Shown piece by piece: positions 1 to 64,000 of a stretch of DNA of 64,000 nucleotides; within the stretch, counting starts at the first letter, position 1; every line of letters begins with the position of its first letter. Where the stretch lies: the NCBI GenBank assembly GCA_951406725.2, contig OX597814.1:64914001-64978000 (forward strand), read 5' to 3'. The stretch is from Octopus vulgaris (Eukaryota). Below the pieces are notes generated by a model that made no database searches, was not told where the DNA came from, and was given only the letters and a program-made list of their open reading frames with translations. Made by a program: the position numbers and the translations under genes.

Positions 1-497
<497 letters not shown>

Positions 498-510
498 GTA
501 ATATTAATAT

Positions 511-1197
511 AGAAAGAACGTGTCAGAAAAATGTAGAGTCTGTGGGACATGGAACGAGACAATGGTACACATTGGGGTAGAATGCCCAATGTTGGCACAG
601 GAAGAATACAAGAAATGGAGGCACAATTAGGTTGTAAAAGTTATACACTGGAAACTGTGCCAGAAATGAGGATTTGAAGCTAGAAACACATGATACAATC
701 ATCGAATCGAAAGAGTACTGGTGTCGAAGAAATGTAATACTTTGTGGACTTCCCTCTTCAAATGGACAAGCAATTAGGACACAATAGACATAACGATTAT
801 AGATAAGGAAAAGTAAAGATGCTTATTTATCGACCCATCACGACCGTTTCATTCCAGGATCGTAAAGAAAGAGGAATAAAAACAAAACAAAAAATATAGT
901 CCCTTAAAATTTGAAATAGGAAGAATTTGGAGCATGTGAACAGTAAAGGTCGTGCCTATAATAATTGGTGCGTTTGGAACAGTAAGCAAACATGTAGACA
1001 AACGGATGAAGGAGATTGAAATAGAATGCCTGGTAGCTCCTATAGAAAGTTTATCTCTTAGAGACAGCAAGGATTATCAAGAGGGTTCTAAGCACTTGAA
1101 AGACTGCTGAAAACTTATGGATACCTAAGGTTACCGGTTGTAAATCGTTATCCACATAGTTCCTACAGGAATAAGACCGAAACTCCGCCAAACCAAA
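511..1197 (+). mobile_element. R4/Dong-type fragment (family C): CCHC knuckle plus RLE endonuclease, degenerate
   Basis: Reads CRVCGTWNETMVHIGVECPMLAQEEYKKWRHN*VVKVIHWKLC...LWDFPLQMD...VVPIIIGAFG with stops. Homologous to 27716-28087. Confidence 0.85.
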
Positions 1198-1208
1198 ATA
1201 ATATTAAA

Positions 1209-1752
1209 TGTTCTGATGCATTACAAGTCACTGGCTCCCATGGCTTTTCATATTAACTGATTGAAAGTTTTATTATGTACATGTGTTGTCTTGGCATAAA
1301 AGATGGGCTACAGCATATATTCTGCTCAATACCACAGATTTGCTTGTCAGTTGTTTGATCTTAACCAGTTGAGCATGTCCCTTAGTGGCTGACGTTATGT
1401 GCATCTCCGATCACGAGCAGAAGTAGTGGGGAAGTATCATAGACAGATGTTGAGAGGAATTCTTTGGGGTTTAAGTAATTCACTTCTGGAAACATGGTTG
1501 TTTCGTTCAATATGCTTAAATAGCTCTTATTCTGGGACCTTTTGAGTGGGATGGTATACCCGACCCGAAGAAAATTCTCCACACTACAAGGTCATGCGCT
1601 GTTTATCTTGATATGAGATCACCATATTGGGCACATATGTGTGATGCATGTGCCTCGTATATTCTTATAAGACGGGTAGTTATGATGAGTATACTGGGCA
1701 AAGTATATTTTATCCCAGTGTCACTTTGATGGTATGCACTGCTCTCTCATTC
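1209..1752 (+). mobile_element. ~540-bp non-coding retroposon with (TAA)n tail (copy 1)
   Basis: Aligns by eye with 9109-9650, 9844-10261, 10283-10812 and 30586-30856. Ends gctctctca(c/t)tc followed by (AAT)n. Confidence 0.85.
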
Positions 1753-1779
1753 AATAACAATAATAATAATGATGATGAC

Positions 1780-2481
<702 letters not shown>

Positions 2482-2845
2482 ATAATAATAATAATAATAA
2501 TAATAATATTTTAGTTGAGCGAAGAACTGAACTTTCATCGTCGAAACTGTTGGAGGATCCATCATTCATATAAAAATGAATAACAAAGAAGCCAAGGAAG
2601 AAAGAAATGTTCAATGTTTGTTTACAATATCTTGTCAGTCACTTTTGTCAAGCATTTTGCAAAGAAAGCTGTAAATTGAACCGAGTTGTTTTGGAATGTA
2701 TTCTATTCGAAAAACGTCAAAACTGAAACGAATGCAGTAAATATCGGTTGGTCTAAATATTAACCAAAAGAATTTTTGGTCGGTATTGAAAGTCCCTCGC
2801 AGGGACTTTACCCGATGCCTTGTCATGTACAATTAATTTGTAGGT

Positions 2846-2990
2846 TGATTTGAGTGGCAGAGCGCGCGACTGAATACCTGCGTCTTTTTTATATCTTTTA
2901 ACGTTCTGAGTTCAAACCCTGGGTTGAATTTTGCATTTGATCTTTCAGAGTGGATAAAGTAGGGACCTGTCAAATACTGAGGATGAGCAC
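2846..2990 (+). mobile_element. Degenerate tRNA-derived SINE (Deu/Nin-like family)
   Basis: acgttctgagttcaaa B-box region and decayed central domain, like the 5620-6262 copies. Confidence 0.55.
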
Positions 2991-3833
2991 AAGCCACTTC
3001 ACCTTCTCCACGTTCACTCTGCGTCAGTAACATATTGAATTCACTACCACCCATAATACAGACATGGTATACGCAACCTAACCACTTATTTAAAGACGTT
3101 CTAGATGACTTCAAAATACACTTTGTTATCTTAAAATGGAGTTATATTGGACAAAAAAAGCCTCCAAAAAATATGGTTGCAACAACTTTTATAAGAGAAC
3201 AGTTTGATCAAAACTGATCTAGGGAAAAGTAATAACAACACAAACAACAGTAGCAGCGATTAACATAGATAAAATTATAGACCAAAATAAAAACAGGACA
3301 CGTTGTGCAGAGCCGATAAAGTACTTAGATGCCTATGTTGCTGTCATGCTCTAACCACCCGTCTTCACGCCGAAGTGTCTGCATATATATATAGCTGCAT
3401 ACTCAATCGCATCTCTGAATATACAAGGATTCGGCAAAGATTAAGCAGTCTAATTTTACTTTATACATAATCTGCATTCCTTAGAACCATTTCCACTATT
3501 TTATTTTGGTAGACTTTTTCTATGGCTACGATTTCCCAGAGCATTTTATCGAGAGCTGGTTTTCACTGCAGCCTACCTCATCTCCGCAGTCTATTACCGT
3601 ATTAACCATGGAGTGATTTCTTCTCCGTTCACTTTAGTATATTTTGGATTTCTGGTTACATATTTCTATTCCAAAACAAAAATAAATCCAGAACTTGGTA
3701 TAATTCTCGTTTTGAAATAAATTCTCAAAGTCCACATACAACTTTAAATAATAGCCTGTGAATATTTACATCCTATTATTTATACCTTCGAGGACAATTG
3801 AAAGTATTATGCTATTTATATTATTCGTAAAAC

Positions 3834-3966
3834 AGTCAAGACGAAGAGCGTGATTAGATTGTAATAGATATTTTATTGGTTGAACGATATTTTAACAGTA
3901 AGTCTGTCATTGTCAAGTTCAAAATACGAAGTGATAAACATTCAAAATTATAGAAATTTAAATAAC

Positions 3967-4051
<85 letters not shown>

Positions 4052-5520
4052 GTCAAGACGAAGAGCGTGATTCGATTGTAATAGATAATTTATTGGTTGA
4101 ACGATATTTCAACAGTAAGTCTTTTTTTGTCAAGTTCAAAATAAGAAGTGATAAAAATTCAAAATTATAGAAATTTAAATGTAAAGTATGAAAGAGGGCA
4201 ACCAGCGTCCACACGTCCACATGTTGATGGAATGACATTATCTGTCTTTAAGTTTCAATTTTATAACAGGCGTAAAGAAAAAGACAGAAAAAAGAAGACA
4301 GGAAAAAAGACAAAAAAAAAACAGAGGAAAGAAAAAGAAAAGGAAAAAGAAGAATTGTTAATCAAACAGTTTTGTATAAATTTGATGATATTCTCCTGTC
4401 ATTTTATTCATTCTTCCAAGGTGTGATGTTTATAACCCGCAAACATATTTCTCATCATTGCATTTTGAGAAGTGAAAGTGAAGCAGATTCAAAATATTTT
4501 CTGAGAATATACACTTTCAAATCTTTTTTCAAAATTGCAGCCGTTTGAAACGAAATGTTCGGCAAGTTCTGTTGAATTACTGTTATTGTACCTGACGTCG
4601 AATCTGTGCCTATTAAATCTTTTGTTTAATTGTTCTGCTATACAACCAGCAAGTTGTGTTTCGTGCATTCTGCCACGTACACCAAATGGGAATCTCTACA
4701 TGTTCCACGTTCTGTATAAACAATAATATTTCTGATTCCCTATGGACTGATGAACTCATGTTGTTGCACAATGGACAGGGCTTACTCCTCTTGCGACTGT
4801 TTTCAAAGTACAGCGTGCAGAAATTCCAACGTTAGTTTTCTTGGAGTCAGAAATAGAGGTCACTAATTCTCTTATATTCTTATTACGTCTAAAGGCTACA
4901 ATAGGCGGCTGAGGAAATATCTGTTTGAAACGAGGTTATTTTGTCGTCGCATGCTGGTAACTTTCATGCAACACTTTTGAAATGCCAGTGAAATTTCGAT
5001 GCCAGTTAATCACTAAAGGAATTCTGTCATCTATTGTAATGTGTTTGCTAAAATTATGCGTAACGGTTTGACTATCTTTGCTAATCTCAGCTATTTCATT
5101 TGCTATTTCCTTTAATCGTCATTCACTGTAATCGCGTTTGACATAATGATGTACAAAAGCATTTGCATGTTTCCAGTAATCTCCTATGTCAGTACAAATC
5201 CGTTTTATCCTAAGAAATTGGGATTTCGGATTTGACCGAATGATATGATGTAGATGATCGGAGCGGTGGTGGAGATAAATATGGGATGACGTGGGCTTGC
5301 AAAATAACTCTGTCACTATTCTGCCTCCAGACTTTTGTGTCCAAAATTTCAACGCTAGTTTTTGAAAAACTAGGCGTAAATTTTATATTGGACTTAAAGC
5401 CTTAGCTTTTCACCTAACAATTACAGAAAAGCAAGGAGTCCATTAAATTATCCTCTGATCCTTCCCAGACACAAAATATGTCATCAATGGACAGTAACCA
5501 GAGTATTGGTTCATGACTAT
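3834..5520 (-). mobile_element. Penelope-like element (Neptune-like), 5'-truncated and degenerate, with duplicated pseudo-LTR segment
   Basis: Minus strand: LWLLSIDDIFCVWEG (RT catalytic motif), TELFCKPTSSHIYLHHRSDH...SQFLRIKRIC (thumb), FPQPPIVAFRRNKNIRELV linker, CRDSHLVYVAECTKH...EQLNKRFNRHR (GIY-YIG). A ~130-bp direct repeat lies at 3834-3963 and 4051-4180. Confidence 0.85.
4098..4138 (-). ncRNA. Degenerate minimal hammerhead ribozyme in PLE pseudo-LTR (second copy at 3881-3921)
   Basis: Two-copy composite UGAAC UUGACAA U GACAG acuua CUGUU GAAA UA UC GUUCA. Stem I is a perfect 5 bp; the core deviates from CUGANGA. Confidence 0.55.
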
Positions 5521-5619
5521 GAAGGGATTTAAATTTCTATAATTTTGAATTTTTATGACCTCTTATTTTGAACTTTACAAAGACAAATATACTACTAATA
5601 CTGCCTACTACGAATAATT

Positions 5620-6262
5620 TCAAATTTTTCCACAAGAGCAGCTATTTTGGAGGAGGGGATGGGTCGATTACATCGACCCCATTGTTCAATTGGTACCGAA
5701 TGTATCGACCCCGAAACGGTGAAAGGCAAAGTCGGCCTCGGTGGAATTTGAACTCAGAACATAGGGGCAGACGAAATATCTATTTCTTTACTACCCACAA
5801 GGGGCTAAACACAGAGGGGACAAACAAGGACAGACAAACGGATTAAGTCGATCACATCGACCCCAGTGCGTAACTGGTACTTATTTAATCGACACCGAAT
5901 GGATGAAAGGCAAAGTCGACCTCGGCGGAATTTGAACTCAGAACGTAGCGGCAGACGAAATACTGGTAAGCATTTCACCCGGCATGCTAGCGGTTCAGCC
6001 AGCTCGCCGTTAAAAGAGACGTACGAAATACCTATTTCTTTACTACCCACAGGGGCTAAACACAGAGGGGACAAACAAGGACAGACAAACGGATTAAGTC
6101 GATTATATCGACCCCAGTGCGTAACTGGTACTTATTTAATCGACCCCGAAAGGATGAAAGGCAAAGTCGACTTCGGCGGAATTTGAACTCAGAACGTAGC
6201 GGCAGACGAAATACAGCTAAGCATTTCGCCCAGCGTGCTAACGATTCTGCCAGCTCGCCACC
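5620..6262 (-). mobile_element. Three tandem tRNA-derived SINE units with a Deu/Nin-like central domain
   Basis: Reverse complement: ggcgagctggcagaatcgttagc (A-box), gagttcaaattcc (B-box), gcctttcatcctttcggggtcgat...aagtacca. Units at about 5620-5778, 5779-6008 and 6020-6262. Confidence 0.85.
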
Positions 6263-6275
6263 TTAATAATAATCA

Positions 6276-9008
<2,733 letters not shown>

Positions 9009-9025
9009 GTATTATTATTATTATT

Positions 9026-9108
<83 letters not shown>

Positions 9109-9110
<2 letters not shown>

Positions 9111-9650
9111 CCCTGATGCAGTATCAGGCAGTGGCTCACGTGGCTTCTGATCTTAACTGATTGGAAGTGTTATCATGTACATGGTTTTGTCTCGGTATAA
9201 AAGATGGGCTACAGTAAATATTATGCTCAATACCACAGATTTGTTTGACCGTAACCAGTTGAGCATGTCGCTTAGTGGCTGATATGTGCATCTCTGATCA
9301 CGAGCAGAAGTAGTGGGGAAGCATCATAACCATATGTTGAGAGGGATTCTTTGGGGTTTGAATAATTCACCTCTGGAAACACGGGTGTTTCGTTCAACAT
9401 CCTTAAACCACCCTTATTCAGGGACCTCTTGAGCGGGATGGGTTACTCGACCAGAAGAAAATTCTAACTGGGCCCCACCTGCAAGGTCATGTGCTGTTTA
9501 TCTTGATGTGAGATCACCATGTCGCGCACATATGGTTGTGATGCATGTGCCTGGTGTACTCTTATCAGACGGGTAGTCATGATAAGTATACTGGGCTTCG
9601 TATATTTTACCCCATTGTCACTTTGATGGCATACACTCCTCTCTCACTCC
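9109..9650 (+). mobile_element. ~540-bp (TAA)n-embedded retroposon (copy 2, apparently full length)
   Basis: Starts tgccctgatgcagt and ends ctctcactc, with (TAA)n on both sides. Confidence 0.9.
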
Positions 9651-9810
<160 letters not shown>

Positions 9811-9843
9811 GTTATTATTATTATTATTATTATTATCATTATT

Positions 9844-10261
9844 GAGTGAGAGAGCAGTGCATACTTTCAAAGTGATAATGGGGTAAAATATACGAAACCC
9901 AGTATACCCATCACGACTCCCCTTCTGATAAGAATACACAAGGCACATGCATCACAGCCATATGTAATCTCACATTATGGTGATCTGATATGAAGATAAA
10001 CAGGGAATTTTCTTCAAGTCGAGTAGCCCATCCCACTCAAAAGGTTTCTAAATAAGGGTTATTTAAGCATGTTGAACAAAACATGTTTCCGAGGTGAATT
10101 ATCCAAGCCCTAAATATTTTCTCTCAACACATAGTTATTATGCTTCCCCACTACTTCTGCTCAGGGTAAGAGATGCATATATCGTCGGTAAATAATGGAC
10201 ATACTCAACTGCTTAAGTTCAAACAACTGACAAGCAAATCTGCGGTACGGAGCAGAATATT
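9844..10261 (-). mobile_element. ~540-bp retroposon (copy 3, 5'-truncated)
   Basis: Reverse complement of the 3' ~420 bp of copy 2. Confidence 0.85.
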
Positions 10262-10282
10262 TTAATTATTATTATTATTATT

Positions 10283-10812
10283 GAGTGACAGAGCAGAGCA
10301 TGCCATCATAGTGACACTGGGTTAAATATACGAAGTCCAATATACCCATCGTGACTACCCGTCTGATAAGGGTACACCAGGCACATACATCACAAACATA
10401 TGGTGACCTCATATCAAGATAAACAGCGCATGGCCTTGTAGGTGGGAGCCAATTAGAACTTTCTTCAGGTCGAGCAGACCATCCCGTTCAAATGGTCCTT
10501 GAATAAGGATTGTTTAAGGATGTTGAACGAAGCACCCATGTTTCCAGTGGTGAATTATTCAAACTCTCAACACATGGCTATGATACTCCACCACTACTTC
10601 TGCTCGTGGTCAAAGATACACATATCGTCAGCCACTAAGGGACATGCTCAACTGGTTAAGGTCAAACAACTGACAAGCAAATCTGTGGTATGGGGCAGGA
10701 TATTTGTTGTAGACCATCTTTTATACCAAGACAAAACAATGTACATGATAACACTTCCAATCAGTTAAGATCAGAAGCCATGAGAGTCACTACCTGTTAC
10801 TTCATCAGGGCA
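10283..10812 (-). mobile_element. ~540-bp retroposon (copy 4)
   Basis: Reverse complement of copy 2 from end to end, flanked by (TTA)n. Confidence 0.9.
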
Positions 10813-10844
10813 TTTATTATTATTATTGTTGTTGTTATTATTAA

Positions 10845-10913
<69 letters not shown>

Positions 10914-10914
10914 C

Positions 10915-11214
10915 ATATGTTTGACTTTTGCTTTATATTTGTACAAGTTGGCTCCAAATCCCACCCGGAGACCTCAAGAGACAACATGTTGGAAGTTCAC
11001 GTTGTTGTTATGCCTAGTGTGCCATATATTTGGTTGTTTTTTGTGTTGTACTGGAGGATGTCTAAAAAAAAAAAGAATGTTTGTTTTAAACCTTGAGATT
11101 ACATAGAAAGTATTTTGCGTAGGATATGAGCAGTTCCCATGAGCACTATCTTTTGAATTTCTGCCATTTTGGGGTTTCCTGGTATCTGAGTTAGGTAGCT
11201 ATCAGCCCCTTTTG
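10915..11214 (-). mobile_element. R4/Dong-type 3' end (family A)
   Basis: Reverse complement matches 1-360 (PGNPKMAEIQKIVLMGTAHILRK and 3' UTR), between (TTA)n tracts. Confidence 0.85.
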
Positions 11215-11220
11215 CTACAA

Positions 11221-12732
<1,512 letters not shown>

Positions 12733-12944
12733 ATTAACTTTATTATTAGAATGTTTCAAATCTTTTCGAAATTTTACCTGTGAATCAGACAAGTTCTAGC
12801 CAAATGTCTAGTCAGATTGACACCAAAATGCCACGATACTTCCCGGATATGTGACGCTATGCTACATACTATACGAAATTAATGAAGCAACGAGTCAGTT
12901 GACTGGCATCTAATAGAATCGAGCAGTAAGATATGCTTGTGTGG

Positions 12945-12983
<39 letters not shown>

Positions 12984-13031
12984 AGACACACAAACATACA
13001 CCCACAAATAAATAGATGAACACTCACAGGC

Positions 13032-13062
<31 letters not shown>

Positions 13063-13140
13063 TACATACAAATAATTATATATATATATACACACACACA
13101 TACGTACATATATATATATGTGTGCGTGTTTGTATGAATG

Positions 13141-13191
<51 letters not shown>

Positions 13192-13686
13192 GTGTGTGTA
13201 TACATACTTATGCACACGCACACATATATCCAGAAGATGCATGCATGTATCTATGTGTGTATGTGTACATGTATGTGTGTGTGTCTGTGTCTGTGTGTGT
13301 GTCTTATTACTAAATCTCTCCAGTTCCTGCCATCGGCTTTGTCACCATTTCTGTCATCAAGTGGGCGTAAATGATTCCGAAATGTCTAAGAATGCTCTGT
13401 ATTACGAGGCTAAATAACTTGTTCTTTCGTTTTCACATAACAAAATGTTTGAGGGTAAAAATAAGAAAATAAAGGTAACAAATAAAGCAATCGCAGTCAG
13501 ACAGTAAGAGACACATTGCCTTTCAGTCAACTATACAGAGTGCCATTCAAATAAAAACAATAAAATCCCGTGTTGAATGCATACGCATATAAGATCATCC
13601 ATACATATGTTGTCGCGTGTGTGCGTGTGTCCGTACATACATAAAAAGATTCATACACATACACACGCACACACATATACATACAT

Positions 13687-13813
<127 letters not shown>

Positions 13814-14044
13814 CGCACAGTGTTTGTGTATGTATGCATATTTCGCATGTTTATTGATGGATATATGTAAGATCTTTTTTGCGTGAGACAAAGAAAGTGT
13901 GTGTGCATACATGCACGCACACCTTCCCACACGCATTAAAAGTTGTACTCTATATTTGCATACATACTCCCAGTTACATACTTACCTATATATATGTATA
14001 CATATATGCGTGTATACATACGTGCACATATACATACATACACG

Positions 14045-14106
<62 letters not shown>

Positions 14107-14179
14107 ATGTATGTATACACGCATCTGTATATATGTAAGTGTTTGTGTGTATAGATGTGTATGAGTTTATATGTGCGAG

Positions 14180-14400
14180 AGTGGGAATATTGTTTATTTT
14201 GTGTATGCTTAAAGACCAGTATCCCATGACACAGAGGTTGCGGAGGGTTTATTTTGAATTAACAATTTTTCCCACATCGGATGTTTCTTCCAATCATATG
14301 TCACTTATCCGAAAGAAATCTTTTACATTAATGAGTTAAATTTATCCCATTTCTGATATCTCTGATGAGGTAGGGCGTTTTCCCAATCGAAACCCGCGAA
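14180..14400 (+). mobile_element. Possible decayed PLE 3' end with hammerhead-like motif (14362-14396)
   Basis: CUGAUGA GGUAGGG cguuuu CCCAAUC GAAAC is present, but the cleavage triplet and stem I are lost. Upstream KEIFYINEL resembles a GIY-YIG tail. Confidence 0.4.
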
Positions 14401-14419
14401 CGAGGAATGTGTGTATATG

Positions 14420-15056
14420 TGTGTGTGTTTGGGCCTGCGTGTGGATGTGGCATAGTCTGAATGAAGAGTTAGTGACTATTCTGTCCTTTGCAACCCCACC
14501 TCATACCAGTGACATTGATGCACCTGGTGTCGATCAACGTCTACGAAAAATTATGAGCAGAAAAGTTCAGGGACCAAGATTCAGGGGATACAATGGCAGT
14601 GCGGCAGATCCACTTGTAACTGGAGGAAACGATACAAGTGAGACGGAAATGACTAAGCGGGGATGACATGTCCCAGCCCACTTCGAGGAGCAGAAGCCAT
14701 TATAGTAGCGGTTGATTAGAAATATTGGGGAGATCAAGCGCCTGTAGTTCAGATGCTAGAGTGTACTTCAGAGTGATTTTATGTCAGACAATCGGGTGGT
14801 TGTTTTCTGGGTGTGATCTAGAATGTCCATATTTGAAGTGGCACCACCCGTCTAAATATGGAGCAATACTGCATTGTAGGTATCACCTGAGCATTAAGCC
14901 CAGATGTCGCGATGCAGTGTTACATATGTGAAGTATGTACTTTTGCCAAGAGGTCCATTGTTAAAGTAAGATGAATCAATTGGAGCACCTTTGAAGAATT
15001 TGTGCTACTCATGGTGACTGAGAGAACATTCAAATGCTGTCATGCCAAGTAAACAC
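14420..15056 (-). mobile_element. CR1/Jockey-group LINE ORF2 C-terminal remnant
   Basis: Minus-strand fragments PTMQYCS and RYYNGFCS resemble the ORF2 end; heavily frameshifted. Confidence 0.5.
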
Positions 15057-15058
15057 CA

Positions 15059-15122
<64 letters not shown>

Positions 15123-15745
15123 GATAGATAGATACAAAGGCAGACAGACAGACAGATAGATAGACAAACAGACAGTCAAACAGACAGACAGACAGATAGA
15201 TAGATAGATAGATATATAGATAGATAGATATATAGATAGATAGATAGATAGATAGATAGATTGATAGATAGATAGATAATGTGTGTATGTCTGTGTAAAC
15301 AATGATGCACGTAAACAAATAAACATCTTGGCTCTGGTATTATTTGCTTTGTCTATTTGCATCTTTGTCTCCATAACTGCTCACCTGGATTCCTCTTTTA
15401 ACTATTCTTTACCCCGCGGACTTTGTTCTCGGTAAAGGTTTTGAGTATAATTTCAAATCACCTGAGCGTTAGTAAGTGTTTTCGGTATTGAGAAATTGTG
15501 GATCTCGTCTGTTGATTCAATACACACACACGCATGCACGCGCGCGCACACAAACACACACACACACACAAATAGATAGATACATATATATATATATACA
15601 TACATGCATACATATACACATACACGAATATATGTGTACATGTGTATACAATCTTATGTCCACACTCAGGTGCATAAATACATACATACATACGTATATA
15701 TGTGTGTATGTGTGAGTGTACAGGTATATGTATGTGTGTGTGTAG

Positions 15746-15776
<31 letters not shown>

Positions 15777-16314
15777 CATGCATATATGTCTGTGAGCACA
15801 CACAACACGCATGCACACACACGCACACATATTATCTTTTAAATCACCACATAAGCGTGCCTTAGTCAAGTGTTCTCTGACCAGAGAACCAGATGTACAT
15901 TCAAGTAAAGATAGTATTTTCCCCGTGTTTTACCATACTTACAACTGTACAAAGATTGCTGCTAATTAATTGACACGACATCCTTGAATGCCAGTCGATA
16001 TATGCTGTTATATGCTGCTATGTTATATGTAATATTGTTGTTCAACAGAACCGGAAATATCTGTTCGCTACGCCAATATGCAACTAATGATCTCTCGAGT
16101 TTCATATCTGATAATGAGGTATGAGTGATATTTTTAAGTTGTGTATGCTTGTACATATATGTGTGTGGCTGCGTTATCGCATATCTATATGTGCTTTTGT
16201 TTATATTTGTGCGTATGAGGAGGTTTGTGTGTCTGATTAATTTTGCACATCTGCTAGTGTGTGTTTGCGCGTGTGCGTCTTGTATGTTTGTGTGTGTATG
16301 TGTATATACATACA

Positions 16315-16381
<67 letters not shown>

Positions 16382-16604
16382 GTGTGTGCGTGTGTGTGTG
16401 TATACATCTATAATTTTGTACGCTTGTTTATATGGATATAAGGTAGCTTGTTTAGTTGTGCTCGCCCGTTTCTCTGCTAATGTCCGTACATGTGTATCTG
16501 CGTGTTTAAATATGTATGTATATGTTTTTATGAATGTTTGATAATAAGATTATACTTGTTTTGCAGTATTGGAGTTAGTAATTGTGAAAACAGGAAGGTA
16601 TGTA

Positions 16605-16685
<81 letters not shown>

Positions 16686-17074
16686 CAGTAGTAGCAGCAG
16701 CAGACTTGCAATTGCATTTATCGTTTTTGTTGTTGCTGTGTGGGTGCAGTTGTAGAGATATAACTCCTTAAAGTTCCAGTGATAATGAGGTTTAAGATAA
16801 TTGTGTTGTTCATATTAACCAATATTAGCATAACTTCAGCATACGTCTGATATAGGATTGACCGATCAAACGGAATGTTCGTTCTTCATTTTCAGTTAAT
16901 ATAATGTTATTATTTCGACCACATTCATTCTACTTGACGTAAATTTAGACACAAATTCTAATAACCACCATCCCTAACGCTGTTCCAATATTAGACATCA
17001 ATATTTCATTAAATTATATCTTAATTTGATGTAAAAAATGATTGCAGCTTTTATCATTATTTTTATTTTGACAG

Positions 17075-17290
17075 GACGGTAAGCTGGTAGCTGCGTTAGC
17101 GAGTCAGACAAAATGGTTAGCGGCATTTCTTCCGGTTCTTTATGTCTTGTGTTCAAATTCCCTCGAGTTCGATATTGCCTTCCATATTTTCACAGTTGAT
17201 AAAATAAAAACCAGTTGAACACTTGTGTCGATGAAATTGATTTGCCCCCTCTCTAAAAAAACTGCTAACCATATGCCAACATTTTAAATC
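17075..17290 (+). mobile_element. Degenerate Deu/Nin-like tRNA SINE
   Basis: ggtaagctgg...gttagc...gtgttcaaattcc...gccttccat...gataaaataaaaaccagtt. Confidence 0.7.
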
Positions 17291-18907
17291 ATTATTCTAA
17301 TGCATGTGTTTGTCAATAAACATTTAACTTTGGTCAAATAACATAACATTTGAAATGCAAATTTATTTTAAGGACCTTAACTTCATTGCTTATTCCTCCT
17401 TGTTTTAGGCTGTTAAATCAAAGTTGATAAAAAATAAAAAATAAAAAGGAAAATTTGAGTGATTTTATTGTACGAGTTCAAAACACAACACAAATATGTT
17501 GAAACCGCTGGTAAAATGAAGCAAATACACTAGGAGACCATCAAAGAATGTATAACTGAACATTGATTCCAAAGATTTCACAGAAGTATTTGTCAAAATT
17601 TTTGAAGATGAGGTAAGTCCTGGACGATCACCTGTAATTCGCCAATCGATTCTATGATGACAAATTGAGTGCGTTAATAAATCAGACGCTAGCAAAACAA
17701 CTTGAAAAGTTTTATTACTTAACGCTAACCATTTAACTGTTGTTGGAAATTTCGCTACACGGGTAAGTGAAAAAATAAATAAATAAAAATCTCAACATGG
17801 GCTCAATAAAAAATTGTTAGAGTATCGGAATTACCAAATCTGTTTTGTGCGTCTCTTTTGCAAAAGAAATCATTTCTTTACCGTATTTCGACATGTGACT
17901 AAAAGTTAAATCCACGCAAAGAGTAAATCAAAGAGAAGCAGCTAGACGTTTTCCGAAACCGAAGCTGCATAAAAAGAAAATTATGGCCTCTATTTTAATG
18001 GTCAACAAGTAGAATCATCCACTATAATTTCTTCAGTACTACCAGTATCATCATGGCTGAGATGTATTTCCAAAACAATTAATACAATATTCCCAAAAGT
18101 TCCAGCCCATCATTGCTCAATCAGAAATGATCGATTCTTTTTTTGTGGCAACGTCTGAACATGTCTCGCAAATGACAGAAACAGAACGGACTGCAATAAA
18201 ATATTCTTCCTCACTCAGCTTCTCTCTAGATCTCTCACTGATGACTACTATGTTTTCAAACATCTCGAAAACTTCCAGCCAAAGATGGCCTTCAACTGCC
18301 AAGCAGCACGAAATATTTTGAAGAAATTGCAGGTTTCAGAACTCCAGAATTCTATTTCATGCTGGTAAAAAGATGCAGATTTTAGTGGTGTATCGCTTTT
18401 AGTGGTGTATCGAGGAGTATCGCTTCAAATATGAGTATTAAAAATCCCAGTTATTTTCGCACTACACTCAGTTACAGGTTCCCATAAACAGATATAATGG
18501 TTATGGTTGGAAAAAGATTATCACCAAACTTCTGCTGGTTCGGTGTTGTTTCGGGCTAAATAACATCATAGCTGATATAGAATCCTCATCCATCGACAAT
18601 AGAAGGCAAATTCAATCACAATGGAGTTTCAACAGTGGACATACAGGGGAGTAATACCTGTAATGTATTTTGTCAAGTGATCTACTAACTCTTCCCTCCA
18701 TAATCCAAAAATGATTTTTAATATGAGTACTGAACGTCAAATTTGGGCAATATTATCATCAAATCTAGAAAAACAGACTGCTATGAATGACAAAGGGATG
18801 AATGACAAAGCAGATCATGGTAGCGTAAGAATTTAGAATAAAGTAGCGCAAGTTATTTGGTTTCTTGCACTACCTCTTCTACCATTCAATCTCAACAATC
18901 ATGAAGA

Positions 18908-18960
<53 letters not shown>

Positions 18961-19059
18961 GTTCTACTACTACTACTGCTGCTACTGCTGCTGCTGCTAC
19001 TACTGCCGCTGCTACTACTACCACCATCACAAACAACAATAAATATTGATAATAATGAT

Positions 19060-19930
19060 GATGATTTTTTATTGACTACAAAGGGTTTACATTAAGAAAA
19101 ACATTATGGACAACAAAGGACAAAACACTGAGCGTGTGCGTGCATGCGAGTACGTCTGTAATATTTTGACGGCTTTGCACATGTATAGGTTTTAAAAAAA
19201 TAGTAATTACATTTAGCAATAGGGAGGAGACGTTCGCGGGATGCTCATGGAAATCCTCCCAAAAACCACTTATACCCCAACTTCTGGAACATGCGTTTTC
19301 TCAGTTTCTTATATCCGATTTACTGGCGTATGCTCCAAGCGGGCCTGTTCATTCTCGCACCATACTCGCCACTCTCATCCACCTTTAAGTAAAACGGCTA
19401 GAAGACAACACTTCCCTCTCCATCCTTTGAAGAAGTTCATGAGGTGTCGACCAAAGAGGAAACTGTTTATCTTCAGCCACTTCGATCTCGGTCACCATAC
19501 ATCCTCTTTCGCCATGGCCACCAGGAATATGAAAGCTGTCTGCTCTTCTCAGTTAAAAGAAGTAGGCGGGGCGATCTTCGCGATGGATTTAGTTGATAGA
19601 CAGATCCGTCCCACATGCTACGCCATGTGTTATTCATAAACCATCAGCAATGCTCGGGCACTGGACGAATTCGTAGAAGATAGTTTTCTCATCTACGCGC
19701 ATCTGGAGCACGCTCGGAAGACAATACTTCCGGGTCTGCTGAGTTTATCTCGAATTAGGGATGCTCCCCAGCAGTACTTTCAAACTATGGTATTCTGGAA
19801 GTTATCCATCGGTTCTAGTCCGAAAGCTCACAGGAAGAAAGCGGATAGTTGACAGCGTTTGACACTCAGGGTTTCTCCTAATATGTCCTCGCACTTTCCG
19901 CCACTAATCCTCTATAAAACTCTAAAGTGG
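19060..19930 (-). mobile_element. L1/Tx1-clade LINE ORF2 C-terminal remnant
   Basis: Minus strand IRDKL...ACSRC...FVQCPSIA (zf-RVT-like) and LVAMAKEDVW; multiple stops and frameshifts. Confidence 0.6.
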
Positions 19931-20084
19931 ATTTTCCATATATTGCTGTGCCCGAGTGACTGAGGGCTGTGAGAGCTTGAAGACATTCCCCTTTCCAAAC
20001 GCTTTCTCTCTATTTCTTTTTGATTCAAGTCTGCAGTATAATAATAATAGTTTCCAATTAACGAATAAGGTAAGAATTTTCGTG

Positions 20085-20258
20085 CTTCTATAGGGATTGA
20101 TCAATACCGACGACTACTGCATTTACTAACTATTTTATCTTCTGGACTCTGAAAGGATGCAAAATTGATCTCCGTGTGATTTGAACTGAAAATGTGTCGC
20201 GCGCGAAGAAATGATACAAAGCGTTTTAGCGATGCTATAACGATACTACCGCTCACCT
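20085..20258 (-). mobile_element. Degenerate Deu/Nin-like SINE
   Basis: tgaaaggatg...gatttgaact...ctaccgctcacc match the family. Confidence 0.55.
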
Positions 20259-20300
20259 CCTAAGTAATTATGGTAATCAGGAGCAGGATTAGCAGTAGCA

Positions 20301-20338
<38 letters not shown>

Positions 20339-21226
20339 AGAAGAAGAAGAAGAAGAAGAAGAAGAAGAAGAAGAAGAAGACGAAGAAGATGAAGAAGAAG
20401 AAGAAGAAGAAGAAGAAGAAGAAGAAGAAGAATACAAGGGCTAGATGAGTATGAGGGAGAGGAAGGGGAGGAGATATTTACGGAATCTGCCAGACTTTAT
20501 CAGGTGATGATAACGCTAGCTATTTCATAGAGAAAATTTGACTGACGTGGATTCCTGCGCGTGTTAAATGCTTTATCTTCGGGCAAACTAGTCTTTCATT
20601 TAGTTGTTTTATTTATTTACTTGTTATTTGTATGTTTGACACGAACCATTGTTTTTGACATAAAATGTATGTTGGACCTGCTGTGGAATGGCCAGATTAA
20701 TGACATGTAATTGGTAATAGAGCTCGGGTATGTATACAAAAACTAAGAAACTTTAATTTCCAATGTTGTTTAGTTTGGGATGTATCACTATCTCCATACT
20801 TGTGTAAGGTCGTTTGGAAATATGGTAAATCTATTAGAATCGACATCACCAATTCCATCCCCACCCCCATCGCTATTATCACCCCTCGAGATGTGAAAGA
20901 GCTTCTACGTTGTCACTCAACATGCTAGAAATAATTGTCCTATCTCCCTTAAATCAAACCCTTGTACCTCAAGAAAAGAAGAACACAGATAACTTAGATG
21001 AAGAGATGATGTGTCTAAAGAGAAGCGACATGATCCAAACTGGGACAGCTTTGATAATATGCAGGCTTGAACCAAGAGTGCAGGCTTGAACCTAAATACC
21101 TTCAGCATCTCTACCGCCACCACTACTACTAACACTATGCCCCTTCTTCGACCCTTCCTACTCACTGGGATAATTTCGTCGTCTTTGCTGTCGTCGTCAT
21201 CATCATCCTCCTCATCAACGTCATCG

Positions 21227-21335
21227 GGGAGGGGGTAAGTCGACTGCATCGACCCCAGTACTCAACTAGTACTGAATTTATCGACCTCGTTTAGATGAAA
21301 GGCAAATCGATCTCAATAAAATTTGGACTCAGATT
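21227..21335 (-). mobile_element. Deu/Nin-like SINE fragment
   Basis: gtcgactgcatcgaccccagtactcaact...gatgaaaggcaaa. Confidence 0.7.
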
Positions 21336-21650
21336 GTGATCTATTGCTAATATATTACGTAAACATAAGACGATGAGCTGGCAGAATTGCTAGCACGCCG
21401 GGCAAAATGCTATGACCCCTAGGGAATTATAATTATTTATAATTATTTGTTCTGATGATTTTGAGATACTATTCGTCGTAGTATTGTGTTTCTTTTTTGT
21501 ATCCTGCACGTACATAGTAACATGTGTATATACATTAAAAATGCACATACATGTGAACATGTGTAAATATACATACACACAAATAGGGGAGCGTACAAAT
21601 AATACTGCTATACATACATACATACATACATACATACATACATACATACA

Positions 21651-21684
<34 letters not shown>

Positions 21685-22068
21685 CATGCATACATACATA
21701 CAAACAAACATACATATATACATACATACATACATACATACATACATACATCTTTGACATATCTCTTACCATACCCTTAGGGCACCACAAGCCTTCTGAG
21801 AGAAAATATAGATCCAAACTGTGGAAGCCCATCGACTGCACTGCGCGTTTATATCAAAAAGCTATACTTATCAGTCACCATCTTACACTGAGTGTGTGTA
21901 CTAATTACATTAACAACTTCTATAGTATACTTAGCCACTTATATTCGAGTTTAATAAGTTCGCAGTTCCGTCCATGGAAATAGAGTATCACACGTTCTTA
22001 ACGAATTTACTAACTATTTTATCTTATGGACTCTGAAAGGATGCAAGACTATCATATCGTATCATGTC

Positions 22069-22144
<76 letters not shown>

Positions 22145-22571
22145 ATAATTAATAATATCAGGGTAATAAAGATTTTAGAAATGTTTACTACCAGTGGCCT
22201 AGTGTATAGAAAAATTAGTCAATAGACTATATATTATTCATATATTATTCATATATTTATATGAAAAGTGTATATATATAGAGATAAATAGATATAGATA
22301 TACACATATATATATACACATATATATATATACATATATATAACATATGTATATATATATGTATGTAAGTATATATGTATGTATGTATGTATGTTTGTAT
22401 GTATGTATGTATGTATGTATGTATGTATGTATGTATATATATATACATACACACATACATACATACATACATACATACATACATACATACTTACATACAT
22501 ATATATACATATGTTATATATATGTATATATATATATGTGTATATATATGTGTGTATATCTATATCTATTT

Positions 22572-22648
<77 letters not shown>

Positions 22649-24217
22649 AAATAGAGGAGATAAAAAAAGCGAGGTTCAAAAGAAAGAAAAATAATGGCAA
22701 AAATGCAAGAAAAGGAAAATAAAGAATTAAAGAAAGAAATGGAGTGGAAATGAAAGGCAGAACAGTGACAGAACTAGAGATGGAGTATTGGGACGTAAAC
22801 AAATATAACCACTCATAGATAGAATTCCACTGAACAGGTGGCTTGTTTAGTTGAAATACATTTGACTCTTAACCAGTCCCGGGCAGTCTATACTAACGCC
22901 TATTATCTGAGTCACTTGCTCCTACATCAAATGAGGTCGAGTATTTCATGTAGAACAAAATTACAGTCAGAGAAAGGGTCAGATCCCTCCCAAGAGTTAA
23001 CAGAACTCTTCATTTCCTCTTTGCTAAACCATCTGTGATTTTATTATTTATTTACGTATTGTTTTAAGTGTTTAGTCAGAATGTCTTTCGAGAAATTAGC
23101 TTAGTCGCAAGCACATCAATCCGATTGTGGTTTATGTATTTGATGTTCAAATTCCATATCTGTACTCCAAATTCAGAAGTAACATTTGAGAACAAAGGAA
23201 ATTTGACTGATACCGGTGATCTGACATGCCGAGGAGAAAGAACTCGACATACTACTCAGCGGAGGACCTGGTATTTCAGGAACAATAATGATTTCATTGT
23301 TGTTACTTTGTCTTCCCAATTAATCCTAACAGTATGTGGGTGGTCATTCGTACTAGTGAATACTGTCAACATATCCATTTCTCCCGATAAAACATGCCTC
23401 CTATCAGTTTGGGATTACATCACAAACTCTAAAATGCAGCGATTTTATTCAGTCGGCTGCAGTGTGAGGGTACAACATGTTATCATTTCCCTTCTACCCG
23501 TCACATCCTGTAAGATTATCGTTTTCGCCGTCGTCATCATCTTTTTAGCGTTTTATTTATTTATTTATTTATTTTGCTTTTGAGACTGTAGTTTGTGGTC
23601 AGAGAGACTTTAGCTTGTTATCTTTAGCAAGTAGAGAAACCTCATATAGTTGGAGCTCTCTCTATATAGTTGTTTGTCTAGTTGATAGTTCTTTGTATAG
23701 CTGGTAGTCGAAAGTTTGCTGTTGGTCTTCACTTAGTTCTGGTGATATGTACACGAAACATGCTTGAGTAATGATTATGACATTGAAGCTTCTGTTACAG
23801 GCACATTTGATTACTGATAATGAATGTGTTAATGTATGTGTATATCTTGTACGGATGTGTGATTATGCTTGCTTTATGTGTATATACTCGTATATTCACG
23901 ATCTTTTGTATATGGTTTGAAACAATAATTCGTTTGTGTGCGGGCTACTGTGTGTGTGTGTGTATATGCGTAAGCATATACATGTATTTATGCATTTATA
24001 TAAGTCATACGTGTGAGTGTGTGTTTGAATGTGTGATATCTGTTTCTCAAAACATATGTGTTTATAAGCTATAACAAATAAATGCTGCTCTAAAGCACCA
24101 AGTTAATTGTGGTGAATAACCCCGATGTTTACCGTCTTAAACACATCCGCCGACAAAATAGTACACAAATATGCATAAAGTATCTCTGACAAATGTTTAA
24201 AAAAATGGCGTGAGCAA

Positions 24218-24332
<115 letters not shown>

Positions 24333-24401
24333 AATATATATATACACACACATCTATGCATATATACATGTGTGTATGTATGTATGTATGTATGTATGTA
24401 T

Positions 24402-24457
<56 letters not shown>

Positions 24458-24522
24458 TATATATATACATACACACACATGTATATACACACACACTCAT
24501 GTTCACATACATATATGTAGGT

Positions 24523-24562
<40 letters not shown>

Positions 24563-25510
24563 TAACTCATACATGTAAACATTATCAGTCGCACATACGT
24601 ACTGTATGTGCTTTGCTTATACGCAAATTTGATGCGGGATAGAGTCCAGGGAAAGCACTTTACATGACGTCGAGTGTTAAAGGACACCTGAGTGGCAAAC
24701 ACCAGGCGAGGCAATTCGTCTCGGAATCACCGAGATTTCGTAATCTAATTTTCTTATACATTTCTCCTTCTCTCCTTCTCTTTCTCTTTCTCTCTCTCTC
24801 TCCCTCTCTCTCTTCCACTCTCTCTATATATATTTATCTGTGTGTGTGCGCGCGCCTGTGTCTGTATGTCTGTGTGTATAAATGTGTGTGTGTGCGTATA
24901 CCAACCAACCTACCTACCTACCTACCTACCTACCTACCTACCTACCTACCTACCTACATACATACATACATACATACATACATACATACATACATACATA
25001 CATACATACATACATACATACATACGTACATACATACATACATATCAACTTGTGCTCGAGTACAACCAGTTCTAGCAAAGATCTTCTTTGGGTATTACCT
25101 TGCCGAAAAGTAAGACGAGATCAGCCCCCAAAACAGTCTGCTGACTAGTTCTAGAATTTGACAACGGTGTGAAATTATTAGATGACCAGTGTTCTCACTG
25201 AAAACGGCTGCTCAGATACGTGAGATGTTGCCACATCTCTTTATCCCTTGAATTTGGAAAAGAAGCGACCAATATCCCACATTCGTCTAGTTTTACAATC
25301 ATATACTACCCATTTGTATAGCCCGAAGGTTCATCAACTCACTTTCGTCGCAGGATCATGTCTATCTATTGTGTTTCCAAGAATTACTATACTTTAAATT
25401 GTTTATAGTGAGTTAAGTATGCATTGAACTACATTCACATAGAACAGCTTTGCCCCTAGTAACTCGGCATTTGGTCATGCAACCAGTAACTAAACGATGT
25501 TTTACATTAG

Positions 25511-25937
25511 GGCATACTCTACGGAGAGCTTGATGTGGGCACTAGGTCTGTGGGAAGACCGTTCTTACGATACAAGGATCTTTGCAAAAGAGACATGAAG
25601 GCCTGCGACATCAATATTAGCAACTGAGAAGCAGTTGCCAGCAGCCGTGGAGATTGGCGACGTACCGTAAAAGAGGGAACACAAATGAGTGACAGAAGGA
25701 GAGAGGAGAAATGGAAAGACAAGAAAAGACGTCAACAAGAAACTATGACATTACAACCAGCCAAGCAAAGTCTTCGCTTCATTTGCGGCACCTGCCAGAG
25801 GGAGTGTTTGTCCAAGATAGGACTACACAGCCGCAGCAGGAGATGTATTAGGACATGAAATGTAAAAGCCGGACTAGATTATTTTATGCGCAAATCCATT
25901 GTCTCCCGAGACAAAAAGGATGCCAACAACAACAACA
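25511..25937 (+). mobile_element. RTE (BovB-like) LINE 3' end
   Basis: ILYGELDVGTRSVGRPFLRYKDLCKRDMK...*EAVASSRGDWRRTVKEG...FICGTCQRECLSKIGLHSRSRRC, stop at 25856-25858. 3' UTR tccattgtctcccgagacaaaaggatg then a (CAA)n tail. Confidence 0.9.
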
Positions 25938-26094
25938 AGCCTTCTATTCAACAAGTATTCTAACATATCATAGGGACCCATCGTGTGACGACCTCGCTTA
26001 ACATTTCGTGTAGTTCTTCGCACCCTAACAATAAACGCTCGCTCTCGCATAACCTTGCGGACAGACATACACACACACGCACACGCACACACAG

Positions 26095-26162
<68 letters not shown>

Positions 26163-26486
26163 AGTGACTCACATTCAAATATGTGCACATGCATACAGGC
26201 TCACACACGTGTATCTTCTTTGTGGTTATTTACAAATAAGCAGCAATGTTTAAAAAGTATTGAAATCGTATCAGCTGTTATTTATTTTATAAACATACAC
26301 ACACGCGCGCGCCTATATCTATCTATCTATCCATCTATCTATCTATCTATGTATCTATCTATCTAAAATTATACACACACCCACACACATACACGCACAG
26401 ACATACAGAAGGAGAAAGAGACAGACGGCCACACAAAAAGGAACAAAGATAGAGAGATAGAAAATAAGAAAGTAAGAAAGACAGAG

Positions 26487-26553
<67 letters not shown>

Positions 26554-27131
26554 AATACATGCTTCTTGCGTGTGATCCATTTTGTTCAAAGTCAATGATA
26601 GTCTGGTTTAAAAGATAGAGCTTATTTTATTATAGAGATAATAGAGTCCGTGGTGGGTGGAAATCTCTCCAAATCAACAAATCAAAATTCCTTTGATAAG
26701 GCAAAAGTAAAATAAATACATGAATGAACGTTTCTTTCATGATCATTCTGATAAAAACGAAAACAGACTCGCATATGCAGTTTTGTGTATGTGTGTTCGT
26801 GCATGTATGTATGTATTTGTTTATATGAGTATATGATACGTACATATCTATATTTATGCATGTGTGTGTACACAGATACATACATATGCTATTCATCTTC
26901 CTACATATTCATGAGTCCGTGTGCATATGCGTGTGTATATCACATGCGCACACAACACACTAATATGCCAGTGATCTTGGTAGTTAACAAACTGGAATGA
27001 GAGTACTCAATACGTCATGAAGAGTAATTTGTATTTAAAGTTAATTTGTCTGTATATATATAGTGTTTAATAAAATGAAGTAGCATGAAACAATTGTACT
27101 GCTCTACCTTGGATGTCCTTGTTGAATATTT

Positions 27132-27180
<49 letters not shown>

Positions 27181-27373
27181 TGTATGTATATATGTATGTA
27201 TATATACTAAATTGAACTTACATTGAAAGTCAACAAACAGTTTGCTTTAGAAGCTTTGAGATGTATTGAAAGATACAGATAAGGATATAATTTTATTCTC
27301 AAACGGAGGATAAAGCTAATAATATAGCATGAACAGGATAAACTACCCATATTTTGCAGAAAAATCTATCAAC

Positions 27374-27446
27374 GGCCAGTCATGTAACTCGAAATTACGT
27401 CCTTGTGATTACGCGTCAAGTGCGTTACCATTAAGCTAAACTGCCC
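27374..27446 (-). pseudogene. tRNA-like sequence (Thr-CGT-like), degenerate
   Basis: Reverse complement GGGCAGTT TAGCTTAATGGTAACGC A CTTGA CGCGTAA TCACAAG...TTTCGAG...GACTGGCC: 73 nt, A-box, mostly paired acceptor stem, imperfect arms. Confidence 0.55.
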
Positions 27447-27715
27447 AGCAACAAATACTTCTGCAATTTTAGGATACATAGACCTAGCTTTATAAGACGC
27501 TATCGGACGTTAAAATTCATCTTAGGTTGAAAGTCAACAGACAAAGTTCGCTTTAGAAGCGTTGAGATGTATTGAAAGATTTAGATAAGGAAATGATTTG
27601 ATTTTCAACGCAGGATAATGCTAATAATATAGTTGAATTTAACGTACGTTAGTGCCTTATAAAGCTAGATTTATATGTCATAAAATTGCAGAAGAATTAT
27701 GGATAACGGAAAGCG

Positions 27716-28205
<490 letters not shown>

Positions 28206-28212
28206 TAACAAC

Positions 28213-29337
28213 AATTCTGATGACTAGATGTTCAAACTTGTCTTAGAGCATGAAAATAAGAAAGCATCATACTCAGTAAGAAAACAGGCAAAAGAATTAC
28301 AAATACAAAACATCCCAAAATCAGATGTACTGGAAACAAGCACAGAAAAAAGTTAAGCGTATGAAAACCCGTACTAAAACTGCTGCCTTTGATATTCTTA
28401 CTGATAAATGGCAAGAAAAACCTCTCGATGGTAAATACCCAAAGAGAGCTAATAGTGACGATGATGCAAAGCCCTTACCCATCTTAGTGTCTTCTTGCTT
28501 AAAATCTGAAACGGAAGAGCTTATAATAGCTACCTAAGGTCAGTGCCTACCTACAAGGAACTACCAGGCCAACATATTAAAGAACGGCAGTAGCCCAATA
28601 TGTCAGGTATGTCATTGATCATGATGTCTCCATGAGCAGTCTGCTTGCGCCTACAGCGTATCTCAACAGGCATGATAGAGCAGCACATTATATTCACTGA
28701 GTAATTTGCAAAAACCTGGACCTGCACCATGATAAAAATTGTTGGGAACACAAACCACCTCCAGTACTTGAAAATGATCACATCTCACTCCTCTGGAACT
28801 TCGCCGTTCAAACTGACAGAAAGATAGATGCGAACAGGCCAGACATCATATCGAAAGACTTCAGACAAAAGTCATGCCTCCTCAGTGATATGACTGTCCC
28901 AATCGATATAAATGTATGTCAACATCTACCAAAAACTGAGTAAGTATAAAGATCTTGAAATAGAAATTGGCAAAATGTGGAACGTGAAGATTAAAACAAT
29001 ACTTGTTGTCATAGGAACGATAGCCAAATGAAATGATAACCAAAGGGACTGATTGCTACCGAACTCAGATAACAGGAAACCCCCAAATGGCAGAAATTCA
29101 AAAGACAGTGCTCATGGGAACTGCCCAATCCCACGTAAAATACTGTCTATATACTCTCAAATTTGAAAACAAACTTATACATTTCTTATGCTTTCTTAAA
29201 CATTCCCTGGAACAATACTATGTGCAAAACCAAATATATGACACTCTAGGCATAACACAAACATGAACTTGTCTCTTGGGGTCTAAGGGTGAGATCTGGA
29301 GTTAACTTGTACAAATACACATCAAAAGTCAAACATA
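28213..29337 (+). mobile_element. R4/Dong-type fragment (family A, longest copy)
   Basis: WQEKPLDGKYPKR...LKSETEELIIA...YLNRHDRAAHYIH*...LLWNFAVQTDRKIDANRPDII; between (TAA)n tracts. Confidence 0.9.
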
Positions 29338-29353
29338 TAATAATAATAATAAC

Positions 29354-29397
<44 letters not shown>

Positions 29398-29413
29398 TAA
29401 TAATAATAATAAC

Positions 29414-29520
<107 letters not shown>

Positions 29521-29532
29521 TAATAATAATAA

Positions 29533-30205
29533 TCTCAGGGTGTAAAGTCTTAGCACCTGTAGAATACAAAGCAAGACATGACAGAGTCGGCCAGTATTTA
29601 CACTGGAAAATATGTCGGCATTATAATATCAAAATCGCTGACAAATGGTATAAACACCAGGGAGAAAATATGTCGCTTCTATGGGACTTCCCCGTACATA
29701 CCGACAAAACTATAGAAGCTAATAAACCGGATATTATTATAAAAGATCAGATAAAAAAGGTGTGTTTATTAATTGACATGAATATTCCTTGCGATCACAA
29801 TATACCGGCGAAAGAATTTGACAAAATCAGTACATAGAAAGACTTGCTAATAGAAATTGAAACCAAATGTCGCATCTCAAGGTAACTACAGTGCCACTGA
29901 TTGTAGGATCTCTAAGAATGATTTAAAAAGGTACAGAAACCTATTTGAAAATAGTACCAGGTTTACCGTCCCTACAGGAAGTGCAAAAAATCGTGTTAAC
30001 TGGGACCACTCATGTACTGAGAAGAGCATTATCGCTGTGAGAACAACATCCATTCATCAAGTTAGTTATTTATTAATCTTTTACATATTTTACCTATGAA
30101 TTTGCGTGTGTAATCTGGAAATGCATACAATGAGCTTCTCTGTCCTAGGTGTACAGAAAACACTCGGCGAGAAATTGGATAAAATTTGAAGAAAGAAGAA
30201 AAAAA
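29533..30205 (+). mobile_element. R4/Dong-type fragment (family B)
   Basis: SGCKVLAPVEYKARHDRVGQYLHWKIC...LLWDFPVHTDKTIEANKPDIII. Tail gaagaaagaagaaaaa then (TAA)n, as at 2460. Confidence 0.9.
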
Positions 30206-30216
30206 AATAATAATAA

Positions 30217-30428
30217 TCCTTTCTACTAAATGCGCATGGTCTGAAATCTTGGGTGAACTGGAAAGTCGATTACATCGATCCCAATACTCAACTGGTACTT
30301 ACATTATCGACCCCGAAAGGATGAAACTTAAAGTCAACTTCGGCGGAATTTGAAATCAGAACGTAAAGGCAGACGAAATACACCTAAGCATCTTGCCCAG
30401 CGTGATGGAGTTTATACCAGCTCGTCGG
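30217..30428 (-). mobile_element. Deu/Nin-like tRNA SINE, near full length
   Basis: Same family as 5620-6262. Confidence 0.85.
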
Positions 30429-30513
30429 CTTATTATTATTATTATTATTATTATTAATAATAATAATAATAATAATGATAATATTAATAATAGTAGTAAT
30501 AATGGTAGTAGTA

Positions 30514-30585
<72 letters not shown>

Positions 30586-30588
<3 letters not shown>

Positions 30589-30856
30589 TGGGTGGTTCTT
30601 TCAACATCCTTAAACAACCCTTATTCAGGGACCTTTTGAGCGGGATGGGCTACTCAACCTGAAGAAATTTCTAACTGGGCCACACCTGCAAGGTCCTGTG
30701 CTGTTTATCTTGATATGAGATCACCATGTCGCGCACATATGGTTGTGATGCATGTGCCTGGTGTACCCTTATCAGACGGGTAGTCATGATGGGTATATTG
30801 GGCTTCGTATACTTTACCCCAGTGTCACTTTGATGGCATGAACTGCTCTCTCACTC
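30586..30856 (+). mobile_element. ~540-bp retroposon (copy 5, 3' half only)
   Basis: Matches 9380-9650; (TAA)n on both sides. Confidence 0.9.
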
Positions 30857-31081
30857 AATAATAATAATAATAATGATAATAATAATAAGGAATAATGTAT
30901 AATGCCCTTCATCAATTTCTTTTCTAACGAGAGTATTTGTCAGTTAATGGAGTGGAATTTAAGAGCACATCTTAGTGAAATTGATTAGTGACATATTATA
31001 TGCTACGTCACTGCATTTTTATATCTAATGCACGCATAGAAAAACTCTCCAATATAGATATGCATATATACGTGTGCACAT

Positions 31082-31129
<48 letters not shown>

Positions 31130-31304
31130 GCATATGTATGCGTGTATGTACACATTTCTATATACATGTGTAACCACTAATTTTAAGTCGCTTTTACCTA
31201 CAAATCAATGAAAATAGTAAGTTCATGACAAAGAAATCTATGAACGTTTTATGGCAAACCCTTCAATATATGCAACCGTTTGATTTTCACCAATTATAAT
31301 ATGA

Positions 31305-31664
31305 CTAGCACCGGCGTTGCCGGGTCATAGTGCTAGTGCATGCATATACAGCTGCGTGCGTGCACACATACACGCGAGTACTGTCCAAATCTCCGACCAA
31401 TCATATACAGCTAGCTAGCATTCAATTGGTGTATCAAGTTTCGGGCATTTCGATTGGGTTTTGGATAGAAAATTCACAAAAAGTCACTTCTATTGATTTT
31501 CTAATGGCTTTGCGGGGTGACTGGGGAAATGTAAAGATGTGCACGACCACCCTTGGATGGTTTTAAATGACCATAGAAAGTGCGAGCCCTCTAACTGAAA
31601 AATTGTGGATTTGTATAAAGGACACACACACACACAGACATTTTGCCGTTTATATATAGAGAGA
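31305..31664 (-). mobile_element. Non-autonomous Helitron
   Basis: Minus strand starts TCTCTCTATATATAAA and ends with hairpin CCGGC-aac-GCCGG then CTAG. Inserted between A and T with no TSD. Confidence 0.7.
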
Positions 31665-32668
31665 TGAAACGTCCTTCTACTAACGAAAAGGTATCCCAGC
31701 ACTCACAATTCTCATACGAAATAAATAAGAAAATTAATCAATAATGTACACAATACATTATGAACAATAATTTCTTATGAATACCAACTTATTGACAATT
31801 ATGAAATAGTAAAAGCTACAGGAAATATAATAATACTTAAAAGAATATGCTTATCGAACTGGATAGGAAGTAATTAGAAAATATTGCAGTAAATTTCATA
31901 GAATAATTATATAATGAAGCTATGCTACCGTAAATGGTTTATTGTTTTAGCTTTATTGAACGTTTATTTACTCTTTCTATTTCCAATTTCAGATTTAGCG
32001 TAAGTGTCACAGTTTGTAGACAAAGATTAGGCCAAATAAAGCGACAACAACAGCTTAATAATATATTGGTGAATGATCTAAATTTAAGCAGGCAACGGTG
32101 AGTTTGAATTGGTTGATGTTATTCGGTGCAGGGCTCAGTCGCTTGTAGAAGTTCTTTATTTTCTTGATTACTAATTTTGGCACAAGATCGGTAAAATGGA
32201 ATGTGAATTAATTGATACTATTGTCTGGTACCTGTTCATCAAACTTGGCCACTGTGTCATTTTAACTCAGAATGTAAAAAGCTCAACAAACATGGCAAAG
32301 AATTTTTCAGTTTCTCGAACACTTCTGTCAGCTACTTTTCTAGTTTACTTTCATCAATAATTCACTTAAAACTGTATCTTTCGAAACTGCTTAAACAAAG
32401 CATATGTTTACCGTTTTTATTACTATATTTGGTTACAAATGTTGGAGCAATTCACTTTATTGAATTTACATATATATGAACGTGTATGCATAAATGTATA
32501 CATATATCATGAAGGACATATACGTATATATAAGTAAATATATATATGTGAGTATATATATATATATATATATATATATACTCGTATATAATCATATACA
32601 AATACGTAAATATATATTTTTGTGAATATATATATGTATATATATATATATGTATGTATATGTATATG

Positions 32669-32707
<39 letters not shown>

Positions 32708-32815
32708 GTATATATAGATATAGATACAAACAAATATATATATATGTATTCGTATATATATACTTATAATAAGCATATAAAATATACATGTATATATAAT
32801 ATATATATATACATA

Positions 32816-32930
<115 letters not shown>

Positions 32931-32939
32931 GCGTATATA

Positions 32940-33350
32940 GGCGTAGGAGTGGCTGTGTGGTAAGTAGCTTGCTTACGAACAACATGGTTTCGGGTACAGT
33001 CCCATTACGGGGCACCTTGGGCAAGTGTCTTCTACTATAGCTTCGGGCCGACCAAAGCCTTGTGAGGGGTTTGGTAGACGGAAACTGAAAGAAGCCCGTC
33101 ATATGTATATATATATATGTGTGTGTGTATGTTTGTGTGTCTGTGTTTGTCCCCCTCCCCCATCATCGCTTGACAACCGATGCTGGTGTGTTTACGTCAC
33201 CGTAACTTAGCGGTTCGGCAAAAGAAACCGATAGAATAAGTACAAGGCTTACAAAGAATAAGCCCTGGGGTCGATTTGCTCGACTAACGGCGGTGCTCCA
33301 GCATGGCCGCAGCCACATGACTGAAACAAGTAAAAGAGTAAAAGAGTAAA
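32940..33350 (+). mobile_element. tRNA-derived CORE-type SINE
   Basis: gtggctgtgtggtaag head, gcaccttgggcaagtgtcttc CORE-like box, tail gcatggccgcag...gactgaaacaagtaaaag(agtaaaag)n. Confidence 0.85.
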
Positions 33351-34473
33351 AGATATATATATATACATATACAAATATATATGTGTGTATATATATTTGT
33401 GTGCATATATATGCATATATATATGTATATATACTTATTTGTACATGTGTATATATAAATATTTGTATATATTCGTGCATGTATAATAAATATATGTATG
33501 TATGTATATTTGTATATATGCATGTATGTGCGTATGCGTATTGTTCTTGTTACGGTTTACTTGTTAAAATATTACGAGTGCAAATCAAAGTTACCAGTCA
33601 GTCGACCAATGAAGAATCGATTTTGAAAACTCTAAACCAACGAACTGACATATGTTGTATTGTGAAAGAAAACATTTCTAATCAATATATTCTTATATAT
33701 TCTTATGAACATATCTTTGTTGTAACAATGACATGGTTGCCATTGGGATTTATTCTGAAACGTCTCTGTGTTTGGAAGTTACACGATTACACGTCTTGAA
33801 TATATCCAGAATACTACTTGTCGTAGACAGACATTTACAAGTACATTTCATAATTTTACTTGCCTTTGAATGCTATGGTCAATGTTGGACAAGTAAAAAA
33901 AAACATAAAAATAACAAAAAAGAGGAAATGAAATTCATGAGAATAATGAAAGAAAAAGGGGAAAAATAAAGCAAATACGGGAATAAAAGAGAAAAATTGA
34001 TGAGTTGTAGAGAAACGTTTAAGAGCAAATCAGCCACTTAAGCAATGTAGTGGAGACAGACAAAGGTCGGTCTTTTGACAAAAAGACATTAGGAACACCA
34101 AAAATGTTTCGGCTCTACCTGGACAGATGTCGAACTGGAGAGCAAAACGATGTTACAAGAGGAGAGGAATGCTTACTATGTTCTCTTTTGAAAGAACATC
34201 TGATTGATAAAGGAGAATATTTTTAAAGGACCTGTTTACTTTAAGTCTTGAAGTGATTCAATTACTGCCCAGACTGTTATTGGTTAGCTAGCTAGCTGTT
34301 TGGAATGAACGATTGACCGAATAGCCGAGTTTGCCACTGAAGTAATGATTTATTTAACACAAACTATAAAAGAACGATTACTGTTTTCAATACTGTAATA
34401 TAGTAAAAATATAATATAAATATCATGAAGGATATGTGCGTACATACATACGTACATATGTGTGTGTATATAC

Positions 34474-34526
<53 letters not shown>

Positions 34527-34528
<2 letters not shown>

Positions 34529-34905
34529 GTGGCGCTCCGTCGGTTACGACGACGAGGGTTCCAGTTGATCCGATCAACGGAACAGCCTGCTCATGAAATT
34601 AACGTGCAAGTGGCTGAGCAATCTACAGGCACATGTACGGTTGACGTAGTTCCGGGGAAATTCAGCGTGACACAGTGTGACAAAGCTGGCTCTTTCAAAT
34701 ACAGATACAACAAAAACAGGAAGAAAGAATGAGAGAAAGTTGTGATGAAAGAGTACAACAGGGTTCGCCCCACCCCCTACAGGAGCCTCGTGGATATTTA
34801 GGTGTTCTCGCTCAATAAACAATCACAACGCCCGGTCTGGGAATCGAAACCGTGGTCCTACGACCGCGAGTCCGTTGCCCTAACCCCTGGGCAATTGCGC
34901 CTCCA
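34527..34905 (-). mobile_element. tRNA-derived SINE (third family)
   Basis: Reverse complement ggcgcaattgcccaggggttagggc...ggtttcgattccc (A and B boxes) followed by a ~300-bp body. Confidence 0.75.
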
Positions 34906-35229
34906 TACACACATATATGTGTGTGTGTGCTTGTGTGTATGTATATACAAATGTCATTTTGCAGAAATTTTATTAATTCAAAGTTTAAACTACTTTTTCT
35001 CCCCTTTCCGTCTTCAGATTTTTACGTTATTAAAGCGGAACGACAAAGATGGCAGTGCAATATTAAATGCCTGCCTTCTGACGTATAGTCGATTCTATGT
35101 CCAAATATCACCATACCAGTAAAGATTGTGGAGATGATAAAATGAAATACATTAATTATAAAGTTCTGTATCTTTCTAACTTTTTATACATATGCACGCG
35201 CATGTGTTTCTCTTTTATCTTTTTTAACT

Positions 35230-35610
35230 TTTATTTGTTTCAGTCATCAGACTGCGGTCATGCTGGGGCACCACCTTGAAGAATGAATCCACCCCCAACG
35301 CTTATGTTTTAAAGCCTAATACTTATTCTATAGGACTCTTTTGCTGAACCATGACGTTACGGAGAGGTAAACACACAAACACTGGTTGCTAAGCAGTGGA
35401 TGGGTGGAAGTGGTTGTGGGGTTCAAACACACACACACACACACTCATACAAACATACACACGCTCACATATGTGTAAGATGGTTTACCGAAACCACTCA
35501 CAAAGTTTTGATTGCCTCAAGATTATAGTTGAAGACAATTATCCCAAATGCTACGCAGTAGGATTGAACCCGTAGTCATGTGGTTGAGAAGCAAACTACT
35601 AATGACAGCC
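35230..35610 (-). mobile_element. CORE-type SINE, degenerate
   Basis: Reverse complement homologous to 32940-33350. Confidence 0.75.
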
Positions 35611-35646
35611 AATATTATACAATATATATATATTGTATAGTATTGT

Positions 35647-35714
<68 letters not shown>

Positions 35715-35763
35715 TGTATGTATGTATGTATGTATGTATGTGTGTATGTCTATATATGTATAT

Positions 35764-35798
35764 ATTTCTGAAGGAGAGCATTGCTCGAAACGCTAAAT
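35764..35798 (+). ncRNA. Hammerhead-like motif, variant core
   Basis: CUGAAGG A GAGC auu GCUC GAAA CGC UA, located just after a (TATG)n tract. Confidence 0.4.
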
Positions 35799-35913
35799 CC
35801 TCTTTCCTGAGCGTCTGATAATACATTACTTGTACCACATCCTCGCGTTGTTGTTTTTTCATGTCAGTTCTTCTTTGTTTGGATTGACTATATATACATG
35901 TATGTATGTAGTG

Positions 35914-35944
<31 letters not shown>

Positions 35945-36138
35945 ATATTTCGGAATGGTCATATTGCCAGTTTAGCCAATAATATATATATATATATATA
36001 TAAAATGAGATAGGGGTTGAAAATTCAACCCACCATGGGATAATATATATCCAATATACTGCTAGATAGGTACCCAACAAAATTAATACATAGATGTTAG
36101 AAATTGTCAAGCAATCAGTTCATCTATTGTATTAAATG

Positions 36139-36830
36139 GGTAAGGGTAATAATATTACCGTAAATTAATAATACAAAATTAGAGAATGGAGAAACATACT
36201 TAAATCAATAAAACATCAACTATCCGATGATACTCAATCCATACTTTAATACACCATTACATAGGAGTAAAGGCAATATATAAAATGAAATGAGATATAC
36301 AGTAATAGTAAAAGTAAAGAGATAAAGAGATATAAGTAAAAAATTACAAATACAATATGCAAATAAATCAAAACTGACAGCTGTTTCGGCAGTGAGGACA
36401 GTCATACCTCATTTAACCTATAAGCCATAAAGGCAGGTATAAATGAGGCATTAACAAAGATGCCCCACGGCCTCTTCAGAGAATTAAATTAAATTTGTTA
36501 TAATAGTGAAAAATATTATATAATCATATACATATAAATATAAAAATAAAAATATAAAAAAGTAAAATATAAAAACTTATACATCATAATGCTACACTTG
36601 TATAATATAATACACATTTGTACAAAAAGGAAGGTAACCAGAACAAAATAAAACAAAATATATAACAGTGTATATATAATATTAATAAGTACCGATATCA
36701 TACATATTTAGCTAATAGTTTTTTTTATAAAAAAAGGGGGCTAACACATATGGAGATGAAAAATAATAATAATTAAATCCGTGGTACAGTTCATAAAATT
36801 CTAAAGCTATAAAAGTTAATAAAAATTACT

Positions 36831-36864
<34 letters not shown>

Positions 36865-37342
36865 GTAATAATAATAAAAAATAATAAAAATAGATACAGT
36901 TAAGTTATCACCAAGTCCATCCTTCCAAGATCGAAATAACTATGAGTTAAGAAATGCTGACCACTAGGTAAAGAAAATTTAGATTAATTCGATTGGCTAT
37001 TGGTTTGAAATTTAAATCACAAAAGAAAATTATACGGTTGGTTAGTCAGGGAACGCCAATATTCACACACGCATCTACAGATCAATCGCACATACACACA
37101 TAGTTATATGTATATACATACACTTGTACATATACATAATCATAAGCAACAACTAACACTTAGATAAACAAATAGGGAAGCAACCATGCTAACACTAAGT
37201 CCTTCAAAATTATAACTGAGCCTCAATAACAAAAAAAGAACCATCCATGCATTCTATAAAATATTTAATTAAAGTATGGATTGAGTATCATCGGATAGTT
37301 GATGTTTTATTGATTTAAGTATGTTTCTCCATTCTCTAATTT

Positions 37343-37347
<5 letters not shown>
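36139..37347 (-). mobile_element. Non-coding PLE-type element with 80-bp inverted repeat and a hammerhead
   Basis: Perfect inverted repeat 36171-36250 / 37268-37347. Hammerhead at 36374-36481. Right end abuts (TA)n. Confidence 0.7.
36374..36481 (-). ncRNA. Type-I hammerhead ribozyme with long stem II
   Basis: Reverse complement CU CUGAAGA GGC cGUGGGG...CCUCAUUUA...UAAAUGAGG...CCUCACu GCC GAAA CAGCUG UC AG. Core intact, palindromic stem III, short stem I. Confidence 0.75.
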
Positions 37348-37393
<46 letters not shown>

Positions 37394-37428
37394 TTATACA
37401 TATACATATATATGTATATATATGTACA

Positions 37429-37500
<72 letters not shown>

Positions 37501-38339
37501 TATCTGTATACATATATTTACTAACGAAGGAGCAGTGATGTATTGTAGAAAGTTCAATTATTATATAGCCTGTCATAGTGACGATTGGTTTCGCATCATA
37601 AATCGCTTAGGCTTTTAAACGACTTATTAGACTCCAAGGGCTGCGGACATGTAACCTGCTTTGAAACTGGATATAAGAAACTGTTACGGTCAGTTAATTT
37701 GTAAACATATATTAACTGAGCCTTAAACAGGACGGGTTATCGCTCTCAGATCCTTTCGGTCAACAAATTTTTTATGGTCCTACTCGATAAATGGGGTATC
37801 TCTGCCCTTAGGGTTGGTTCCAGTCCGCAATATTTTGTATTGCCATCATCTGCCTGCAGCAGAAAGGCCCTTGAAAACAATCTATTGACCGGGGGACCCT
37901 TCTCAACTCCAGAAACGAGATGTCTCATTTTAAACGCTACCTGCATTAGATATGGCGGTACTCATGATTGCACTCGATGATTTTAATGTAAACGTTGCTC
38001 ATTAGAATTTTTTCCAATACATTACGAAATTCGAGAAATATGTTCTCGTTTCATCGACTTATATACATCTTTCAATATGAAGTTTCTCTTTTACCGATGA
38101 CTTCTTTACACACAACAGACATTTTTTACTCATCATTTCAATTTCTCGATGTGCGTTTGAGGTCTTTACTAGAATCAGTGCAACAGACACGAAAACTTTC
38201 TTTTCTTTTCTTTTGGTGAATGTACTTTTATCGTCACCAATATTTTTCTCTATTTCTTCTCCACAGTTAATGACAATTTCGTACAGCCTGTCGGCTGAGA
38301 ATATACGTCTGCTTATGTAAATCTGAATGCGTGTACATA

Positions 38340-38376
<37 letters not shown>

Positions 38377-38381
<5 letters not shown>

Positions 38382-38875
38382 TAGAAAAAGACACCTTTTA
38401 TCAATTCAAAATGAACAATTGAATTACACCATCCAGAAAATTACATATAATAGAAATATTAACATTAAAATAACAATAAAATGTCAAAGATTAAGTAAAT
38501 TGCAAAAAAATAATAATATCAATAACTTATATAAATTGTAGAATAACGACACGTGTTTCGTGACTATATTTAAGAAGTCGTTATAGTGGTAGTGAAATCA
38601 CTTCGATATAAATATAGTCACTCATAGGGTTAAAAATAAACTAGAATAATAAAATAATTAATTAATAAATATACTTTATTTCTATTAAATCTATAGATAC
38701 TACACATGTATATTGATTATATGGTTAGCTTATTTAAGGAGTTTGTCTACATTTGAACCATTTCTTATTTTGATTACAATTTAATGACTTGTATTAGCTT
38801 CGTGTATTTTATTTCATTTGAAAGTATTTAATAATTTAAGTATTGTTTTAGTCTTCAATTATGTATATTTAGTAT

Positions 38876-38911
<36 letters not shown>

Positions 38912-39006
38912 GTATATTTATTAATTAATTATTTTATTATTCTAGTTTATTTTTAACCCGATGAGTGACTATATTTATATCGAAGTGATTTCTCTACCAC
39001 TATAAC
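38377..39006 (-). mobile_element. Non-coding PLE-type element with inverted partial pseudo-LTR
   Basis: Inverted repeat 38580-38678 / 38908-39006, hammerhead at 38544-38632, flanked by (TA)n. Confidence 0.7.
38544..38632 (-). ncRNA. Type-I hammerhead ribozyme, variant core
   Basis: Reverse complement UAAC CCUAUGA GUGACUAUAUUU...AAAUAUAGUCAC GAAA CACGUG UC GUUA, with 12-bp stem II and 4-bp stem I. The inverted partial copy near 38954 reads CCGAUGA. Confidence 0.7.
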
Positions 39007-39021
39007 TATGTATGTATATAT

Positions 39022-39078
<57 letters not shown>

Positions 39079-39266
39079 AAAATTAAGGGTAAAAATTGAT
39101 ATTAGTGAATTAAAACCAGTGGTCTAGCACATTAAAAAGAATCCGTGCTGAATTTGATCTTATTTTATTTGAGAACAAAATCTTTGTGGAGAATGGCGAT
39201 TTGACGTCTATATCTAGCATGTTGACTGTCCACTTTTTCGTGTTCAGTGGTATATATATATTAATT

Positions 39267-39390
<124 letters not shown>

Positions 39391-39400
39391 CATACATATA

Positions 39401-39489
<89 letters not shown>

Positions 39490-40908
39490 ATATTATTAGA
39501 GACAAAACCACTATTTTGCAAAACAAACAAGGAAAGACTTAATCAATACATAAAATTTTAATAAAAAGTCAAAAAAACCGCCACTACAATTGTTTCTTGT
39601 CCTGATCGACAATCTTCAGGTGGACTTCCAATCTAAAATATCAATATTTTAAAATATAAAATAATAATTTTAAAATAATTAAAGTATTAATGAAAAAATA
39701 TAAATATATAATCTATATATAACCTATATATAATCCATAAATAATCAATATATAAACAATATATAAACTAAAATAAACCTATCAACAATTAAATATAAAA
39801 TATAAAATATAAAACAAAACAAAAAATAAACTATATATATACCCATACACATATAACTAATTATATATAACCATATCTAAAAACATACACTAAATCACAC
39901 ACCTATATATATATCCCTATACATACACATAAAAACGTCTAGGCAACGATAAATAAATAAAATAGCCAAATACTTCAACACAATACTTATTCATACTCCC
40001 TCACACACACATACAACCCACATTCCCGCTCTAGAAACGGACATCATTTAAAATTATGAATGGAGAAATGGAACAAATGGAATTAAAAATTATATTCACT
40101 TGGTAAAACGAACACTACCTAAAAATTATGAATGAAACAATGCAATAAAACAACAGACATCGCAAATAGACACAAATTACTACGAATTCCTTAACAAAAC
40201 TACCATGATAAACTAAAACTCATAAAAACATATAATGATAAAATCTCCCTTTACTAAACTCTATAACATACCTATATAGCAATCCCCCTAACCTAAACAT
40301 TCACACACAAATACACACACGTAAACCACACACCCACGACATATACAAATACCCACCTCACTCACACATACCTATACATACATATAAACCTCAACATATA
40401 CTCCAAAAACCCACACAACCCCACACAGACAAATAAACACATACATCCCCAAACCTATATAGCAAACCCATAAACACATTCACACACAAATATACATACG
40501 TAAAACACACACCATATACATATACATACTCACCAAACTCGACATATACAACAATATTAACACACCCACACTCATACAGATAAACAAACTACACAACCAA
40601 AATACGCACACACTCACACACAATCCCACATACATAAACACTCCAAAGAAAAACAACATTATTACACATAATACGATATATAAAATACATCGTAAGTAAC
40701 CAGAATATCAAAAATAACAATATGACATAAGGAGAAATAATATACATACTTTCAAGTCAGTTTCAAATTATGAAGTGAAATTAAATTCTAAGCCGTTAAA
40801 AACATCAAACCAAAATTACGTTACCATAGGAACATAACTTATGTATAAAAAGAATACGCGCTATGGAAGCAAACGTCATTTAAAATTATGAATGGAGAAA
40901 TAGAATAA

Positions 40909-40910
<2 letters not shown>
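39490..40910 (-). mobile_element. ~1.4-kb non-coding element with a hammerhead near its 3' end
   Basis: Bounded by (TA)n and (TACA)n, with no ORF. Strongly A/C-skewed plus strand. Internal repeats include tcatttaaaattatgaatggagaaat at about 40043 and 40876. Confidence 0.65.
39581..39623 (-). ncRNA. Minimal type-I hammerhead ribozyme, intact
   Basis: Reverse complement CCAC CUGAAGA UUGUC gaucag GACAA GAAA CAAUUG UA GUGG. All three stems pair, the core is intact and the cleavage triplet is GUA. Confidence 0.88.
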
Positions 40911-40955
<45 letters not shown>

Positions 40956-41689
40956 CATATATATAGATATGTATGTATGTATATATATATATATATACAT
41001 ACACATGTATATGAGAATCTGAGTGTGTGTACATATGCATATCTATCTATCTAACGATCTATCAATCTATCTATATTTCTATCTATCTATCTATCTATCT
41101 ATGTATCTATCTATCTATCTCTCGTTATATATATATATATATATATATTGAGATACGTTACTAAGTTCAGGCTGTAAATACACTTCATTATTTGCATCAA
41201 CAAGTTATATTTTCCCCGTGGTTTTGGCAATAAAGTGATAAAGTGGGTGGCGTTTATTTTCCTAAAACCTTAACATTTCCACTTCAATTTTATTCACTAT
41301 AAACTTTATCTTCAATATCTTTCTTTTCTCCTAGATTTCTCCTAGAAAAATTGAGAAAGGGAGAGAGAAAAAGAAACAGATATATAACTTTGTTTTCGGT
41401 GTCATACAAGTTTTGATGTCTCTGGGTTTTTAAACAGTGAAACGAATTGTGCGGCGTACAAAAGTTTTAGGCAATACGTTAGTCTATGGAGGAAGGAAGA
41501 AAGTAACAGCACTTCAAACAGTAGGAGTTAGAATCATATCACAAGTCATTAAACTTATAATAAGCATTAAACTTTCTACTAGTATTTGATGCTGTAGTTA
41601 GTGTTCATTAATTTTTCTGTATAAAAGATACGCTTTTCTAATTTATGCATGTTTCTGTGTGCGTATATAGGTATTTACATGGTCCTAGT

Positions 41690-42357
41690 CGGTGGTGGCT
41701 CGTAGATAAAATTAGTGGGGGTGCTGTTTCAGAAAATTTTTAGCCGTTGTCTTAATATTGTGTAAAAGGAAACAACTATATACAAAGAATATTTATACAT
41801 AAACTTGATGGATGCGTGTTGTAGCCACTGCCGGGTAGTGTTTAATTTGTTCACTGAACACCGCCGTGAATTCCCCCTTGTTTTTCAAAAATCCCCGCTA
41901 TATGGAAAATAAGGGATGGGTGGAATCTATTCTATTTTTCAAATCCTGGCAGCAACACTGAAGCTGGAATCAAGATAATAATGGAATTCTACACTTTATC
42001 ACGTTCAAGAATATAAATACATTTTTAAGCACAACACACGCGGAGTCATAAAGGAACATTACCTTTCACTGGCACTGCGTGAACGACTGTGCTCTCTCTC
42101 CCTAGCGTGAAGCTTCCTATTTCGGACATGTGAGCATTTCGCACAACAGCCGAACTGTGAAGCGTACATTTCTATACAAGGATTTTTGTATTTTTTTTTC
42201 ATAAACTAGAGGATGGCTACCGACAAGGATTATATAATGTACAAGTATAAAGAAAGAATTAAAGACAAAAGGACTCATTATATTGAATGTTATCGTTAAT
42301 ACCGAATGGAAATAAAGGTGCTGCAGTTCCACAGTACCTATACACGAACCGCCACTG
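41690..42357. mobile_element. Non-autonomous hAT-type DNA transposon
   Basis: 8-bp TSD GTCCTAGT at 41682-41689 and 42358-42365. Imperfect TIRs cggtggtggctcgt versus cagtggcggttcgt (right end, reverse complement). Confidence 0.85.
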
Positions 42358-44069
42358 GTCCTAGTTGATCATATGTAAACTCAAGTTTACATATGATCCT
42401 TAATTCCTGACCATACTCCCTTGTAGAACTACGAATACTTAGATCAATGTTTTTGTATATTGTGAAGACGAAAGGTTGTTTTTAGATCCTATCTGACAGC
42501 TATTTCTCTCAGGTCGAATGACCACGTAGAGGATTCTAATTGTCAATATTTTCCATACTTTCTATTTGCCAGAATCTATGGTTATAAATTTTAATTATAT
42601 TTATCTTTCATCTCTTCCATTTCATGACTCATTGGAATATGTTTGTTTTCATCACCAAAATATTATTACTATATGAATTTATTTGTGAATTGAGCCTAGT
42701 ACACACGTAAAATAATTTATTGTCCCGAAGCGAAAAGAGTGAGTCCTTGTTCACCATAACAGACTAGTTTCAAGAATTTACTTCGTAATTTATTGCTTCA
42801 TTTCAAATCAAAACCTAACGAACATATCCTTATGTTGTAACCAATGTTAATCGTCGATCTCTCCCCTATAGTTACACGCTCTCCGCAGAATTTTAACAAT
42901 AATTATTTGTAATTAAGTCATAATGCCTCACAACCTCAGAGAGGAAGTACTGTCAATTAAATTAAAGTCAGTACCCGTCTGGTACTTAAGGAAAGCGGAA
43001 GCTAGAATCGACCTCAGCTTGATTTGCAAATCAAAATATGCAAGGCATTTTGGTCGGCTTTTCTATCGATTCTGCCATCAACCGACCTAGAAATAAAACA
43101 TCAAAACTATAAAAGAACATTGCATTCGTTAATAATGTGGCAAATGAATCGAATGATTTAACTTAATGTTTTGTATATTTCTTCTTTTTCAAAGATAGTT
43201 TATAAAATCTTTCCGCTAGCTACTTGACTTCTTCGTTCATATGAATTTATGATAAATTGCGTATGTACGTACGTACGTATGTATGTATGCATGTATGTAT
43301 GTATGTATGCATGTATGTATGTATGTATGTATATACGTATGTATGCATGTATGTATGTATGTATGCATTGATGTATGTATTATGTATGGTTGAACGTATA
43401 AATATACGTATGTTTCTTTGGGTGTAGGTATGTATTTATGTATGCAAGCATGAATGTATACATACACACACATACACTCATATATATCAGTACGGCTAAA
43501 TGTATTCATATACAAGCAAGTTTACACTCGCACACGTACACACACGCACACATACACACATATCACAGTGTATATGTTTGTGTATACATAGATATATAAA
43601 TATATATTTTTAAGACACATTCATACAAAAACACACACACACATACATACACACATACACACGCACACACGCACACATATATATATATACACGCGCTCAC
43701 ACAATGACACACACACACACACAAACATGCAGGCATAGGCTGTGTGTCTGTATATGTATATGCATCTAGATATATAGTTGGTATTAAATATGTATAGGGA
43801 GAAAGAACTCAATAAAAGAGGACGAAAATTCTACGATTACAAGATTTTTTGATTGACCTGTCGACAAGTTCTTATTTTTCATGACTATAAGAATTTAAGT
43901 CATCACTTTAAGTGATATACTGATCTTTGCCAGGTAACTTCTAATGGGGACCGCCTTCTCAATAAATATGAAGTATGATTTGTTCAAGTGAACTTAACTG
44001 TAATAAGGAAAGTAAGGAAATAGCAGATAATGATTTGAGAAAATAAAGATGTATTTTGGCGTTGCACAG

Positions 44070-44107
<38 letters not shown>

Positions 44108-44109
44108 CC

Positions 44110-44516
44110 TAGTGGATAGTGATTTTCTTCACTACATCAGGGAATGGCAATCCTACCTGACACGAGTCCCGGGCTCAGCTGGCTCCGGCTGACAGTGCCC
44201 GGTATGGGGCCCTATCCAGGGTTACGGAAAGGAGACAACCTTCAAAGAAATCCGGAGTGGAGCCCCGTAGGCGGTTTAGTGTTCGACTCGACACTCTTCC
44301 GGCAGCTCCTACAACCAAGCTGGTGCCAAACGTAATGCTCTGCACTCCTTTGGACTACGTCGGCAAAGTCGAGAGAGGAACCCTGACGATTGGGCTACCC
44401 ATGATTTTCTTACATCTAGCCCAGACTTGTGCAGAACTGGAGATGATATGAAACGTGAAAATCAGACTGGATTAGTTTATGCACAACTCCATTGTCTCCC
44501 GAGACAAAAGGATGGC

Positions 44517-44552
<36 letters not shown>
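44110..44552 (+). mobile_element. Non-coding RTE-tailed retroposon
   Basis: 3' end tccattgtctcccgagacaaaaggatg plus (CAA)n is identical to the RTE tail at 25895-25937. GC-rich body with no tRNA head. Confidence 0.8.
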
Positions 44553-44554
<2 letters not shown>

Positions 44555-44567
44555 ATACATCTATATC

Positions 44568-44920
<353 letters not shown>

Positions 44921-45169
44921 CACACGTATATACGAGTAAGATCTAGTTTATTCACCCCAACCACGTGCATTTACGACCAAAATAATGCGGCATATAAACT
45001 GATCGAAGTAAATAATATATATTTATACATAATTAAGGATAAAATCATCGTAAAGATTTCATCCAGTGGCGAGTATGTAATAAAAAACCATAAAGGTAAC
45101 AATACTAATTTATAATTATATAGACATAACTATAGTAAAATGGAGTAAAGCAAAATGGAGTAAGGCAAA

Positions 45170-46185
45170 AAGACCTTGATGCACCCACTCATTTTGCAAT
45201 ATACTTTGTTGTTGTGATGTCACACGCTTTTCAAAACTCCGAGGAGGGTATTTACATAAAATATCGAACAGCAAGGAATGTTTTTAATCTGACCAGACTG
45301 AAATTCAAAACAAAGATTTTTAAGTCACTCATGAAGGAACTCATACGCTGACGATTGCGATGTAGTCAGTCACTCTGAAATGTGCTTGCAATCTCTTGCA
45401 TCTGCATTTGACACATCTTGTGATGATTTTGGCTTGACCATCAACTTGAGAAAAACAGTTGCAATGTTTCAGCCTGCACGTGGTGCAACCCCCTAAAAGG
45501 GTAAGTTACTTGAGGTTGTTGACTCTTTTATTTACCTTGGAAGCTCTGTACAAAATGACCGAAATCTGAACACAGAAATACATCTACGAATTCAAAGGGC
45601 AGTCGAAGCATTTACGGGTTTGGAGTCATGCATTTGGCACAAACGTCATATAAATAACAACACAAAATTGGGTCTTTGCAAATCTTTTGCCTTACCATCC
45701 CCCTTGTATTCGACACATTTTAGACGTTAAATGCTATTTTTTACTCCAGACGAGATGGATGGCGAACAAAAGTGTGGAGTGGTTTGAAGGCGTTCGAGGA
45801 GCCCAGGATAACACATGCAAGACTCAAGAGAGATTTTAAAGAAGAAACTTCTGATCGAGAAGGTGAATCTTATTGAGCTGTTTGTGTGCACAGTTTGTGC
45901 CAGACCATGCCTTACATTTGCTGGGCTCGAATCTCATTTGAGGACCCATGAAAAACGAACCTCCACCAGCTATTCTGCCTATATATCTGTGCACTTCTTT
46001 CGATGCCATGTATGCCACAAGGTCTGCAATTATAACGGAGGTCTCAAAAAACATTTTAAGATACAAAAAATCAGAACTTAGCTGCAGCGCTTGGTGGTCC
46101 AAGATATGCAATCTATGTGAATGTCTTTTGAGTACAGTGTCTGGTTTAAAAAGACACATCAGACGCCATGATGAATCTAAAGTGT
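45170..46185 (+). mobile_element. RTE-clade LINE remnant: RT and C-terminal C2H2 zinc fingers
   Basis: YADDCDVVSHS...FGLTINLRKT...LEVVDSFIYLGS, then CTVCARPCLTFAGLESHLRTH, CHVCHKVCNYNGGLKKH and CNLCECLLSTVSGLKRHIRRH. Confidence 0.85.
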
Positions 46186-46234
46186 AGGTAGAAAAGGTGG
46201 TCAGACTTTGCATAAGAAGTAGACAATCTCCATG

Positions 46235-46268
<34 letters not shown>

Positions 46269-46427
46269 TGTATGTATGCATGGAAGCATGTATGTATATG
46301 TATATATACACTTATATGTATATATGTACATGTATGTATATATGTATGTGTATGTATATATGTCTATATATACATATATATATATATACATACACACACA
46401 CAGACATATATGTATATATATATATAT

Positions 46428-46885
46428 CATTGTTAACCTTCCTTCCACTAAGAAGCTACTAAGTTATCAGGAAGAAAGACTTGTTACAGATTTTGCTTGT
46501 TTCTTTTATATGGGGTCAGTTTTAATGTATAGACTAGTTTTATCAAATCCTTGTATATCTACGGCCGGTCTGTTAGGAAGGACAACAATGTTCTTTGTCT
46601 ATCTCCTTAAGTTCTTGGAAGTTTTAGGCAAAATTATAGTAAAATGTCCATCTGTTTTAATTTAATTAAATTCTATGTCTTTGTGCAGCTGATGAATGCT
46701 CTATATTTAAATTGATATAATGGTTTTATTGTTCAATTAAATAGAGTTGCGTGAAATGATCGTACTGCAATACCTCTGGATATCTTTGTTGTTCATTTTG
46801 ATTCTAATCACCTTATTTTGAAATTGCATGGATAATACCGTACTAAATACTGGTGCCTCAAATTAAGTACCATATTCATCTGAAT
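46428..46885 (+). mobile_element. PLE-type pseudo-LTR inserted in TA-rich repeats
   Basis: Non-coding segment between microsatellites, carrying a hammerhead about 115 nt from its 3' end. Confidence 0.65.
46684..46769 (+). ncRNA. Type-I hammerhead ribozyme, intact core
   Basis: UGCAG CUGAUGA AUG CUCUAU...AUAGAG uug CGU GAAA UGAUCG UA CUGCA: 5-bp stem I, long stem II, GUA triplet. Confidence 0.82.
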
Positions 46886-48173
46886 CTATATCTATATCTA
46901 TATGTATGTATGTATGTATTATGTATGTATATGTGTGTGTGTTTGCGCGTGCCTACGTGCTAGCATGTGTGTGTATCTTTTCGCTAATGCTTGTCCATAC
47001 TACTGTTTCACAACCGGTGTTTGTTTACAACCTGTAAGCCAGCTGTTCGGAAAAGCGACCACTAGACTGAGTATTAAATTGAAGCCAACTTTTTGTCTTT
47101 CAGCCTTGGAATCAAAATATTGTACCAGTTAAATATTGGGGTCTATATAATCGACTCTATGTCTCATTGAAATTATGTCTTTCTACTGTATTCTTCCTTT
47201 CGTTCGTACTTTGTCTTTCATTTCGTTCCGTTTATAATTTCTTTCATTTACTTCTTGGATGTGCCTTTTTAGCTAAACTAAGAATTCCCTTCACGCTCTT
47301 TTCCTTTCTTTGGAGTGCTCGTCTTCATTCTTCGTTTCTTTCCTCTTCCTCCGACAATCTTTATTCTCTCTTTCTATTTATTTAGAGAGGTATTTTTCTC
47401 TTTATCTTCTTCTGTCAATATATAAACTGGGTGGGGGTATTCCCCTACTTTCACACATCTTTTTATTTTCCGTTTTATTTCTTTTTCTATATTTAAGACC
47501 TTTGCTCCCGACACAATGTTTGTATTTGTCCGTGTGTAAATATGCAAGCGGGCACGGGATCTATGAATATGTGAGACAGAGTGTGTTAGTCGGTGTATTT
47601 ATGTGTAATCACAAGAAGAAAATTACACTTCTCTGACCGTCAGGGTTGGATTGGTCGGCTCACATATTTTTATTATTTCAGTCTTCACCACACAGCCGTA
47701 ACGTACTCTTCCTTCGGTTGCAATCAGCAAGAATGAAGTGTAAACCGTCAAAAGCTACACAGAAATTCAAACTCGCTTCTTTAAATAGACTGACTGTAGA
47801 TTATGTCTCATACATGGAAACACTCATAGGTGGAAACTACACAAACAAAAAAAGATATACACACGTGTTTACACATACACATACTCACATACACTTACGC
47901 ATTGATAAGAAATACGGTAAAATATCGACACAATCGTTAAAATTTTCACCGAATAGCATATATGTGGCTGTGCTTACAAATAGACACGCATACAAACATA
48001 TAAACATCCATCCCTGTACATACACACACATATAGACACAGATACCTCGATAAATAGATGCATCTATATAGCTGTCCCTCACGTTCTCTCAGACACTCTC
48101 TCTTTCTATCTATCTATATATATATATATACATACATATATACATATATACATATATGCATATATACATGTAT

Positions 48174-48206
<33 letters not shown>

Positions 48207-48219
48207 GGGAGAGAGAGAA

Positions 48220-48992
48220 GGGTCCCTGGGTAAATTGTCGGTGTTTTATATTTTTAATTGCGCATTTTTTATTATTATGTTGATTAAACAGTATAGTAGG
48301 GTCAGTTGGGCATCGTGAGAAAAACAGCACCATGACGTAATTCACTCTGCAGAAATTTAGAAACATGCTGTACTGCTGTGCATTGGCACCGGAAGCTTCA
48401 ATACGAACATTTCAGGGTGTTTGGGTGTCAATCTGAGGACATGTACCGAGAGTGATAAAAATCAAACATCCAGTCATCATTATGGGGTTTGGAGTGATCA
48501 CTAGTGATGGTGACCTTATAACTCCATTCATCTTCACACACGGCCTTTGAATCAACACGGAAGCCTAGGAGGTAGTGCTACCCTAAGTCAAGAGGGTGGC
48601 TGCTGGAAGACCCTATGTCTGGCAACAGGAATCTGCACCATACCATACTAGCAGGGTAACCCAGTCATGGCTGTCAGACATTTTCTGCGACGATATCACC
48701 CCTAAAATATGGCCACCTAACTCTCCAGTCTTCAACCCCCTTGATTATTATGTGTAGGGATGGACTGAAGGTAAGGATTATGGCAACATTCACCAACTGA
48801 AGCAAGAGGACTGTCCAGAAGACTTGCAGGAGATCCGAAGTCGTCTGGAGGCCGTGGTTGAAGCCAATGGCAATTTTATTAAATAAATTTTTCTCTGAAG
48901 TATTTCAAGATATTTTAATGTAATTTTGGTAAATATATCACTTAAAATGATCTGTCAGTATTATTTTCAGTTTTGCGATAGTCTATTCACAG
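48220..48992 (+). mobile_element. Tc1/mariner DD37D (maT) remnant, internally deleted
   Basis: KHPVIIMGFGVITSDG...RPYVWQQESAPYHTSRVTQSWLS...IWPPNSPVFNPLDYYV; TIRs decayed. Confidence 0.8.
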
Positions 48993-48996
48993 TATA

Positions 48997-49067
<71 letters not shown>

Positions 49068-49109
49068 AACAAACTTACTTAGAAATGGATGCGTGCGTTC
49101 CGTCATATA

Positions 49110-49368
49110 ATAAATTAATAAATAAAACATATGCATATATACATACATATATATACGTATCTACCTCTACATGTATATATACATGCATATATGGACATGC
49201 ATATATGAGTACAGGACACAAAAAAAAAACGTCGAACACATGTTTTCGTTTCTCATTGTGTTCGACGTTTTTTTGGGGGTGTCCTGTACCCATATATGCA
49301 TGTATATATACATGTAGAGGTAGGTACGTACATATATGTATGTATATATGCATATGTTTTATTTATTA

Positions 49369-49373
<5 letters not shown>
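49110..49373. repeat. Fold-back palindrome, ~120-bp arms
   Basis: 49110-49240 is the reverse complement of 49257-49373, apart from a short duplication in the left arm. Embedded in (TA)n. Confidence 0.9.
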
Positions 49374-49405
<32 letters not shown>

Positions 49406-49553
49406 TAGATATAGATAGATATACACTTACATACATATATATATACATATACACACACACAAATACATACATACACACACATATATATATATACACTACA
49501 CAAATACATACATATATGCATACATGCATACACACATACCTAATGCATACATA

Positions 49554-49617
<64 letters not shown>

Positions 49618-49726
49618 ATATATATATATATATACAAGAGACGAAAATATTATTAAAAATAACAATATTATTATCCAGCAACAATAAAGCTTCATAAAAG
49701 GTAGATTTATAACTACAATGTGAATG

Positions 49727-49880
49727 TACACGAAGTATGACCATTCCTAGAAATACCAGCCGGTAAGTTATCGGTACTATATAGAGCTTCCCTGAATGTT
49801 CACAGGCAAATTAGTTTGCGGGCGGGGAAGCACCGATAACTTACCGGCTGCTATTTCTAGCAATGATCGTACTTCGTGTA
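49727..49880. repeat. Inverted repeat, ~50-bp arms
   Basis: tacacgaagtatgaccattcctagaaataccagccggtaagttatcggt versus its reverse complement at 49830-49880. Confidence 0.85.
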
Positions 49881-50393
49881 TTTTCACTTTGTGTGTGTGT
49901 GTGTGTGTCTGTCTGTGTGTGTATGTGTGAGGGAGAGAGAGAAAATGTTAAGGTGTATTTCATCCTTTACTTTGGGATTCTTCATATTACATTGGTAGCT
50001 TACTATTGCAAGTATTTTTCGAATATGAAAATGATACAAGTATAAGGTATGTTAGGAGCATTTATAGAACACGTATCCTATAGAGAGTCAACAAACAATT
50101 AAAGATGGGGAAGAGGTGTTAGAAGTTTTAAAAAATTTTAATCCATGCATACGATCGTTTCGAACGGTATATTAAGATGTGAATAACATGGCAAAAAGTT
50201 AGAAATTAATCTAATTATAATTACAATTCAATTATTTCAGTGCAAATAAAAAAGAATACATCAGAAGAATATTATATTGTTACAGAAGACTACATGGAGT
50301 GAGTATCATATAACATATTCTGATATGCATAAAATGGTTATGAAAGATTAAAAACATGCTAAGATAGTGTTGAATCTAGTTGTGTATGAACTA

Positions 50394-50448
<55 letters not shown>

Positions 50449-50449
<1 letters not shown>

Positions 50450-50571
50450 TTGGCCTGCTCGCTTAGCCAGCGGGATGGCTTCAACTAAAAGCTAAAACAA
50501 TGCGAAGCACATTGTGACCAGCGATGTGTAGCAACATCTGATAGCCTGGTCGGTCGCGGTGATCACGGTGA
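50449..50571 (+). mobile_element. Probable SINE 3' fragment between (TA)n tracts
   Basis: GC-richer island ending in a short cggtgatca repeat; no head visible. Confidence 0.4.
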
Positions 50572-50585
50572 TATATATATATATG

Positions 50586-50673
<88 letters not shown>

Positions 50674-50676
<3 letters not shown>

Positions 50677-51047
50677 TAAGTAATTAAGGGTTTAGCAACG
50701 AATTGCCTCACCAACACACCGAATTTAGAAATAGCAGTCAAAGAGATATAGCTAATCCTTCTACTAAAAGGGGGATCTCAGTAAAAACACAGCACTTGAA
50801 AGGCAAACACAGACAGGTAAGAAAGAAAGAATGAAATGACGGCAATCTATCATACAATTTTAAGTTATGATAGATTGCCGTCATTTCATTCTTTCTTTCT
50901 TACCTGTCTGTGTTTGCCTTTCAAATGCTGTGTTTTTACTGAGATCCCCCTTTTAGTAGAAGGAATAGCTATATCTCTTTGACTGCTATTTCTAAATTCG
51001 GTGTGTTGGTGAGGCAATTCGTTGCTAAACCCTTAATTACTTAGTAT
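50674..51047. repeat. Fold-back palindrome, ~180-bp arms with an ~11-nt loop
   Basis: 50674-50853 is the reverse complement of 50865-51047 with few mismatches. A ~105-bp unpaired extension runs to (TA)n at 51155. Confidence 0.92.
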
Positions 51048-51151
51048 TACTTAAATTTTCCTCGAATGGGGCTTTTACATGCCGAAATCTACTTGGTGTA
51101 ATTGATAATTATTCCAAATTAATTAATTTCACCCTTTATTGCTACTGATAA

Positions 51152-51222
<71 letters not shown>

Positions 51223-51536
51223 CACATTTAAGTATGTATGTATATATGATTATGAGTGTTCAGAAACATGAACTAAATATAATGACCATAATTATAGCTT
51301 TTTTTAAAAGTTGGTATCATTCACTTTTTGACATAGATATAGACACAAATATAGATACACATAGTTCAGTCAAAGAGAATTCGCTCAAAAAATGCTGAAA
51401 CCAGGAAAGCGTTGGAATAAGCAAGGTTGACGATGATATATTACGCAAGCTAACTGAAGAAATATTAATAACGTTAAATAGATATACAGATAAAGCAGCG
51501 ATAGGGAGTTTGAAGTAGTTTGCTATATATATATAT

Positions 51537-51834
51537 ATATATAAGAAAAAGGGACAGGCAAACAGGTTGCTTGACCGCATACCGAAAAAATAGAAATAGC
51601 AGTCAAGAATGCTTATTTCTATCAAAGTTGGACTCCGGGCATGACAAAACGGGCATCACATATGCAAAACGGAAGGAATAGATAACGAAAACGAAGTCTG
51701 GCGTTGCATATGTGAATTACAGGGTTTGTCATGCCCGGAATCCAACTTTGATAGAAATAAGCATTCTTGACTGCTATTTCTATTTTTTCGGTATGCGGTC
51801 AAGCAACCTGTTTGCCTGTCCCTTTTCTTATATA
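51537..51834. repeat. Fold-back palindrome, ~110-bp arms
   Basis: 51537-51648 versus 51726-51834. The extension 51835-51967 ends at (TA)n. Confidence 0.92.
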
Positions 51835-51895
51835 CAATATATATACTGAACTTTACAGAAGTTCCTGCCGGTAATCGGCTATATTTACATACCGA

Positions 51896-53092
<1,197 letters not shown>

Positions 53093-53100
53093 AAGATTTA

Positions 53101-53415
53101 CTGGGTCGATAAGATAAGTACAAGTTGTGCAATGGGGTCGAATACATCGACTAACTGTGTGCCTCGATGTTGCTGACCATGTGCCAAAATTCGAAACTGA
53201 TATTATTCTCTTTGAATGCAGTGGGATGGCAGAATTGTAAGTACGTCGGGCAAAATGTGTAGCAGCATTTCGTCCTTCTTAACGTTCTAATTTAAAATTC
53301 GGCCCATGTCAACGCTGGTTTCATCCTTTCAGTATCAGTTGAGCCGTGGGTGCCAATGTAATCGTCTTATCTCCTCCCCTCATTGTGGTGATCTTGTGCT
53401 AAAATTTGAAACCAA
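53101..53415 (+). mobile_element. Two degenerate Deu/Nin-like SINE pieces
   Basis: gggtcgataagataagtac...ggggtcga, then tggcagaattgtaag...tttcatcctttc...aaatttgaaacc. Confidence 0.7.
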
Positions 53416-54718
53416 TGTTTCTCTCTTTGTTTCTCATGCTATATCTCTAACTATATATTTCTGTATATATGTATGCTAACTACATGGAAGCTTTCCAGCA
53501 TGGCAGTGGATTTAGAACAGTTTGCAAAACCTCTTTTTATTTCACCTATATATATATATATGTATATGTACACGGACACACCTTCACACATACGCATATT
53601 ATAGCACATACAGACGCATTTGTATGTGCGTGTGTATATGGGTAATTATGCGCATGTCTGTGTATGTATCTATATATATATATATATATGTATGTATGTG
53701 TGTGTATGTATATGTATATGAGTGCGTGCGCGCGCTCGTATGTTAATATACGCTCACATAACCTTGTAAAGACTGTCAAACTAAACTAACTGATATACGA
53801 TTGATGGTATCAATGGTATTCTATCTTCATGGTTGTTATTTTTATATATTTGCCCTGAAATTTTTGTCGTTAGAAAAATTTCGCGTCGACCGCCAATCTG
53901 ATAGCAACTCATACACTAATTTCACCACTTCCCCATTAACACAATTTGCAACTAGCCTATATAAGTCAGAATATTATTGACCCACATTTTTAGCCATATA
54001 TCACAAATTGTTTGCACTCTTTTTAATGTCTATATTGTGTGAATGTCACCGGGTTAAATGTTTATAGAAGTCTCATAGCATTTCTAAGCCAAGTATTTTG
54101 AAATTTTTATAACCCACCCAATCCGAAAAAACAACATACTGGAAACTACCTTGAGAACGTCAAATCAGTTTTTCAAGTCATTTTGACATATTCTCTTGAA
54201 TATCAGTCAATAATTCTGTAAAAATTGGAAATTCCACATATACATTGAATGGAGTGCAATACACTTCTCACATCTCTGATGTTAATAATGCAAACTTGGC
54301 CTCTCTGTATCTAAGACTGCTGGAGTTGGTTTGGAAATTGTATGCCTCAAAACTGTGTTTATCGTTAATGAAATGCTTTTACTGACTCTCCATCAATGTA
54401 AAATCTTGCTTCTGTCGACTGTTATTCTGAAATATCAGCATTCACACTGTAAACTGAACAACTTGTCTTGACACTTATGTGAAAACAAAAAACACTAAAC
54501 GTTCAAAGTTTAATTTTCGTTATATATCTTATTGGTGGGCAAGGCACTGTAAGCAATTTCTGTATAAACTGGAGTAGACCCTTGACATTCGTAACGCGGT
54601 CCTCGACAGAGCATCACAATTTGAGATATGTAATGGGCAGGTGTAGATTTATGCATGAATATGTCTACGACTAATAATGTAATCAGTAGTTTGTAATAAA
54701 TATACATCATAATATATA

Positions 54719-54809
<91 letters not shown>

Positions 54810-54889
54810 TGTAAGTATGTATGCATGTATGTATGTGTATGTATGTGTGAATGTTGGGCGAGTGTGTATGCATGCATGCATGTATGTGC

Positions 54890-55560
54890 GCCTTAGAGGT
54901 AGAAATACTTGGATTAGTGTCTGACGGCGCTATATGACTATTGGAAATTATTCCCACCCCACATCCTGGTCTTTGTGAAGGCATCCTTCTTGGAGAAGGC
55001 TAATTCCTCTGTAAAACTCAGTGCTCTGTTGAACCGGGTATCTTGCACTTTGCCTGTCACTGGCTTCTTTGCATTGTTAGTGAATCTTTGTGGTAACGCA
55101 CAAACGGTATTCGATTAAAAACCCTTGCATGGGTACTGCTGACACAAGTTAGCGATGGTCATACTTGTGTAACGAGTAGACAACCATCGTATATCTACAT
55201 ATGATAACCCGTAACACTGCTAAGTACAGTAGCCAACTTACGACTAAAGTGGAAATCGTTTGGATAATGATGATATATGTTATATTGTAACTTCTAACTG
55301 TATGGACTGAGATCCCTGTTGACAGGCCCTTGGTTTTAAATAACGTGTAACATGATATGCAAATTAGTTTCCCCAGTTTGTTGAACTACTGTATATGTTA
55401 TGTATACAAACAGATTGGCTGCTTGTTTCTATGAGGTTGTCCAAATCCATGTAGATACTTCTGATGAGAATCCAATAACCTTCGAAAATCGATTAAGATT
55501 GGTTATCATTTTTAACAATCTACGGAGAAATATATGGATTAGTCCTGTTTATACATCTAT
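54890..55560 (+). mobile_element. Decayed PLE 3' end with hammerhead
   Basis: Faint GIY-YIG-like remnants followed by the hammerhead at 55459-55497 and a microsatellite. Confidence 0.45.
55459..55497 (+). ncRNA. Minimal hammerhead ribozyme, intact core but weak stem I
   Basis: UU CUGAUGA GAA uccaauaacc UUC GAAA AUCGAU UA AG; stem III is the palindrome AAUCGAUU. Confidence 0.65.
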
Positions 55561-55825
55561 TATATGTATTACACACGCTCACACAACACATACATATGCA
55601 TGTATGTATGTATGTATGTATGTATGTATGTATGTATGTATGTATGTATGTATGTATGTATGTATGTATGTATGTATGTATGTATGTATGTATGTATGTA
55701 TGTATGTATGTATACATGTATGAATGTATATATGTATGTATGCATGTATGTACGGCATGCATGTGTGTATATCAAGAAATATGTGCTACACAAGCTCATT
55801 TAATATAGACAATATTTCATACACA

Positions 55826-56976
55826 CAGAGTGCGTAAGGTATTTGAGGACATACCTTTTTGGGTCATTGCTGCATTTTTGCTAGTACTGTATAATCTTTT
55901 TTTCACAAAGTAATAATGGAAGACTCTCAGCTTACTCACAAATGAAAAGGCATGCTGTTATTGTGGTTATAAAGGCTGAGCATAGCGATTTAGAAATATT
56001 TCGATTTTTAGAAGTTGCCAGATCTTCCGTCTACAAAGTTTGTAAGGAGCTAGAGACTGAAGATGGAAACGTTTCACCAGCATCAAAGCATAAAAAGCAT
56101 TCTAAACAGTCTGAAATCATCAGAACACCTGAATTTATCCAGCAAGCTCAACAGACCATTGATTACAATCCCAGAAAGTCCATGAGGTCACTTGCAAAAG
56201 ATCTCCATGTGTCAGATGGAACAGTCGGAAATTTTGTCACGAAGACATCAGATATAAGACTTATATGATGAGGAAAGGTCATTTTGTCAGAAAAGGCAAA
56301 AAGAAAATCACTACATTAGATTTAAAAGGCTCTTAAACAAACTGAAAAATCTGAAGATTTGATTTGGTTTTTCCCAAACGAGAAAAACTTCGATCAAGAA
56401 CAAAAAGTTAACAGAAGAAATGACAGGTGGTTGGGTGCAGACCCTTCTGAAGTTCCAGCTGCTATGCGTACAAAATTTCTTGCAACTGTCATGGTTTTAT
56501 GGGTTGTCAGCAATGAAGGACATGTGATGCATCCTTACTTGTTTCCACAAGGCCTTAGATTTAACTCTGCCGTCTACAGAGGCCCTGGAAATAATTGTTA
56601 AGCCCTGGATTAACAGTATATGCAATGGAAGGCCATATGTGTTTCAGTAAGACTCTGCTCTATCACACATGACTCTACTAACACGGGAATGGATGGCTGA
56701 AAATTTACATGATCACATAACCCCTAACATTTGGCCTCCTAATTCCCCAGATCTCAATCTATTGGACTATTACATGTGGAACATTGTTGAGAGATAGGTC
56801 AATGAACACGCCCATAACACCAAATATTCTTTGAAAGTTACCATAGCTACCAGAGTAATGTCCAAGAAAAGGGTTATTTTTTCCTCATAACATTTTTTGA
56901 TAAAGTTATCTTTTATTATATATCTGTTTTTTTTCTTATAAGTATAAATCTGTCCTCAAATATCTTACACACCCTG
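55826..56976 (+). mobile_element. Tc1/mariner DD37D (maT) transposon, near full length, inactive
   Basis: 26-bp TIRs cagagtgcgtaaggtatttgaggaca / tgtcctcaaatatcttacacaccctg (23/26 match), TA at the right end. HTH ORF 55942-56268, WFFPNEKNF, and YVFQ*DSA...WPPNSPDLNLLDY with 37 aa between the last two Asp. Confidence 0.92.
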
Positions 56977-59143
56977 TATATAATATTGTAGTTAAATACA
57001 CAAACAAAAGTAGTGTACTCAATACTGGTACACACTAAATTATACGTATATGATGTAAACCTTTTTTTATATAATTATATTATATATGTGTTGCATGAGC
57101 ATTCTTATTCAGAATAATGCTTTTTCTTTGTTACTCCCACAATACTCTCTCATAAACAGATATCCAAAGAAAGAAAGGAAGATATAGACGGCTGGATGCC
57201 TAAATGTAGATAGGTGAATATGCATAAGTATACATACGCATATGTATGTACAACGATACGATTATTTTTGAAAGATACAGTTTTTGTTATCATGTCTGTT
57301 CATTTACTTACATATTTCTTACAATAAAATAATTTTAAAGACTTTTCTACCGTGAAACTATCAGAGAAGCCTCAACAAACGTAAATTATGTCATACATGT
57401 CAAAAGATAAATTCTGATATCTTATACTGAAAAAAGTTATAAATAGTTTTTAAAAGGGAATTATTATTGTCGCTTAAATCGTTAAATGACTAGTAATTCT
57501 TTAATTTACTTCCGAGAGATGAATTGAACTTAGTATCCAAAAGAAACATAGACGCAGTCAAATATCGTAAATTATTTGGTTCTCTAAGAAATTTATTATT
57601 CACGCACTTTCGAACCGAAAATAAGCATTTTAAATTTTTCCTAACGAAACAAAGCCTTATAATTTTATTTATTTAATTGTAATTTTATTTATTTATTTGT
57701 AATTTTATTTATTTATTCATTCGTTTATTTATTTTGTATGAAACCAACTCTGAGACTTTGCTTGTACTATATTTTTGTTTATTTGAACAGTGGAACTTGA
57801 TTTCAGCAATTGTTACATACACACATGACATAACATTTGAGAGGAAGGTGAGAGTCGGTTATACTAACTTTAGTAGATGTACATAAAAAAAAGCCAATGC
57901 TCGTCATACGTGAGTTCGGAAACGTAATTGAATAATGATTTTGCAAAGATTATAAACTACAATATCCGAACTTTTTATCACACAATATCGAAATTTTGAT
58001 CGTATAAGATAAAGAACCGTAATTAAATCACAACACGCATTTACATCGGCACCCTCACTATCCTGCTGCCGAGACAAAATGTATGGCGAAATCTATCTGA
58101 ATCATTTGATCCCGAAGTGCTGGAGTAGCATGAAACATTCATCACATGAGTATAGAAAGTCAGAAACGTAAAAATGTTGAAAAACTTAAACGAAATGAAA
58201 TAACAATATCTTAAAAGTTCATAAACAAAATGGATCTCGTATATCCACACAGCAGAGTATTCCACCATATATCTATCCTCACCATAGATCAGTGCGCTTG
58301 TCACAAGTGTTATATCAATGGTATTTCCTGACATATGATGTTTTGAGCAGATAAGTGAACAAGAAAATTAAATAAGGCATATATACATACATGCATAGAA
58401 ACACATATAAACATATATGCATTCATGTTTCAGAGTGTGAATATCAACACTATTCTTAAAAGTGTGATCGCATTCATTGTTTACATGATAAATATTTTTG
58501 CTTTATTTTAGTATTTCTTTTCATTATCAGTTACCGTTTCATTTTATTTATTCTTATGGTGGGCTTTTTTTTATTATTCACAAAAAAATATCGATACGAA
58601 AGCAAATACAAAAACTAAACAACAAACAAGCTTTCGGACAAAGCAACATTCTTTTCTTAAAACAAACACATGCTTGCTTATCAAGTTTTAGAAGCATCAA
58701 AATGTAATCTGTACGTGAAATCTATAGTGCTGATAAATATATGACTGTTAGAGTAGTTGCATTAAGAAGCATGGAGATTTTTAAACATGTACGTAGATTT
58801 AAAGAAATAAAAGAAACATATGCAAGCTACACAGCTTCAAACGGTGATGAAATTTTTGACCTCCATAAATTCCTAAAAAGAGAGCTATTTGGGGATGTTA
58901 GCACGCGAATATTTTCAAGCACTTCTAAAAGTATCAAACAATCTCGGCAACGATACGGTCGCGCACATGTATCATCTTCGTTGTTACCACAATTGTCAAG
59001 CATATACATGCATGCATAATTTTTATACACATATTTTGATACACAAAACCATGCATATATTTATGTGTTTGTATGTATGTATATACGTACATACGTATGT
59101 ATGTATGTATGTATGTATTTATGTATGTATGAATGTATATATG

Positions 59144-59210
<67 letters not shown>

Positions 59211-59240
59211 AATCTATCTGTCTATCTGTCTATCTGTCTA

Positions 59241-59279
<39 letters not shown>

Positions 59280-59334
59280 GTCTATCTGTCTGTCTGTCTA
59301 TCTGCCTGTCTGTCTGTCTGTCTGTCTGTCTGTT

Positions 59335-59368
<34 letters not shown>

Positions 59369-59461
59369 CAGGTAAATTAATAGATGATAGATATATACAG
59401 GTGGATAGACAGATATATAAACATATATCTATATACCTATATATCCATCTATCTAATTATC

Positions 59462-59542
<81 letters not shown>

Positions 59543-59599
59543 TCTGGAGTTATCTGCTAAGGGCAGCATGGTAACAATAGAGGTGATATTATGCTAAAA

Positions 59600-59668
<69 letters not shown>

Positions 59669-59669
59669 A

Positions 59670-60500
59670 GTTATCCCTGAAGAGAAGTATGGTGGGATGG
59701 AAAACTGAACTGACATCTTACTGAAAAAGCTTGGGCACCCTGGGTGTCAGCGGAGTGATTTTCTTTCTCTGACCTTGATACTTAGGAAAATGAACCTTGG
59801 GTACCAATTAAAGGAAAAATCCCAAACAATCACCCACCCTCTCTTCACGGATGATTTGAAACTGTATGGCAAAGATGAGACACACGTGAGTTCCTTGATA
59901 AACACGATCCACTGTTTTAGTACTGATAGAATGGAATTTGGACGCAAGAAGTGCGGAATAATCTACCTAAAAGAGACAAGGTACAATCCCTAGCAGGGAT
60001 AGAATTAGGGAATAGAGACTTGATTAAGCAAATTGAAACGGAAGGATACTAATACCTTGGCACAACACGAATGCAAACGATGCCATGACGATGTGGCACG
60101 AAGGATCCATTGGGAGATTTGTGGAAATCACAGCCTACAAAGAGCAAAGAGGTCGTATGAGAAATCCCCAGAAGGAGTCACTGAAAATGTGAATTGCAAA
60201 CTCCTGTGGGATATAATGATCCAGTGCGATCACCTAACGAGATATAGGAAACCAGACATTATTGTGGCGAATAGCATGCACAGGATCAATGTGAAACAAG
60301 AAAAAAATAAACAACTATGGCAAATTTAAGTGGGAAATACGAAGGTTGAAGAAGATCGGTGCAAGTGTGAAGGTAGAACACCTACAAAATTCTTCACGGG
60401 ATCAGCCTTGCTTGGAACTGCAAGAATTCTTCACGGGGTTCTTGAAGCATGACCAGTAAAAAATAATGTGTCACCTTGCTGTGGGCAGCTGACACTTTAA
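59670..60500 (+). mobile_element. R4/Dong-type element (family D): RT motif plus RLE, internally deleted
   Basis: ITHPLFTDDLKLYGK...MEFGRKKC, then CHDDVARRIHWEIC...LLWDIMIQCDH...KPDII; ends in (TAA)n. Confidence 0.85.
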
Positions 60501-60530
60501 TATCATAATAATAATAATAATAATAATAAT

Positions 60531-60583
<53 letters not shown>

Positions 60584-60614
60584 CCAACAAAATAAGCTGT
60601 GATTTATCATAATG

Positions 60615-60958
<344 letters not shown>

Positions 60959-60995
60959 TTATCTTCTGGAGGAGTTACCTCAATCCTATATATAT

Positions 60996-61088
<93 letters not shown>

Positions 61089-61101
61089 CGATGATGATGA
61101 T

Positions 61102-61311
61102 AGTTTCAAATTTTTTCATAAGGGCATCGGTTTTGGGGTTGGGGATGAGTTGATTGCATCGACCCCAGTGTTCGACTGATACTTATCTTATCGACTCCGA
61201 AAGGGTGAAGTATAAAGTTGACTTCGGTGGAATTTGAACTTAGAACGTAGCGATGGGCGAAATACCGCCGTGCATTTCGTCCAGCGCGTTAACGATTCTG
61301 TCAGATCGCCG
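61102..61311 (-). mobile_element. Deu/Nin-like tRNA SINE
   Basis: Same family as 5620-6262; tail runs into (ATC)n. Confidence 0.85.
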
Positions 61312-61312
61312 C

Positions 61313-61380
<68 letters not shown>

Positions 61381-61399
61381 CGACGACGACGATGATGAC

Positions 61400-61454
<55 letters not shown>

Positions 61455-61469
61455 TTGATGATGATGATA

Positions 61470-61972
61470 ATTACACAGAAATCTCAGTTCCGATGGATAA
61501 GAAGGCCTTTGGCAGCATACCGCATTCTTGGATCTTGAAATCACTAGATATCCTCAAAATTTCTCCTGTGATTTCAGACTTCTTGAAGCACAACATCTCA
61601 GCATGGATCATCAACCCAACACACTATCCAAAAAATAGCTCTGCTAGGAACAGCCCACATCGTACGCAAGAAACTATCAATTCAATAATAGAACCTAAAA
61701 ATCAATCCACAAACAGAAGACACTCTATCTAACAATTATCCAATGAAATAAACTACCACCAGCAGGCCTTTAACCAACGCGTTACTCACTCAACTCGCAA
61801 AACAAACAGCAATAGAACAAAAGACTGCACCACATCTCAAAAGAAAACCAAAACTGACGCAATACAATACCGAGAAGAGTTTTCACACTCCCAACAACAG
61901 AAAAAAAATGATGCACACAGCCCAGCAACACAGAGGTGTAGCAGGTGATGCAGTAGAAACTTGCCTGAAACA
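61470..61972 (+). mobile_element. R4/Dong-type element (family F) with a large internal deletion
   Basis: MDKKAFGSIPHSWILKSL (RT motif) joined to IQKIALLGTAHIVRK (RLE C-terminus) and a 3' UTR. Confidence 0.75.
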
Positions 61973-62059
61973 ATCAAATGTTCAACAACAAACAGCAAGA
62001 TGAACAATAATAAAGAAAAAGTAAATAACTATGATGATCTGAAGTGAGAAATAGAAGAA

Positions 62060-62288
62060 ACAATAAACATCTATGACGATTTGAAGTGGGAAATATGAAG
62101 GTTGTGGGCCATGAAAAGAGTGGACATGATACCACTAGTAACTGGCATACTTGGAGGTAGCAACACTCAGTTACCAACATGGCTTAAAAAGATTTGCACA
62201 AATGTAATGATAAGACACCTATAAAAATCATCATTGCGTGGAACTGGAAGAGGTTTCAGCAAGTCTCTTGAAACATGATCAGTAAACA
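62060..62288 (+). mobile_element. R4/Dong-type 3' end (family D-like)
   Basis: YDDLKWEI*RLWAMKRVDMIPLVTGILG; similar to 60320-60460. Confidence 0.7.
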
Positions 62289-62399
62289 CCCACAGGATTT
62301 CTGCATGATGTCTGTTATTACATATATTTGATATTTAGATTAAATTCATTCCTGCTCCATTCTGATTTAGATTTTCTAAGTATTTCTAATCATATTGGT

Positions 62400-62610
62400 T
62401 TCAAGAATTTGTAGTGAGACACGGAAGCCATAATGTGTTGTCGCGGATTGGCACAGTTGTGCTTTGGCAACTGTAGCGGTTTGGTAAAAGGTATTGACAG
62501 AAAAAAGTATGGGGCCTTAAAAATAAGTCCTGGGATTGATTTGTTCGACTAAAGCCCTTCAAGGCGGTGCCCCAACATGGCCGCATTCAAATGACTGACA
62601 CAAGTAAAAA
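62400..62610 (+). mobile_element. CORE-type SINE, partial
   Basis: gacacggaa...aataagtcctggg...ggcggtgccccaacatggccgca...caagtaaaa, as at 33080-33335. Confidence 0.75.
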
Positions 62611-63147
62611 TGTTAAAAAAAAGTCGAAATGATCTTAATATCACCAACCTTCATCTCCCTGTCTCTCCTTCAGAAGCACATGTATCTACACACTCACAGA
62701 CACCCACCCCACCTACAGTCATACACACACGTATATATCATAAATATCTGAGTGTGCGTATTCCTGAGTATACGTGTGTCTCTGTGTGTGTGTGTGTGTG
62801 CGTGCGCGCACGTGTGGTTGTGTTGGAGTAATCGAACATCCCTAATTCGAAATAATATTTGACTCCATACATCTGTAGGGATGTTCTGTTGCTAAGTTGA
62901 AATTTAATATTCTACGTTGGCCAGAAGATGACACCGCTGGTCACTGCGAGATATTGAACGCTTATATTACAACAACACACGCGCGTGCACATGCGCATTC
63001 CTACGTACATCTATATATCCTTCATAATTATTGAGATCTATGTTGATATCAATATCTTTATAAAGTATAGATATTGAAATACACTCCTAATTCTGTATTG
63101 TCATTGAAGGTATCCATTTTGATATCAGTAACTGTACGCTATATAAA

Positions 63148-63495
63148 TATTACATCGACCCCAGAACTCTACTGCTACTTATTTTATCAACTGCGAATGG
63201 ATGAAAAGCGAAGTCGACCATCGTGAAATTTGAACTCAGAACATAGAGACAGACGAAATGTCGCTAAGCATTTCGTTCGGCGCCTTAACGATTCTGACAG
63301 CACGCAGCTTTCCTCTAATACAAATATCGGTTTCAAATTTTGACACAAGGCAAAACAATTCCACTGGTACTTATTTTATCGATTCCAAATGAATGAAACA
63401 CAAGGTCGGCCTTGGTGTAATTTGAACTAACAGCGTTATGACAGACGAAATGCCACTAGGCATTTTGCCCGGAGTGCTAAAGTTTATGCTAGCTC
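63148..63495 (-). mobile_element. Two tandem degenerate Deu/Nin-like SINEs
   Basis: atcgacccc...ggatgaaa...aaatttgaactcagaac...gacgaaatg...agcatttc, repeated twice. Confidence 0.8.
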
Positions 63496-64000
63496 TATAC
63501 AAATATTCAAATATATTGTATACTGTTTATAGATATAGTAGCCATTGTATATCAGTCCATAGAAAGTGTGTTGATGAATGATGTACTAACATCGTTCATC
63601 AACACACTGCCTTGCAATGTTATTTTACAAATGTATTGCAGCGTAATATTGAAAGAAACCAGTAATTTATTAATACATCACTAATTCTTTTTAATCGAGT
63701 TTAAACGCGTCATTCATACAAATTGTTGCATCCTGTTTACTTAGTCACTTGGTATCTGTGGGGTTTAAAGCACAATCGACGTAAACAGCTGAACATCTTT
63801 GTCGGTGTTGAAATCTCAATACAAGTTTGAAACTATTGTGGCTCCAATCACTATTGTTCCTGTCTCTATGAAGATATTGTACATATGTGTGTGTATGTGT
63901 GTGTGTGCATGTACACACATGCACCGCACATGCATGCACAATGAAGTATGCGTGTGCGCTTGCGCTTATGCTTCAAAAGGTCTAAAACAACGACATCACA

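Follow-up and report, generated by a model that had tools for sequence, protein, structure and literature searches.

The window, a stretch of 64,000 nucleotides of Octopus vulgaris DNA, contains on its minus strand a non-coding piece of about 1.4 kb (39485..40910), which is inserted in a (TA)n target run (39251..39484); a TA-rich run also flanks its 5′ end (40911-41012). We consider it probable that this piece is the 5′-truncated, intron-retaining 3′ end (pseudo-LTR) of a young Hydra-clade Penelope-like element (PLE), and that the short genomic copies lacking a GT-AG segment are reverse transcripts of the spliced 5′ leader of this retrotransposon. The piece begins at about 40909, with no inverted arm, and its first part (40777..40910, minus strand) is element sequence from the promoter side, upstream of the putative transcription start. 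This is followed, on the same strand, by a putative 27-nt exon 1 (40750..40776), which starts at the A of an initiator-like TCACTT, at or just inside which the spliced copies stop. Next comes a predicted GT-AG intron of 1,117 nt (39633..40749), with the donor GTATGT, U/G-rich repeats and a last 70 nt free of another AG; its removal in genomic copies is exact, joining unit position 5485 to 6611. The first 9 nt of exon 2 (39624..39632) lie between the acceptor and stem I of a minimal type I hammerhead motif (39581..39623), and the rest of exon 2 (39485..39580) leads to a tail-less 3′ end, which is ambiguous within TA. This is one of two fixed ends; the other, 77 nt further on, is absent here.

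The first-pass annotation had taken the 1.4 kb as a non-coding element, either a retrozyme-like passenger of a PLE or an unusually long pseudo-LTR. The piece is instead part of a larger unit, corresponding to positions 5325-6763 of a 6,840-nt unit with 97% identity, and to 7190-8614 of the complete copy L036 with 97.5% identity; the link to a PLE and the long pseudo-LTR are retained, and the passenger is not. The description of the piece was accurate: it has no ORF of at least 80 aa except frames running through the TA repeat, its ribozyme strand is U/G-rich (plus-strand GC skew −0.53 and AT skew +0.35 over 40001-41000), and internal direct repeats are present. Overlooked were the intron, which takes up 1,117 of 1,417 nt and ends 9 nt before the ribozyme, and the large class of short spliced copies.

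The hammerhead motif

The 43-nt hammerhead had been transcribed exactly, letter for letter (39623-39581 of the minus strand), and the end of its GUA triplet, at 39585, and its distance of about 90 nt from the (TA)n run were also correct. The motif has the CUGANGA and GAAA segments, the NUH triplet, stems I and II, and a palindromic stem III, and the predicted cut follows the A at 39585. A minimal-hammerhead descriptor matched once in the window, versus once in 100 dinucleotide-matched 64 kb simulations (0.01 per simulated window); in the 2.8-Gb genome, a 16-mer taken from the motif is matched exactly 1,934 times and its reversed control not at all. The motif is therefore not a chance occurrence. 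Rfam gave no hammerhead match on it, and among the 150 of 282 matches listed for the whole window, we found solely microsatellite-driven miRNA matches.

The hammerhead is not the minimum-energy fold of the sequence (z −0.18; −6.0 versus −10.2 kcal/mol), and folding lends no support to a stable monomer. Stem III has 2 bp in the monomer, while its self-complementary octamer is fully paired in a dimer (−6.4 kcal/mol), and we thus assign the motif to the dimer type, a minimal form described for animal PLEs in the available text of PMC4209133. The duplex is preserved in the common G variant of the octamer (−5.8) and is weaker in one subfamily (−2.9). One base pair of stem II is U-A in the window copy, A-U in one subfamily and U/U in others. 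Across 133 ribozyme arms, collected by a pattern that itself fixes the hammerhead core, variation falls mainly in loop II and the centre of stem III.

Self-cleavage is a prediction, and would need dimerization or help from a protein; in either of these ways the hammerhead may still cut. The genomic copies carry no footprint of the cut site: the 5 nt preceding it are intact in 1,023 of 1,055, and the 32 that differ there amount to about the mutation level. The idea that copies begin at the ribozyme cut was accordingly ruled out. Such a hammerhead is nothing unusual for the Hydra clade; what makes the element noteworthy is its intron, together with the spliced copies.

In two older relatives with 74-85% protein identity (L103 and L104), no hammerhead core was found across the 9.9-kb loci, where the tail region is present, and in L102 the 5′ repeat has a deletion spanning the ribozyme; loss of the ribozyme in some lineages and decay are both possible. 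At a further locus, L105, an unrelated minimal hammerhead with different stems and a 2-nt stem III, belonging to another repeat family, lies between TA runs about 240 nt upstream of an ORF match.

The parent element

Used as a query against the genome, the 3′ 207 nt yielded 1,207 candidates, including 41 matches at 99-100%, and 10-kb stretches around 36 of them were examined. Each of the 36 loci is a colinear piece of a single unit that bears an ORF; their 5′ ends are spread over unit positions 331 to 6515, and four of the loci reach the RT/GIY-YIG ORF. The annotation had reasoned that the piece would be just a truncated PLE if longer copies always continued into such an ORF, and this largely proved to be so. 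As the window copy is colinear with L036, has no match of its own to the Penelope-like ORF in the window, and belongs to a set in which four of 36 copies reach that ORF, we regard it as a truncated 3′ end.

In the complete element L036, a hammerhead-bearing 5′ repeat of 1.8 kb precedes the 840-aa ORF, after which come 4.26 kb of non-coding sequence; this closes with the same repeat and is followed by (TA)n. More generally, the unit comprises the 840-aa ORF (RT, then GIY-YIG) and 3.8-4.3 kb of non-coding 3′ sequence, the end of which is repeated before the ORF. This repeat holds the donor, the GT-AG segment of 1.1-1.85 kb, the acceptor 9 nt before the hammerhead, and the two fixed 3′ ends, which are 77 nt apart and lie about 60 and 137 nt before the ATG. 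Two young subfamilies (6.3-6.8 kb) and two older copies (5.6-6.2 kb) gave unit lengths of 6,840, 6,344, 6,180 and 5,559 nt. At the protein level, 92 matches were found in the genome, of which the 12 best reach 98-100%, and in eight of 18 copies examined the ORF is open for 838-852 codons; the family is young, with intact ORFs.

Some of the 5′ ends form a cluster at unit 3950-4315. The long 3′ region of L036 contains, at 4878-5870, a C/A-rich inverted relative of the U/G-rich repeats, with which the RNA could form a long hairpin, and the truncation cluster is located just downstream. In the subfamily of the window, an internal duplication has doubled the start-site/donor cassette (L036, where the donors are at 6115 and 7350; L098), and two introns of 1.1 and 2.4 kb are possible in it.

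Membership in the Hydra clade

Judged by its motifs and sequence similarity, the family is a Hydra-clade PLE. The 840-aa ORF, aligned to 10 homologues, has YRDD and VYKC...YIG motifs and is colinear with the Hydra-like homologues through the RT and the endonuclease (EN); 39 of 40 matches, to homologues of about 700 aa, show 32-43% identity. Pfam returned nothing significant in this ORF. As described in the available sections of Craig et al. 2021 (PMC8557442), the clade has DKT, an N-terminal RWK instead of GxKF/Y, a CxCX5C linker, CxxC and CxH beside conserved E and N, and GIY-YIG at the C terminus, with no CCHH motif in the endonuclease and no insertion-in-fingers domain. The octopus ORF has the DKG-to-DKT feature as SDKT, in an invariant column block, and at the RWK position RIKWKAF, which aligns to the R-x-RWK-AF of the homologues with a conservative R-to-K change. 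In addition, it carries the cysteine motifs CTCRDKSNC (CxCX5C linker), CYLC (CxxC) and CRH (CxH), so that these motifs, the DKT, the RWK-position motif, YRDD and the C-terminal GIY-YIG are common to both.

Outside the ORF, insertion into (TA)n and a canonical hammerhead near the 3′ end are Hydra-clade features, and both are present; the palindromic stem III and the same motif layout are likewise found in the available part of PMC8557442 and its File S2. The architecture is that of EN+ PLEs, with partial tandems (pseudo-LTRs), an inverted 5′-truncated copy, and an optional tail at one end. One homologue, P0008 (35% identity, E 2e-105), closely resembles, by eye, Hydra-2_Amil of the available supplement of PMC8557442, while Hydra-1_Obim (2,507 bp, with a different ribozyme) is by eye not the octopus family.

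The family differs from the clade, as represented in the available text of PMC8557442, mainly in size. The typical but non-defining length of less than 3 kb (1.1-3.0 kb for the 27 listed Hydra families) is exceeded by all four units measured, and 3.8-4.3 kb of the octopus unit of 5.6-6.8 kb is non-coding 3′ sequence. The ORF has 840 aa, with an Asn-rich insert of about 125 aa, in contrast to about 700 aa in the clade, and the tail has 77 nt, in contrast to 30-40. The octopus family has a probable intron, whereas none is given for the clade in the available text. The closest homologue, P0001 (43%), has an Asn-rich insert too, at a different place, before the CxCX5C linker. By eye, a U-rich tract and an AG lie at stem I, or shortly ahead of it, in several Hydra ribozymes of the available part of File S2; this may represent the same acceptor.

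A probable intron and the genomic copies that lack it

The list of ribozyme matches contains many opposite-strand pairs less than 100 nt apart. Fold-back at a hairpin just upstream of the ribozyme was considered as the cause of these short pairs, and was dropped when their junctions proved to be spliced. In a sample of the first 40 loci of contig C1 (window copy excluded), 23 loci join the ribozyme exon directly to the sequence that lies 1.1-1.85 kb upstream in the long copies, 14 keep the intervening segment, and three are unclear. Counted by arm, the same sample has 61 arms, of which 34 are spliced, 20 are unspliced, two are joined to other sequence, and five are broken inside the first 9 nt of exon 2. 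The missing segment starts with GTAAGT or GTATGT and ends with AG, 9 nt (8 in one variant) before stem I. These features, namely GT-AG ends, a consensus donor, an AG-free U-rich 3′ tract and exact removal in cDNA-like genomic copies, are those of a U2-type intron. In 10 ORF-bearing copies, its length is 1,116-1,853 nt, and all 10 keep the 3′ intron.

Genome-wide, we counted 679 spliced junction arms, from two subfamilies only, versus 601 intron-keeping arms; these are arms rather than insertions, found by exact-match patterns that cover the subfamilies unequally and miss mutated copies. The junctions follow the donor of each subfamily: GACTT/GTAAGT with a tandem donor 4 nt on, GATAT/GTAAGT, the window type GAAA/GTATGT, and GATTAGAAG/GTATGT. 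Both junctions are found where two donors lie 4 nt apart; loss of the first donor by a point change, as in the window, shifts use to the second. The window-type loop II is carried by each of the 12 window-type junction arms, which come from eight loci, seven of them picked for that junction. Exon-2 haplotypes are common to spliced and unspliced arms, and the short copies therefore arose repeatedly. The spliced copies, about 170-270 nt long, are likely to be reverse transcripts of a spliced 5′ leader, the splicing being read from DNA copies. Subfamily C was considered as a donor-less control and rejected, as it has a donor.

We also compared the spliced locus L147 with contigs of four sequencing runs from four studies. 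Exon 2 and the tail were found in four of four, the ribozyme in three, and the junction with exon 1 in one, and no contig continues into the element body; the RNA status of these runs was guessed, and genomic spliced copies confound the comparison, in which mRNA is not separable from transcribed genomic copies or DNA. Two loci, L115 (G000:C1:18107070-18114570) and L107, carry at the acceptor, in place of exon 1 of the element, a different sequence fused to the ribozyme exon; L115 may represent a trapped host exon or a chance truncation.

Ends and pairing of the copies

Spliced copies stop 23-32 nt upstream of the donor, at the initiator-like motif, and 22 of the 23 spliced loci of the C1 sample end within 32 nt of the donor. 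Several end exactly at the A of TCACTT, and the copy ends thus point to this A (40776 in the window) as the transcription start. An initiator-like TCACT has been noted in rotifer pseudo-LTRs (PMC3846280, available text). A cap-derived G at the 5′ ends was considered and rejected, since the G comes from the opposite arm. In two spliced copies, L132 and L149, the sequence reaches upstream beyond the putative start, by 137 nt in the former and about 300 nt in the latter. Read-through RNA can therefore also be spliced and copied, and the division between the two templates is not absolute. The window copy starts 134 nt upstream of this point and keeps the intron, which places it in the unspliced read-through class; its promoter-side sequence suggests that it came from read-through RNA.

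At the other side, copies end at either of the two fixed 3′ positions. The spliced copy L147 does not stop at the tail: another 22 nt, from the element body, follow before (TA)n, and the copy ends short of the ORF, which indicates that its template was a pseudo-LTR transcript leading into the ORF. Among 16 pseudo-LTRs that continue into the body, L147 is the only spliced one and 15 are unspliced (p about 1e-4), 13 of these 15 being at ORF matches of the protein search.

In simple two-arm head-to-head insertions, one arm is tailed and the other is tail-less in 35 of 35 cases, a count that leaves out the compound or edge-cut loci L036, L088, L089, L090, L118 and L126 and the duplicate L148. Two pairs that had been scored as tail-less on both arms turned out to have a mutated tail on one arm. 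The splice state is the same on both arms in all 16 classifiable pairs, and among the junction arms listed, both pairs that use the rare second donor do so on both arms. In 23 pairs, the median difference between the two arms of a pair is 1 nt, versus 6 nt between loci. A single template serving the two arms, whether through fold-back or through two priming events, would fit these data; two RNAs of the same locus are also possible.

Alternative explanations

Could the 1.4-kb piece be a non-autonomous, retrozyme-like element that borrows the RT of a Penelope-like element? Such an origin would agree with the conserved ribozyme motif, with the 32 of 36 copies that stop short of the ORF, and with the reported derivation of animal retrozymes from pseudo-LTRs (bioRxiv 10.64898/2026.07.22.740005, available text). 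However, none of the scattered 5′ ends coincides with that of the window copy, all of the pieces are colinear with the ORF-bearing unit, the window has no tandem array of ribozyme monomers, and the copies bear no sign of cutting at the ribozyme. The retrozyme reading is already largely refuted, and we hold it to be exceedingly improbable. A loss of the segment by DNA deletion or template jumping, with coincidental GT-AG ends, would account for the short copies without splicing; full copies could still be made from an antisense template, the proposal put forward for rotifer elements. Other internal deletions do occur in the family (L040, L049, L102 and L142), and the RNA side of our data consists of assembled contigs only. 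Yet segments of 1,116 nt up to 1,853 nt in length end exactly at GT and AG, either of two donors 4 nt apart can be chosen, and most junction types are without microhomology. Moreover, the sense GT-AG sites cannot be used in an antisense template, and spliced and unspliced copies share the head-to-head, one-tail architecture, which points to sense RNA as the template. Deletion or template jumping is thus very unlikely.

The short spliced copies may also be imagined as a SINE-like family, born once or a few times from spliced RNA and since then multiplying by itself, in which case their number would say little about the parent mRNA. They are numerous and young, they keep the initiator-like motif, the ribozyme and the priming sites, and copies lying within host transcripts could be recopied. 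Against this, at least five junction alleles are matched to long subfamilies, with which exon-2 haplotypes are shared; the 5′ ends and the inversion junctions vary between loci, with a shared flank in none of 40 loci; and L147 runs into the element body. We consider such a self-multiplying family unlikely, and favour repeated reverse transcription of the spliced leader.

A proposed two-template model

How, then, could a retrotransposon keep its intron while its spliced RNA is copied? We propose the following scheme, drawn from the DNA copies.

Transcription and splicing: Transcription would start at the initiator-like motif, 23-32 nt before the donor, and the intron would be spliced out, yielding the mRNA for the ORF.

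Priming: The RT/endonuclease would nick (TA)n and prime internally on uncut sense RNA, at a pair of fixed sites shortly upstream of the ORF. For another clade, Poseidon, it has been shown in vitro that uncut RNA is primed internally at two sites (PMC11167929).

Copying: On the spliced mRNA, the enzyme would reach the 5′ end after about 170-270 nt. The products would be dead-end copies of the leader, in many cases arranged head-to-head and with a single template for the two arms. Priming in the same way on unspliced read-through RNA would copy the intron and sometimes the ORF, giving rise to copies such as that in the window and to full elements.

We lean slightly towards the full form of this model, in which both templates are recorded in this genome and the puzzle of intron retention would be settled for the family. 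The element would prime internally on sense RNA; spliced mRNA would be copied at least as often as unspliced RNA, giving only the 170-270 nt leader; the ORF would be carried only by unspliced read-through RNA; and both arms of an insertion would come from one template, with each priming site used once. In the same form of the model, solo hammerheads scattered through animal genomes may in many cases be spliced-leader copies of this kind, and host exons could be captured by the acceptor next to the ribozyme. Selection could be an alternative or an added cause of the lack of spliced full-length copies: the Drosophila Penelope needs its intron for protein output (PMC2377424, available text).

Comparison with known systems

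A PLE pseudo-LTR that contains a hammerhead, a 5′ UTR intron with its end at helix I, the tails and the inverted pairs have all been published before. In Penelope of Drosophila virilis, according to the available text of PMC2377424 and PMC4209133, transcription starts in the pseudo-LTR, a 5′ UTR intron follows 46 nt downstream, and the intron's 3′ end lies at helix I of the hammerhead. With its putative start site, the octopus family resembles Penelope and Chlamys-3_cRei (PMC8557442) in that the start in the pseudo-LTR is closely followed by the intron, which has 75 nt in the former and 398/751 nt in the latter, in contrast to 1.1-1.85 kb in the octopus. In the available accounts of these two elements, intron retention in copies is described and a large spliced genomic class is not mentioned, whereas the octopus family has such a class.

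The Poseidon element PAc of Anolis carolinensis (Frangieh et al. 2024, PMC11167929) has two adjacent internal priming sites that define the tail, as proposed for the octopus family, and its targets are likewise AT-rich; its mechanism, in which both strands are cut and extended with uncut RNA as the main template, may be likened to that proposed here. PAc belongs to another clade, its priming sites lie inside the ORF and not before the ATG, and its description does not treat splicing. The Penelope families of Adineta vaga (Arkhipova et al. 2013, PMC3846280, available text) share with the octopus family Asn-rich ORF inserts, head-to-head inverted repeats with palindromic junctions, the optional tail and TCACT. 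There, an antisense template was favoured for intron retention and unspliced sense RNA was left open, whereas the spliced head-to-head copies of the octopus point to sense RNA. Metazoan non-LTR retrozymes, as characterized in the available text of bioRxiv 10.64898/2026.07.22.740005, are non-coding, have a type I hammerhead and are related to pseudo-LTRs, as are the octopus copies. By definition they are tandem repeats whose consecutive units contain a ribozyme, whereas the short octopus copies are single or head-to-head: no tandem complete-hammerhead units were found in the window, and the 40 sampled loci are single, head-to-head or compound insertions.

The available text of PMC13282606 and PMC12910113 holds nothing on introns or ribozymes, and in the literature covered, which was incomplete and mostly excluded subscription papers, we found no report of abundant spliced genomic PLE copies or of a Hydra element of this size. 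PLEs are the sister group of telomerase and keep introns although they move through RNA, and the available text of PMC8557442 called the significance of this retention unknown in 2021. Hundreds of young copies with exact intron removal, in the same insertion architecture, argue for sense RNA, and a link between intron retention and the place where priming starts would help to explain introns in working copies. The copies also map the putative start site, the donors, the acceptor and both proposed priming sites from DNA alone. As the family is young, with intact ORFs, and more than twice as long as the described Hydra elements, these predictions are directly testable.

Other repeats in and near the window

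A second family of the same type was found about 53 kb before the window (G000:C1:64859834-64861321) and at L105 and L106. It has 50% identity over the first 480 aa, and two of its copies have open frames of 955-962 codons. Within the window, 50781-50940 is a near-perfect palindrome of about 160 nt, MITE-like or a fold-back, with Rfam matches below threshold, and 5771-6259 holds 1.9 tandem copies of a 251-nt unit, probably a common short repeat.
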